Below, one piece after another: positions 1-64,000 of a stretch of DNA of 64,000 bases (the first letter of the stretch is position 1; every line of letters starts with the position of its first letter). The notes beneath the pieces were generated by a model. That model did no database searches. It was not told the origin of the DNA and was given only the letters and a program-made list of their open reading frames with translations. Origin of the DNA: Anthoceros angustus (Eukaryota; Plantae; Anthocerotophyta); contig MU008161.1 in the NCBI GenBank assembly GCA_010909165.1, forward strand, positions 1,364,001 to 1,428,000. The letters are read 5' to 3'. Made by a program: the position numbers and the translations under genes.

Positions 1-650
1 AACTTGGCGCAGACCTCGAAGGCGTGCGCTCCCCCGGGGATGTCCTCCAGCTGCAGCACGCACTTGCCCTCCCCGTGCCGGGACACCAGGTCCGCCAATT
101 TGGCCGACCTCGCCAGCAAGGGGAACTTGTGGAGATGGAAGCTCACGTCCTCCACCTCGATCACCACGTCCGAGGGCAGCCCCGTGGTGTAGAACCAATC
201 CTGCCCCCGGCGGTGGAAGCCGTGCGCCGGCTGCTGCTGCTGCTGTGCGGAGGAAGACGAAGCTCCTGCTCCTGCTCCGGCTCCTCCTGACCCTGCTCCT
301 ACTCCTGTTGCTGCTCCCTTGCCTGCCCCAGAGCCAGAAGCGGCAGCAGGAGCGGGCACGGCGGAGGCCGCGGCGGCGGCGGCAGCCATGGCGGCCATGC
401 CTCTCCTGCTCCTGCTGCTGCTGCTGCTGGCGGCTCTGGAGCGTCGCCTCCTGCCGCTGCCGGTACCGGTGCCGCGCCTGCTCCCGGACCCGCCAGCCCC
501 TGCCCCTGCCGCTGCCGCTGCCGCTGCCGCTGCAGACGCGTCCGCCTCGTCCGCCTCCAGGTCCGCTTCCGCGTCTCCTGCGCCGGTGCCGGCATCAAGC
601 GGGGGCCGGGGCGGGCTCGGGCTGGAGCTCTCCTTCACCTCCGGCTCCAT
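1..650 (-). CDS. NPH3/RPT2-like (NRL) BTB/POZ-domain protein, 5' part; continues off the left edge
   Basis: Minus-strand frame opens at ATG 650 (in-frame TAG immediately upstream). After an Ala/Gly/Ser-rich extension it reads GFHRRGQDWFYTTGLPSDVVIEVEDVSFHLHKFPLLARSAKL...LEDIPGGAHAFEVCAK, the typical NRL BTB N-terminus. Missing from the ORF track because it has no stop inside the window. Confidence 0.93.
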   Translation of the reverse strand, partial: MEPEVKESSSPSPPRPPLDAGTGAGDAEADLEADEADASAAAAAAAAAGAGAGGSGSRRGTGTGSGRRRRSRAASSSSSRSRRGMAAMAAAAAAASAVPAPAAASGSGAGKGAATGVGAGSGGAGAGAGASSSSAQQQQQPAHGFHRRGQDWFYTTGLPSDVVIEVEDVSFHLHKFPLLARSAKLADLVSRHGEGKCVLQLEDIPGGAHAFEVCAK

Positions 651-1692
651 CTACATGTACTGGAAGAAGGGGATGCAGCGATGGCGGCAAAGCTGTGGGC
701 CAATGGCGAGCCCGCACTCTGCCTGTCACACTCTGCCCTGGCCTGCCTCTGCCCTGGGCCTGCTCTGCTCTGCTGCTACCGAGCTCCGGCTCCGGCTCCG
801 GCTCGCGCTCCCATGGCAGCCTGCTCCGACAACCGGATCTTCCTGCGCGTGTGTGCCAGATCTGGGTGCCGCCCTCGCAAATCGGCTTCCCGCGCGCTCT
901 CGATCATCCGCGCACCAGCATCATCGCTCTACAAAACATCCCTCTTCCTGGTTGGTCTCCTTCCTCGCCTTCTTCCTCGCCCTCTCACATGCGGGTGCGG
1001 CTTCTTCCTAGTCTCTCGTAACCCGGCCCTGCTCCGCGCTATCTCCGCGCTTCAGCGCTCTGGATCGAGCGATCGAGCCTGCGCTGTGCTCCGCCACTGC
1101 CGCTGCCGTGCCCCCTCCAACCTGGAAGAAAGAGGCAGCCCAGCACAGCCCAGCCCAGACCCAGGGCCCTGCCCGGCCCTGCCGGCCCACCACGGTGATG
1201 CCACCTGACAACAGCCTGGCCTCGTCTCTTGCACTTGCCCTGCCCCTCAGCGCTCATCTACATATCATGTCATGTCGTCCATCTCACCACCGGCCTCAGC
1301 ACCCAGCACAGGACTCAAGAGCACAGAGGTCGGCACAGGTTCTTTCTCTGTGGCCAGAGGCGCACTGTGCGCCCCACTCGCTGCGCGTGCTCCCAGGCAC
1401 TCTGAGCAGCACTCGCCCTTTTTCTTTCCTTTCTTTCTCGTTGCTCGAGCATCGGCATCATCGTGCACCAAGGCTGCACACCGCACAGCATTCTTGCCTG
1501 AGCAGATTATTGCACCACGGCGGCCATGAATGCGTGGCCCGGTTGGTGGACATGCTGCTGAGCAGGACACAGTGGAAACGGATGCTATCATTCACTGCTT
1601 TGGGTGGGGTTTGCTTATCTGTCTATCTACTATGCTACTACCCCTTTGGGTGATGCCTGAACGACAGGAGGAGGAGGTGTGTGATGAATGCG

Positions 1693-3051
1693 TCATAGCC
1701 TGGAGGGTACGCCCCCGGCGATCACCAGCGTCTCCCCGCTCACATACGAGGCGTCGTCGGACGCCAGGAACGCCACCGCAGCCGCCATGTTTTCGGGGGT
1801 TCCCAGCCTCTTCAGGAGAGTCTGCTCCTCCAGCCTATTCCTCTGCATGCATTACAATTCGAGGTGAGGTGAGGTGAGCTGTGGGAAAGCCGTACCCAAG
1901 ACTGACGTAGGAAAAAAGCTTTTCTGTCAGTCCAGCTTTGGAGGAGGAAAGTGGCATGACAGCACATCGTCGGGTAACGAGCTCACCATTTCCGGGGTGG
2001 TGGTGAAGTACTCCGCGAAATGGGTGGGAACGAAGCCCGGTGCCACACAGTTCACCCTCACCTTGGGTGCCAATTCTACAGCTAGGTACTGCAAACGCAA
2101 GGAGAGGGAACAGCAAGGGGTTGGGTGTCAGGAGTAACAGCTTCCTTTGATGCCATAAAACAAAGAATGGATGTGCTTGAGGCTCAGCAAGATCGGCCGG
2201 GATCTCAGCGATGGCATAAGGAGTGCATGCAGTGAACTTCCGTACCTTGGTCAGTCCCAACAGTGCTGTCTTGGTCACTCCGTACATGGCCATCTCCCTG
2301 ACTTGCGCGTTAGCGTAGGCTGCTATGGAGGAGATGAAGATGACCGAAGACCCCTCTCCCAGATGCGGAATCACCTCCTGATAACCCACAAGCACACCCG
2401 TACAAGCTCAAGACCGGTCTCCTGGCTTTGGCAATGGAACAGCAAGCCTAGCCCACAAGCAACCCATACCTGAACCAACAGGACAGCGGATTTCACGTTC
2501 ACGTCCCACAGCTTGTCCATTGCACTCTCGGTGATTTTGAAAATGGGATCCATCGTTGGATTCACAGCTGCATTCGACACCAGGATGTCGATTCGTCCAT
2601 ATTTCTGTCCTCCCATTGCAACACAGATTCCAACTTTTTTCAGTCCTACCCGCATATCTAAGACCATGCATATTGGCACTTTGGAGGGGAAACCGTGCGC
2701 ACATCGACTGTCTGCTGGATCATCCTCTTGCGCTGATCGGCAACGGAGACATGGCAGGCCACCCCGTGCACGTTGATTCCAAGCGCCCTCAGCTTCTCCA
2801 CCGCTTCATCCACGTTTTTCTGCGATTCCGTCGCACAGCCAACCGTAAGGAAGCATCCAAAAAGCCACAGCCACAGCCACAGCCCCAGCACAGACAGACA
2901 GACAGACAGACGGGAGAACCTGCTTGCGAGAGGAGATGACCACGGCAGCTCCCTCCTCCCCCAGCCGCTGGGCGATGGAGAAACCGATGCCCTGCGTGGA
3001 AGCTGTCACCACCGCCACCTTCCCATCCAATCTGCGAGGAGTAGGAGCCAT
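1693..3051 (-). CDS. SDRa: Peroxisomal short-chain dehydrogenase/reductase (IBR1/SDRa, DHRS4-like), 6 exons
   Basis: Spliced exons give [23 protein letters not shown] (cofactor motif), [14 protein letters not shown], the YGVTK catalytic Yxxx[13 protein letters not shown] and ...[18 protein letters not shown]. The C-terminal SRL is a PTS1. Stop TGA at 1693-1695. Confidence 0.93.
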
Positions 3052-3480
3052 CCTGCGAGCCACCTGCCTTCACAATTCCCACCGTCCAAATTCGCTTCTC
3101 CTCCGCCTGTTGCAAACGATCCGCAGAAGCCGCACGCACCACTGGGCTACGGTGGAGGAGACCAGCATCAAACCTGATTTTGCTGCGTTCAACGAGGAAA
3201 GTGCCTGGAATTAAGCCCCTGATCAGTGGGTAAACACGATTTACCTTGCAGGCCCCTTTCTTACCGTTGTTTCTGTCATGGCTGGGAACCTGGACGAGCC
3301 TGTGTGTGCGTTTGCGAGACGTGCATTTAGTATTTGTTCCTCGGCAGGAAAAGCAGCCCGCTCCTCTTGCAAGACAGCCAGCCAGCCAGCCAGCCTGGGT
3401 GCGACTGCAAATGCGGGGGTGACTACATATAAAATTTCGCCTTCCATGGAGCAGCTGAATTCTTAGGTGTGGATGCCAGC
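3052..3480. promoter_or_regulatory. Short divergent (probably bidirectional) promoter between SDRa and DUS3
   Basis: The two start codons are head-to-head, 429 bp apart. A TATA-like CATATAAAAT lies at ~3426-3435. Confidence 0.5.
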
Positions 3481-6400
3481 ATGGAGCCGCTGCCTCCCGA
3501 CACGCCGCCGATAGAGCACCATGGCCGAGCGGAGGTTGTACAGGAAGGGGATGGGGATGCTGAAGCAGACGCAGACGCAGACGGAGACGACATTATGATT
3601 GAGGACGGCGATGAAGCCGGCCAGGAGCTCCCGCCCGCTCAAGCGGCACTTGAAGCGGGGGAGGCTGCCGTGGAAGCGCGCACGCCGGATGGGAGCGACC
3701 AGCCTGCCGATGCAGGGCGGGAGGACTATCCGTCTGTGGAGGAGCTGGTGGCCAAGGCCCGGGCGCCTGTGAAGCGTGAGTTTTTGCGGACTGGCAAGAG
3801 GCGGGCCTTGGTGGAGAGTAGCGTGGAGCCGTGGGATGATGGCAGAAGCAGTCTTCCCCGACCTGACAACGGTCTTGTACAGCAGAGCGGGGATGCTGCT
3901 GCATCCAAGGTTTCCCTGGAGAGGAAGTCCAAGCGGGCCATGAAGAAAGAACGGCTGATTGTGAGATTGGCTGCTCGACCTAGAATTCGGCTTGCTTTCC
4001 ACCACTTTGTTTTGGTCTTGTTGATGGTGCGTTTGGTGGTTGGGAAGCTTAGAAGGGACTTGGCTTTTGGTGCAGGCGAAAGCATCACCTGAAGGCCTCT
4101 GTGCAGCTGTGGCAAGGACTGGGGATGTCAATTCCTGCCAGTATGCCTCTAAATGCAGGTTCAACCACGACCTGGAAAAATTCCTGGCACAGGTATTTTT
4201 CTTGCATGTGTAGCCTCAATTGGTCTGCGGACCAGAAAGCGCCCTGAACAAGCCATCCTCATTTGATGCAGAAACCACCTGATTTGGAAGGCCCTTGCCC
4301 CTTCTCTAGTGCCGAGAATGAGTGTCCTTACGGACTAGGATGCAGGTTTGCCGGCACACATGTTCGGTTGGTTGGGCAGGATGCTGCTGCTAACCTTGGG
4401 GAGACGAAACGGGATGGGCCAGTTGGGGGTGTTGAACTAAATGCTTTGGATAAAGATTTTCAGAAGAGGCTTTGGAAGAACCAAGTGGATTTTGTGAAGG
4501 CTGATGCTAAGCTGGCAGCCATGGGGCTTCTGGTACAGACTCTGGCCCTGCGTTTTGTTTTGGATGGCATTGGTGTACGTTGTGCGATTTATCGCGATTG
4601 CATCCAATCTAATTGACGACTTGGATGCTGACAGGGTAAAGCTAGGCAAAATCCTAACAAGAAGAAAACTCAGGAACATGCCAGCGAAAAGCTAGGTGGT
4701 ACCTTAAAGGACAGGGTCAGTGATGTGGAAGATGTGGAAGATGTGGAAATGACAGCGACTGTAGACACCACGGTTACAGATGGGCTAGATGTAGAGATGA
4801 CAGCCGCTGCAGATAGCAATGCTGGCTGTTTTGATGCAACCAGCCTGAGCGGGAATGGTTGCCATGATAGGAAGCGAAACTCTGACCTTTCCATTGAGGT
4901 CCAAGCTGCGGAAGAACATTGTCAGAAAAGGGTGAAAGGCATGGAGGGTCATGTTACTGGTGGAGTACGTGATGCATCAGAGAACCAGGGCATCACTGCG
5001 GATCACAGTATAGAGGAACTACCTGTACCTGAATCTGTTAATGCAGTTAGCGAGCTTGTGGACGAAGATTGTGGCCTAGTCAAGGATGACAAGGAGTTAA
5101 GACTACATGCACGGGAGAAGAAGTTGATAGATTTTAGAGGAAAACTATATGTTGCTCCTCTTACAACAGTTGGAAATCTTCCATTCCGACGGTTGTGTAA
5201 ACAACTTGGAGCTGACATCACGTGTGGCGAGATGGCTATGTGTACGAAGCTTCTACAGGTGAAGAGAGTTCAACTACCCCTAAATTACTCATGTGATTTC
5301 CAGTTTAGAGATTAAATTTTCGAGTCGTTTTCGCCAGGGACACGCATCTGAATGGGCATTGCTTCGGCGCCATCCGTCCGAGGATATTTTTGGTGTACAA
5401 ATCTGTGGCTCCTACCCAGACACCCTGTCAAGAACTGCCGAAGTTATTGAGCAAGCTTGCACTGTTGATTTTGTGGACATCAACCTTGGATGTCCAATTG
5501 ACATCGTGGTGAACAAGGGGGCAGGATCGTGCTTGCTCACTAAACCAGTCAGGTTGGCCCAAATTGTGACGGCTACTGCAGCTGCAATGGACAACCCTTT
5601 GACTGTGAAGGTATAAGAAGAAAAGATGCTTTGCTTCAAAATTGGGTGGAGACATTAAGTGCGTCTTGTGCCTGACACTGTGTCAACCAGTGCTGAAATT
5701 AAGCCAGTTTTGCAGGTTCGAATGGGCTACTATGAAGGAAAAAACTGTGCCCATTCTTACATTCGACAGCTGCATGATTGGGGAGCCATGGCTGTGACTG
5801 TCCATGGCAGAACACGGCAACAGCGCTACAGTAAGTTGGCTAACTGGGACTACATATACGAGTGTGCAAGCCAAGCACCAGATTCCTTACAAGTGATTGG
5901 CAATGGAGATATTTTTTCCTACACTGACTGGAATGAGCACATCCTAACTGCTGGAGCGAGTCTTTCCACCTGCATGTTGGCCAGAGGCGCACTTATTAAG
6001 GTATTGCTGTTTCATGGTACAAAGTAACAAAGGTTTTGCAAATCACTGGGAATCCATTGCGTTAGACTCACTTCATTCTTTTGTCAGCCATGGTTGCTGA
6101 CTGAGATCAAGGAGCAACGTCATTGGGATATCAGTTCAACAGAGAGGTTGGAGCTCTTGAAGGACTATGTCCGATATGGTCTGGAGCACTGGGGATCCGA
6201 TTTGAAAGGTGTGCTTCTCCCCTTGTTTAGAGTTCTTGATGTGATTCGTTGCTTGTTGCTACCCAGGTCGATGGGCGTTAACCTTGCTGTTGTGCTTTCT
6301 GAAGGTGTGGAAACAACCAGACACTTTCTCCTGGAATGGCTGAGCTACACGCACCGATATATACCTGTGGACCTGCTCGAAGTCATCCCTCAGAGGCTGA

Positions 6401-6674
6401 ACTGGAGGCCCCCTTGTTATGAAGGAAGAAATGAGCTGGAAACACTAATGGCTTCGGAAAGTGCTGTGGACTGGGTAAGCTAAAATGTGTATTGTCCAGT
6501 GTTGAATATATGGATGAATCTTGTTGTTGAACGGGATAGTATAAACTAATATAGCTTGACGTCGTGTGGGCGCAGGTTCGCATCAGCGAGATGCTTCTGG
6601 GTCCTGCTCCGAAGGGCTTCAAGTTCACACCAAAGCACAAATCCAACGCATATGACAAAGCCGACAACGGATAG
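3481..6674 (+). CDS. DUS3: tRNA-dihydrouridine(47) synthase DUS3-like, multi-exon
   Basis: Exon 1 is 3481-3960. CCCH fingers ([12 protein letters not shown]; [13 protein letters not shown]) are followed by the DUS core: [79 protein letters not shown]-type C-terminus. Stop TAG at 6672-6674. Confidence 0.96.
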
Positions 6675-7596
6675 ACACATTGCCTCGAGTTGAATGGACG
6701 GTACTTGAAGGCTTGAAAACAGACGGTTCAATTTTGTAGACAAAAATAGTGGCAACTCCGCAGCGTGTTGTTGAGGCCACGTCGATGAAAGTGGGGGAAT
6801 GAGGAGAAAAAAGAAAAAACTGTTTGAACGGAAGTGTCTACATTCGATGACGGCCAAGTCACGAGGTGGTAGGCACGAGAAAAGTGCTGTAGGCACAGAA
6901 CCCGGACATTCCTTCAGTTGCAAAGCGCATGGCTAGTCCTACAGCTAGCTTGAGCACATTACCTCATGCTGAGCAGGTAACCCCGGGGCAGAAAAGACAA
7001 AGGAAGGTATAACAGGAAGAGGCAGCAGACGGGACACATGGGAAGCCAAACTCTGCCAGCGAGACAACCAGCAGACAAACTACGTGCGTCATGCAATCTG
7101 CAAGGTCCTGCGAAAGATGGATCCACACACTCAGAATCCAGATTGAGCACGCCACACGTAAAAGGACAAGTGCATCATACATACACTGCCTGCAGACAGA
7201 GGGGGGGCGGGGCATACATGGTCAACAAAGGCATATGAGTGATGACAGTGTGATCGTCAACCCTCTACAGTTCATTCTTCGTTTGCTCGGTTGGTCCATC
7301 CAGCAACTTTCAGCTCAATTTTCACAAGCTGATAAGCAGGTGAACTTGTACACAAAAACGTCTAATCAATGGGGAAAAGCCCAAAGAGTCCAGAGCAAAC
7401 TGCAGCAAAGCTAGCAGCCAAATTCATAGGTCGGGCTACAACAGCCTGATTAAAAAACAAGCGTCTTAATAACCAAATCTGCACTAGCTCAAACAATTCA
7501 CTCAGAAGAGCGGGAAGGGAAGGTGGGTTGGTGGGGGGCGGGACGGGACGGGACGGGACGGGACGGGGCTAAGTCGGAGAGTAGTTAGCTAGCTAG

Positions 7597-8577
7597 CTAG
7601 TGTGCTGCTAACGTCTCAGAACCTGCCAGTGATTCCTTCCTATGCGCTGCTAGACCGAGGAAAAAGTCCGTGAGCACAGTTTCGTAGGACGGCATCTTGG
7701 CATATCCCGGGAAGTAGTTGATGTCAATAATGTGGTAGTGGTTACCGACTTGAGTGTCTCTGATTACGTCAAAGTTGAAGAGCCGCAAGCCAAGAGCCTC
7801 CCTTAGCCCTTTGGCAATGTCCGATATAAACTTGGCAGGTGGCAACTCTGCCATGTTGGCATCAACCGAATCCCCCACCTCCCCCGAAGAGGCCATGTTA
7901 GAGACCTGCGAGAAAGAGAGGGGGCCCTCGCTCCTCTTCAACTCGTCCTCGTTGATGTCGGGCAGCGACTTCCTTCTCACGCATTTCACATACTCCCCAA
8001 CCACATAAACCTTGAAGATGACTCCACCGTGGTTGACAAACTCTTGCAGAACCACAGGAGGCTTCAATTTGGTCAAGCCATCAGCATTGAAAATGAGAGA
8101 CATGGCATGGGACTTGGCGCTGCCATCCGCCACCAGCGGCTTGGCGATGACCGGGAACTTGAGGTCCAGGGACTCCAACTCCTGCAACCCGTCCGCGCTG
8201 TCCACCACCTTCTGCTTGGGAATGCCGAACGTCTCATGCTCCTCGGACACGGGCAGATCTCCCTCCTGCAGCTCCGCTACGGCCTGCAGCATAGAGATCC
8301 GGTTGTGCAGCCTTTCTATGGCCTTGGGCGGATCCACGACGATGACGCCCGGGTGCTTTTTCTCGTAAGTGGTGAGTTGCTTGAGCCAGTCCTCGTCCGA
8401 CACCTTGTGCAGGATGGCGTCGAAGGGGCCCTGCTCAATGAGCGGCCTGCCGAGATCGATGGACACTAGGATGATGTTCTTGCTCTTGCACAGCGCCAGA
8501 AGCGACGCCTGCACGAAGCTCCGCTGCTTCTTCTGCGCCAGCGCGTACCCGATTACGAAGCGGGCCGGCTGAGACAT
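7597..8577 (-). CDS. ITPK: Inositol-tetrakisphosphate 1-kinase / Ins(1,3,4)P3 5/6-kinase, intronless
   Basis: Contiguous ORF with [66 protein letters not shown] and [13 protein letters not shown]. An alternative in-frame ATG lies at 8616. Confidence 0.97.
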
Positions 8578-9419
8578 GGCTGCCCCCGAAACCCTATGAG
8601 CAGCAACATGCAGCATGAAATGGCGGAGGTCACTCTCTCATGCTCCCTGCACCACAAGCACACCATTCATCACGCTTAGCCCGGAATTGCAACCATCCAG
8701 CACCTAGCAGCCAGCCAGCTAGCACACCAAAAGCCAGGCGTTGCGTTGCGTAGCACATCAGTACGTACCGGAGCAGTAGCAGCAGCAGAGTCCAGGAAGG
8801 CGAGGAGGCCGCCGCCGTGCAATTGAAAGCACTGTCCCCGGGAGGGCTGCCACATGGCACCGGTGCGGGTCCCCAGAACAGCCCAGCCCAGCACAGCACA
8901 CCGTACCACACCACACCGACGCAGAGGACGCAGAAGGGAGATGCAGATGAAGATGGCGCCTTGCCCTTCTCCCCGCCGTCGACGCCTCGGCCTGCTGCTG
9001 GCGTACCAGAAGAAAAGAAGAAGCAGAGGATGAGAAAAGACGAGGGATAATGCACCCCGGTGAGATGAGCGCCCTAATAGGCGGGGAGGGGAGTCAGCCA
9101 GGCACAGGAGCAGCCAGACCACCAGCAGACCAAGCACCGGACACGGGAGTGAGAGAAGAGAGGAGAGAAAAGGGGCCAGGCGGAGCGAACCCGGAACCCG
9201 CCACCGCGGAATTTCCGAGCCTCACCCCGCGCCCTTATACGTATCTTTACAGGGCCAACCCGCCTATACTCTTGCTCCAAACACAGCCTATACATGGCTG
9301 CCGCGAAACCCCCTTCCCCCCTCTCTCTCTCTGATCACACACTTGCCACCCAAATCTCAACCCCTTCCCTCCCCCCCTCTCTCTCTCTCTTCTTACACAC
9401 TTGCCACACTAATCTCAAA

Positions 9420-12400
9420 ATGACCTCATTCCATTGGATTTCCGGAATTACATGCCAGATGAGCCTTTTTGTCTCGACAGGACGGTCTTCGACAGCCACT
9501 GCCCACGGCTTTCTTCAGGTGGTTTGTCTAGGACAGTTTGATCACCTTCGGGATTACTTTGCTCCCGAGGATCCTTTTAACGGTGTCTCGATGCTCTTCA
9601 TTCTAGCGGCGGTGTTGGCCAGGGATAAAGACTCCTCACTGGATCTCTTGGGTGTAGGGGGCCAACAAGTTACTTTTTATGGAGAAGTCCACGCCTCGGG
9701 TATGCCCTATCACCGTTGAGGAGGCATTCTTACGCTCCATAGGTCGCAACATTGCAATCCAACTTCGGTAGCAGTTCTAGGCGCATCTTTGTCCCCACTA
9801 ATTTGGGATAATCACTTCGGGGGGTTGTGAGTCGGCCGCGTTTGGTATCGCGGCAGTTCTGGAGACACATCAAGATTGGGTCGCCCTGCTGGTGGACATC
9901 GAGAGCGCTTTCTACACGGTCTATAGGACGCTAATTTTTACAGAGCTCAAGGATGCAGGCGGGCATATGGCAAGTCTTATTCCTTTCATCCACTCTTTCT
10001 ATGGTTCCTCGTCTACCCTCTACTTTTCAGCACGGACCATCTCTATTAGGGGACCCTCAAGTGGTATTTGATATCCTTTCATCATGCTTCGCGCGTCAGC
10101 CGGGTTACATCACCAGGACAGTGGCTCCCTCCCCGGCTTTTATATTAAGCCTGCGGAATTTCGATCCACAAATTATGCAGGCACTTGGAGACATTATCAG
10201 TGGGACCTTGAGTGTCAGGGGGCCTTGCTCAGCAAGCGTCCCTTCCTATCCCTTTTGGGGCATAGGTTCATCGCCATGGAGGCCTTGGCACCGGCCTTCC
10301 TTGGTAGCCGGGCCCTTTCTACCCCGTCTTCACCGCTCGTTTGTTAATCCATGATGTTCCCATCTTCAAGGCCTTGCCCCTGCTGAGGAGGGGCCTTCCC
10401 TTGCGGGGTTTCTGTTGGCCGAGGACTCCCTTTCCTCCGAGGCTAGGCGGCCATGCCTCCTTTCTTCGTGCAGGCCACGTGGCCTTGCCTTTCTCCGAGA
10501 AGTAATGCAGGCGGCGCAACGGCAATCCTTCCGGACTCGCTATTTCGCGCTTGTTTGTGCCTGCATCCGCCTTCCTTGGGAGGAGGCTTCGCTTTGGCTC
10601 GCCTAAGGCCCAGCATTTCAATCGCACTAGCTTCTTTTCTCTGCGATGAGGTTCACGAGTTTGGTCCGACCTTTGGCCTTTCTCTCTCAACCTTGCTATG
10701 GGCCCCTCGACGACTCAGTTCCCACGGCTCGTTGTCCAATTGGAGGAGAACGACAGCACGCATGACGCTGCTCACGACATCATGTTCTCGATGGCCAAGG
10801 AGAGCGGTTACTATCCGTACAAGGAGCGTCCATATACCCAAAGAATGGGGTGTTGGTCGGGCGGATCTCTTCGATGCGGGGAGCAAATCTTTGTTGCGCA
10901 TGTCGTCGTAATGGACCACGCCTGTAACTCCATTTGAGAGCATGTCATTATCAACCCCTTCCTCCCCTCTCTCTCTCTCTTCTTACACACTTGCCACACT
11001 AATCTCAAAATGACCTCATTCCATTGGATTTCGGAATTACATGCGGATGAGCCTTTTGTCTCGACAGACGGTCTTGACTAACGCCCGGCTTTCTTGGTGG
11101 TTTGTCTAGGGCAGTTTGATCACCTTCGGATTACTTTGCTCGAGGATCCTTTTAACGGTGTCTCGATGCTCTTCATTCTAGCGGTGTTGGCTGTGGATAA
11201 AGACTCCTCACTGGATCTCTTGGGTGTAGGGGGCCAACAAGTTACTTTTTATGGAGAAGTCCACGCCTCGGGTATGCCCTATCACCGTTGAGGAGGCATT
11301 CTTACGCTCCATAGGTCGCAACATTGCAATCCAACTTCGGTAGCAGTTCTAGGCGCATCTTTGTCCCCACTAATTTGGGATAATCACTTCGGGGGGTTGT
11401 GAGTCGGCCGCGTTTGGTATCATGGCGATTGAGACACATCAAGATTGGGTCGCCTGGTGGACATCGAGCGCTTTCTACGGTCTATAGGACGCTAATTTTA
11501 CAGAGCTCAAGGATGCGAGGCGGGCATATGGCAAGTCTTATTCCTTTCATCCACTCTTTCTATGGTTCCTCGTCACCTCTACTTTTCAAAGACGGACCAT
11601 CTCTATTAGGGGACCCTCAAGTGGTATTTGATATCCTTTCATCATGGCAGCCGCGGGTTACATCACGGAGACGGTGGCTCCCTCCCGGCTTTTATATTAA
11701 ACTGCGAATTTCGATCCACAAATTATCACGAGCACTTGGAGACATTATCGGTGGGACCTTGAGTGTCTTTGCGGGGCCTTGCTCAGCAAGCGTCCCTTCC
11801 TATCCCTTTTGGGGGCATAGGTCTACTGGCCATGGAGGCCTTGGCACCGGCGGCCTTCCTTGGTAGCTGGGCCCTTTCTACCCCCGTCTTCACCGCTCGT
11901 TTGTTAATCCATGATGTTCCCATCTTCAAGGCCTTCGTCTCGGGCGTTGAGGAGGGGGCCTTCCCTTTGCAGGTTTCTGTTAAGTTGGCCAGGGACTCCC
12001 TTTCCTCCGAGGCTAGGGCGGCCATGCCTCCTTTTTCTTCGTTTTACATGCAGGCTCGTGGCCTTGCCTTTCTCCGAGAAGTAATGCAGGCGGCGCAGCA
12101 GGCAATCCTTCCGACTCGCTATTTCGCGCTTGTTTGTGCATCCGCTCTTCCTTGGGGAGGCGAGGCTTTGGCTCAGTCTTGCGTCCAGGCATTTCGAATC
12201 GCACTAGCTTCTTTTTCTACTGCGATGAGGTTCTGCCTGAGTTTGGTCCAGCCTTTGGCCTTTTCTCTCTCAACCTTCAGCTATGGGCCCCCCCTCGACG
12301 ACTCAGGTTCCCACCTGGCTCGTTGTCCAATTGGAGGAGAACGTATTGCTACGCATGACGCTGTTCGCGACATCATGTTCTCGATGGCCAAGGAGAGCGG

Positions 12401-13823
12401 TTACTATCTGTACAAGGAGCGTCCATATACCCAGCGCAATGGGGTGTTGGTCAGGGCGGATCTCTTTCTGATGCGGGGGGAGCAAATCTTTGTTGCGCAT
12501 GTCGTCGTAACAGACCCTGCCCAGAACTCCATTTGAGAGCATGTCATTATCAACCCTTCGGGCTCGGCGTCGGAGGGATAACACGATAATTTTTGAAGGG
12601 GGTTAATAATCTCGAAGGGGGTTTTCCGCAAATAATCTCTGAAGGGGGTTTTTGATGGGCCCTAAAACAGCGTTTTGAAGGCATTGCGGAAAATGAAAAA
12701 GGGTGTCACCCAAGAAAGTTACTACTTTCCATCCAAAGAATGTTTGTGTCGAATGGTGGTCGCAAACTCGAACCTAGGGAATGATGCAAAGTAGGAACGG
12801 TGAGGAAGGCCGTCCTCACGGCAGGACGATCAGAACTCGCTTTGGGATGGAAATGTGGTTTTGTTATGACACCACAAAAGCCACAGTGGTATTTGATATC
12901 CTTTCATCATGCTTGCCGTTACATCACCAGATGGGCTCCCTCCCCGGCTTTTATATTAAGCCTGCGGAATTTCGATCCACAAATTATGCAGGCACTTGGA
13001 GACATTATCAGGCTGGGGACCTTCGAGTGTGCTGCAGGGGGCCTTGCTCAACGGCAAGCGTCCCTTCCTATCCCTTTTGGGGGCATAGGTCTACTGGCCA
13101 TGGAGGCCTTGGCACCGGCGGCCTTCCTTGGTAGCTGGGCCCTTTCTACCCCCGTCTTCACCGCTCGTTTGTTAATCCATGATGTTCCCATCTTCAAGGC
13201 CTTCGTCTCGGGCGTTGAGGAGGGGGCCTTCCCTGCGTTTACAAGTTGGCGAGGACTCCCTTTCCTCCGAGGCTAGGGCGGCCATGCCTCCTTTCTTCGT
13301 CAGGGGGCCACGTGGCCTTGCCTTTCTCCGAGAAGTAATGCAGGCGGCGCAACGGCAATCCTTCCGACTCGCTATTTCCGCGCTTGTTTGTGCCTGCATC
13401 CGCTCTTCCTTGGGGAGGGGAGCAGGCTTCTGGCTTTTGGCTCAGTCTTGCGTCCAGGCATTTCGAATCGCACTAGCTTCTTTTTCTACTGCGATGAGGT
13501 TCACGAGTTTGGTCCAAATTTGGCCTTTTCTCTCTCAACCTTCAGCTATGGGCCCCCCCTCGACGACTCAGGTTCCCACCTGGCTCGTTGTCCAATTGGA
13601 GGAGAACGTATTGTTACTACGCGCGCGACATCATGTTCTCGATGGCCAAGGAGAGCGGTTACTATCCGTACAAGGAGCGTCCATATACCCAAAGAATGGG
13701 GTGTTGGTCGTATGGATCTCTTCGATGCGGGGAGCAAATCTTTGTTGCGCATGTCGCCGTAATGTAACCGAACTCCATTTGAGAGCATGTCATTATCAAC
13801 CCTTCGGCTGGCGTCGGAGGGAT
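9420..13823 (+). mobile_element. CRE/SLACS-clade non-LTR retrotransposon (RT + CCHC + restriction-like endonuclease), internally deleted and degenerate, in three overlapping tandem copies
   Basis: Frameshifted translation shows RT motifs (PITVEEAFLRSIGR; HQDWVALLVDIESAF; IPFIHSFYGSS), QASLPIPFGGIGLLAMEALAPAAFLGSWAL, the knuckle HLARCPIGGERIATHDAVRD and the RLE core RADLFL..GEQIFVAHVVVTDP. Copies span ~9420-10950, ~11010-12579 and 12886-13823. The YxDD region appears deleted in all of them. Confidence 0.85.
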
Positions 13824-16239
13824 AACACGATAATTTTTGAAGGGGTTAATAATCTCAAGGGGTTTTCCAAATAATCTACGAAGGGGTTTTGATGGGCCCT
13901 AAAGCAGCGTTTTGAAGGCATGGAAAACAGCCCAAAAAGGGTGTCACCCAAGAAAGTTACTACTTTCCATCCAAAGAATGTTTGTGTCGAATGGTGGTCG
14001 CAAACTCGAACCTAGGGAATGATGCAAAGTAGGAACGGTGAGGAAGGCCGTTCTGCCGCAAGGACGATCAGAACTCGCTTTGGGATGGAAATGTGGTTTT
14101 GTTATGACACCACAAAAGCCACGTGGTATTTCCTAACACGTAAACATCAAGAACCGGACTTACAACATTAACTCGGGACCCCGGAAAACGAGATTTCACT
14201 CATCCCGAGTTCAATCCATCGTCATCACTTGGTCCAAATTCTCCTCCATTGTCATCACTATCTTCGCCGACACTTTGACTCGCAGTTGTATGAAGCCACG
14301 CAACTCGCAGAGCTTATCCCTTATCGCTTTTTGTCCACCGTGACATGATGTTTCATGCTCAACACAAACCCATAATACAGATGACTGTTTCATCTACAAA
14401 TACCTCTGTATGTTTTTAGGTAATGGATCTTATTCCCTTTTTCCTCGGCATTGGACGGATGGGTTACCACTCTGGCGGACTATGTATTCTGCACATATCT
14501 CCTTCATACGCATCTGTGCTCGGTCCGATACTGGATAAGAAAGTGAGGTCGTGGTGCGTTAGCTTCACGTCAATGACCTCCCAATCCGTAATGGCCTAGT
14601 ATGCGTGTCCGTATTGCACGGCACCGCCGTAAACATCCCTCTCGGTTCCGTTATGTCCCCATTCATCCGTGCCATTTCCAGCTTGCCTTCCCGCATTTTG
14701 ATATGCCCCAAATACATATCACGTGGAGGTCCTCAATAATGCCTCATCTAGCAAAGCTTCATCCGCACTTGAAGTGGTCAGTCAGTATGATCCACTTCTA
14801 CACGTGAAAACCACTTCCAAGGACGTGTAGCACTAGCCCAATGTTATTCTCCACAATGATAGCAATCTCCTTCCGTCCACCCAAAAGGCTTCCCACCACT
14901 TGTACTCTTCAATACCACCTATGGACGCAAATCTTTTAACCCTTCCCGCAAATGGGCCACACCTTCCATCGGTGATAGGATACACTGCCCTTCTTGTCCC
15001 CCTAGCTTCACCCGCATGCACCGTAGGATGGTGCTAAGGAGGCGCCCGACCGGCGCCCTCCCCAAGATGCTCGCCATGGCGCCGGCCGGCCGGCGCCTCC
15101 CCTAGCACACCGCCCATGGCGCCGGCCGGCGCCTCCCCTAGCACACCCATGGGCCGGCCGGCGCCTCCCCTAACACACCACCGCCCACCCATGGGCGGCC
15201 GGCGCCCTCCCCTAGCACACCGCCCATGGGCGCCCGACCGGCGCCTCCCCTAGCACACCGCCCATGGCGCCGGCCGCGCCTCCCCTAGCACACCCATGGG
15301 CACCGGCCGGCCGCCTCCCCTAGCACACCACCCATGGGCGCCGGCCGGCGCCCTCCCCTAGCACACCACCCCACCCATGGGCTCCTCATAGGCTGTCTTC
15401 AAGAAAATATATATTTAGCGCCTCAAGAGATTGCAACTTGGGATTGTTGGTCAAGTGTTTGGGAAATAAGTGTAGTAATGAATAGGTTGCGTGTTCAAAC
15501 CTCGTCCTCTCAACTCAATTTTGTTGATTTTAAGGATGCTTGCATGGGCGCATGGGCAACTAACTTTGTTCATTTTAAGGACGCTAGCATTGCCTTAAAG
15601 CCCAAGTGGTTGCATTGAGTGCCGAAGGTTGAAGACCACGATGGCGACCTTTTGGATGAGGGTCACAGATGCTAGATGTCGGTGGCGCCGACACCGCCGG
15701 ACGGCCCAAGAATGGTACTATTGAAGACGAGCAAGCAATGGAGGAGAACGACAACTTCGAGGCGGAGGATATGGACCGCCTCCGAATATGGCGGTGGTAC
15801 TTGACTCGCCACGAAGGCATGGATGAGTCGCCGCACTCTTGAATGACTATTGTCGATGCTGATGACCACTTCCTCCTTTAGCAATTGTTTGTTGCAATGT
15901 TCTCACGACCACTGAAATGAGACTCCCGCTAGTACAAGATTGTTTTCATTGTGTTCCACCACTTGAAAGTAAAAGTTTTCGGTTGTAATAAACATATGAA
16001 AATGGCAGCCCTCTATGCATTCTACAAAAACGCAAACGGGCCCACACCCTACTGTGCTCCAGTTCTCGGGTGTAGACTTGAAAGTGCATCTTTTATCAAA
16101 GATATGACCTCGTAAAGGGTGTGTGCATTATCAAAGTAGGGCACATATGCTGTTCTAGGAAAGGTGTTCTTCGTGACAAGGGGGTGCTGTCTCGGCCGAA
16201 GGGGGTCAGTATATCCCCCCCTTCAAAAATTATCGTGTT
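13824..16239. mobile_element. Non-autonomous TIR DNA transposon (2416 bp) with 22-bp TIR AACACGATAATTTTTGAAGGGG and 4-bp TSD GGAT, inserted in the CRE ORF
   Basis: Left TIR starts at 13824 and its exact reverse complement ends at 16239. GGAT flanks both ends (13820-13823 and 16240-16243). Excision restores the CRE frame. A duplicated left end starts at 12580. Confidence 0.85.
15040..15385. repeat. GC-rich ~36-bp minisatellite (~9 units, CCATGGCGCCGGCCGGCGCCTCCCCTAGCACACCGC)
   Basis: Nine recurrences of the CTCCCCTAGC-type core (two variant) with GCCGGCCGGC palindromes, inside the TIR element. Confidence 0.92.
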
Positions 16240-16690
16240 GGATGCGCGACTGCCAAGGTACACAAGTGCACACCTTTGCAAGACGACCACGCCTTCATCC
16301 CCCTCGCCATTGAGACTCACGGGGCTATGCGCAAGGATTTTTCCTGGTTCATTAAGGATTGTGCTAAAGCCTACCACAGTCGTCGGAACGAGGTGGGTCC
16401 CCCTCCTTTCTCGGTGGTGGCTTTCTTTCGTCAGCGGGTATCCATCGCCTTGCAGAGGGCGCTGGCCTTTACAAGACGACAACGAGCGTAGGAGACGTGG
16501 CGTCATCGGCACCAGTTGAAGACAGGCCTTTCCTCATCTCGAACCACGACATAATCAGGTCGGTAGGTAGCTTCGAAGTTGGCATTTGTGGGGATAGCTC
16601 CCTTGGCTCTTGGCATTTTAATGGGTTGTCCCCCCTCGGTTCGGGGTAGATGGGTTTTTCCCATCTCTTCTTTTCAATAAAGTCTCCATT
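16240..16690 (+). mobile_element. 3' end of the CRE retroelement (RLE C-terminus plus 3' UTR)
   Basis: Reads GCATAKVHKCTPLQDDHAFIPLAIETHG...FFRQRVSIALQRALA, the typical RLE tail. It is followed by a stem-loop (16648-16666) and ATAAAGTCTCCATT. Confidence 0.85.
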
Positions 16691-17279
16691 TTAGTGCATT
16701 AACCTCTTTATCATTCCATCTACATCACATATGCATGTATGTACACACATCTACGATGATCTTTTTTTATTAATATAAAAAATATATAAATATGGCTAGT
16801 GGATGGTGTAATTGCAAATCAAACTCAAATCCAAGCTATATGTATGTTGCTTTTTGTTTCTTTTCTAAAAATATTATTTATTAAAAACAATAAATTTTAT
16901 TATCGAAAATAGGTTCTCTAATTATTTAATATTATTTATTTTAACTTAAAACCTTTACATACCATCACTAATATATGTGAGTTTATCCTTCATAGATGAT
17001 TAGTTGTCTCTATGAACTTAAATAATTTAGTTTTAATGTTTTCTTTCACACATCTTAGGCTAGGATTTATATTTGGGACAAGAGAGGTTATTGTATGCAT
17101 GAATAATGGATGTACTTGCCGCCTTTTCGTGCTGTCTTGAAACGGATGTACTTGCGACCTTTTGCTGCTGTCTCGATTTGAGCTTGTGCTTGTGATCTTG
17201 CCTATCTATGGGGTTTTGCCCCGCTTGTCTTATTACTTAATATATCCAGCTCCTTTCACAAAAATAACGGATGTACATA

Positions 17280-17670
17280 CCCTAAATGTTCAAATTGCCA
17301 CCACGATCATTTTTGAATGAGGTCCCCTGCAGGTTGGAATTGCCACCCCCTATCATTTTTGAAATTATGTAAAGGCTGAAATTACCACATACTAGCATGG
17401 TACGACTACCCTAACTCTGCAAGTTGGAATTGTGATCCCTTATCCTTTTTTATGTGTTTTGAGTTCATGTAAAGGTTGAAATTGCCACACACTAGTATGG
17501 TAACATGGTAATTATACTAAGATGGTACAATAATAATTATGAGAACTTGCCAATAAAGATCATTATAGTATATACCATACTAATGTTATAACTATGAGAT
17601 TTTACGATGGAGATCATTTACAGGTTAGAATTGTCACCCACTACCTATCTCTTTTTGAGTTCATATTAAA
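17280..17670. repeat. Degenerate repeats of an AGGTTG(G/A)AATTG(C/T)CAC motif in AT-rich DNA, probably transposon debris
   Basis: About six copies of the motif in a loose ~90-bp periodic pattern. Confidence 0.5.
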
Positions 17671-18201
17671 ATTAATTTAATTTAATTTAAATTATTATAA
17701 TATTAACTTTCTATACACTTGATATGTAGATATTACTGATATTATAGTTTAAAAACCTATTCGAAGTGTTACTTAACAAAGTAACCATTCGGGGGGTCCT
17801 ACCGACTACTACGTGACAAACTTTGTTTGGCTGAAGGAGGAAGCGATGAACGGTATTAGGAAATTACTTTAGAGGCTAACCTACGTTAGGCTGACTTGGA
17901 GTGGTGGTAAGCGGTATTCGTTATGGGCTAGAGACTGGAGGTGAGTTGAATTGAAGGTGGGCGGGAAGGATGTCCCGCTCACTGTTGCCGCAGATTTTGA
18001 ACCGAAATCCCGCACAAAGTCATTCAACACTCTGCCCAGCCCCGAGTCTCATGTCTCATGCTGTGCTTCTGCCCGCTGCAGCTCCCATTGCTCATTCGTC
18101 TCCTGCTATCAGTCTTGAGTGTGTGCTTCTCCTCCGCTCCGCCGGGCTGTTGTGCATTTCCAATTTCGTCTCCTGCCACAAGCTGTTGATTTCCTTTCAC
18201 C

Positions 18202-20522
18202 ATGAGGGGGATCACCAAGCGCGTTCAGCCACTGCAGTCGCTCAGCCCGTACCAGGACAATTGGACCACTAAGGTGCGGGTCACCAACAAGGGCGCGCTC
18301 AGGACTTACCGCAACGCGCGGGGAGAGGGCAGCGTGTTCAATGTGGAGCTCACCGATGAGGAGGTGAGCCTGTCTTGTCTCTCCCCGTGCTGGCGAAGGA
18401 GGATGGCGGCTGACTGTGGTGGGGTTGTTTCTCGCAGGGAACTCAGATCCAGGCTACCATGTTCAAAGAAGCTGCCGAGAGGTTTTACGAGAAATTTGAG
18501 CTCGGGAAGGTGGGTGGGCTTTGTATCTGAGTTGTGGGCGGTGGGCGTTTTTTCCAGCCGAACGAAACTGTTTCTGACCTTTGGTTTGCTCCGAAATGCA
18601 GCTGTATCTGATCTCCAAGGGCAGCCTTCGGATGGCCAATAAGCAGTTCTCGACGGTGAGAAACGATTATGAAATGACGCTGGACGCCAGGGCTGTTGTG
18701 GAGGAGATTGAGGAAGAGGAGGGTGCCATCGTCAAAATTCCCCTCGTGAAGTACAACTTTGTGACGATCGATGACCTGGGGCCCTTTGTCAATGCCCGGA
18801 AGTTAGTGGGTGAGTGATGGGGTGGCCATTTCGATTCTGGTGCGCGGTTGTTGGTTCCGAGTGGATTCTGCTGATTTCTTCTCTAGGGACACGTTCTTTA
18901 GTACGTAGTGGAGGTGAGCGTCATGAAATGCTGGTCCTTGACATAACAATCTCTTATTCCGCAGATGTGATCGGTGTCGTCCAAGACGTGAGCCAGACGG
19001 TAACCATCCGCCGGAAAAGTAACAACGAGGAGATTCCCAAACGTGACATCACAATTGCTGATCAGAGGTGAGAAGGAGTGAAAACCTGATTTCCTCTCTT
19101 GCTAGTTTTGGGGGTATCTTGTCTTGTGATGCGGAGAAATCTAATCTAACGTTTGTGGTCAATTTCTGATCTTGGAATTTGCAGCCAGAAGACTGTGGTT
19201 GTAAGCCTCTGGAATGACTTTGCAACGAAGCAGGGAGCGGAGCTGCTGGAGCTCTGTCAGAACAACAAGTCCCCTGTATTGGCTTTCAAGGGTCTCCGTG
19301 CAAGTGACTATCAAGGTAAAGCATGTTGCAGAAATCCGTTGTCTGTTTCAAGACGCTTATGCTTACATCGTCCTTACTTACCCATGCATCGTCCTTACTT
19401 ATCCATGCATCGTCCTTATTTATCCATGCTAAGGTTCTTCTCCCGTCTTATGTTGGCAGGAGTCTCGCTGTCCACGACTGTAAGTAGCATGGTGGCAATC
19501 AGCCCAGATGTCCCTGAGTCCGAAGCTCTTACGAAATGGTAAGTACTGCTCTGCTGACCCGGATTATGACTCAGCGACTGTGGCCTCAATCACCTCGCAT
19601 GTCCAATTCTCATCTTTTGTGGTTCGTGCAGGTATGCTGAGGTTGGCAAAGATGCGACAATGACCTCTGCGGGCGCTGGTATATCTGGGGGAGCTGGGAA
19701 AGGTCCCAGGTCCCTGTACTCTGAACGTGAGTGCCTGTCAAACATCACTTCACCGACGGTCGGTGATGAGAAGGTCCGTGCTGATGCTGATTCGTCTTGC
19801 AACTGCTTGATGCGCTGCTTGTCCTGGTGGCACCAGCTCAGTATTCCCATGTACTTCCTGCAGCCCGCGTACTTCAATGTGAAGGGCTACATCAGCTACA
19901 TCAAGCCAGAGCAGGCACTGTGGTACCTTGCCTGCGTCAAGTGCAACCGAAAGGTGACCGAAGAACACAGCTCTCAGTACTGGTGTGAAGGCTGCCAGAA
20001 GCATTCTGAAACTTGCAACCGCAGGTAGTTCTCGTTTTGAGTACGATTCCATCCTTCTACAGGTCCTGCTGCTGAACAATTAACCTGATGCATCTGTGTG
20101 ACCTGCAGATACATCTTATTAGCTAAGATGACAGATCGCACAGGGGAGGCCTGGATTTCAGCTTTCAACGAACAAGCTGAGCAGATTCTCCTGAAATCTG
20201 CAGATACTCTTGCTGAGTGGAGAGCGGTGAGTTGATTGTTCTTCCGCCCTGAGCTTCTGGGCAGCAAGGCCCACTTTCAGAAGAGATTTGTGCTGACGTT
20301 TCGGAATGGGCTCTTGTGCAGACTGATGAAGGACGTGTCGCCACCCACTTAAAACATGCCTGCTGGGTACCTTACATTCTGCGTGTCAGTGTCACCCAAC
20401 AAGAGTACATGAACGAGAAGCGCCAAAGGATCACTGTCCGCTCTGTCAGCCCAGTTGATTGGTCTGGTGAAAGCAAATTTTTGCTGGAGCAGATAGCTAG
20501 CTTGAAGGGTGTTTCTACGTAG
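18202..20522 (+). CDS. RPA1B: Replication protein A 70-kDa subunit, RPA1B/RPA70B type, multi-exon, apparently starting at DBD-A
   Basis: RVQPLQSLSPYQDNWTTKVRVTNKG..RNARGEGSVFNVELTDEE; DVIGVVQDVS..IRRKSNNEEIPKRDITIAD; KTVVVSLWND; zinc ribbon YLACVKCNRKV...YWCEGCQK; RVSVTQQEYMNEKRQRITVR. Splice sites are canonical. Stop TAG at 20520-20522. Confidence 0.94.
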
Positions 20523-20829
20523 AATTCCAAGAGCCCACAATTCAGAGCTTTGTAAATTTATCGGCGATAGAGTTTTAGAAGAGGAAGGGAAATCACATTT
20601 TGGTCTTGCCCATCCACAGTGGCGATGTGAAATTACTAGCCCACTGTCCTGTAAAAATATTCGATGTGACTGTTGGCTGACTCAAGGGCGAGGACAATGC
20701 ACAGGTATCGGCAGTCCACAAATCTCATGAATTCAGCGCAATATTGTGCGGAACAACGAGGATGAAATCGGCTTTTAACGGCGTCAATGCTACTGTCTCC
20801 GGACGAAGCCAAGCACGGCTCACGGGCAA

Positions 20830-21577
20830 AAGACTCTCAAGCCGTAAGCAGAGTCAAGTTGGGAAGTCACAGACTTCCCAGCTGAAGTGAAAGGATGAGG
20901 AAAGTGAAGGATGAAGGTCACAGGGAGGTGGGATAATTCTTGAGGTCTGGATCAGATCAGGCAGCACCCCAGACTTTGTTCTGCGACTGCCTCGGCGATC
21001 AATTCACAGTCAGGCAGTATGATTGGGTTTCTAGGTTTGCGGAGCCTGGAGGAGGAAGAGCAGAGGCTGCCTGGTGGATTTTGGCAGCCCAGTTCCCTCG
21101 CCAAGCGTCAGGAGGCTCAATTGCAGCTGCAGCACCGCATTAGGTCAGGCGCGAAAGACCAGTTCTAGAGATTGATGTTCGAGATCGGAGACAATTTTGC
21201 AGCAAGACTCTCAAGCCGTAAGCAGAGTCAAGTTGGGAAGTCACAGACTTCCCAGCTGAAGTGAAAGGATGAGGAAAGTGAAGGATGAAGGTCACAGGGA
21301 GGTGGGATAATTCTTGAGGTCTGGATCAGATCAGGCAGCACCCCAGACTTTGTTCTGCGACTGCCTCGGCGATCAATTCACAGTCAGGCAGTATGATTGC
21401 TCTAGGTTTGCGGAGCCTGGAGGAGGAAGAGCAGAGGCTGCCTGGTGGATTTTGGCAGCCCAGTTCCCTCGCCAAGCGTCAGGAGGCTCAATTGCAGCTG
21501 CAGCACCGCATTAGGTCAGGCGCGAAAGACCAGTTCTAGAGATTGATGTTCGAGATCGGAGACAATTTTTGCAGCAA
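20830..21577. repeat. Near-perfect 374-bp head-to-tail duplication
   Basis: 20830-21203 is repeated at 21204-21577 with only a small difference (GATTGGGTTTCTAGG vs GATTGCTCTAGG). Confidence 0.95.
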
Positions 21578-22290
21578 AGAAGACTTCAGACACCTGTCAG
21601 TGACCACCCAGTTCTGTAATTCCCGAGCAAAGTCTGAAGGTTGTCAGGGTAAGGTTAAGGGACACGACCCTTGTGGAATATGCGTCCAAAAGGAATGTCC
21701 GATGAGGATGTCCATGGATCCATGATATCCATGCATCTTGCTTGGCAACTGATCGACGTATGTACATCCATCCATCTTAGCAAGAAAGTGGCTGTCAGGC
21801 ATTAATTTGTACTGTATGTTTTCATTTGCCACGATCCTTTGAAATGAACAATACATAACAGTCATCGCCCTTCCTAGCCTCTTCGCTTGACACTCAGAAA
21901 GAGGTCCTAATTGAGTCCTACATGAGGTCGGGGTCGGATATTTTGAGGCTTATTTACGTTGGAAATGGTTATGTTGCTTGAGCGCAGAATCGTCTTACTA
22001 GGTAGCTGGTACCAAGTGGAATGACCCTATCGGTCACCACCTATGACCATAGCAGCAGCATGAGCAGTTGCTTTTCCAGTTGTTAAATTTCAATTTGCTA
22101 CTTGCGACTCAACGGTTTCTATACCGCGAGGTTTGTAGACTAGTGTTCGCCAGCACTACGAACAGCTGAACCTCGGGTGTGCGTTTCGTTGGCCTGCTCT
22201 GCTGGCTCACAAGTGCAAGACGGTCATTTCGCGTCTAGGAAGTTATTAAGAACCTAGTCTATGGCCTCAAGTCGGTCATTGGCTGAACCC

Positions 22291-24953
22291 CTAATCGGTC
22301 ATTTCGCGCAGTGGCTTTAAGAATTTGTAGCAGGAGTTGACCAATTGTGCGATGGATGTTGATAAGCCTTCACAGTTGCCTCCCGCTTTGTCCGGAATGA
22401 GTAGAAACTCTCTGTCAAAAGGAAATATAAACAAACGAAACTCAGGGGAAATCGAGAAGCTCACAGGACAGACATGATGATCCATGTTTGCACACACCTA
22501 AAGAGTCCAGGAAGATTACTGTGCTGGCTTGTGGACATGAGCAATCGAATGTTTTAGTGCTTCAATCTCGATTTCCTTCTCCAAGTGAGCCCAGGCTTGT
22601 CCCACGCGGGCCACTAGTGCTGGAATACATACATTCAACAGTGTCAATAAGTAAATGTGCCACACTGCAACCCTGACAGCTTCCATCAAGTACAGAGGGA
22701 TTGTGGAATGAAAGGTCATCACTAACCGTGAAATTGGGGATCCAATAGGCAAACCTGTAAGCCATGAGAAGTCTTGAATCAGAAAGTGTAGTCTTTCTCA
22801 AGAAGGTGGATCATCCGACCTACCTTTTGGCGCAGGAGGTGACCTGTAACTGCTTGAATGTGTGTGCACCAAAGAAGCAAGACTTACTGAACCTTCTTGA
22901 AAATTCACAGTACATACAATGATCTGTTCTCGCAGACTGAGGTCGATGCCTTTTGCAGCTGAGGATTTCTCCGTCTCCAGTTTTGTCGACGCTTCTACAA
23001 GTGTACAGTCAGCCAGCATCACAAGGTGTGGCATGTTAAAATACTTACGGTAACCGACAGTACTCTGCACCTCAGCAGAAATGCCACCGATGGTCAGATG
23101 CAAGAACGCTAAACTTCGAGCATGCACATTCGTCAACCAATTATGACGGTCGGTCTAGAATGAGCAACCAGTCTGAAAACCATGCAATTGAAGAAAGCAG
23201 ATAAGCAAATACTAGTAGTTCCTTGTACACAGCAAACATCCTGAATACCATTGCATACCAATCTCCAGACAGTCCTGAAGACATTCCCCCAAACAGATTT
23301 ACCACGAAGAATATGTGGACAACGAAATCCGAGGACAGTAGCATTTCCAGCATCTTCCAGTGAACTTTGAACCGATTGTAGGCAAATTTTCTCCTGCGCA
23401 GCATTTTGGTCCTCCGTCGGGGTGAGGACCTGCGGGAGCACGATAGAAAACCTATCGGGGCTTTCAGGTGGCAGCTGTTTGCCAGTGTCCAGATCTCCTG
23501 GGGCGACAGCTACCAAAGCAGATTTTTGGACAATATCAAGTAATGTCGTCATTCTTGGTGATGCCTTCATTTTTGGAATCCGCTTCCTTTTGGGAGCCGG
23601 CGGCTGTGATACGACAGGAGGGAAAACTTGTGAGGATTCTTGAGAAGGTTGAACCTCCGCCTCGCCAGACAGATGCTCGGGATCGCTGCCAGATGGATCC
23701 TGAAGCCCTTGAGATAATCCAACGGGAGCTGCAATGCAGGATGAGCTACGAGCTCGAGCAATGACAGACGATGGCTTCGGCCCTGACTGAGTTGAACCAG
23801 ATGGGATCGGGGGCATGATCCGGTTGGTTTGAGGTCCCCGAGCCTTAAGAACATCAATATTCCGGCTTCCCGTGGCGATTGTGTCTGCTGGCTGTGAGTC
23901 TTGACTCTGTGCGACAGGCTTCATGAGCATTGCTGAAAATCGGGGTGGCGGTTGAACTGAGAAACTGGCTGCAGGTTGTGCACATAATGCCAGTTGGTGC
24001 ACACCAGAGCCGCCACAAATCTTGCCTGGTGCTGGTAATATTCTCTTTGGAATCGGCTTTGGTGGAATTGAGTTGCCATCATCGATTGTGTTGCTCAAAG
24101 TGTCCACATTGAAATCGGTGCTGCCAGAGCCCCGACCCTTAGGACGTTTCCTCTGCCTTTTAGCTGCTGGCTTCAGCTTGCTCTCCACAACTACCGCCGG
24201 GTTCTCTCCCGGACTGGCTATAGTCTGTAATGGTAAGTTCAGGTCCAATTGCAAGGGAGGTCCGGCAGCTTCTTCACGCGCTTGTCCACCTCGGAAACAT
24301 AGCTGCACCTGAGACGGTGCAGACACCAACGCAAACGGTTCAACTGGGGCCGATTTTCCAGCATGACATGATTCCTGGGAGAGGAGAATTCCACAATATG
24401 TGTCTGTAGGTATCTTATCTCGCAAAGTCTCCACACTGTGTACTTGTGACTCCATGACCGACTGTACCACAGCAGGTTCGGAAGCCTCTTCTCGTGCCTG
24501 TCCACCTTCCAAAACCGACTGCAGCTGACTCACCTGAGGGGATGTAGACAACAATGCAGCTGGTAGCACCGGAGGCGAATCACCAGAATAACACGACTCC
24601 GACTCCTGAGAGAGGAGATCTACAACTGGAGGGATGGCAGCTGGAGAGGACGCTGGCAAGAATCTCTCCGACAACATCTCATCTCCACTGGAGGAGGTAT
24701 TCGCTGGAACAGAAGCAGTCTTCCCTGATGACAATGTTGTCCCACTGGCCGGAGGCAACGCCACCGCACTAGCAGATATGGTGATCAGGGGGATGAACTT
24801 GCCAGCGCGCTGAGGAGTGCGATTGGATGCGATTTGTCCAGGCCGGCCGATGTGCAGCGCTCTGCCAATCGACGGCACCGTCTCCTGCTCCCGAGCGAGC
24901 GAGGCCCTGGGATTGCGCCAGGCAGGGAGCGCTGCCCTTTTCGGTTCCATCAC
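22291..24953 (-). CDS. Unidentified protein: long disordered Ser/Pro/Gln-rich N-terminal exon plus several short 3' exons (exon structure tentative)
   Basis: 606-codon stop-free ORF from ATG 24953 with basic NLS-like motifs (KRQRKRPKGRG, PKRKRIPK). Downstream GT-AG-bounded segments can be joined in frame (…LTNVHARSLAFLHLTIGG…; RFAYWIPNFTVSDDLSFH…). No family recognised. Confidence 0.6.
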
Positions 24954-25255
24954 GACCGACTTCCAAGAATCCCTCGTGAGCGGGGCTCACACAGCAAGTC
25001 GGAAGCTGCTACTCGTCGACAAATAGCAATCTTCGAGCCAGCGAACCTGGTGCACTTGCACAAAACATTTTGTTTGTATCTTCGGGCTTAAAAAGCAGGC
25101 GGGGAGGCCCTTGGCGCGGACGTGGTAAACACATGGGGATGGGCCTCCCTGCCCGGTGTTTAAGCACGCTGAAATATATATCTAGGTTCAGAGAAATGGC
25201 TCCTGCATCACTTTACGCAACCGGCGTTGATGAGGCCTAAAAAGAAGCGGCCGGA

Positions 25256-28200
25256 TCACCTCTTGGTTACTGTTCTATCTGCAACGTCAGAAGATGTTTT
25301 CCTCTCCATCTCATACAACTGGTAGAGCAAAGTACTCTTCCCAAAGTGTGGATCCCTTTCCATGGCAGCAAGAACGTCCTTCATGGTGATGACGCGTTGA
25401 GATCTTCCAGCCTGAGCTGAGGGTCTGCCTCTCGCTGATGCAGATCCTGGGCCCGGCCCTGACATGAACAAAAAACGAAGTGATTTGAACCCAGCTCACA
25501 AACAACAAAGTTGAGAAAGAGGCCCACATCTAGCGATTGAAGGGAGAGAATACCAGGGGGTCTGCCAGTTGTCGTCACAGGTAAAGGGCCTCCTCCATTG
25601 TGCTGTGGTCTGCCTGGCCCAACTCCTTGGCCTGTATGTCCTATCTCTATTCTCCTTTCTTGCTCTTTTGCACCACCAGGGCCGTCAGCTGCAAACCACG
25701 TGTTGCTCAATTGATCTGGTCCTTGGTCAAGCTCGAATTATGCACCATCCTCAGGTTTGAGATCAGGTTGTCTACACACCTGCATCTCCACCTTGCCGCT
25801 TCTGCCGTCCTTGTTCAGCTAGCATCGTCCACTTGCTGAGCATGTCATCAGCACCTATTGCTTGTCTTGCAGCAATGTTGGCTGCATTAGCTCTCATTTT
25901 GTCTTCCTCTTCTTGCTGTGCCTGCCAGTCACAACCAGCCATACCATGTCAGGAGCACCGGAACATACAGTAGCTACAGCTCTTCAAGTTAGAGAGGCCA
26001 TTTTCCTACCTTTTGAGCTTTGGCCCGTAGCTCATCCTTTTCCACATCTGCCAGCGTGCCTTTATCCTTTTTCTGGGCGGGTGAAAAACAGTTTTTTTCA
26101 CAACTGTCAGCAATCGCAACCACTTTCTCACATGCAGAAGAGTACAGAACTTGTCCCAAAGCAAAGTGTGGATTTCAACCAGCATGTTATCAGAATGTAA
26201 GCAGACTACCTCAGTCATCTTCCGCAACCTTTCATTCTCTTCAGCCTGCTTCTTTTCGAGAGCTTCTTTTTCTTTCTTTCTTTTCAAGAGGACATCCCGC
26301 CGTACATCTGCTGTAACCACGAACCTGTGCCTGTCCTTCTCAGAATCACAGCGCTATCAAACCAAAACATTCCGTTACTCATCTTCTTGAGTTTTGCTGA
26401 CTATGGTACAAAGTGGCCTCCCAGTTTGCACTTGGAAAGTGCAAGTAAGCAGCTACCTGCTTGGAGAGCTTGATTATGTTGTACAACATACTACGCATAA
26501 ACTCCTCTGTAGCCTGCCAACAAGCATAGCTGCACAGAATAAGGACACTACATTCTGTTACATACAAAGCTCCTAGAAAGATAAAAAAAAATTGCCACTC
26601 TTGAGTGCAGACCTTTGCTCAAAACAAAACAAAAGTTGGCGCACACAGGAACATCATACCATAGACAAACATTTCTCCATGTCATCACCCACAGACCGAA
26701 AACCCTTGGCCTTACCTGCACGGCCCAGCACAAGTTCAGTTTAGTTTTTGCTCACGAGCATTTCCCACATCCTACACAACCACCAGTTCATACAATTCCC
26801 CCAGCACTCTTTTAGAAGATGGAGAGGTCAGCTTACCTACGTCATATAGTTTTTTGCGCAAAAACCCTCTATCTAGAAACAACCTATCTTCTTCATCTTG
26901 AACAGCTTTCCGGATTGCCTCTGTGGTGCGGCTTTCTTCCCTTGGTCCTGCCAGCAACTGCTCTTCTTCCTCCTGCAAGGAGACAAGAATGCAGGAGGCT
27001 ATTACAGACAGACCAACATTCTCCCCACTCCCAGGCAACAACCACAATCTAAATAACATCTTACCCTGAGGTTTACACCACTCACAGCCGTGACATCGTT
27101 TAACTGATCAATGCTCTGATCAGCATCACCACCCGCGACTTTCTGCTTCTTACTGCAGCCCAACACAAGAAAGGGCTACAGTCATAGACTGCCAGCCAAA
27201 TGCCAAACCTCTTCGGTTCATCCAGAGTAGATGTACATAAATATCCAAAGAACAACAAATTTTTTGACATCAGAGGAGACCACCAACCTTGGTGGCTGGG
27301 ATAGTGAGGGAGTTTCGGCAGCTTTCTTTTGCCCAAGCACTGGCTTCTTCATTGGAGTCTTCCCTGCTAGTGAGCCAGGAAGGGTTGACAATCCAGCTAT
27401 GCTTGAATTTTGCACGAGTCCCTGTCCTTGTACTTGTGCACTTGCAGGTGTCAAGCCACTTGGAATAGGAGTATTGGATTTATTTTGCATGGACAGACTG
27501 GAGCCACCTGATCGATTTGTAAGGACACCAGGAGTCTGTTGCACTCCCTGTACATCCCACACCGGCACCAGTAAATGACAATGAATCTACCGACCCCAAG
27601 CGAGGAAACATTTGACTACTGCCCATCCAGTTCGTGGACCACCTGACCATGAACTAACAAACGGAACATCATACCTGGCTTGGGGGAAATCCAGAGTGTT
27701 GCAAGAAACGTTCTGCATATGAAGTTGTTTCTTGTGAAAACCCACAAGACATGGGTGTTGAAGCAGCAGAGCTGCCAGTCATACGGGCAGTATATCCACC
27801 TGGGGAAGATAACAAAGGCTCTTGCTCATTGCCTTTCAAAGACTCCACTCTATCCAAAGCAGGTGAGTCTGAGACCTGTGGTCTAGATGGATTTTGGGGT
27901 CCACTTTGGCTTGCCAACAAGTCTAGATAACTGGTTGACGGAGGAGGTGTCTTCTTTTGAGACGAATCACTTTGCTGCTCTGCAGGCTCCTGCTTTACAG
28001 TGGATACCACATTCTGTTTCAAAGCAGAGAAGGATTGTTGATGTGAGACAGCAACTGTCTGCTGAGCCTGATTTTGAGATTGGTGCACCGGCTGAGTAGT
28101 TCCTACTGCTGTAACTCCCGTTGTCTGGATAGTTTTGCTGCGCAGCAATTGCTCCTCCTCCTCTCTTCTTTTCTGTTCTTTCCTAAGTTTTGACCTTTGA

Positions 28201-30021
28201 TATTTGCTCAATGGCTTATCAGCTGCACCTGCTGAGCCCTGCGATTGTAGAGACTGGCTGCCAGGCGGTTGCAGAGGTGATACCTTCTGCCCCAGGGCAG
28301 GAGGCTGTTGGGTGCTACCGCTAACCACAGGAGCCGTCAGCGGCAAACGTGTAGCAACAGGAAGTCCTGTTCCCGACTGTTGCTTGAACTGTTTATCTAC
28401 CTCATTTTTCACAGTTTCCAGTATCTGTGACCCCGGGTGTTGCAGCTGACTGGATCCCAGCTGACTCGATCCCGGCAGCTCAACTTGTCTGTTTTGGATG
28501 GTCTGCTGCTGCAAAGAAAGAGGTCCTGGAGATTGCTGAGATTGTGGAGTTTGCGGCTCTGCCTTCACCTGTGGCAATTGCTGCTGTGTTTGCCGAATAA
28601 GTGGCTGGAACCTTTCCTGACAATCTGAGGAAAGAGCCTCAGAAGTCTTGATAGCCTGCTGCAATGGAATAGCTGGCAGTGGGTTACTGTCTTGGTCAGA
28701 CAACAGCTTCATCCTTTCCTGATCTGACTGCAGAAGCTGCGGCTGTTGGTGGGATTGCTGACATATGTCAGACGCTGACTGTGACCCAACAGGTACTTGC
28801 ATCATAGCTTTTTGTTGCTGGCGCATTTGATTGGCATGAAGTTGTTGCTGCATAGTCCAAGAAAGATACAACCATCAGCACTCACACTGGGGAAAGGATG
28901 TACAGCACGCAGTTGCACATGAACACATATTCGACAATTGATTACATTGGTAGCAGCAGGACGTGCCTTGAGCTGCATCTGCCGAATTGTCTGCACTAAC
29001 ATGTTATCCCCTGCAATGGATCGGCATCCTCGAACAAAATCTTCCCGCGTGATCTCGTTTATCTGCACACACCAACACAAAACCCAGCCGTCAATACGTT
29101 GTACGGGAAGGAAAGCCATTAGCATCCCAATCACACAGACCAAATTTGTGTGCACATACTCGTCCCCGATCAGCTCAGGAATTCAAGCACAGAACCCAGA
29201 TGCTGCAGAGGAAGTCCGCAGCTGCTCACTTTAAATCTCTGAAAGAGGGCTTCCAGCTGCTGGCCTTGCTCCTGAGGCAAATGAGGGAGAAGTAAGGGCA
29301 TCAACTGGGAAAACGAGATGCCATAGCTCATGCCAGATGGTTTCTTCTCAGTACCCAGAGCTCCAGTGTTTGCCCCTACTGCTGGCCCCCCATCTGCAAT
29401 ACCATGGGGCCGATGCTGCTGTTGCTGCTGCTGTCGCCTCCGTTTTAACATTTCCTGCTGTTGTTGAAGTGTTAGCTGACTCCACTGCAATGCCGTTGGC
29501 TGTATCCCAACAGCAGGATTGCCCTCCACAGGCTTGCCCTGCGAGGAGGGGCCTGTGCAATCACAGCACAAAACCAGGTCAGCCTACACAAAAACCTCAA
29601 CGACGACGTCGCCAGCTGTGACAGACGCCCCCGCGATTTGCGACACCATGACAACACAACCACCCTCCTTGTGGTCTCACCTTTGTCACCCTTGTCAGGC
29701 GCACCAGAAGAAATGGGCGTGGCCTGAGGTACAGCCTGCGGATTCCCATTCCCCACACGACCAGGCCCATAACCGGCTTCCGCAGCCTCCGCTCCCACAC
29801 TTCCGCCAATGACATCTCTGTTCAGCTCTGCAGCAAAGGCATCTACAGCAGCACCCGATACGGGAAGAGCCGTTTCATCCTGTATCACGAGAACAACTCT
29901 TCCTAAGTATGCCATGCATTTGCGCACAATCTCCGCAGAGCCTGAGAGCCGCTGACTGCGGCACGAAACCCTAAAAAAGTACCTCATCATCTTCAAGAAG
30001 TTTGATAAGTCCAGGATCCAT
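25256..30021 (-). CDS. TAF4: Transcription initiation factor TFIID subunit 4 (plant TAF4/TAF4b-like), multi-exon
   Basis: Start [13 protein letters not shown]|[25 protein letters not shown] domain [14 protein letters not shown]...FQRFK|[22 protein letters not shown]. Long Q-rich exon. Histone-fold region ([17 protein letters not shown]). C-terminus [29 protein letters not shown]. Confidence 0.93.
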
Positions 30022-30499
30022 AAGCCTCCGGCGGCCAGTGTGCTCCTCAAGCTCGCAACCGTGCCCCACAATATTCTACGCGAATCATCCTGCTGCTCCG
30101 GCTGCATGAGAATTGCGCCGGCGCCCAAATGGACCGCGATACCCTGCTACGCATGGCATTTATTTGAGCACCCGCGAAGCGAATTGGCAGGCACGACTCA
30201 CTCTGCAGGTGATAGGGAGAGGAAGGGGCCTCAATTCCCGGACCAGGCGCGTCGCCAGTCTCCCATGTACTTATAAGGAGACTGGCGACAAGCCAAAGCC
30301 CTAATGAAAGGACACTCCATTTTTCATAAAACCTTCGGCTCCCGTACATCATATAAGAGGCACCATAAAGTGTATGTTTCATGGAGGAAAAAAAACGGAG
30401 AAAACCCATCCAGCACGGTAGGACGAAGATGGACCCGGGGGTCAAGGAGAAAAGGAGCGACTAAGCTCCTTTAAAAGTTATCTATTGGTCTGTATAGGA

Positions 30500-31450
30500 A
30501 GAATAGTGTGCAAACTAGAGAGGAAGAGGAAGAAGCATCACCTGCTGGAGCCATCATAAAGTACACTAGATAAGATCACAATGAGAGAACCCTACAGAGC
30601 CTTTACGAGCTTAATTTATCCAGTTCCTCGGCTATTGCCTTTTTGAACTTGATAGCACCCTCGCAAGATATCTAATTATCCTGTCGATCCTTCTCGGAGG
30701 TGGAGCTTTGGTATCACTCTATATGTCCAACTTGAAAGTGGATATGATCGGTGGTTTGTGATCTGATTCCAAGATGCTTGTTCCTAGGAAAAGAGATGTT
30801 GTAATAGTCTAAAGATCCTCTTTTCAAATACAAAGAGAGTCAATTATTCTAGTGCTATGTGTAGGTGCAAGGGACAGTCTCGTTCTTCATGGCGTGCATG
30901 ACTTCAAAAAATGTATCAATCCAAGACTTGGAGAATTGTGGTAAGCCATTGCATATCAACATGTCACAGGTTTGAAGTGTGGCTAGCAAGTGAATGTAGA
31001 GCCCGCTTGATTTCCTGTCCTCAGAGTTCCTTGTGATCTGATGGATGAGATCTTCATCTCTTCGATAGTATGCTTCTCGTCTTCCTAACCTCGAGTTACT
31101 ATCCAGGAGGAGAGTAGTCCGACCTATTTCCTTGCATTTCAGAACTTTGGTTGCAATTTGTTGAAATATTAGATTATCGCTCATATGTTTCCGTATACCT
31201 TGTTCCTTAGAGGTGGAATGTAAGTGAAGATCAGGTGGAATGATTCATGTTCCCCTTGTACTTTGATGGTGATACAATGTTCCTGCTTATTGATGAGAAA
31301 TGTAGTCTTGCTGGTTTTATCACTTATGTAGACTCCGATCCCTCTTGAGAGTCCCTTTCCTCCTTGCATGGCCGGGATGTTGTATTAAGTGACGTCCTTT
31401 GGTGTTTTGACTACTTCTTTTGGTTGTGTGCTAGTTTTGAGAATTGCAAA
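30500..31450 (-). mobile_element. Degenerate APE-endonuclease LINE fragment
   Basis: Frameshifted GGKGLSRGIGVYIS...FHLIFTYIPP...TTLLLDSNSRLG...MLICNG...SWID resembles an apurinic-endonuclease domain. Many stops. Confidence 0.7.
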
Positions 31451-32144
31451 TATGTTCGCTTTTGGGTAGAGTTGAATAATGTCCTTTATTTTGATGAGGC
31501 TGTAGTGTTTAATATTCTAGCAAAGTACCATTGAACCTAAATAATAATTTACAATACTGTTGGCTATTCAATCAAACGACGGTATAAACAAAATCTGTAT
31601 GTTATCATTTGTTCCCTATGTGAGAGACTCTTTCATTCCGGTAGATGGGTTGAAATTTGATTCGCATCAATTTCCAATGTGATTGATTGATCAATTTCAT
31701 TTGATTGATTGATTAATCTCATTGATTGTCAATTACCAATATGATTTGTCAATTAAATTTATGTCAATCTTATCCTAGCCAAAGCTCTAATAAAGGATGT
31801 TTCATTATCTACAAAACCTTTAGCTCCTTGGCTGTCCAATCAAGTTACGGTATAAATAAGATATAAAATATAAATATTATGATATAACTAAAATATGAAA
31901 TATAAATATTTTTTAATATACGAGAAACTCTTTAGTAGTTCCACGGTGGGGTTGGAGTTACCACTTAACCCCATAATCATTAATAATAGGGGTAGGCTGT
32001 ACAAAAGGGTTTTTTTTTCAATTTTGTACTATATTCTAATTATAAGACACTTGTTTATATAGTCACAAGCTAGAAATTGGACACTTGTTTATACAGTCAC
32101 AAGCTAGAAACTCGGGCAGTCACAAAGGAAGCCACAACCTTGGG

Positions 32145-33330
32145 CGGTTGTTTGTTCCGATGGGATTCTGCTGATCGCTTCTTCTAGGACACATTCTGTA
32201 GGACGTAGTGGAGGTGGGTGTCATGAAATGCTGGTCCTTGACAGAACAATTTCTTATTCTGCAGATGTGATCGGTGTGGTCCAAGACGTAAGCAAGACGG
32301 TAACCATCCGCCGGAAAAGTAACAAAGGAGATTCCCAAACGTGACATCACTATTGCTGATCAGAGGTGAGAAGATGTGATGGCCTCTTTTCTTCTCATGC
32401 TAGTTTTGCGGGTATCCTGTCTTTGTCATGTCGGAGTAATCTAGCGTATGTGGTTAGTTTCTGATCTTGGAATTTGCAGCCACAAGACTGTGGTTGTAAG
32501 CCTGTAGAATGACTTCGCAACGAAGCAGGGAGCCGAGCTGCTGGAGCTGTCAAAACAACATGAGATCTGTATTGGCTTTCAAGGGTTTCCGTGCAAGTGA
32601 CTATCAAGGTAAAGCACCTTGCAAAAATCCGTTCTGTCTGTTACGAGATGCTTATGCTTACACCGTCCTTAATTATCCATGCTAAGGTTCTTCTCCTGAC
32701 TCATGTTGACAGGAGTCTTGCTGTCCACGACTGTAAGTAGCATAGTGGCATGAAACCATGTACTTCCTGCAGCCCGCGTACTCCAATGTGAAGGGCTACG
32801 TCAGCTTTACGAAGCCAGAGCCTGCAGGCACTGGTACCTTGCCTGCATCAAGTGCAACCGAAAGGTAGCCGAAGAACACAGCTCTCAGCACTGGTGTGAA
32901 GGCTTCCAGAAGCAGTCTAAAACTTGCAACCGCAGGTAGTTCCCGCCATGATTACGATTCCTTCCTTCTACAGATCCTGCTGCTGAACAATTAACCTGAT
33001 GTATCTGTGTGACCTGCACATCTTATTAGCTATGAGGACAGATCGCAGATTCTCCAGAAATCTGCAGACACTCTTGCTGAGTGGAGAGCGGTGAGTTGAT
33101 TGTTCTCTTTTGCCCTGAGCTTCTGGGCAGCAAGGCCCACTTTCAGAAGAGACGTTTCCGAATGGACTCTTGGGCAGACTGCGGAAGGACTTGTCGCCAC
33201 CCACTGAGTACATGAACGAGAAGTGTCGAAGGTCATTGTCCGCTCCGTCAGCCCAGTTGATAGGTCTGGTGAATGCAAATTTCTGCTAGAGCATATAGCT
33301 CGCTTGAAGGGCGTTTCCACGTAGAATTCC
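32145..33330 (+). pseudogene. RPA1B: Degenerate 5'-truncated RPA1B duplicate
   Basis: Nucleotide homology to 18845-20530 including introns. It lacks the first three exons, has a ~350-bp internal deletion (…GTAGCATAGTGGCA joined to …CCATGTACTTCC) and carries frameshifts. Confidence 0.92.
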
Positions 33331-34115
33331 AAGTGCCCACAATTCAGAGCTTCGTAAATTTATCGGAGGTAGTCTAGAGTTTTAGAAAGGAGGAAGGGAA
33401 ATCTCATTCTGGTTTTGCCCATCCACTGTGGCGATGCGAAATTACAAACCCACTGTCCTGTAAAAATCCCATGTTACTTTTGGCCGGCTCAAGGGCAAGG
33501 GCAATGCCAAGGAGTCAACAGCCCATAATTGACATCAATGCAGCGCAATATGGTGCGGAATTACGAGGATCAAGATCGGCTTTTGACGGCGTCACTGCTA
33601 ATGTCTGCGGAAGAAGCTAAGCACGGCTCACAGGCAAATGGCTCTTGAGGCGTAAGGAGAGTCAAGTAAGGAATTTGCAGACTTCCCAGCTGAAGAAGGC
33701 TGTCGGAAAGTGAAGGATGAAGGTCACTGGGAGATGGATAATTCTTGAGGTCTGGATTAGATCAGGCAGCATCCCAGACTTGTTCTGTGACTGCCTCGGC
33801 AACCAATTCACGGTCGGGTAGTCTGATTGGGTTTCTAGGTTTGCGGAACCTGGAGGAGGAAGAGCAGAGGCTGCCTGGGGGATTTTGGCAGTCCAGTTTC
33901 CTCGGCAAGTGTCAGGAAGCTCAATTGCAGCAGCAGCACCGCATTAGGTCAGGCGCGAAAGACCAGTTCTAGAGATTGATGTTCGAGATTGAAGACAATT
34001 CTTGCAGTAGGGAAGATTGCAGACCCCTCCCAGTGACAATCCTGTTCTCTGCGAACACCGTGTCGTCGGAATGTTGGCAAGGTTGTGAAGGTAATTCCCG
34101 AGCAAAGTCTGTGAG
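33330..34115. repeat. Duplicated RPA1B 3' flank (segmental duplication with 20530-21635)
   Basis: Clear homology to 20530-21635, but with only a single copy of the 374-bp unit. Confidence 0.88.
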
Positions 34116-34251
34116 GATGGTGGATTCTTGTTGTCTGTGACGTGAAGTGGTGCATTCTTTACACGTGCCTGTCAGGTCATGATTAGACACAGTAGGCCTC
34201 CTGACTTGTCCTCTGGGGAGCCTACTTGTCTTTGGTTGAGCGAAGAACTCT

Positions 34252-36259
34252 ATGGACTCCCCGATTCTTGGACGGGACTTACTGATTGCAGCCACAGCAG
34301 CAGTGTTTGGAGGTTCTGTAGTTGCAGCTGCAATTGCAGCTGCCGCAGCCATGGCATCTGCCAGGTCCTACTGCCGGCATGACATGTGCAAGAGGTGTAA
34401 TGCTGACTCTCCTCGGTCAACCTGGTCTCACCAGCCTTCGACGTTCTCATGGGTTAGGAACCTGCTCGAGCGTGTTCCTTGGAACGTGGTCAGTTAGCTT
34501 CTTTCTTGCATCTTTCAGTATGGTAGTTGAAGACGTCGAGCTAGGCAGTTAGATTAGTGTAAACGCTTTGGTTTCTGTTTTTTCTGATGCAGCAATTTGT
34601 TCTACTTGCATCCAACACTTCATTTATCTTACTGCCAACAGAGCGCTGATCCATGCCAACTGGCTGTCGATGAACAGCGAAAAAACCCATTGTACACCAA
34701 GTGTAGTAGCAAGGAAAGCAGCATTGCGGATCATGACTCGTGTGCTCCAGGGGACGAGCCCTTTCCATCGCAGAGAACTAGATCAATTAGAGTCAATAGA
34801 AGTGATTCTTATCGTGACATGGTCTTCAGTGACCAGGAGACACAGGAATGCTTGCAGAGCGTAGATGAGAAAATAGGTACTCAGTCGCTGCAACAATCCC
34901 CAGTTGTTGCAAAGCCGGATCCTCTTAACCCAGCCAAACGAGAAGGGTGAGTGTGAAGTCTCCTTTGGAAGTTCGTTTAAGGCAATGCATGTCGGGTTTA
35001 TTGTGTTTGACTCTCCTGTGTCTTTTGCAGATATTTATCTTGGGACGACTACTTCATGTCCATTGCATTCCTGTCGGCCTTACGCTCCAAGGACCCAAAT
35101 CGACAGGCATGTGTAGTCAACCAGCTTGTAGTGAGATAAAGATTTCCTTGTTGGAAATGTCTGTTCCATCAGAACTAACCTAACGGCACAGTTTGTGGCA
35201 GGTTGGAGCCTGCCTAGTTAGTCAGGACCAAGTCATTCTTGGTAAGTTGCAAAGTCAGCATGGGTGAGAATATAAAGTTTTGCACAAGCTTGTAACACAG
35301 CTGAACTTTTGCTGAACTGCATGTTTCAGGTATAGGATACAACGGTTTTCCAAGAGGTTGTTCAGATGATGAGCTTCCGTGGGCAAAGGTAGACTCTCCG
35401 CTTCTGAGATCGTGATAGACAGGAAAGTTCGGTGTGGTGGCAGCTGTGAGCTGTCAAGTAGTTTCTCTTAGTTGCTGCTGTGCGTCTCCGTGTAGATTTC
35501 GCTAACTGGAGATCCCTTGGAGACAAAGCACCCGTAAGTCTACTCAACTGGCTACATTTTCTTGTCCTGTTAAGATCTTTGGCCTTCCTTTCCTGCCTTC
35601 TTCACGCCCTGTATCTGCAAATCGTTGCAGACTGAGTGGCTTGTCTTTTGGTCGTGACTCTGGCAGGTACGTTTGTCATGCTGAGGTTAATGCGATTCTT
35701 AACAAAAACCATGCTTCAGCAAATGGTCAGGTGATTGCTCAGCCACCCGTCCACCACTGCCTGATGGTTCTCCTAATCAATGTCATTTGCCTTCGGGTCA
35801 GGCATCTCAACTTCTACCTCACTTTGGATTTGCCTGTCTACAGAAGCTCTACGTGACCATGTTCCCATGCAACGAGTGTGCAAAAATCATAATCCAGGTG
35901 CCATGAGTTTTTCTGGTGATTCTCGTCCGCGTCAGCCACATGGTTTCTGACTGGTGCAAGCAGTCTAAGCTGTTTGATGTTTTCAGGCGGGGATCAGTGA
36001 AGTCATCTACTTCACTTACCGTGGAACCCATCACAGTGAGAGCAAGACTGCCCAGGACAAACTGTACGCTGCCTCTCACAAAATGTTCGGCATGGCCAAG
36101 ATCAAGGTAAAGCTCTAGTCTGCTATGACCAGCTTTTTTGGTAGTACGAAGACCTTTCAGACTTGCACATCGTATTCCACAGCTCATTCTCCGAATTAAC
36201 GTGTTCAGGTTCGGCAACACCAACCCAAAACGCAAAGACTTGTGCTTGAATTCAAGTAG
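34252..36259 (+). CDS. DCTD: dCMP deaminase (cytidine/deoxycytidylate deaminase family), multi-exon
   Basis: [25 protein letters not shown]|[14 protein letters not shown]|[19 protein letters not shown]; [12 protein letters not shown] (HAE motif); [14 protein letters not shown] (PCxxC). Hydrophobic N-terminus. Stop TAG at 36257-36259. Confidence 0.95.
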
Positions 36260-36462
36260 GGGGAAAATTCAGGGAGTTGTACAATCAAAAAGAGTGCAAA
36301 TGGTTGAATTCAATGGTACAGCGTGAGGAACCATTTATGGTTCACTGACAGCAACCGCAGGTGCCCACGTCACCTCTGTAGGCAATGCACGAAGGCCTTT
36401 GCGGTCCTGGTGCAGGATTAGGATGGCTGTAAGATTTGTAAGCTTGTCAAATGGATTCTGGG

Positions 36463-37102
36463 TCACCTGAAAAACCTTATCCACAAATACACACCAAAGA
36501 AGCACAGCAGAGCAAACAGGACCACTTGCGTCACAGAACTTGTCTTCGTGGCAGCTAGGCTTCTGTTGAGTCTTTTCATGGTGTTGGTTAGACCAGCTTG
36601 TGCCATTGCCATTGATGACTCCTGCAAATTGGCACTCAAGGAAATTAACACTGACACACTCAACGCGCTGTCCAGGGCATAGAGCGTAGATCACTTACAA
36701 GCTGAGTGAGCAAGTCGTTTTGAAACTTGGTCTCGGACTCAATCTCTTGTGCAACCTGTAGGAGGAAGGAGATCCTTGCTGTAAGATCCACCCAACACTC
36801 GACTCTGGCTACCCGACTCACCCATGAACTGCAGGTATACGAGAGTCCTTACATTCTTGAGCAAAGCAACTTTGCTACGAAGTCCTTCGAGCTCCTGCTC
36901 ATGATCCTCATGAATGGGATCCACTCTCAACTGAATCTCATGATTGGGGGCAGAGGATCTGCTGGTCAGCCCATCGCTGTCACCAAGACCAATGGAGTGT
37001 TAGGGTTACCAGGTCTGGGAAGCAGGTGGTTCCTTTCGCTGTTGTCATCACAACCAGCCCAACCACTTCACAGCATCACCTACAAATTCTTGCTGAGCTC
37101 AT
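36463..37102 (-). CDS. SFT1: Bet1-like Qc-SNARE (SFT11/SFT12 type)
   Basis: DGLTSRSSAPNHEIQLRVDPIHEDHEQELEGLRSKVALLKN|VAQEIESETKFQNDLLTQL|ESSMAMAQAGLTNTMKRLN...VVLFALLCFFGVYLWIRFFR, with a C-terminal TM helix. The start exon (ATG 37102) is tentative. Confidence 0.9.
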
Positions 37103-37447
37103 ATGCCACAACTGTAAAAGACATGTGCAAACGAGCAGGAAGCACCACTGAACAGCAAGGTGATCGATCAGACCCCTACCCTCGCCTGGCAGTCAGAGAG
37201 TCGTAATCCCAGCTCTGTCTTGGCCGTTGTCCACTGACCTCCGGATAGGCCCGAGGTTTGGACATTGCAGCTGCCCCTTGCTCTTACGCAATTCGCAAAC
37301 CCTGAGTACGCCACGCTCCCAAACAGTTCTGCCCAATTCTCTCCTGGTTCCTGCACCACGGACCTCCCATACGCATCCAGCAAACGAAGCCTGGGAAGCA
37401 AGTGCCGTGTGAAGGCAGGCCAACTAACCGGTATTTCATTGAGGGTG

Positions 37448-38085
37448 AATGGAGATTTTATGTACGAATACGAGATGGAAAAAACCATCTACCCCGGAAA
37501 AGAGGGGAAAACCCATCGAAGGGTAACAAGCCAGCGGAGTCTTACCCTCATGGTTGGTCATTCTGAACCTGCCTACAACATCGAGAACTTCGTGGTCAGG
37601 GATAGGGACTAGTACCGAAGATGTCGCATCCCAGCGTTAGCCACTGTCGTGTACACCCGCATTCGCCAGCGCCTGCTGCAGGGCGATGGACAGCTGTTGT
37701 CGAAAGAAAGCCACATTATAAGAAAGGGGCGACCAACCCCATCCCTATGTAACTGGTATACCTTGACACAATCCTTGACGAACCTGAAAAATTCCTTGCC
37801 CATGGCCTATGAATCTTAATGGCTAGGGGATGAAGGTGTGACCCCTACAATGGGAGAGTATTTGTGGGCCTTTGTCGTTGCGCATCCCTCGACCGCCAAA
37901 GGATTGAGCATAGCATGCTCACAAGCACTATCCCAGGTAGGGTCCGTAATCACCAAATCAGCCACAGATATATGGTCCCCGAGTGAAAAACAATTTAGCC
38001 TAGAGAGAAACCTCGTTGAGGAGGGTATAAGCGCGCTTTCTGCTTTCTGTACGAAAAGAACCCGCTCTCCTTAGCCATTGAGAAC
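37448..38085 (-). mobile_element. Second CRE-clade copy, 3' part (RLE domain plus 3' UTR)
   Basis: RDVMFSMAKESGFFSY...ADLVITDPTW...EGCATTKAHKY...FF..FVKDC...FRQQLSIA. Same terminal stem-loop and ATAAAATCTCCATT as at 16648-16690. Confidence 0.85.
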
Positions 38086-38368
38086 ATGACGTCTCGGAGG
38101 CAGTTGTGAGCAGCAATGAGAACATGACGTCTCGGAGGCCTTTGTGAGCAGCAATCAGAACATGACGTCTCGGAGGCCGTTGTGAGCAGCAATGAGAACA
38201 TGACGTCTCGGAGGCCATTGTGAGCAGCAATGAGAACATGACATCTCGGAGGCCGTTGTGAGCAGCAATGAGAACATGATGTCTCGGAGGCCGTTGTGAG
38301 CAGCAATGAGAACATGACGTCTCGGAGGCCGTTGAGAGCAGCAATGAGAACATGACGTCTCGGAGGCC
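38076..38368. repeat. 38-bp minisatellite array A1 (~7.6 units) derived from CRE coding sequence
   Basis: Unit AGAACATGACGTCTCGGAGGCCGTTGTGAGCAGCAATG. Units are exactly 38 bp with only substitutions. Confidence 0.96.
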
Positions 38369-38378
38369 AGTGGGAGGT

Positions 38379-40982
38379 TGTAAGGGTATTAAAGCCCAAT
38401 GTACTTAGACTAATACACTTAGTCTAAGTTAGGTGTCAGTTAAGTATAATTAGTTTAGTTGAAGCTAATCACTAGGAAGCTTCTTTTGCTCCTTCCTAGG
38501 GGCTTCTTGTGGAGCTTCCTAGGGAGCCCTATTGGAGGGTATAAATACCCTCCAAGCCTCATCTCAATGTGAGTGAGCTACTCTTGCCTCCTCCTCTCCT
38601 CTCAAATACCCTCCAAGCCTCATCTCAATGTGAGTGAGCTACTCTTGCCTCCTCCTCTCCTCTCCTCTCCTCTTTCCACCATCATGGGCTGCCACACGAT
38701 CCTTCAACTGGTATCAGAGCCAGGTTGCCTAATGGGTTTTGGGCGGCGGTGTCTCTGCAGTTCATCTTATTGAGATCTCTAGAGGCATTGAGCGAGTTCG
38801 GAGGAGCTATGGTCGGAAAGAAACCATCCTACAAGCATCTGCGAGTGTTTGGGCATGAGGCATCTTGCCATGTTCCAAAAGAGTTTCGGGACAAGTTGGC
38901 ACCTAAGTCCAAGAAATGTATTTTTCTTGGCTATGGTGATTACGGTGAGATGGGATACCGTTGTGGGATCCGAGGCTAGAAAGGTTGTTCGTACTAACGT
39001 GTTCTTCAATGAGAACAAGATGCACAGAAGCCTACTCCAAGCTGTGGAGGTGCGAAGGGTGATCTTCAAGAAGATGGACATGATCATCAAGGCGGGTTGA
39101 TAAGTGGTAATGTAATGGGAGCACATTCCTCCGATAGATGAACCAAGAGTCGAACAAGCACCTATAGAGGTAGTTACAAAGAAGCTATGTCAACGAGTAA
39201 CAAAGAGAAGTGGGAGAAGGCCATGCAGTCAGAAATGAATTCGCTGTATAAGAACCAAACTTGGGAGTTGGTTCGGTTGCCTAGGGATAAGAAGGCACTA
39301 CCGTGCAAATGGGTGTACAAGATGAAGGTCATACCCCTTGATGGCAAACCGAAGTACAAGGCACGATTGGTTGCTAAGGGTTTCAAGCAACAACCAGGCA
39401 TTGACTTTGATGAGATTTTCTCACCAGTAGTCAAAATGACAACTTTGCGATGTGTTCTTGCTTTGGTTGCCAGGAATGATATGGAACTTATACAGATGGA
39501 TGTCAAGGCGGCATTCTTGCATGGTGACCTTCAAGAGGAAGTCTACATGCGACGGCGGAAGGTTTTGTTGAGAAGGGCAAAGAGCATCGGTGTGCGAGGT
39601 TGAGGAAGAGCCTTTATGGTTTGAAGCAGGCACCAGTGGTATCACAAGTTCCACTCATTTATGCTTTCTCAAGGCTACAAGCGTGGCGATGAGGATCATT
39701 GCCTCTATCTGAAGCAAGCTAAGGATCAAAGCTTGCTCATTTTGATCCTCTATGTGGATGATATGCTAATTCTTTGGAGCGATCTTGATGAGATTTGTTG
39801 AAGTCAAAGTTGAATGCTCACTTTGAAATAGCGAGACTTGGGAGGCGAGCCATATACTTGGCATGCGTATTCGTCGGAACAGACATAAGCGTCCTTTATT
39901 TGTCTCAGACGGAATACATTAACAGGGTGCTTCAACGTTTCAACATGGAGAAGGGGAAGCCATTGGGTACTCCATTGCCTCCATATGTGAAACTTTCAAG
40001 CGCGGATTGCCCAAGCTTTGAGGAGGACAAAGCTGAAATGGAGAAGGTCCCATACTCATCAGCTGTAGGGAGTTTGATGTATGCAATGATTGCTACGTCG
40101 TGACATTGCCTTTGCAGTGGGAGTGGTTAGCAGGTTTATGTCAAACCACAGGCAAGAAGCATTGGGAGGCGATAAAAGGAGTTATGAGGTATCTGAATGG
40201 TACAAAAGCTTTGTGCATATGTTTTGGTAGTGAAGATGCATGTGTGGTTGGGTACCACAGATCTTATTATGAGGATATGGACAAAGGAGGTCCACATCGA
40301 GTTATGTCTTCATGTGCCTTTGGAGGCGATCTCATGGCGATCTCGTTTGCGATCGTGCATTACGCTATCTACCACAGGCCGAGTATGTTGCGACAAGCGG
40401 GGCTTGCAAGGAAGCCATATGGCTTGCTCGTTTAGTGGGAGACTTGGGGATCAAGGTTGAGTGCCGGTGTTGCATTGTGATAGCAGTGCTATCAATTGGC
40501 AAAGAATCCGATGTTTCATGCGAAGACTAAACATGTGGATGTGAAGTATCACTTCATTCGAGAGGTGTTGGATGACAAGAGGTACAACTTGTCAAGGTTC
40601 ACACCCGAACCTGAGATATTCTTACCAAGGGACTCTCTGAGCAATTTGCACAAGCTCGGACAGATGGGCATGAGGCAGTCCATTCTTCTACAAGGTAAAT
40701 TGGCCTTTAAGTGGGAGGTTGTAAGGGTATTAAAGCCCAATGTACTTAGACTAATACACTTAGTCTAAGTTAGGTGTCAGTTAAGTATCATTAGTTTAGC
40801 TGAAGCTAATCACTAGGAAGCTTCTTGTGCTCCTTCCTAGGGGCTTCTTGTGGAGCTTCCTAGGGAGCCTTGTTCGAGGGTATAAATACCCTCCAAGCCT
40901 CATCTCAATGAGAGAGCTACTCTTGCCTCCTCCTCTCCTCTCTCCTCTTTCCACCATCATGAGGGCGCCACACGATCCCTCG
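38379..40982 (+). mobile_element. Ty1/Copia LTR retrotransposon, gag-protease-5' integrase deleted, RT/RNase H degenerate
   Basis: LTR1 spans 38379-38706 (TG…CA). PBS TGGTATCAGAGCC (tRNA-iMet) is at 38709-38721. It is followed by the integrase C-terminus (GKKPSYKHLRVFG; KLAPKSKKCIFLGYG), RT (ALPCKWVYK; [26 protein letters not shown]; [11 protein letters not shown]; LYVDDML), RNase H (NPMFHAKTKHVDVKYHFIRE), PPT AAGTGGGAGGT and LTR2 at 40720-~40982. Confidence 0.95.
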
Positions 40983-40983
40983 A

Positions 40984-41284
40984 TGGCAGCAATGAGAACA
41001 TGGCGTCTCGGAGGCCGTTGTGAGCGGCAATGAGAACATGGCGTCTCGAGAGGCCATTGTGGCGGCAATGAGAACATGGCGTCTCGAGGCGTTGTGAGCG
41101 GCAATGAGAACATGGCGTCTCGAGGCCGTTGTGGCGACAATGAGAACATGGCGTCTCGGAGGCCGTTGTGAGCAGCAATGAGAACATGGCGTCTGAGGCC
41201 GTTGTGAGCGGCAATGAGAACATGACGCGTCTCGAGGCCGTTGAGGCGGCAATGAGAACATAGCGTCTCGAGGCGTTGTGACAA
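40984..41284. repeat. 38-bp minisatellite array A2 (~8 indel-rich units)
   Basis: Same unit as A1, with frequent 1-4-nt indels. Confidence 0.93.
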
Positions 41285-41425
41285 TGGGTTAAGTGGGTCC
41301 CAAAGGTGTCAAGGGGGCCCTACAATTGTATGCCGAGAGAGAGTAGGCCAATGGTTGAACCAATCCCAGACGAAAATGCATCGCGGCGGAAAAAGTTGCG
41401 AATGCCATGCGAAACGCCTAGATGA
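41285..41425 (-). mobile_element. Upstream continuation of the second CRE copy
   Basis: Encodes GPLDTFGTHLTHC, homologous to GPPLDDSGSHLARC at ~12290-12325. Nucleotide homology extends to ~41425. Confidence 0.75.
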
Positions 41426-41629
41426 AGGTATCTTCATATACCCAATACATTCACGCACATATGTACGTGAATGTACTGGGTATATGAAGGTACAAACAAG
41501 TGTTATTAAAGGCTTAATAAAAATTAATGATGTTTAAGACCACCATATTTAAAAATAGAATTTAAAAGATAACAAAGAATTCTTATTTAAATATCAATAA
41601 TTATTAACACTAGAAAACTATGAAACTTA

Positions 41630-42878
41630 CGTGCATTCGCTATCTACCACAGGCCGAGTATGTTGCTGAGGCTTGCAAGGAAGCCATATGGCTTGCTCGT
41701 TTAGTGGGAGACTTGGGGATCAAGGTTGTGTGTTGCATTGTGATAGCAGTGCTATCAATTGGCAAGAATCCGATGTTTCATGCGAAGACTAAACATGTGG
41801 ATGTGTATCACTTCATTCGAGAGGTGTTGGACAGAGGGTACAACTTGTCAAGGTTCACACCGGCGAACCTAGATATTCTTACCAAGGGACTCTCTGAGCA
41901 ATTTGCTCGGACAACGATGGGCATGAGATAGTCCATTCTTCTACAAGGTAAATTGGCCTTTAAGTGGGAGGTTGTAAGGGTATTAAAATGTACTTAGACT
42001 AATACACTTAGTCTAAGTTAGGTGTCGATTAAGTATCATTAGTTTTGAAGCTAATCACTAGGAAGCTTCTTGTGCTCCTTCCTAGGGGCTTCTTGTGGAG
42101 CTTCTAGGGAGCCTATTGGAGGTATAAATACCCTCAAGCCTCATCTCAATGTGAGAGCTACTCTTGCTTCCTCCTCCTCTCCTCTCCTCTTTCACCATCA
42201 TGAGGGCGCCACACGATCCCTCGATGGCAGCAATGAGAACATGGCGATCTGAGGCCGTTGTGAGCGGCAATGAGAACATGGCGTCTCGAGGCCGTGGCGG
42301 CAATGAGAACATGGCGTCTCGGCGTTGTGGCAGCAATGAGAACATGGCGTCTCGGAGGCCGTTGTGAGACAATGAGAACATGGCGTCTCGGAGGCGTTGT
42401 GACAATGAGAACATGACGTCTCGGAGGCCGTTGTGAGCAGCAATGAGAACATGACGTCTCCGAGGCCGTTGAGAGCAGCAATGAGAACATGACGTCTCCG
42501 AGGCCGTTGTGAGCAGCAATGGGTTAAGTGGGTCCCAAAGGTGTCAAGGGGGCCCTACAATTGTATGCCGAGAGAGAGTAGGCCAATGGTTGAACCAATC
42601 CCAGACGAAAATGCATCGCGGCGGAAAAAGTTGCGAATGCCATGCGAAACGCCTAGATGAAGGTATCTTCATATGCAATACATTCACGCACATATGTCGT
42701 GAATGTCTTTGGTATATGAAGTACTGAAATACAAACAAGTGTTATTAAAGGCTTAATAAAAATTAATGATGTTTAAGACCACCATATTTAAAAATAGAAT
42801 TTAAAAGATAACAAAGAATTCTTATTTAAATATCAATAATTATTAACACTAGAAAACTATGAAACTTCAGCGTGCATT
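41630..42878. repeat. Tandem duplicate of 40354-41629: Copia RNase H, PPT, LTR3 (41973-~42223), minisatellite A3 (~42225-42520), CRE fragment and AT-rich tail
   Basis: Collinear second copy. The junction lies on microhomology CGTGCATT. Confidence 0.92.
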
Positions 42879-43557
42879 CACTCGAGGCGTTGTCATATGC
42901 AACTTTGAGTGGCATGAATCACCAACCTCAAAATAATCTATAGCTGGGCCAAATCAACAATCTCAAAATGATGGATAACTGAGCCTGAATCACACAGTGG
43001 AACCTAAGCCCTATGTCTATGATGACGTCATTGTAGATGGTGACAACCTGTGCACCCGACTATATGTGTCTCATCACGTATCCGGGGGGCGCATATGTTC
43101 TTTGGGGAATGATCACAATAGCCGATAGTGTATGCTGGTGATGTTTGATTGGAGCACACACTAGAGTCAACAACACTACATTCATGAATATTTAATCAAC
43201 TTATAGTCAAGAGCTTAAATTTAGCCCCACAATGCCCAATGCCTATGGTAGAAAAGGGTATGGCTTGGAAAATAGCATGAAAACACTTGAAATGGTTTAC
43301 TTTTTTATTATACTTTCTGCTTAAATTACGAGAAAACGGGAACAAGATGTCCTTCCATTCTCTTCAAAAACAATAATCATTTCCTCAATTTGGACCTTCA
43401 AATCAACTGCTATCTATATAGAAACCTTACAAGAAATGGTAGACTCTCATATCAGGCCCGGCTTGCACTCAAAAGGGCAGCCAAAATAAACGGATTTTGG
43501 TATTGCTTCATGCGCACCTCAGCAGACACTCCCTCGTGTTTCATAGCCAAAGCTTTT

Positions 43558-43687
43558 ATGTGCTCATCTAAAAATTGGGAAAGCCGTGACTACCATGTGC
43601 TCATCTAAAAATTGGGAAAGCCGTGACTACTATGTGCTCATCTAAAAATTCGGAAAGCCGTGACTACTATGTGCTCATCTAAAAATT
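43558..43687. repeat. 37-bp tandem repeat (~3.5 units, ATGTGCTCATCTAAAAATTGGGAAAGCCGTGACTACC)
   Basis: Directly visible near-perfect units. Confidence 0.93.
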
Positions 43688-43876
43688 AGGCCCTTCTATT
43701 CTAAAGAAACTTTCTAATCCTCATCAACTCTAGTTTGAGTAAAAAAGTATACTGTGTTGAGTAAAAAATGTGAATATATAAAAGTAGAACTGATACCTAT
43801 TCAGTTCATAAATTATGCTTGTATATTATAATTTAGAATTAGATTATTAGACGCATAAGAACCATGACCTCTCCCA

Positions 43877-43917
43877 GGATGGGATTTCCCATCTCGTTCT
43901 TTTTATAAAGTCTCCAT
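43877..43917 (+). mobile_element. Isolated CRE 3'-terminal remnant
   Basis: GGATGGGATTTCCCATCTCGTTCTTTTTATAAAGTCTCCAT matches the stem-loop and terminus of the two larger CRE copies. Confidence 0.65.
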
Positions 43918-44217
43918 GTCTATTTGAGTAGATTAAATGAATAGACTTAACAACTAGACTCTTTATATAACCTAAAAGACCAAATGTCAAGGCCGTCATA
44001 CTAAAGGCTGAAGGCCGAAGGCCAAGTAGATCATACGACTGGACTGGGCGGTGAAGGCCAAGTAGGCGGTAAATTAGAAACGAAAAGACTCAAGAACCAG
44101 ACTAGCTACATAAATTAGTGTGGGAAGCATCATTCTGTAAGATCCTCCCGTGAGCGCATTTGGGATTTGTAAAGCGAAATCTCATTTCCTCAAGGTTTCC
44201 TTGTTAAGCATTGTGCT

Positions 44218-46139
44218 ATGGAGTTTGGCATTTTGATTCCCTTGCGCCTGCCATCGGCAAGCGCAGTGGAAAGGTGTCTGATACAAAAGGTTCGTCAGCT
44301 GCTCACAGATCCTGAGGCAATTTTCAGAATCGTGGTCGGGTATGATTCTGACGACCCCGTGTTCCAGGCAGAGGGAGGAACACAGGGTCAGGACTCAGTG
44401 GAGGCAAAGATGTCAAGAGATCTCCTCCACCTGTTTCCTGAAGTGCGATTAACTTGGGTCCAGCTGAGGCCCAGCCAGCCCTTCAATGCTTGTGGGGCGT
44501 GGAACTGTCTCGCCAAGGCAGCATGCTCAGCTGGAAGTGACATGTTCCTCATGCTCGGTGACGATGTCGACATCGTGCATCGGCCAGGAGCAGGGCCACG
44601 CCTATGGGAGCCGCCTGCGTCGCAGCCGTGGAGGAGAAGGCTCCCGGCTGGCCCTGCTTCCCTGTCCTGCATCGATTCCATTTGGACACCTTCGGGAACT
44701 TGTTTCCAGTTGCGGAGACCGTGAGCGAGAGGGGATTTTACAATCAGGACGCGGACCCTTTCCTGTGGGAGGTGTATCGGCGATCAGGCCTGGCGGCGTG
44801 GACATCCGCAACCGTGTTGAGGAATCGAACTGGCGGAGTGATTGGTGGTCTGACCGAGATCACCCAGACTCGGTACGAGGCCATCCACATCGAATGGAGG
44901 CTGGAGCTCCTGGAGCGGTATGCGGGACGACTGCGGCATGCTCTTGCAGAGGCGGGAGCGGATCCGCAGCGTCGCGTCACGATGGATGTGGCAGTCCCGT
45001 CTTACAGGTTGGATATCCAGAGGCTTCAAGGGATACTGAATCTGCCGACGCCTCGAGATGCAGAGGTTAGGTTTGTGATCGTTGTAGACCGGCCCATGGC
45101 CGAGCTGCAAGGCACTGAAAAGTGGCAAGCTCTGCGGGATCTCGAGACATCGCACCGGGATGTGAGGATTCGAGTAAATGCAACCAACATGGGTGCATCA
45201 GAGTCCCGGACCAGAGCTGCAAGAGAGTGCCACTCCGACTGGCTATTGTATCTGGATGACGATGTCATTCCAGATGACAACCTGCTCGACCAGTATGTGC
45301 GCCTCATCATGCAGCACCGAGACAATCCTGAAATCCGTGGATTCGTGGGAACCTCGATTCTTCCGGTGGAGCAGAGGCAGGCCACCATGGCTGTGCATCT
45401 CGCACAGGTGACCTTCTGGTGGCAGATCGCAGAATTCTGTGACAGGGAAGGAAGGCATGCTGATTGGGGCGTGACAGCCAATCTCCTGCTACGCTGGTGG
45501 CCGGGGCTGAAATTCGATAATGCCTTCCCTAAGACCGGAGGCGGAGAAGACATCGACATATGCATCTCCGCATGCGCAGCCTTCCCGAACGGAAAGCTCC
45601 TGCCAGCCACCGGGGCCAGAATCCTGCATCCCTGGTGGGACGGAGGAAGACGCTGGAGCCTGTGGAAGAGGGCCTTCCGATGGGCCCAAGGCGACGGCAT
45701 GCTTCTCAACAAGCATCCGAATTTCACCTTCCTCGGAACCCCGAACGTGTGGGAGCTGGCCACCCTGGTGTTAGGGTTTCATCTGCTCCTCCTCCCCGAC
45801 GTCGCGGCCCTCTGCCTTTCACTCGCGTGTGCTTGGATCGCCGACCTCGCGTCCTGCGCGGTGTGGATTAATTCCATACCCTACATGCAGGACGAGTTCC
45901 CCTTCGGATGCCTCCGCATCCGCGCCAGCCTCGAGTCCGCCGTGGTTCGCCAGGCGTCGGATCTCGGCCACTTCTATGGCTTCTTCCGCCGCGGCGAGCT
46001 CCGCAACCTCCTCTCCCGGAGATTCGACTGGTTCCTCGGCTCCCTTCCAGGCGTGGCCAGCTACGAGCGCAAGCGAGGCCTCCTGTTTCTTGGATTCTTC
46101 GCTGCTCTGCGCTGGATTATCTCCCGCTGGCTGCGGTAA
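44218..46139 (+). CDS. Intronless tandem GT-A/GT2 glycosyltransferase with C-terminal membrane segments, frameshifted near 44580-44604 (possible pseudogene)
   Basis: ORF1 (44218-) has IVVGYDSDD, AWNCLAKAA and MLGDDV. ORF2 (44604-46139) has FPVLHRFH, FYNQDADPFLWEVYRR, MDVAVPSY, FVIVVD, NMGASESR, LYLDDDVIPDD, WGVTANL, FPKTGGGEDIDIC, RAFRWAQGD and a hydrophobic tail. Confidence 0.85.
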
Positions 46140-46194
46140 CTCTTGTTCACTCTTCCACGCAACACGTTACCAATGCATCTGCAGCTGCAGGCAA

Positions 46195-46861
46195 GCATAT
46201 GCCGTGTGTGCCAGGGTCTTGATCCTTGGAACCTCATCAAGATTCAAGAATCACGATCCTCGACTGCAACGCAAGGCGCGACAGGAATGCTCTTGGGACC
46301 ACGAGACGGCTCGGGTGGGAGAAAGTGCTTCGCTTTTGCGTGATGCTGCCTGCATACATTCAAGCGGCAGAGGTCGCCAGAAACTATCCGAATCCGATCG
46401 TGAAAGTGAAACCCTAAAATGCGGAAGCCACCGACTCCTGGCCGTGTCAGACGGAGCGTGAGAAGGAGGCAAGGGCGGGACACCTGGCGGATAGCATATT
46501 CCGTGGCACGGACGAGTCAGTCCGGTTCACAGGCACAGGATTCGGTCTGGCGTCTGATGTCGGCTCTGCGCATCACGGCAGCGCGGATGAGGAGTCATGT
46601 GAGGATTATGAGAGTGGGCAAGATGTGTAAATAAAGCGTAATCTAGAATATGCGAAGCCCAGCTTGGGATGCCCCTTTGGGGCGGACATTCTCTTACGCC
46701 AAACTTCCGTTTTCTGTTAGAACGGTACGGGAGTGGAATGAGGATCCGATTCCCGATTCCACCATTCCACCACATCCCGTAGAGGATGAAACCGGTCGTC
46801 CACGCTATTCCAAGGGATTAACCACTCCCTGTCTGGCTGGGGCCAGAGGAAGCGGATATTC
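46195..46861. promoter_or_regulatory. Four PHR1-binding sites (P1BS, GNATATNC) upstream of the SPX gene
   Basis: GCATATGC 46195-46202, GCATATTC 46494-46501, GAATATGC 46646-46653 and GGATATTC 46854-46861. Confidence 0.75.
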
Positions 46862-47077
46862 CGTCCCGATCCCTTGCCTCTCCTGGCCCCTGGCCCTGGC
46901 CCCCCCGGCGACCCTGCGCTGCAGCCTACACCTCCCTCGCCATGGTCGCCACCATTCCCTTGCCCTCGCGGCCCCAGCGACAGTGCCGCATGCGCCTTGC
47001 GCCCTGCTTGATCTTGCGCGCGCGGCAGAGGAGGTGCCTTACGCTGTTGGAGAGGGAGCGGGAGCGAGATCGGCGTC

Positions 47078-48434
47078 ATGAAGTTCGCCAAGAAGTTGCA
47101 GAGCCATTTGGAGGAAACCCTGCCGGAGTGGAGGGACAAGTTCGTGGCCTACAAGCAGCTCAAGAAGCGGCTCAAGCTGCTCAAGTATGCGCCCGACGGG
47201 CTCACCGTCGGGGCCTTCATCCCGGCCAACGAGGCCCCGGATTCGGATGTGGCTAGGGTGGACAGCATGCTGCGGAATCACTATGGGAACCGGACGCAGG
47301 GCTGGCCTATGCGGATGATGGATGAGCGGGAGCAGGGAGCGGCTGCGGGTGCTGGTGTTGGTGCCTGTCCGGGTGCGCATGTTGCTGCGCAGGACGGAGT
47401 GGAGAGGACGTTCGCTCGGAAGCGGAAGGCTAGGGACAGCGGAGTGGATAGCGACGAGGATGAGAACTCGGACAGTCCGTTTGAGAGTGGATATTTCCCC
47501 AGCGATCAGATGGAGTTCATACGCCTTCTGAACGTGGAGCTCAAGAAGTTCAACAAGTTCTTCATCGAAAAGGAGGAGGAGTATGTCATTCGTTTGCAGG
47601 TAAGAGAGGTTGGGATGTGTGTTCGTGCAAGCCTTGGGTCTAGGTCTTGAGGTTTGGATCCGTGCGGATTGAGTTGTTTGCATGTAGTTTTGGAAGGACT
47701 TTTGTTGTACACAAGGCTTTGCTGATGTTGCGCTGTTACAGGATCTGAAGAAGAGGATAGAGAAAATGAAGGAGGCGGCTCTGGCCAAGCCGCAGCTCTC
47801 GGTGGATGACCTAAGCGAAATGAACACAATCTTCAGGCAGATGATTACGTTTCATGGAGAGATGGTGTTGTTGGAGACGTACAGCTCACTCAATTACACT
47901 GGCCTGGTGAAGATCCTGAAGAAGCATGATAAATGGACCGGGGGGGTCCTGCGCATGCCTTATATCCAGACGGTCCTGCACCAGCCTTTCTACACAACGG
48001 AGCTGCTCTCACGGCTGGTGAAAGACTGTGAGGTGAATTTGTCTGACTTGTTCCCTGTCCCAGCCACTTCCCAGCAGCAGCCTGCTGCGGAAGCTCTCCT
48101 CTTCGACGAGGGTGAAGACAGTGTCGACTCTGAGAGCGAGGAGTCGCATGTAGTCGAGTCTCCGGAGGCTGGATCCGGAAGGGAACGTGCCCAGAGTGAT
48201 GACGGCGACTTGTTTCCAGTCCCGGCCAGCAACAATTTGGACATTGTTCACAAGAGCTGTGAGGCAGCGCTGAAGACCATCAAGGACATCCGCAAGGGTA
48301 GTTCAACGTACAGCGCATTGTCCATGCCACCTCTCGATCCGCCAGACGTGGATGACAGCCTTGGGGTGGTGATCAACGAGGCGGCCAGGGACCCTCCATC
48401 GCCCTGCCGTACTGTGTCTGTTTCTCAAGACTAG
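47078..48434 (+). CDS. SPX: SPX-domain-only protein (SPX1-4 class), 2 exons (47078-47599, 47742-48434)
   Basis: MKFAKKLQSHLEETLPEWRDKFVAYKQLKKRLK; FIRLLNVELKKFNKFFIEKEEEYVIRLQ; FHGEMVLLETYSSLNYTGLVKILKKHDK; RKGSSTYSALSMPP. Confidence 0.97.
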
Positions 48435-50349
48435 TGGCTCCTTCAACCTCGACGCACAATGCTAGGATATGATGAGCTGCTGGGAGATCCGGGTGTGTCG
48501 GCAGGCGCATATTGTCATGTCATTAGCGCCAGACCCTGCTCCTTGCATGATTGGGAACGATTCTTTTGGCCCCTTCCGTGGCTCATGTCCAGCCGGCTAT
48601 CCCATCCATTTCGACAGTGGGATATATGGAGAACTCTAGCTGCCTGCACCATGAGACGGGAAGCGGTGGCATGATACAGGAACTTTGAGCTTTCTATGAC
48701 CTTTATCTACTAGCCTCACCTCTTGTTGTACAGGTGGAGGGCTCCTGGTGTGGACAGCATGCGTTCCGCAGAGTAAGAGCTATAGGTAAATGCTACCTCC
48801 AAACCAGAGCGTACATACATACCTTGCTACCCCGGTTTGTGAATGTGTACAGCCTGCCAACTGTCTCTGTTGGCTGTTTGATTAGTTCGTTGACAAAAGG
48901 TCTGTCGTTGTTGTCTGGACCTGAGCGGAAGTGTTTGAGACTTCCTTCAAATAAAGGGTAACCATGTGCAGTACATAGTGTACGTACAATGTGCTCTGAT
49001 TCAGAACATGGAAGCCGTTTTGCAGCGCACTGCAAGTCACGATCACCACTACCTCCTCAGCCAGGCAGGAAAGGTCATCGTCAATCCTGCAAGGGTGCTC
49101 AACGTGCAAGATTCGAATATGGGTGGTGGCCTGGGCAGCCCTATCAGTCCCCGAAAGCCATCAAGGCCAAGAGTAGAGCCTTAAACCCACGTCATCACGA
49201 GATGGACGTCCTTCGGGACGGGACGACACTCACTGTGTGTTTGAGAACGTGTGGGACGGCACATCCACCACACACCACATGCCTCATGCCCAACCGCGCG
49301 GCCCTTGGTTTTTTGTATGTGAGTAGTCTTGACCGGGCGCGCGATGCCACCAAAGGGTTGAAGTGTCATAGTGCAGATCGGAACCCCAGGGTTTAGCGTC
49401 CTGCGATCGGATGAGATGTGAGACACGATTGTTTGAACTTTCAGTGTTTTATCATACTTGTTATCAACGTTCCTGGGGATGCAGGGGTGCGTGTTCAAAA
49501 CCGCGCGGTACATTTCGCACGGTCCAAATCCAAATTAGGGCTCGTCGCGCGAGAGAGCGCACTCCTCCCATGTGAATGGCCTGGCAGGCAATGGTACATG
49601 TGCCCATGTGCCATGGTAGGGGCATAGGCCACATAGCCTCTGTGACCTGACCCTACGTACAGGATTCGAAAATAAGTGGCCTAACCTCATCTCCATGGAG
49701 GGGCCCGGCCGCCCGGCACTGTGCACTGTGCACTGTGCACTGTGGCCAGCCCTCCACTGCAGCCGGCTTCCATCTTCGATGAGCTGAATCGGTACATACA
49801 CATCTAATAACGGGTGCCAGCGCGACACCACGTGATTGCATCACCTTGATTTATCTTTATCTGCACATCTAATCTATCTATATCGTTTCGTTCTAACTCA
49901 TCAATTCGTTTAAACTCTATGCGAATTAATTGTTATTTATGTAAATTATCAAATAGAAAATAAAATTAAGTCGTCAAATAAAATGGAATAGGCTTATGGA
50001 ATAGGCTTACGTTTAGACCTGAAAGCAAAGATCCAACACTTCTTGTAATGTCACTTGACGTGATGAACAAAAGAATAAACTTCATCATCGAAAGGAAAGG
50101 AGCAGTAGCTTTATGCGGTACCCCCATACTTGCATCCATGATATAACTTGGTAGATACCTGCGGATTATAGGTATGAAGCAAACACAAACTATCCAGGCA
50201 AGCATGCCTAGCTTCGTGGACCCTTTTCATTATAACATTTTAGAATTATGTTTATAGGTGTGACTAGACGTGGCTTGAATGCTGTGACCTCCAATAGTTA
50301 GTGTCCACTTCATATTATCTACCGTCTTCATAAGCATGTCTCTTCACAC

Positions 50350-50817
50350 TGACACCATGCACGCATGAAACAGAATGATGGCAGCATGTCTTTTTTCCAA
50401 TTTGTGAGAGGCCTATAATGAAAAACTATGAGACATAATGATATAAATATGAGACATAATGACATCATGCAAGCATGAAACAGAATGATGACATCATGCC
50501 TTTTTTCCAGTTTGTGAGAGGCCTGTAATGAAAAAATATGAGACTTAATGACATCATGCAGGCATGAGACAAAATGATGACATCATGCCTTTTTTCAGTC
50601 GTGAGAGGCCTGGAATGAAAAAAATATGGAATAAAATGACATCATGTAAGCATGAGACAAAATGACAGCATGTAAGCATGAGACAAAATGCTGACATCAT
50701 GCCTTTTTTAGTCTGTGAAAGGCCTAGAATGAAAAATTATGAGACAAAATGACATCATGCAAGCATGAGACAATCATGACATCGCGCCCTTTTTCAGCCG
50801 GTGAGAGGCCTGTAATG
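50350..50817. repeat. ~90-bp tandem satellite (~5 units) built from ~23-bp CATGAGACAAAATGACATCATG subrepeats
   Basis: Recurring TGAGAGGCCT..AATGAAAAA..ATGAGAC blocks with a variable number of subrepeats. Confidence 0.88.
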
Positions 50818-50888
50818 CAATCCATATGCATATATTTCTAATATTGAAATCCATATGCATGCATTCCCAACCCCGGAGGGGTGGCTGT

Positions 50889-51108
50889 AACAAGCCTATT
50901 GGTAAAGTACACCCCTCAGTTTTACCTTTTCTAAGATTTAAAATTAGTATTTTAATAAATAAATAAATAAACCCATCAAAGTAGATTAACACAACACTAA
51001 CAAGCCTATTGGTAAAGTACACCCCTCAGTTTTACCTTTTCTAAGATTTAAAGTTAGTATTTTAATAAATAAATAAATAAACCCATCAAAGTAGATTAAC
51101 ACAACACA
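50889..51108. repeat. 110-bp direct tandem duplication
   Basis: AACAAGCCTATTGGTAAAG…TAACACAACAC occurs twice, nearly identical. Confidence 0.93.
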
Positions 51109-52460
51109 AAGATGTCCAAGTTACCAACGAATCTTGTAGGCCTTGTCGAGATAATTTGCAGGCCTTCATATTTTGGTGATGCTATGTGGATCAAAGTCGC
51201 AAGTCTACGGACCTGCAAGAATAAGTTCTCGGTGGCACTCACTAAAAGCTTCTGACTCAAGAAGAGCCAGAAATTCGTGACCTAATGTACTGGGAACAAT
51301 TAGACATTATAGATATTTTCTAAGGTTTGTGAGTACCATCCATGTGTATATTTCAACTTGATGAGTTTTAAGGCTTTGTACGTTTTCGTACGATGTAGCA
51401 TTTGTTTTCCTTCCGCCAAGCAAGTGAATAGGTGTAGCAACTCGACTCTCCAACCTACCATCTCCAAACGGCCTAGCAGCTTCGAACCCCTCTGCCGTAC
51501 AAGCTGCAGACAGTACAGGAGCTCCGAACGCGAACTTGATGCTGCCATGGAGCAAACGCCCAAGAGCTCCGAACTTTCTCTCATAGCTCCCGATGTGATA
51601 ACCCTAAACCAGCATATGTACCCTGGATTCCGTACCGCACAGAAAGACGGGAGAAAAACTTTAAACTCAAACAGGCTCTAGGTACACCATATAACTGCCC
51701 TCATCTCTGCAAGTAAAAGTTGCAAGCTGTTGCAGGGATGCTGGAGTTGTCTTGTGTGGAGACACCATACGCATCCCAGCTAGTAGCAGGCAGGAGCACC
51801 CTTGATCCACTCTCCTTGGGGTCCCAGAGCCCTGCAGGTTACCAGCTTAACTTCCCCAGCCACAAAAGGAGAAGTTGCCCACTCTGAGCTGAATACCAGC
51901 CTGAAACCCCAACCCTTGTTCTTCCTGACCCAGCCAGATGGCAAGCAAGTGCACAGCCAGAACACCGCGCGTGAATTTCCCTCCCAACAGCTCGAGTCTG
52001 ATTCTCTCTGTTATGATGATGAGAGGTGCCAGGATCAGTGTTAGCCATCCATGTCCATGTCTCAAGTTTGGACAGGAGTGGAGTCAAGCGAGCACAACAC
52101 CCCGAAAGACATTCTCACGGTCGACCCTTACAACTGCGGTGTGTAATCTCCTCTCTGGCATACTGCCTGCCATCAGACGCTTATTGAACCGCCCTAATAC
52201 GCTAACCTAGCATCAAGGGAATAGTGTCTTATTAGGTACCCGTCGTTTACTCTACAGAAATCTGTACCGAATAAACAGTTCCTGGAATTTTTTTTCTCGA
52301 GTGTCCCCTTTCAAGTCGCTGTCGTGATCAGAGGCAGGCAAGTGAAGGCGGGCTTGCAGGGTTTTACAAGTTTTGGAGGTTTATCATGTTCCCAGCCATG
52401 GAGCGGGAGGCGGAGGGACCTTGATTGCAACCTATCAGCAGCAGAGGTGGGAGGGAGGAG

Positions 52461-54671
52461 ATGGACATTGCCATAGCCAGGACGTCCCACTGTGCGGTGG
52501 CCTCACTGCGCACCGATGCTGTGCTCGGCGTGGCATCGGGGAATGAGCCTGCAGGGTGCAGCTATGCACGCTGGTCCTGCTCGCATTGCAGCAGCCAGGC
52601 GCAGCTGGTGGTCAGGCGGGGCAGCGGCAGCACAAGGGCTTCCAGGCAGGAAGTGCGGTGTCGGGGCTTGTGGACTCTCTTCTCCAACAACCTGCAATTT
52701 CGTTGCAATTTCGGGGGAGCTGAGACTCCGGGCTTGATCACCTGCGAGAAGAAGGATGAGGGGGATGCGGGTGAGGAGGGGTCTAGTCCCAGCTCCAACA
52801 ACGGTGCAGCACTGCCCCCGCCACTGAAGGTACCGAACATGCGTCTCCAGCTCTGTGATAGGGTTTTCCATCTGCTAGCGCCGATCCGATCCGGAATTGT
52901 TGAAAGTTTGTGAGCGTGATCTGATGGAAGAATTGCGGTTTGTCGATAATTTCTGGTTGTCTGGAATGCAGGTGAAGCTGGGCAACGCTGGAGCGTCTGG
53001 TCAGGGGGCTGTGGACGGAGCTTCATTGCCTGCCTCACCCTCAACAAGTCGCAGCGGGGAGAAAAGTAAGAGGGCAGGGCTCCGGCGTACACCGATAACT
53101 GGGGGTGTCCAGAGCGCGACATCTTCCAATGACCTGCCCCACCCTTCTGTGGCTGTCCGGAATCTAATTGAGCAGGTTAAGTCCTGAGAAATTTGCGAAA
53201 CATGTTCCAAGGGATGATGGTCTCGTCAAGTCACCTGTTCTGGTTTGCATATGCGGGTTGAATTCTTACTCACTGTCGCTTACTGCGCCTGCAGGCTCGT
53301 TATGCCCACCTCTGTACCATCATGTCTAGAATGCACCATCGTCGGCGTGGTTATCCCTTCGGTTCGCTTGTCGACTTCGCGACTGACCCCAGTGGACGTA
53401 AGGTCTCAGATTTGTTATGCCTGTGTCTGTTAGTCTGTGATAATTGGCATGCTGGTTTCAGCAGTTGAGTATGTGGGCGGAGGGCACGAATGCTGGGTGT
53501 GAAAGCTCAACGACCCTGTTTGTGCAGGCCCCATCTTTCACTTGTCTCCCCTTGCCATCCACACCCGGAACTTGCTCACGGATCCCCGATGTACTTTGGT
53601 CGTCCAGGTAGGGTATGTGCAGGTTCACGATCCAGGCATGAATAGCCCCTGGTACGTTCGTTGGAAGTCAAAACAAGCTTTGCTGACTGTATGGAGTTAC
53701 TGCAGATGCCAGGATGGAATGGGCTGGCCAATGCGAGGGTTACTCTCTTTGGTGATGTTTATCCTTTACCTGCAGAAGAACAGGTGATGGACCAAGTTTT
53801 GCAGATATGCATTCTGAAGCTCAGCTGAAAAGTTGTAGGTGTAGTTTTTTCGGTCACGTACTTTGTCCTTGGGTGAGGCTGAATTGATGAAAGTTTGCAG
53901 GAGGTGGCCCATAAATATTATTCAGCCAAGCACCAACATGGAGTCTCTCAGCGGTGGGGAGATTTTTACTACTACAGGATGGAAGCCATTGGGTAGGAGT
54001 GTCGGTTATCTACCTGCATTGCACTCTCAGCTGTCTGCAGTAGAATTGGAGCAAGGCTCACAGTGGTGGTGTGTGGCTTGGCAGTGACATATATTTTGTC
54101 GGAGGGTTTGGCACGGTCGCATGGGTCGATGTAGAGGAGTATCGGAAAGCAGCTCCTGATCATATCGCCACTGCTGACGGTGACAGAACTCTGCAGGTCC
54201 GTTCTTCCACTTGGCATTGTGATGTCATAGCAGGAAGAACACTGCAGGTCTGTGTCCACTGACTGTTAACACACTTTGGCAAAGACATGCACTGAAATTC
54301 TGTGGCTCACAGCCCTTTTCTGTTTCCTTGGCGGGTTTAGGAGCTCAATAACAGATTTTCCAAGCCGTTGAGAGAGCTGTTGACATCAGAGTCGGAGGTG
54401 GATGACGCAGCCCTGATATCCATTGACAGCAAGGGAATCGACATTCGAGTCCGTCAGGGGGCCCAGGTACGGTGTCCTAGCATAGCAGTGACTTGAGATT
54501 TCCGAACCGGCGTGGCCAGCTTGATGGCTTCACATTGCCGTGTTTACCTTACCACAGGTTAACATTCAAAGGCTCTCATTCGACGAAAGGAATGCCGTGG
54601 AGACACTTGAACAAGCTGAAAGAGCTATTCAGAAAGTTCTGGACAGAAGCCACACTCCCAAGCTATATTAG
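52461..54671 (+). CDS. Pyridoxamine 5'-phosphate oxidase-like FMN-binding split-barrel protein, probably plastid-targeted, multi-exon
   Basis: AVRNLIEQ|ARYAHLCTIMSRMHHRRRGYPFGSLVDFA; LSPLAIHTRNLLTDPRCTLVVQ; GWNGLANARVTLFGDVYPLP; DIYFVGGFGTVAWVDV; LISIDSKGIDIRVRQGAQ|VNIQRLSF. This matches the At3g21140/At1g51560 type as I recall it. Confidence 0.9.
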
Positions 54672-55173
54672 GAAACTGCCAGTTGCCAAGGGGGAACGAG
54701 AAGAAAACTATTTCAAGTCCACGGGAAACTCGAAAAACGCAGTGGTGATGTTCCTCGGTTGATATTCACCCTGCTGCTTCCTGTCCAATTTTGCGAGTTG
54801 GTTTGCCATCGCAGCTAGCGCAGTACCAAAGCAAACAGGCCTCCCTGTAATTTGTTGAGAGAACTGTCATCTATTCGCATCTCTAGCAAGCGCAAGACTG
54901 CTTATGAAGCCAGCAGAGCCACGGGCTCGTATGCTTGAGTTGGCAGGGACTCGCCCTGTAAACCTGTTTGCTGTACATAACGTCCCGGGCTTGTGTCCTT
55001 ACCCCTTCAATGTTCTACCTATTCGGGACAGCTACATGCCAGCAAGAAAGCCCCACCAGCGTGAAAGCCCCACCAGCATGAAAGCGAGCCAGGAGAAACT
55101 TCATATAGCTAGGACGAATGAGATGAATGAAGCGAAAGGCAGCCTCGTCGCGTAGGATTTGGGATTGGCAGGC

Positions 55174-56509
55174 ATGGCGGAGGAAGCGCGCATCATTGAC
55201 GGCAAAGCCATAGCTAAAGTCATTCACGCCGAAGTTCAACAGGACGTTCAGCGGCTGAAGGATGTCCATGGCTGCGTAAGCTCCCTGCCTGCCCTACATC
55301 TTCTGCTGTCTCAACGCTGGGATGCTTTCACGTGGAATGCTTTCGTGGATCCGTTTGATGCCCGAAGCTGACCCACTCTCTGCTCGGTGATAGGTTCCTG
55401 GCCTGGCAGTTGTCATCGTGGGAGAACGGAAGGACTCTCAGACGTATGTTCGCATGAAGAAGAGGGCCTGTGCAGAGGTGGGGATTCAATCTTTTGGCAA
55501 GGATTTTCCTGCAGACGTATCGGAGGAAGAACTGTTGAATGTCATCTCGGAGCTTAACAGCAACCCGGATGTGCACGGTAACTCTGTCCCATTCGCTAGA
55601 GATGAGTGAATGAATCCCGTCCATGAGGAGCTGTGTGGCATCTTGTCGATTGAAAGCCACAACTGATGTCGTCTCATGCAGCTCTGGTGGTACAGGTGTT
55701 TTGGTGCAGCTTCCTCTGCCAGAGCATATCAGTGAAGAAAACGTGCTGAACGCAGTAAGCATTGAGAAGGATGTCGATGGATTTCATCCTCTCAATATTG
55801 GAAAGCTTTGCATGAAAGGCAGAACCCCGCGCTTCGTGCCCTGCACACCCAAGGTATGCATCTTGTCTACATGGTTTCCTCACGGGCTTCTATATTTTCA
55901 GAGGAGGTGAGGTATGCCTCTTCCGTGTGCAGCAGGAGCTCAATTCAAGTCAAGGAATTCAATCTGAATTTGTGGGTGTTTTAGGGATGCATAGAGCTTT
56001 TGATACGAAATGGGATCTCTATAGCGAAGAAAAGGGCTGTGGTGGTTGGCCGAAGCAATATTGTGGGCTTACCAGCAGCCATGTTGCTACTGGAGCGTGA
56101 TGCCACTGTGTCTATAGTGCACTCACGAACCCCTGATCCTGAGAGTATCATCAAGGATGCAGACATCATCATAGCTGCCGCTGGACAAGCTCACTTGGTA
56201 TATTTCAATCAGCATGTCGCTTTATCGACATCGCTTTCTGTACATGCTAACCCTCTCCAGCTACTGCTTTCGCTTTCGCAGATCAAAGGACATTGGGTAA
56301 AGCCAGGTGCTGTGGTCATCGATGTGGGCACGAATCCTATTACTGACCCGTCTAAGAAAGCGGGCTACAGGCTTGTGGGTGATGTTGACTTTGAAGAGGC
56401 CAAAAAAGTTGCCGGCTGGATATCACCTGTTCCTGGTGGTGTTGGCCCTATGACCATTGCCATGCTGCTCAGAAACACGGTGGATGCGGCACTTGCAGCA
56501 GTAGCTTGA
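55174..56509 (+). CDS. FOLD: Bifunctional methylenetetrahydrofolate dehydrogenase/cyclohydrolase, probably cytosolic (no transit peptide), 5 exons
   Basis: [10 protein letters not shown]; [22 protein letters not shown]; VLVQLPLP; [15 protein letters not shown]; PCTPK|GC; [12 protein letters not shown]; VIDVGTN; LVGDVDF; [15 protein letters not shown]. Confidence 0.97.
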
Positions 56510-56578
56510 GTAGTAGTTGCTGCAGAGGCCCTCCGTTTTAGGTTTGTTGGTCTCGATCAGCGGTCACACATCAAGCAG

Positions 56579-58747
56579 CTACAGGTTAGCAAAAGCCTTG
56601 TAGTATATTGAGTCTTTGATCACATATCTTACACCCGCTGTGAGGGTCCCCACTGTCATTAGGGCGGTTAGTATCACCCACATGCAGTGCCATGCCCTTT
56701 GAAGTGTGCTCAGATCTTTCGTGACCTGAACGAACAGAAAAAAATGTTATCAGTTGTGTTTCCCCCTCCACCCGAGCTCATGCATGGTCGATGAAACACA
56801 TCATTGTTACCTTGAGGTACATGTGATTCGACAGGGCAAATTCCAGCGGCCAGATGGCCACGGCTCCTGAGATGACCACAAAGTCTCCGAAAAAGGGCAG
56901 TAAAGCTCCGAGGAATGTGAGGGTGAACATCCACAGGCTTCGTCCCACTATTCGAACCGTCGAGTTGATGGGGGACCACACAGATTCTTTCACTCTCCCA
57001 AAAGTGGAATCGATGTACTCGTATATCGGAAGTGAATAGAGCTGTCAGGTGCATCACATGAAGCCGTGAGAGACTTCAGGGAAGCTGTCGAGGTGGGTAC
57101 GTACGTAAAAGGGAAGCAAGAAATTCAAATGCATACTCACGTGGAGACAAATGGCTGCTTGCAGGAAGGCAGCGGCATAAGCTACGGTGATCCAGTTTTT
57201 GGGACCCCTGAGAGATGCGAGAAGGAAAGGCTGCAGTGCGTTTCCATATGCCCAGTATCCAACGAATCCGAGTCCCATAAAGATGGGGTTGGAGCAGAAT
57301 ATTTGCATCCTCAAAGCCTTGTACATATTTTTATCTGTTGGTGCCTTCACTGTTGACTGCAATTCCAATGAGCGTATATGCTCTCAAGCTCGTTAGTGAC
57401 TCGCCAGAAATTGATCAAAGACTGCCCAGAGGCTGGTCTGTAAAAATTCAGCCACAAGACAAAGATCGGATAGAACGGTAATATTAATATACCTGGATTT
57501 CAGGCAGCATTGTCGTGTTGAAGGTGAAGGCTATGGTTGACAGCGCTCCCAAGACCAAAAAGGCTTTACTCGCTGTTGTTCCCTGCACCGAGTAGTCCCT
57601 TGGTGGAGAGTCCAAACCTGGGAAAGACAGGTCCACTTTCAATCAACAGATGGACACATTTTCAAAGTATATATCCTTTACAATGTAAAGGCCCTACCGT
57701 TTTGGATGGCTATGACGATGGCAATGAGGGTGTATGTTGCTGATGCTGCCATGGAGAGCCCTGAATACACTCGAAGAGCATGCATATGTGGCACACAAAT
57801 TGCGAACAGCCAAAAAAAGATGCCAGTGATAGTAATCCAGATTCCAAGGTGGATGTTTCCATCAGCGGTCATTCCAAGATAGACGGCCTGCAAGCACGCA
57901 GAAGCGCACTGTGAGTTGATTCCCACCCAGTTCAGGACAGCCTCCTGTACATCAACTGTCACAACAGTTGTCCGGACACTAAAGGCACAACAGAACGGAT
58001 GCTAATTCACACCACAGTTCTTCAAGTCAAGCGGCCGGCAAGAATGACGAGCATTCTACAGCCTGAGGAATGCCGATGAGCTATCATACCTTGAGCGCCA
58101 TGCCGGCAAGAATGACGAGCCCAACATCGCCCACAAGAAGGTTGAAGTATTGCAGGAAGAAGACGGTTTTGTACATGAACGGTCCTGTAAGGTCCAGTGA
58201 TTTGGGAGTTGATCAGCTCGCAACCAATGCGTCACACGAAATCTGATAATTCTAGCTGCATCACGAATCCATTCATCAAAGAGACCCTGCACTGCCTGAA
58301 GGCCAGCAAGTTATACCGTAGATGTGGCCAGCGACGTCTCGATGCCTGACATGCCGCACTCCCCCGTACTCGTGAAGAGCAGCCAACAGGGCGTTGCAGT
58401 AGTAAGACAGCAACATTCCCCCGACCCAGAGACCGACGCCGGCGTACCAGCCCAAGGGAACCAGAATGAGATAAGGGTAACCGAGCGCAAATGCACTGTT
58501 CAATGCCACCACAAGTGTGATGCCGATAACCCACCATGGATCTGCAACAGCAGCAACAGCAGATCGAATTTATTGAGACTTTCGACCAAAGGATGCATGG
58601 ATGAAACACCTGCCAGAGGGAGCGAGATGTGCACTTGCCTCGTCCAACAGGATGCTGGGTCTGCTTGGCAAACACTTCGACTTGCACTTTCTCCTGGACA
58701 GGGAAATTGGCCTCGAGCTCGGCCGGGGAAGCATCCGTGCCGCCCAT
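56579..58747 (-). CDS. ProT: Proline/compatible-solute transporter (ProT, AAAP family), multi-exon
   Basis: DPWWVIGITLVVALNSAFALGY..VPLGW; LHEYGGVRHVRHRDVAGHIYG; PHMHALRVY; GYWAYG; LHxxxxPIYEYIDSTFG; LLPFFGDFVVISGA..WPLEFALSNHMYLK; terminal YKAFANL*. Stop at 56579-56581. Confidence 0.92.
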
Positions 58748-59476
58748 GGCCAGACTGGGCTGGACATCTTCGGGCAGAGGGCTGGGAAGGGACACGATCT
58801 TCCCCGACCGCGAGTTCGTCATGCTGGAAGTGGGCGTCGGATACGGACGCGGGCGCCCAAGAGTCCTTGAAATGCTTCACTCGGGGCAGTACCCAAGCGC
58901 ATACTTTGATCCGACTGCATCGGTTATGTAGCGGACGGAAGTCCCAGTGGACGCTCACCCCACACTGCACACTATTCAGTTGGGGAATTGGGTCAAGGAA
59001 CTTCCCATGGTAGAATGAGAATCTCCCTGATCCTGCAGGACTCTGCAAGACCTGGGGGCCGGTTCGGTAGACCGTTCTCTGCTTTCTGAACAGATCGGAT
59101 TGCCCTGCGCGGTTTTCGATATCACCCATCACCATGATTCTGTTTCTCTTCCTTCAATGCCTTCTCGCCACCGTACAGTAGCTTCTGCTTTCCCCTAAAG
59201 TGGTGCAATCGTTCATTCCGTGCCCACCTGCCCTCCTGGACTCAGAACCCCACGTACACTCGCTCGTGATGCAGTCCCCGTTAGCAGCTGTACCATCAAA
59301 TCAGCCCGTCGCCTAAACGTCATCAGCAAATACACGCGCCTGCTCATCGAACTGCTCCTGAGGCCCAAACCCCGATGCACATGGGCCGGCATCCCATCAG
59401 ATTCCCCGGTTAAAGATATCCGTTACCCTCTTGTCGGACCTGTGGAATGGAAAGTGGAAGTCCAAGCAAGTCGATC

Positions 59477-59700
59477 TGGCAAACCTACCCGCTCTGGTCT
59501 CGCAGAGTCCACCAAAACTCTGGAGTATGTATGACACATTTAGTGGCAAACCTACCCGCCCCGGTCTTGCAGATTCAGGATTGACCAAAAATCTGGAGTA
59601 TGACACACACTTCGTGGCAAACGCAAACCTGTCCGCTCTTTCTCTTGCAGATTCGGGAACATTTGACCAACAATCTGGAGTATGTATGCAAACACATTGT
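59477..59700. repeat. Degenerate ~70-bp tandem repeat (3 units)
   Basis: GGCAAACCTACCCGC…GCAGA…ACCAAAA(A)TCTGGAGTATG recurs three times. Confidence 0.8.
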
Positions 59701-60928
59701 AAGAGCACTACTTTATTTTGATGCGAAGGCTCAGCACTGCGCACCAGACCTGAGAAAGAATAGAATACGTATTGTAGACGGGATGATGCATAGCACAGCA
59801 CTCTCTCCCTCCCGGCGACACACTCCCCGCCAACTGGCTCTTTCTTCACCGTCCACACTGCACAGTGTTGAACGAGTTCGTCTATCCCATCCCGCACAGT
59901 GTTGAAAGAGTTCATCCATCCCATCCCATCCCGTCACCCGATTCCTCTTGGTAATGTGCGGGAGAGTGAGCATTTCAACCCTAATTCGTATTGCAAGCAG
60001 TTCAGTTCGGAGGGCTTGTAGGAGCTCAGGCGACCTCCCGTCTCCCAAACACTTTGCGGAGTCTGGCACGTGAGCGATCCACTTCAGTCACCTCATGGGC
60101 TTAGATGTTTTTCGTTCACCCTAATCAGGATCAGGAGGCAGCACAATAGCACATAGGCGCTCTCTGCGGACATGGTACTTGTATTGTATCTGCGGACATG
60201 GTACTTGTATTGTATCTGCGCTCAGCAGGACAGAGCCGTAAAGGACTGTGGACGGGGAAGAGAGAGCTCGTTGCCGGAGGGTTGATCTCCGGGAAGGGAG
60301 GGAGGCATGCCGGCCGCACGGTGCATCGGATGTGCATGGGGGTTTGGGGCACACGAGCGGCACGGTGAACAGGCGCGTTTATTTGTCGATAAGGTTTAGG
60401 CGTTTAGGCGACAGGTCAAGAAGAACAAGAAAGCCTGCGTCAGCGTGGCACACAGTGCCGCACACCGTGACAACGATCTCAAGGCGGCCGAGCATCTCGA
60501 CGGCTCGGATTCCGTGCGGGCGTCGCTTCCCCCAGGGAAAGAGTGAGTTGACCACTCATGCCCAACGCCAGTTTCCATGTTCAGACAATCGGACGTCGGT
60601 ATCTGACAGGCCACTGGGTGATTTAACGCCCTGCTGGATTCACACAAGAATCCTTCATCCAGAATCCAGATGGACGTTGCCTCTCATCAGCCCCGCAGTT
60701 GAGCACATTTCCTCGGTTTACGATTGCGTTTACAGGCCACTTTAGACTACTAGTACGCACTCTTCAGCTCGTTTTGCATCAAGATTGAGGCCGTCTTAAG
60801 CTTACTCGAGAATCGGCGCTCCAGTCTCTTCCAAGCTGATGCATCAAAAGCTACAGCTCTCAGATAAAGGCAAGGCAATCCAGAAGATATCCTAACCCTA
60901 AACCCTGATCATCCTCGGCACTGGCAGG

Positions 60929-63900
60929 TTATACGTCAAGATTAGGGCCTGGTTTGAGTTTGAAATGACCCAAGGGGAATCTTCTGTTCCTGGACTGTGT
61001 TGTCTGGAACTCCGTCAGGACCTTCTGTACGGCACCCTCTACAGTTGGAATGTCGGAGGAGGCTGGAGCTCTGACATGTCCAGGATTTACTGCGTGGCAG
61101 ATCTGTGCAGAAAGGAGAAACCATTTGTATAAAAATAGCAGCCAACTTGTGGTTGAACGTGTTCCCGTCTTCCCGGTGAGTATTTCTGGCAGACTGAGCA
61201 ATGGCTGATCCACCACACTACCGGAACGGCATCTTGCAGCTTTCTTGGAGGACGCAGCCACGCTGTCCAGCACGTTACGCATGGTGTTTGCAGCGGCTCG
61301 AGGGTGTGGAGACCTCTTGATGCCAGTTGCTCTCTTACATGGTGTGATCAGCGCTTGTGCACATATGGAATCCCCGGACTTCAGGACACAGGTTTATAAT
61401 TTTAGATATGGAGGTACCATGTCCTGCACAGTTGGATCTTCCACTTTCCGACATCCTGCAGCTCAGGGACAGTTGCAAGGCTGATCCCAACAGTGCTATG
61501 GATGCTTCCAACTCCTCGCTGATAGAAAGAGTCATCGGACTGGCACCCTCAACTTCGCCATATCCAAAGCATAACTGTTCAGAGGTGTTGGGCTACCCTG
61601 TGCTGCAACATGTGCCAAAAACGGGAGCTGTGTTTTATTTATCTCTGCTGGCTGTCGGTGACGTGCCGTATCCCCGTCCATTGACTACCCTGTTAGCCTC
61701 TTGTTAGCAGTGGCTGGGTCGAATTACTGTCCCAACCCAGTGCTCCCTGCTTGTTTGAACCGTTCCCTTCAGAGCTTCCAAAGCATGTGGAGACCCAGCC
61801 TGCACAAAGTAGAAGAAAAAGCTTATCACTCCTCATGCCGTCGCAAATGTACGTTCGACATCAGAGCAAGGTGGAACCACCTGCACAACGAAGACAGGTA
61901 TGCCAGCGGACGCTATTGATGCAGCTTCAGCGATTTTGGTAGCCATACCGCCAGTAGTGTCATGTGCTGCCACACTGGTCTGCACTGGTTGGGACAAACT
62001 TGGGGATGAGCTTGTGACAGAACCATGTTCTCTTCTATTATGTTAAGAACAAGGCAACAGTAATACCTGCAGTTCCTGCCCCAGGAGGATCGATAATCGA
62101 CCAATGCCCATCCTCCACCACTGTCACCACATGCTTAAGAGGAGAAGATCAGCAACGAATTTCTACAAGGCATATGCATTCTCCTGTTTGAAAAAGACCC
62201 AATGGCCTGCAGGACCTGATGCTCTGGATTCCTTACCGATTTCCTTCAGTAACACCGCACCTGGAACTGATGGAGGTCGATCAAAGACGCCAGGTACGTT
62301 GGTCTTCAAACATGTTAGGGGTGGGCAGTTCAATAGAGATGAAAAACTTGCAGCACGGCTCTCTCTCTATACAGGGTTGTGATAAATAACCCATCTCATG
62401 TACAGAACTGGAAGGATACGAGGAATACCACATAGCTGGGTTTCAAACTCAGTGCCAAATGACGAACAACGATGTCACCACTAAGAATTCGGCAGCCCTG
62501 AGCAAGGGAATGGGCATGTGTGGCTGAGTAAGCTGCAGATAACATAAGAAACATGCATACGAGCCTCACCTGACTGCTGTCCAATACTGCATCTCCATGC
62601 AAAATCTGTACCACATTCAGGATCTGTTCAGTGAATGGCAAGCCTGTGTGAACGGGAAGTAAGAAGCATGCCATGTCAAGGGGCTGCTACCGGCAAAAGG
62701 CCTGCGTCGAGGGCTCGCTTGACAGCAGCTGTGTTTTCCTGTTCAACCTGCAATCAGGACTAAGACTTTAAGGTAGTTAAGCCAATACTACGCAACGGGT
62801 GATCAACCTGGCTTATGATGACTCCTGAAACCAGGGGACGTCCTACTTCAGACAGCTGAGTACAATGGCAACAACAAGCATACCAAACTATACAAGCATT
62901 TCAGATAGTGCCACGTATTACTTCTCCAGCAGCAGTTGACCAGCCGCCAGAGAATGGAGAGAGACTGACAGCTGGAATACCCTCTGCAACAAACAAGTTG
63001 TCAATGGACTAGCAGCAAGAAGGCCAGCTAAGACATTTTCTGTTGCAATGTGCATCAAGTCTTTCAAATAATGCTTTGTTTTCAAGAGCACACCTGTGGC
63101 AAATGCCCTAACGACTTGATGGTTAAGGGTTGTCACCTACATTCACAGAACAGTGCAGCATACATAAGAGCAACGCAGCATACAGAATTGTAAGCAATGA
63201 CTTCGATGCGGCATGAAAATACAAAGGACTACTGTAGGCACTTACAGATATTCTTGTGGCCACAAAACCTGCTTTGACAAATGGGGCTTCAAGATTACCC
63301 AAATTGACTTTAGCTCTGCTAGCTTGGAAGTGACCGAAAGAGCCTGAGACACCCATTTTTCTGCTCAGAGTTCTGAAGAGAAACTCAGACTAGCCCAAGC
63401 GGCAAAACGTCACCAACCTGCACCGTGGACCAGAACAAACTTGGCCATATCCAGTGGAAGGTCCCAAGATTCCACATCAGGCAGCCCAGCATTTTCTGAC
63501 CCACTTCTCCTGCTCCAGTCCATGCTGAGCTTCTTTTCGTTGGAAAAGCCGATGGCATTACATATCTGCTTTGCTGTACAGGAGAGGACGGCCCCATTTA
63601 TGGTCTCTAGCTCACCTTTCTCCGTAACAGCAGCTCCCCCTGCAGTGTTATCAGAAGCTTGGTTGTCAATCATACTCTTGCGAATGGACGCAACTGGCTA
63701 GCCCAGGTGCCAACTCCCGTGGTGGCTTGACATGACATCCGTCAGGAGCGGAATACAAAGTTGTTGTTCTTCCCCTACATCTAGAGATAACAAAATGAAT
63801 ATCCCCCCAGACCCAACGACGTACCTAGCTTCACGATGCACCGAACAGGGATGTCACCCGCCTTGACAAGATCAGGCGCCATTGACAGACAGATTAACTC

Positions 63901-64000
63901 CGCAAGTAAGCAGTTCCGCTCCAGAATTATATATTACCACACTGGTTCACGTAAGTATGACATGGCGCTATGATACGCTGCCAACTCGATGCTTGCAGCG
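60929..64000 (-). CDS. Probable multi-exon gene of unknown function, starting beyond the right edge; exon structure unresolved
   Basis: A series of GT-AG-bounded, Leu-rich open segments (e.g. VTTLNHQVVRAFATGVLLKTKHYLKDLMHIATENVLAGLL; GLPFTEQILNVVQILHGDAVLDSSQ; ELEASIALLGSALQLSL). I could not build a single full reading frame. Confidence 0.4.

Follow-up and report, generated by a model that had tools for sequence, protein, structure and literature searches.

A family 2 glycosyltransferase (GT2) gene at positions 44218-46139 of a 64-kb window (the whole stretch of hornwort DNA analysed, 64,000 nucleotides, from Anthoceros angustus) raises the questions of how a land plant came to carry an enzyme that a first-pass annotation had likened to fungal proteins, and what such an enzyme might make. 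All features described below lie on the forward strand (+), and coordinates are those of the window.

Genomic context and the broken reading frame

The GT2 gene is a nuclear, single-exon gene situated amid land-plant genes. Its coding region is GC-rich (54-60% at 44218-46139) and the DNA upstream is AT-rich (GC 0.37 at 43001-44000), both in agreement with the first-pass annotation. Transposon debris adjoins the gene. The neighbourhood had also been called intron-rich, and the nearest gene downstream, starting 0.9 kb away, is indeed intron-split: it encodes an SPX domain (47078..48434, Pfam PF03105 on two ORFs), and its named relatives all come from land plants, namely Diphasiastrum, Selaginella, Riccia, Sphagnum and angiosperms. 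Further eukaryotic intron-split genes are found within the window, and Rfam and tRNA scans across all 64 kb gave no match. These surroundings bear on the possibility that the gene is a contaminant or a foreign piece brought in by misassembly, which might be suspected from the atypical nature of the family for a plant, the AT-rich upstream junction and the lack of a match to the A. angustus proteome in the protein collection. The adjacent SPX gene with its land-plant relatives and the other intron-split genes speak against this notion, as do the location of the closest relative on a 52-Mb Riccia contig and the fact that no microbe in the collections searched comes closer than 47% identity; we regard contamination as extremely improbable.

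The gene had been described as one ORF of ~640 codons, a description that does not hold, as its span of 1922 nt is indivisible by 3 and the coding sequence is divided between two frames (44218-44583 and 44604-46139). The ORF beginning with the ATG at 44218 (frame 1) ends at a stop at 44724, and an ORF of 511 codons, stop included, occupies 44604-46139 in a different frame, with its ATG just past the break; it is very unlikely that an open frame of 511 codons would occur by chance at 60% GC. Homology tracks frame 1 to ~44583 and the other frame from ~44598. The N-terminal piece (44218..44583; delimited by ORF list, translation and alignment) carries the GT-A-like first half of module 1 with the GYDSDD and LGDDV motifs, and aligns with the relatives P0039, P0002 and P0001 from its first residues. 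The second piece (44604..46139; delimited by the 511-codon ORF, its homologues and AlphaFold2) completes module 1 and continues through the whole of module 2 to the C-terminal helices. Three-frame translation and alignments place between them, at 44578..44603, a break with a net -1 shift and ~13 absent codons.

The relatives have 23-24 residues between the LGDD..I. and G.(G/A)CV blocks, and the hornwort gene has space for only ~9, a gap seen against all of them (alignments A1 and A4), which indicates that the break comes together with a deletion of ~40-43 nt. In relatives the missing segment forms a helix after the DXD strand in module 1 (helix 139-154 in the model of the Riccia protein). Judging from these alignments, a single deletion of ~40-43 nt has disrupted the frame in the assembly and cost module 1 one of its helices: as the number of missing nucleotides is 1 modulo 3, one real deletion would account for the helix loss as well as the frame change. 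An intron at the break was considered and rejected. Only ~26 nt separate the last conserved residue of one frame from the first of the other, and a frame-restoring GT..AG intron would need at least 50 nt, so that any intron of plausible length would delete either the DXD motif or the G.(G/A)CV block. The earlier description of the gene as intronless thus stands in that 44218-46139 is a single exon offering no space for a spliceosomal intron, but it has to be qualified in that a frameshift interrupts the gene in the assembly.

Alternatively, the break might be an error of assembly or polishing, in which case the gene would be intact and functional and the module 1 loop naturally short. In line with this, the two pieces together retain 68 of the 73 family-conserved positions (columns at least 85% conserved), the five misses being L>M, N>T, F>Y, F>W and one W within the deletion, no further stop codon occurs in either piece, and the relatives P0005 and P0056 are likewise shorter at the break site. 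Homopolymer errors, on the other hand, do not take out 40 nt, and a loss of 40-43 nt fits one real deletion that explains helix loss and frameshift alike. We consider an assembly error unlikely, though to be taken seriously. Given the frameshift and the lost helix, the gene may be dead in this accession, and with the assembly copy broken the hornwort GT2 by itself may be a relic. Barring an assembly error, the one protein that this accession could still make would be that of 511 aa initiated at the ATG of 44604, in which module 2 is intact.

Conserved motifs and predicted fold

The two pieces were searched, aligned and folded separately, and the full-length model discussed here is that of the Riccia protein. 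All the motifs quoted in the first-pass annotation were recovered at their sites. In module 1 these are the DXD-type LGDDV (44554-44568) and, within the second half of the module (44604..44960; defined by motif positions and near-invariant family columns), FPVLHRFH (44658-44681) and NQDADPFLWEVYRR (44742-44783). Nearly invariant family columns in this module include F176, F199, D205, N228, G231 and G232, and its family-conserved D and G-D-D positions, the latter nearly invariant, are retained.

Module 2 (44961..45638, residues ~120-345 of the 511-aa ORF) is a canonical GT2 GT-A domain, as indicated by Pfam, VIA-align and the invariant columns W288, A292, G313, G314, E315, D316 and H342. The PF00535 match covers residues 174-240 (E 1.7e-7; 31.7 bits versus a cut-off of 23.3). 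The characteristic motifs are LDDDVIPDD (45252-45278; DDD at 45255-45263, with D218-D219-D220 nearly invariant across the family), WGVTANL (45465-45485) and FPKTGGGEDID with its invariant G-G-E-D (45525-45557). The C-terminal part (45639..46136; defined by model and motifs) combines the HPWW motif (HPWWDGG, 45627-45647) and the RxxRW-like RAFRW (45669-45683) with interface helices, hydrophobic or amphipathic helices and a conserved RFDWF motif, in which R473 and F474 are nearly invariant. In the model of the 511-aa ORF the C-terminal helices span residues 382-395, 400-424, 436-462 and 484-510, and Kyte-Doolittle values above 1.5 over 19 residues are reached at residues ~382-425 only. The claimed C-terminal transmembrane segments are borne out to the extent that this part is hydrophobic, which supports membrane helices.

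The AlphaFold2 model of the 511-aa piece has a mean pLDDT of 95.9 and a pTM of 0.94. A PDB sequence search with this piece gave no match even at E<=1, and all that a search of the ESM Atlas recovered were generic GT2 clusters from bacteria and archaea. The full-length Riccia model (pLDDT 91.1) displays two GT-A modules followed by C-terminal helices, with a Rossmann-like β/α pattern in residues 31-228. An hhalign comparison of module 1 with module 2 places their DXD motifs in register, if weakly (probability 21%, E 0.001). These observations support the earlier description of a two-module GT-A/GT2 protein.

Phyletic distribution of the family

By sequence homology the hornwort GT2 is a member of a eukaryotic family of two-module GT2 proteins that is large, patchy in its distribution and uncharacterised. 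A first search recovered 39 matches (best homologue of the 511-aa ORF, E 7.6e-134), a profile search 393 matches at E<1e-10, and a search of a 1.84-billion-protein library 823 clusters (50% identity) at E<1e-3, 268 of them below 1e-30. Homology is full-length and collinear, extending through both modules and on into the RFDWF helices at the C-terminus; an uninterrupted frame through module 1 is absent from the hornwort gene. The best match to the 511-aa piece is R1sor_000725 of the liverwort Riccia sorocarpa (KAL3682703.1; 56% identity, E 2.4e-134), followed by EP00172_P004261 of the red alga Hildenbrandia rubra (47% identity, E 1.5e-120). The remaining relatives are at most 47% identical, and the fungal ones 33-40%.

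Many members come from Agaricomycetes and from the symbiotic Glomeromycota; others are scattered in stramenopiles, and single taxa with the family are a cryptophyte, a diplonemid and a red alga. Among annotated land plants R. sorocarpa alone has a member, and database searches detected none in the named green algae, mosses, Marchantia, ferns and seed plants. No copy is annotated in Riccia fluitans, a species that the database does represent by its SPX protein. Database and profile searches are thus in accord with the view, already expressed in the first-pass annotation, that the family abounds in fungi and is nearly absent from plants. Given its absence from most named green lineages, vertical descent requires many losses.

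Viral sequences offer a further occurrence. L001, a 12.9-kb contig binned as a giant-virus MAG, encodes a protein that is a 100% match to P0056, which sits in the sub-clade neighbouring that of the plant genes; the gene neighbours on this contig code for ankyrin, UvrD-helicase and orphan proteins. P0003 found no match in viral contigs, and a search of BFVD, a collection of viral protein structures, returned generic GT2 proteins at 8-16% identity and no true family member.

Evolutionary relationships and origin

To place the hornwort gene we relied on a careful maximum-likelihood tree of the 511-aa piece only (43 rows x 488 columns, LG+C20 PMSF, root not fixed), and a quick 74-row tree, used as a cross-check, gave the same picture. 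The hornwort and Riccia genes form a sister pair (support 99/86), and the next relatives are the red-algal gene and GC-rich sequences: the hornwort, Riccia and Hildenbrandia genes together with P0026 form a group at 91/90, itself nested within clades at 99/94 and 100/99. The hornwort-Riccia distance is 1.49 substitutions per site, which is ~80% of the distance between Glomeromycota and Agaricomycetes in the same tree.

Horizontal transfer from a mycorrhiza-like or saprotrophic fungus into the hornwort lineage, the essence of the earlier proposal of a transfer with a fungal match, would be in keeping with the abundance of the family in Agaricomycetes and Glomeromycota, the intronless gene next to transposon debris, and the published cases of fungus-to-hornwort gene transfer in A. 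angustus (PMC7027989). The fungal affinity on which it draws is not borne out by the identities given above, in which Riccia and Hildenbrandia stand well ahead of the fungi, or by the tree, in which a fungal clade supported at 100/100 lies a long way from the plant pair. Forcing plants and fungi into one clade is rejected by the AU test (delta lnL 137, p-AU 0.0007). Moreover, most of the named fungal members among the matches listed are predicted to have an epimerase domain that the plant genes lack, and no GT2 appears in the part of the published A. angustus transfer list available to us (PMC7027989). Tree placement and AU rejection leave a fungal donor unsupported, and we regard such a transfer as very improbable.

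It is also conceivable that the gene entered the hornwort and R. sorocarpa in two separate later transfers from related donors, such as soil or freshwater algae, protists or giant viruses. This would suit the extreme patchiness of the family, with R. sorocarpa as the only annotated land plant and neither R. fluitans nor Marchantia having a copy, as well as the intronless structure, the occurrence of P0056 on a contig binned as giant virus, and reports that bryophytes acquire many foreign genes (PMC12513842). Yet the hornwort gene and that of Riccia are sisters, the distance between them is in keeping with the hornwort-liverwort split, the 1.84 billion representatives include no candidate donor above 47% identity, and the viral link consists of a single binned contig, with no true family member in BFVD. 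Two such transfers strike us as rather unlikely, if by no means negligible.

We favour, with confidence a little better than even, the explanation that best fits the evidence as a whole: an old resident two-module GT2, broken here by a deletion and related to polysaccharides. The gene would already have been there at the hornwort-liverwort split and would afterwards have been lost from most plant lineages. Old patchy retention is a live option: the gene may have come down from algal forebears, or else it may have been acquired long ago from a giant virus or from a eukaryote other than a fungus. If the distribution holds, a gene for polysaccharide synthesis would be common to a few bryophytes, red algae, fungi and assorted protists, and would provide a clean case of gene loss versus old transfer at the base of land plants.

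Domain fusions and functional inferences

No tested function of any family member was found in the literature searched. Rhizoctonia RsIA_GT, the subject of one paper, proved to be an unrelated 346-aa protein. Domain fusions provide a testable lead to the donor sugar of this uncharacterised family. A domain resembling GDP-mannose 3,5-epimerase is fused in 82 of the 294 family proteins examined; that of P0081, an SDR domain, matches GDP-mannose 3,5-epimerase structures with E 8e-72 (8sg0) and 5e-68 (2c59), and the next SDR class at ~1e-25. A GME review does not mention natural epimerase-glycosyltransferase fusions. Other fusions involve sulfotransferase (P0002 and P0040 of a red alga, and P0240), GT8 and methyltransferase domains. 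None of the epimerase, sulfotransferase and GT8 domains is fused to the hornwort GT2. As the epimerase fusions sit in other clades of the tree (~35-40% identical), outside the 17-row clade with the plant genes, any donor specificity for the latter is an extrapolation.

According to a statement in PMC10953000 citing Popper et al. 2003, Anthoceros walls contain an unusual α-D-GlcA-(1->3)-L-Gal unit; elsewhere in green plants L-Gal is seldom encountered. Taken together, the fusion of a GDP-L-galactose-forming epimerase in fungi and protists, that of a sulfotransferase in the red alga and these hornwort walls suggest by analogy that the hornwort GT2 might transfer L-galactose into a complex polysaccharide. 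It would be anchored in the membrane and use its two catalytic modules to attach two sugars one after the other. One donor would probably be GDP-L-galactose or GDP-L-gulose, the products of the epimerase fused in relatives, and the product might form the repeat unit or a side chain in a polysaccharide of acidic or sulfated type. L-Gal is also abundant in the 'pectin' of the streptophyte alga Chlorokybus. GT2 enzymes invert, and an inverting enzyme using UDP-α-GlcA cannot form an α-GlcA bond; at best, one of the two bonds in the hornwort disaccharide is thereby explained. It is plausible that the enzyme helps to make an unusual polysaccharide. The more specific proposal, to which the same three observations point, that the family represents the missing L-galactosyl-transferring two-module polymerases, with the hornwort copy or an intact one from other hornworts as the GlcA-L-Gal polysaccharide synthase, appears to us quite improbable. 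On that reading the red-algal sulfotransferase fusion would be a candidate agaran or sulfated-galactan synthase, a type of enzyme that has never been identified. The family would thus offer a candidate for two open problems, namely what builds the acidic L-galactose polymer of hornwort walls and what builds red-algal galactans.

Comparison with known glycosyltransferases

The members of the eukaryotic family annotated as 'glycosyltransferase family 2 protein' in Riccia, Hildenbrandia, Schizophyllum, Moniliophthora and Glomus are collinear with the hornwort GT2 and share its G-G-E-D, DDD, WGVTAN, HPWW and RFDWF motifs, two modules and C-terminal helices. The hornwort protein differs from them in the ~13 residues missing from module 1 and in the frameshift.

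Plant CesA/CSL enzymes belong to the same GT2 GT-A clan, but the hornwort GT2 lacks PF03552 (Cellulose_synt), the zinc finger and the plant-conserved regions, and has an additional N-terminal GT-A module. A Pfam scan of the 511-aa ORF at E<=0.1 detected PF00535, PF13641 and PF13632 only, with no Cellulose_synt, and no CesA/CSL protein was present among the sequence matches, which upholds the earlier view that this is not a CesA/CSL enzyme.

In VIA-align comparisons residues 123-499 of the 511-aa model reach Z 17-19 against many GT2 structures (SpsA, TarP, K4CP, HAS and BcsA), the longest alignments (299-321 residues) being with hyaluronan and cellulose synthases. BcsA (4hg6), the Chlorella virus and Xenopus hyaluronan synthases (7sp8, 8smn) and the minimal PcManGT (6yv7) align over 280-321 residues at Z 17-19, and the likeness to membrane GT2 synthases includes the GT-A domain with interface or transmembrane helices, the DDD, an E-D resembling the catalytic base and an RxxRW-like motif. 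As many soluble GT2 enzymes reach equal Z, no membrane synthase stands out. The hornwort GT2 combines DDD and G-G-E-D with RAFRW, but the family consensus is RFxxW, with the Q and the W-adjacent R unconserved, as against the Q(Q/R)xRW signature of processive GT2 enzymes (BcsA, HAS and chitin synthase). A multi-helix transmembrane channel of at least 6 helices is absent: most of the 4-5 C-terminal helices in the model are amphipathic, and with ~2-3 hydrophobic ones the protein lacks a translocation channel like that of BcsA or HAS.

An arrangement of two GT-A modules each with a DXD, as in K4CP, LARGE and PmHAS, is predicted for the family by the models. The top Foldseek matches of the Riccia model are two bifunctional polymerases, the E. 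coli K4 chondroitin polymerase K4CP (PDB 2z86/2z87) and human LARGE1 (7ui6), in both of which the two GT-A modules align with it over more than 600 columns. At 10-12% identity, a TM-score of ~0.3 and an rmsd of ~20 Å, the domain arrangement differs from that of K4CP and LARGE1, and these proteins lack the C-terminal membrane helices of the hornwort family. Nevertheless, they provide a model for the alternating addition of two sugars.

Reading frame and lesion of the window gene

The region from 44218 to 46139 on the + strand is coding but, contrary to the single open reading frame of about 640 codons proposed in the first-pass annotation, ORF listing and frame translation divide it between two frames: an ATG-initiated ORF of 168 residues (44218-44724, + strand) and an ORF of 511 residues in a different frame (44604-46139, + strand); its total length of 1922 nt is not divisible by three. 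In alignments with relatives, the homology follows the frame of the first ORF as far as LGDDVDIV(HR), at about 44583, and switches to the other frame at (T)PMGAACVAAVEE, at about 44598, from where it continues. The relatives have 23-24 residues between LGDDVDIV and PMGAACVAAVEE, whereas only about nine are possible in the window gene, and the missing segment corresponds to the helix (residues 139-154) that follows the DXD strand in the N-terminal GT-A-like domain, module 1, of a model of the Riccia protein. As the lost length is 40-43 nt, i.e. 1 modulo 3, a single deletion accounts for both the loss of the helix and the frame shift. An intron is ruled out at this point because too little space is available, in agreement with the intronless character assigned earlier.

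Motif searches recovered every motif previously read from the gene, in place and on the + strand: LGDDV (44554), FPVLHRFH (44658), NQDADPFLWEVYRR (44742), LDDDVIPDD (45252), WGVTANL (45465), FPKTGGGEDID (45525), HPWWDGG (45627) and RAFRW (45669). A search for further stop codons outside the lesion found none, and of the 73 columns with a conservation of 85% or more in an alignment with 58 relatives, 68 are retained, the other five being conservative changes and one tryptophan within the deletion. Given that the rest of the gene looks healthy, its sequence suggests one of three things: a very recent breakage, continued use starting at the ATG at 44604, or a break that is an assembly fault.

Genomic context

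The next gene downstream, 0.9 kb away (47078-48434, + strand), is intron-split and encodes an SPX domain according to domain searches. Its named relatives in the protein collection are restricted to land plants (lycophytes, Riccia, Sphagnum and angiosperms). The collection includes SPX proteins from both Riccia sorocarpa and Riccia fluitans, and a member of the GT2 family from R. sorocarpa only. The closest match of the SPX gene in the collection is just 49% identical, indicating that the collection contains no protein of this genome; hence, missing hornwort matches are uninformative about other hornworts. The host is placed by these searches among the land plants, at a distance from every annotated one. 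An ORF at 56000-56509 (+ strand) contains the tetrahydrofolate dehydrogenase/cyclohydrolase NAD(P)-binding domain (PF02882, E 5e-49) and probably represents one exon of a FolD-type gene. Immediately upstream of the window gene lies an AT-rich stretch (43001-44000, GC 0.37). Since plant DNA surrounds the gene and no microbial sequence exceeds 47% identity to it, contamination is an unlikely source.

Family membership and phyletic distribution

Pfam detects only module 2, the canonical GT2 GT-A domain (PF00535), and the earlier view that the protein is not a plant CesA/CSL enzyme is borne out. Judged by its sequence, the window gene belongs to GT2 and to a two-module family annotated solely as "glycosyltransferase family 2 protein". 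Its two pieces were used separately, rather than as a joined protein, in all searches, alignments and folds. Word-indexed searches, with scoring limited to the best 8000 candidates, recovered at least 39 relatives, the best being R1sor_000725 of R. sorocarpa, which is located on a 52-Mb contig. A profile derived from the plant and red-algal sequences recovered 393 relatives at E<1e-10, and an exhaustive search of 1.84 billion representatives, from a library that merges relatives above 50% identity, yielded 823 clusters at E<1e-3, with 268 below 1e-30. Among these representatives identity to the window gene is 56% for Riccia, 47% for Hildenbrandia and at most 47% for all others.

Named members include many Agaricomycetes and Glomeromycota, as well as Ectocarpus, Tribonema, the diatom Mayamaea, Chlorochromonas, Rhodomonas, Diplonema and Gefionella; one further member comes from a MAG labelled Verrucomicrobiota. 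The marine (TARA) member P0056, of 574 aa, is 100% identical to the product encoded at 3918-5639 of IMGVR_UViG_GVMAG-S-ERX555907-72_000001, a contig of 12.9 kb assigned to a giant-virus MAG by binning, where the gene is accompanied by ankyrin, Rho_N-domain, Rce1-like, UvrD-helicase and orphan genes. In the databases searched, R. sorocarpa is the sole annotated representative of Viridiplantae with the family, and no member was found in R. fluitans, though this species is present in the database; the family may thus be patchy inside the genus, or the R. fluitans copy may be unannotated. For A. angustus, 14 transferred families are listed in the publication of the genome (PMC7027989), with no mention of a GT2 in its text or in the supplementary files searched.

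Phylogeny and origin

A maximum-likelihood tree (43 sequences, 488 columns, LG+C20+F+G4 PMSF; supports as ultrafast bootstrap/SH-aLRT), unrooted and with the window gene represented by the 511-aa piece only, groups this gene with that of Riccia at 99/86, and these are joined by Hildenbrandia and the GC-rich relative P0026 at 91/90. The enclosing clades of 15 rows (99/94) and 17 rows (100/99) both include the sub-clade of the giant-virus-binned P0056, which adjoins the plant and red-algal group. The Glomeromycota and Agaricomycetes form a 100/100 clade in the opposite half of the tree, and a quick tree of 74 rows gives the same picture. The gene had initially been likened to fungal proteins and put forward as a candidate for horizontal transfer or patchy retention; when the two plant genes are made to group with the seven fungal ones, the log-likelihood falls by 137 units (p-AU 0.0007), and present sampling thus rejects a fungal donor.

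The path between the window gene and Riccia in the 43-sequence tree is 1.49 substitutions per site, about 80% of that between Glomus and Phlebopus (~1.8), which implies an ancient divergence of the two plant genes. Such a depth is compatible with the hornwort-liverwort split and does not fit a recent plant-to-plant move. The gene may have been inherited from an algal ancestor and lost many times, or may stem from a single old transfer or from two separate ones; the tree, being unrooted, accommodates all three alike.

Domain fusions and the predicted donor sugar

A GDP-mannose 3,5-epimerase-like domain is fused in 82 of 294 family proteins (e.g. P0081, P0137 and P0117). In fungal members this N-terminal SDR domain matches solved GDP-mannose 3,5-epimerases at E 8e-72 and 5e-68, with the runner-up SDR class at ~1e-25. 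Sulfotransferase domains occur N-terminally in the red-algal P0002 / P0040 of Hildenbrandia rubra (PF17784, E 3e-10 and 3e-13) and at the C-terminal end of P0240 (PF13469), suggesting a link to the synthesis of sulfated polysaccharides. Other members show fusions to GT8, methyltransferase, histidine-phosphatase and aldehyde-dehydrogenase domains. We found no description of the fusions of this family in the literature. Taken together, they suggest that the family uses GDP-L-galactose or GDP-L-gulose as donor and helps build decorated polysaccharides.

As alpha-D-GlcA-(1->3)-L-Gal is reported to be characteristic of Anthoceros walls, and L-Gal to be rare elsewhere among green plants (PMC10953000, citing Popper et al. 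2003), the window gene could hypothetically be linked to this wall disaccharide. However, the fusions sit in other clades of the family, the alpha-GlcA bond is not one that an inverting GT2 can make, and the window copy is broken. The functional lead for the family is testable, and its evolutionary distribution is noteworthy to some degree.

Structural comparison with known glycosyltransferases

The first-pass reading of two GT-A modules is supported by a model of the full-length Riccia protein (pLDDT 91.1), whose best Foldseek matches, K4CP and LARGE1, are polymerases with two GT-A modules (over 600 columns, at low TM-score). Consistent with this, the family alignment shows a nearly invariant G-D-D specific to module 1, together with other conserved acidic residues there, and hhalign places the DXD motifs of the two modules in register, if weakly.

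The model of the 511-aa piece, which spans the rest of module 1, the whole of module 2 and the C-terminal helices, has a mean pLDDT of 95.9, with the GT-A domain at residues ~120-345. It aligns with a broad range of GT2 enzymes at Z 17-19 and no single one stands out; the alignments that extend furthest, over 299-321 residues with interface and TM helices included, are those to the Xenopus and Chlorella-virus hyaluronan synthases and BcsA. The C-terminal TM segments noted earlier hold up as a membrane anchor, but hydropathy indicates that just about 2-3 of the helices are truly hydrophobic. The product is thus predicted to be a membrane-anchored enzyme and not a channel-forming synthase, differing in this respect from the processive GT2 synthases with their multi-TM channel.
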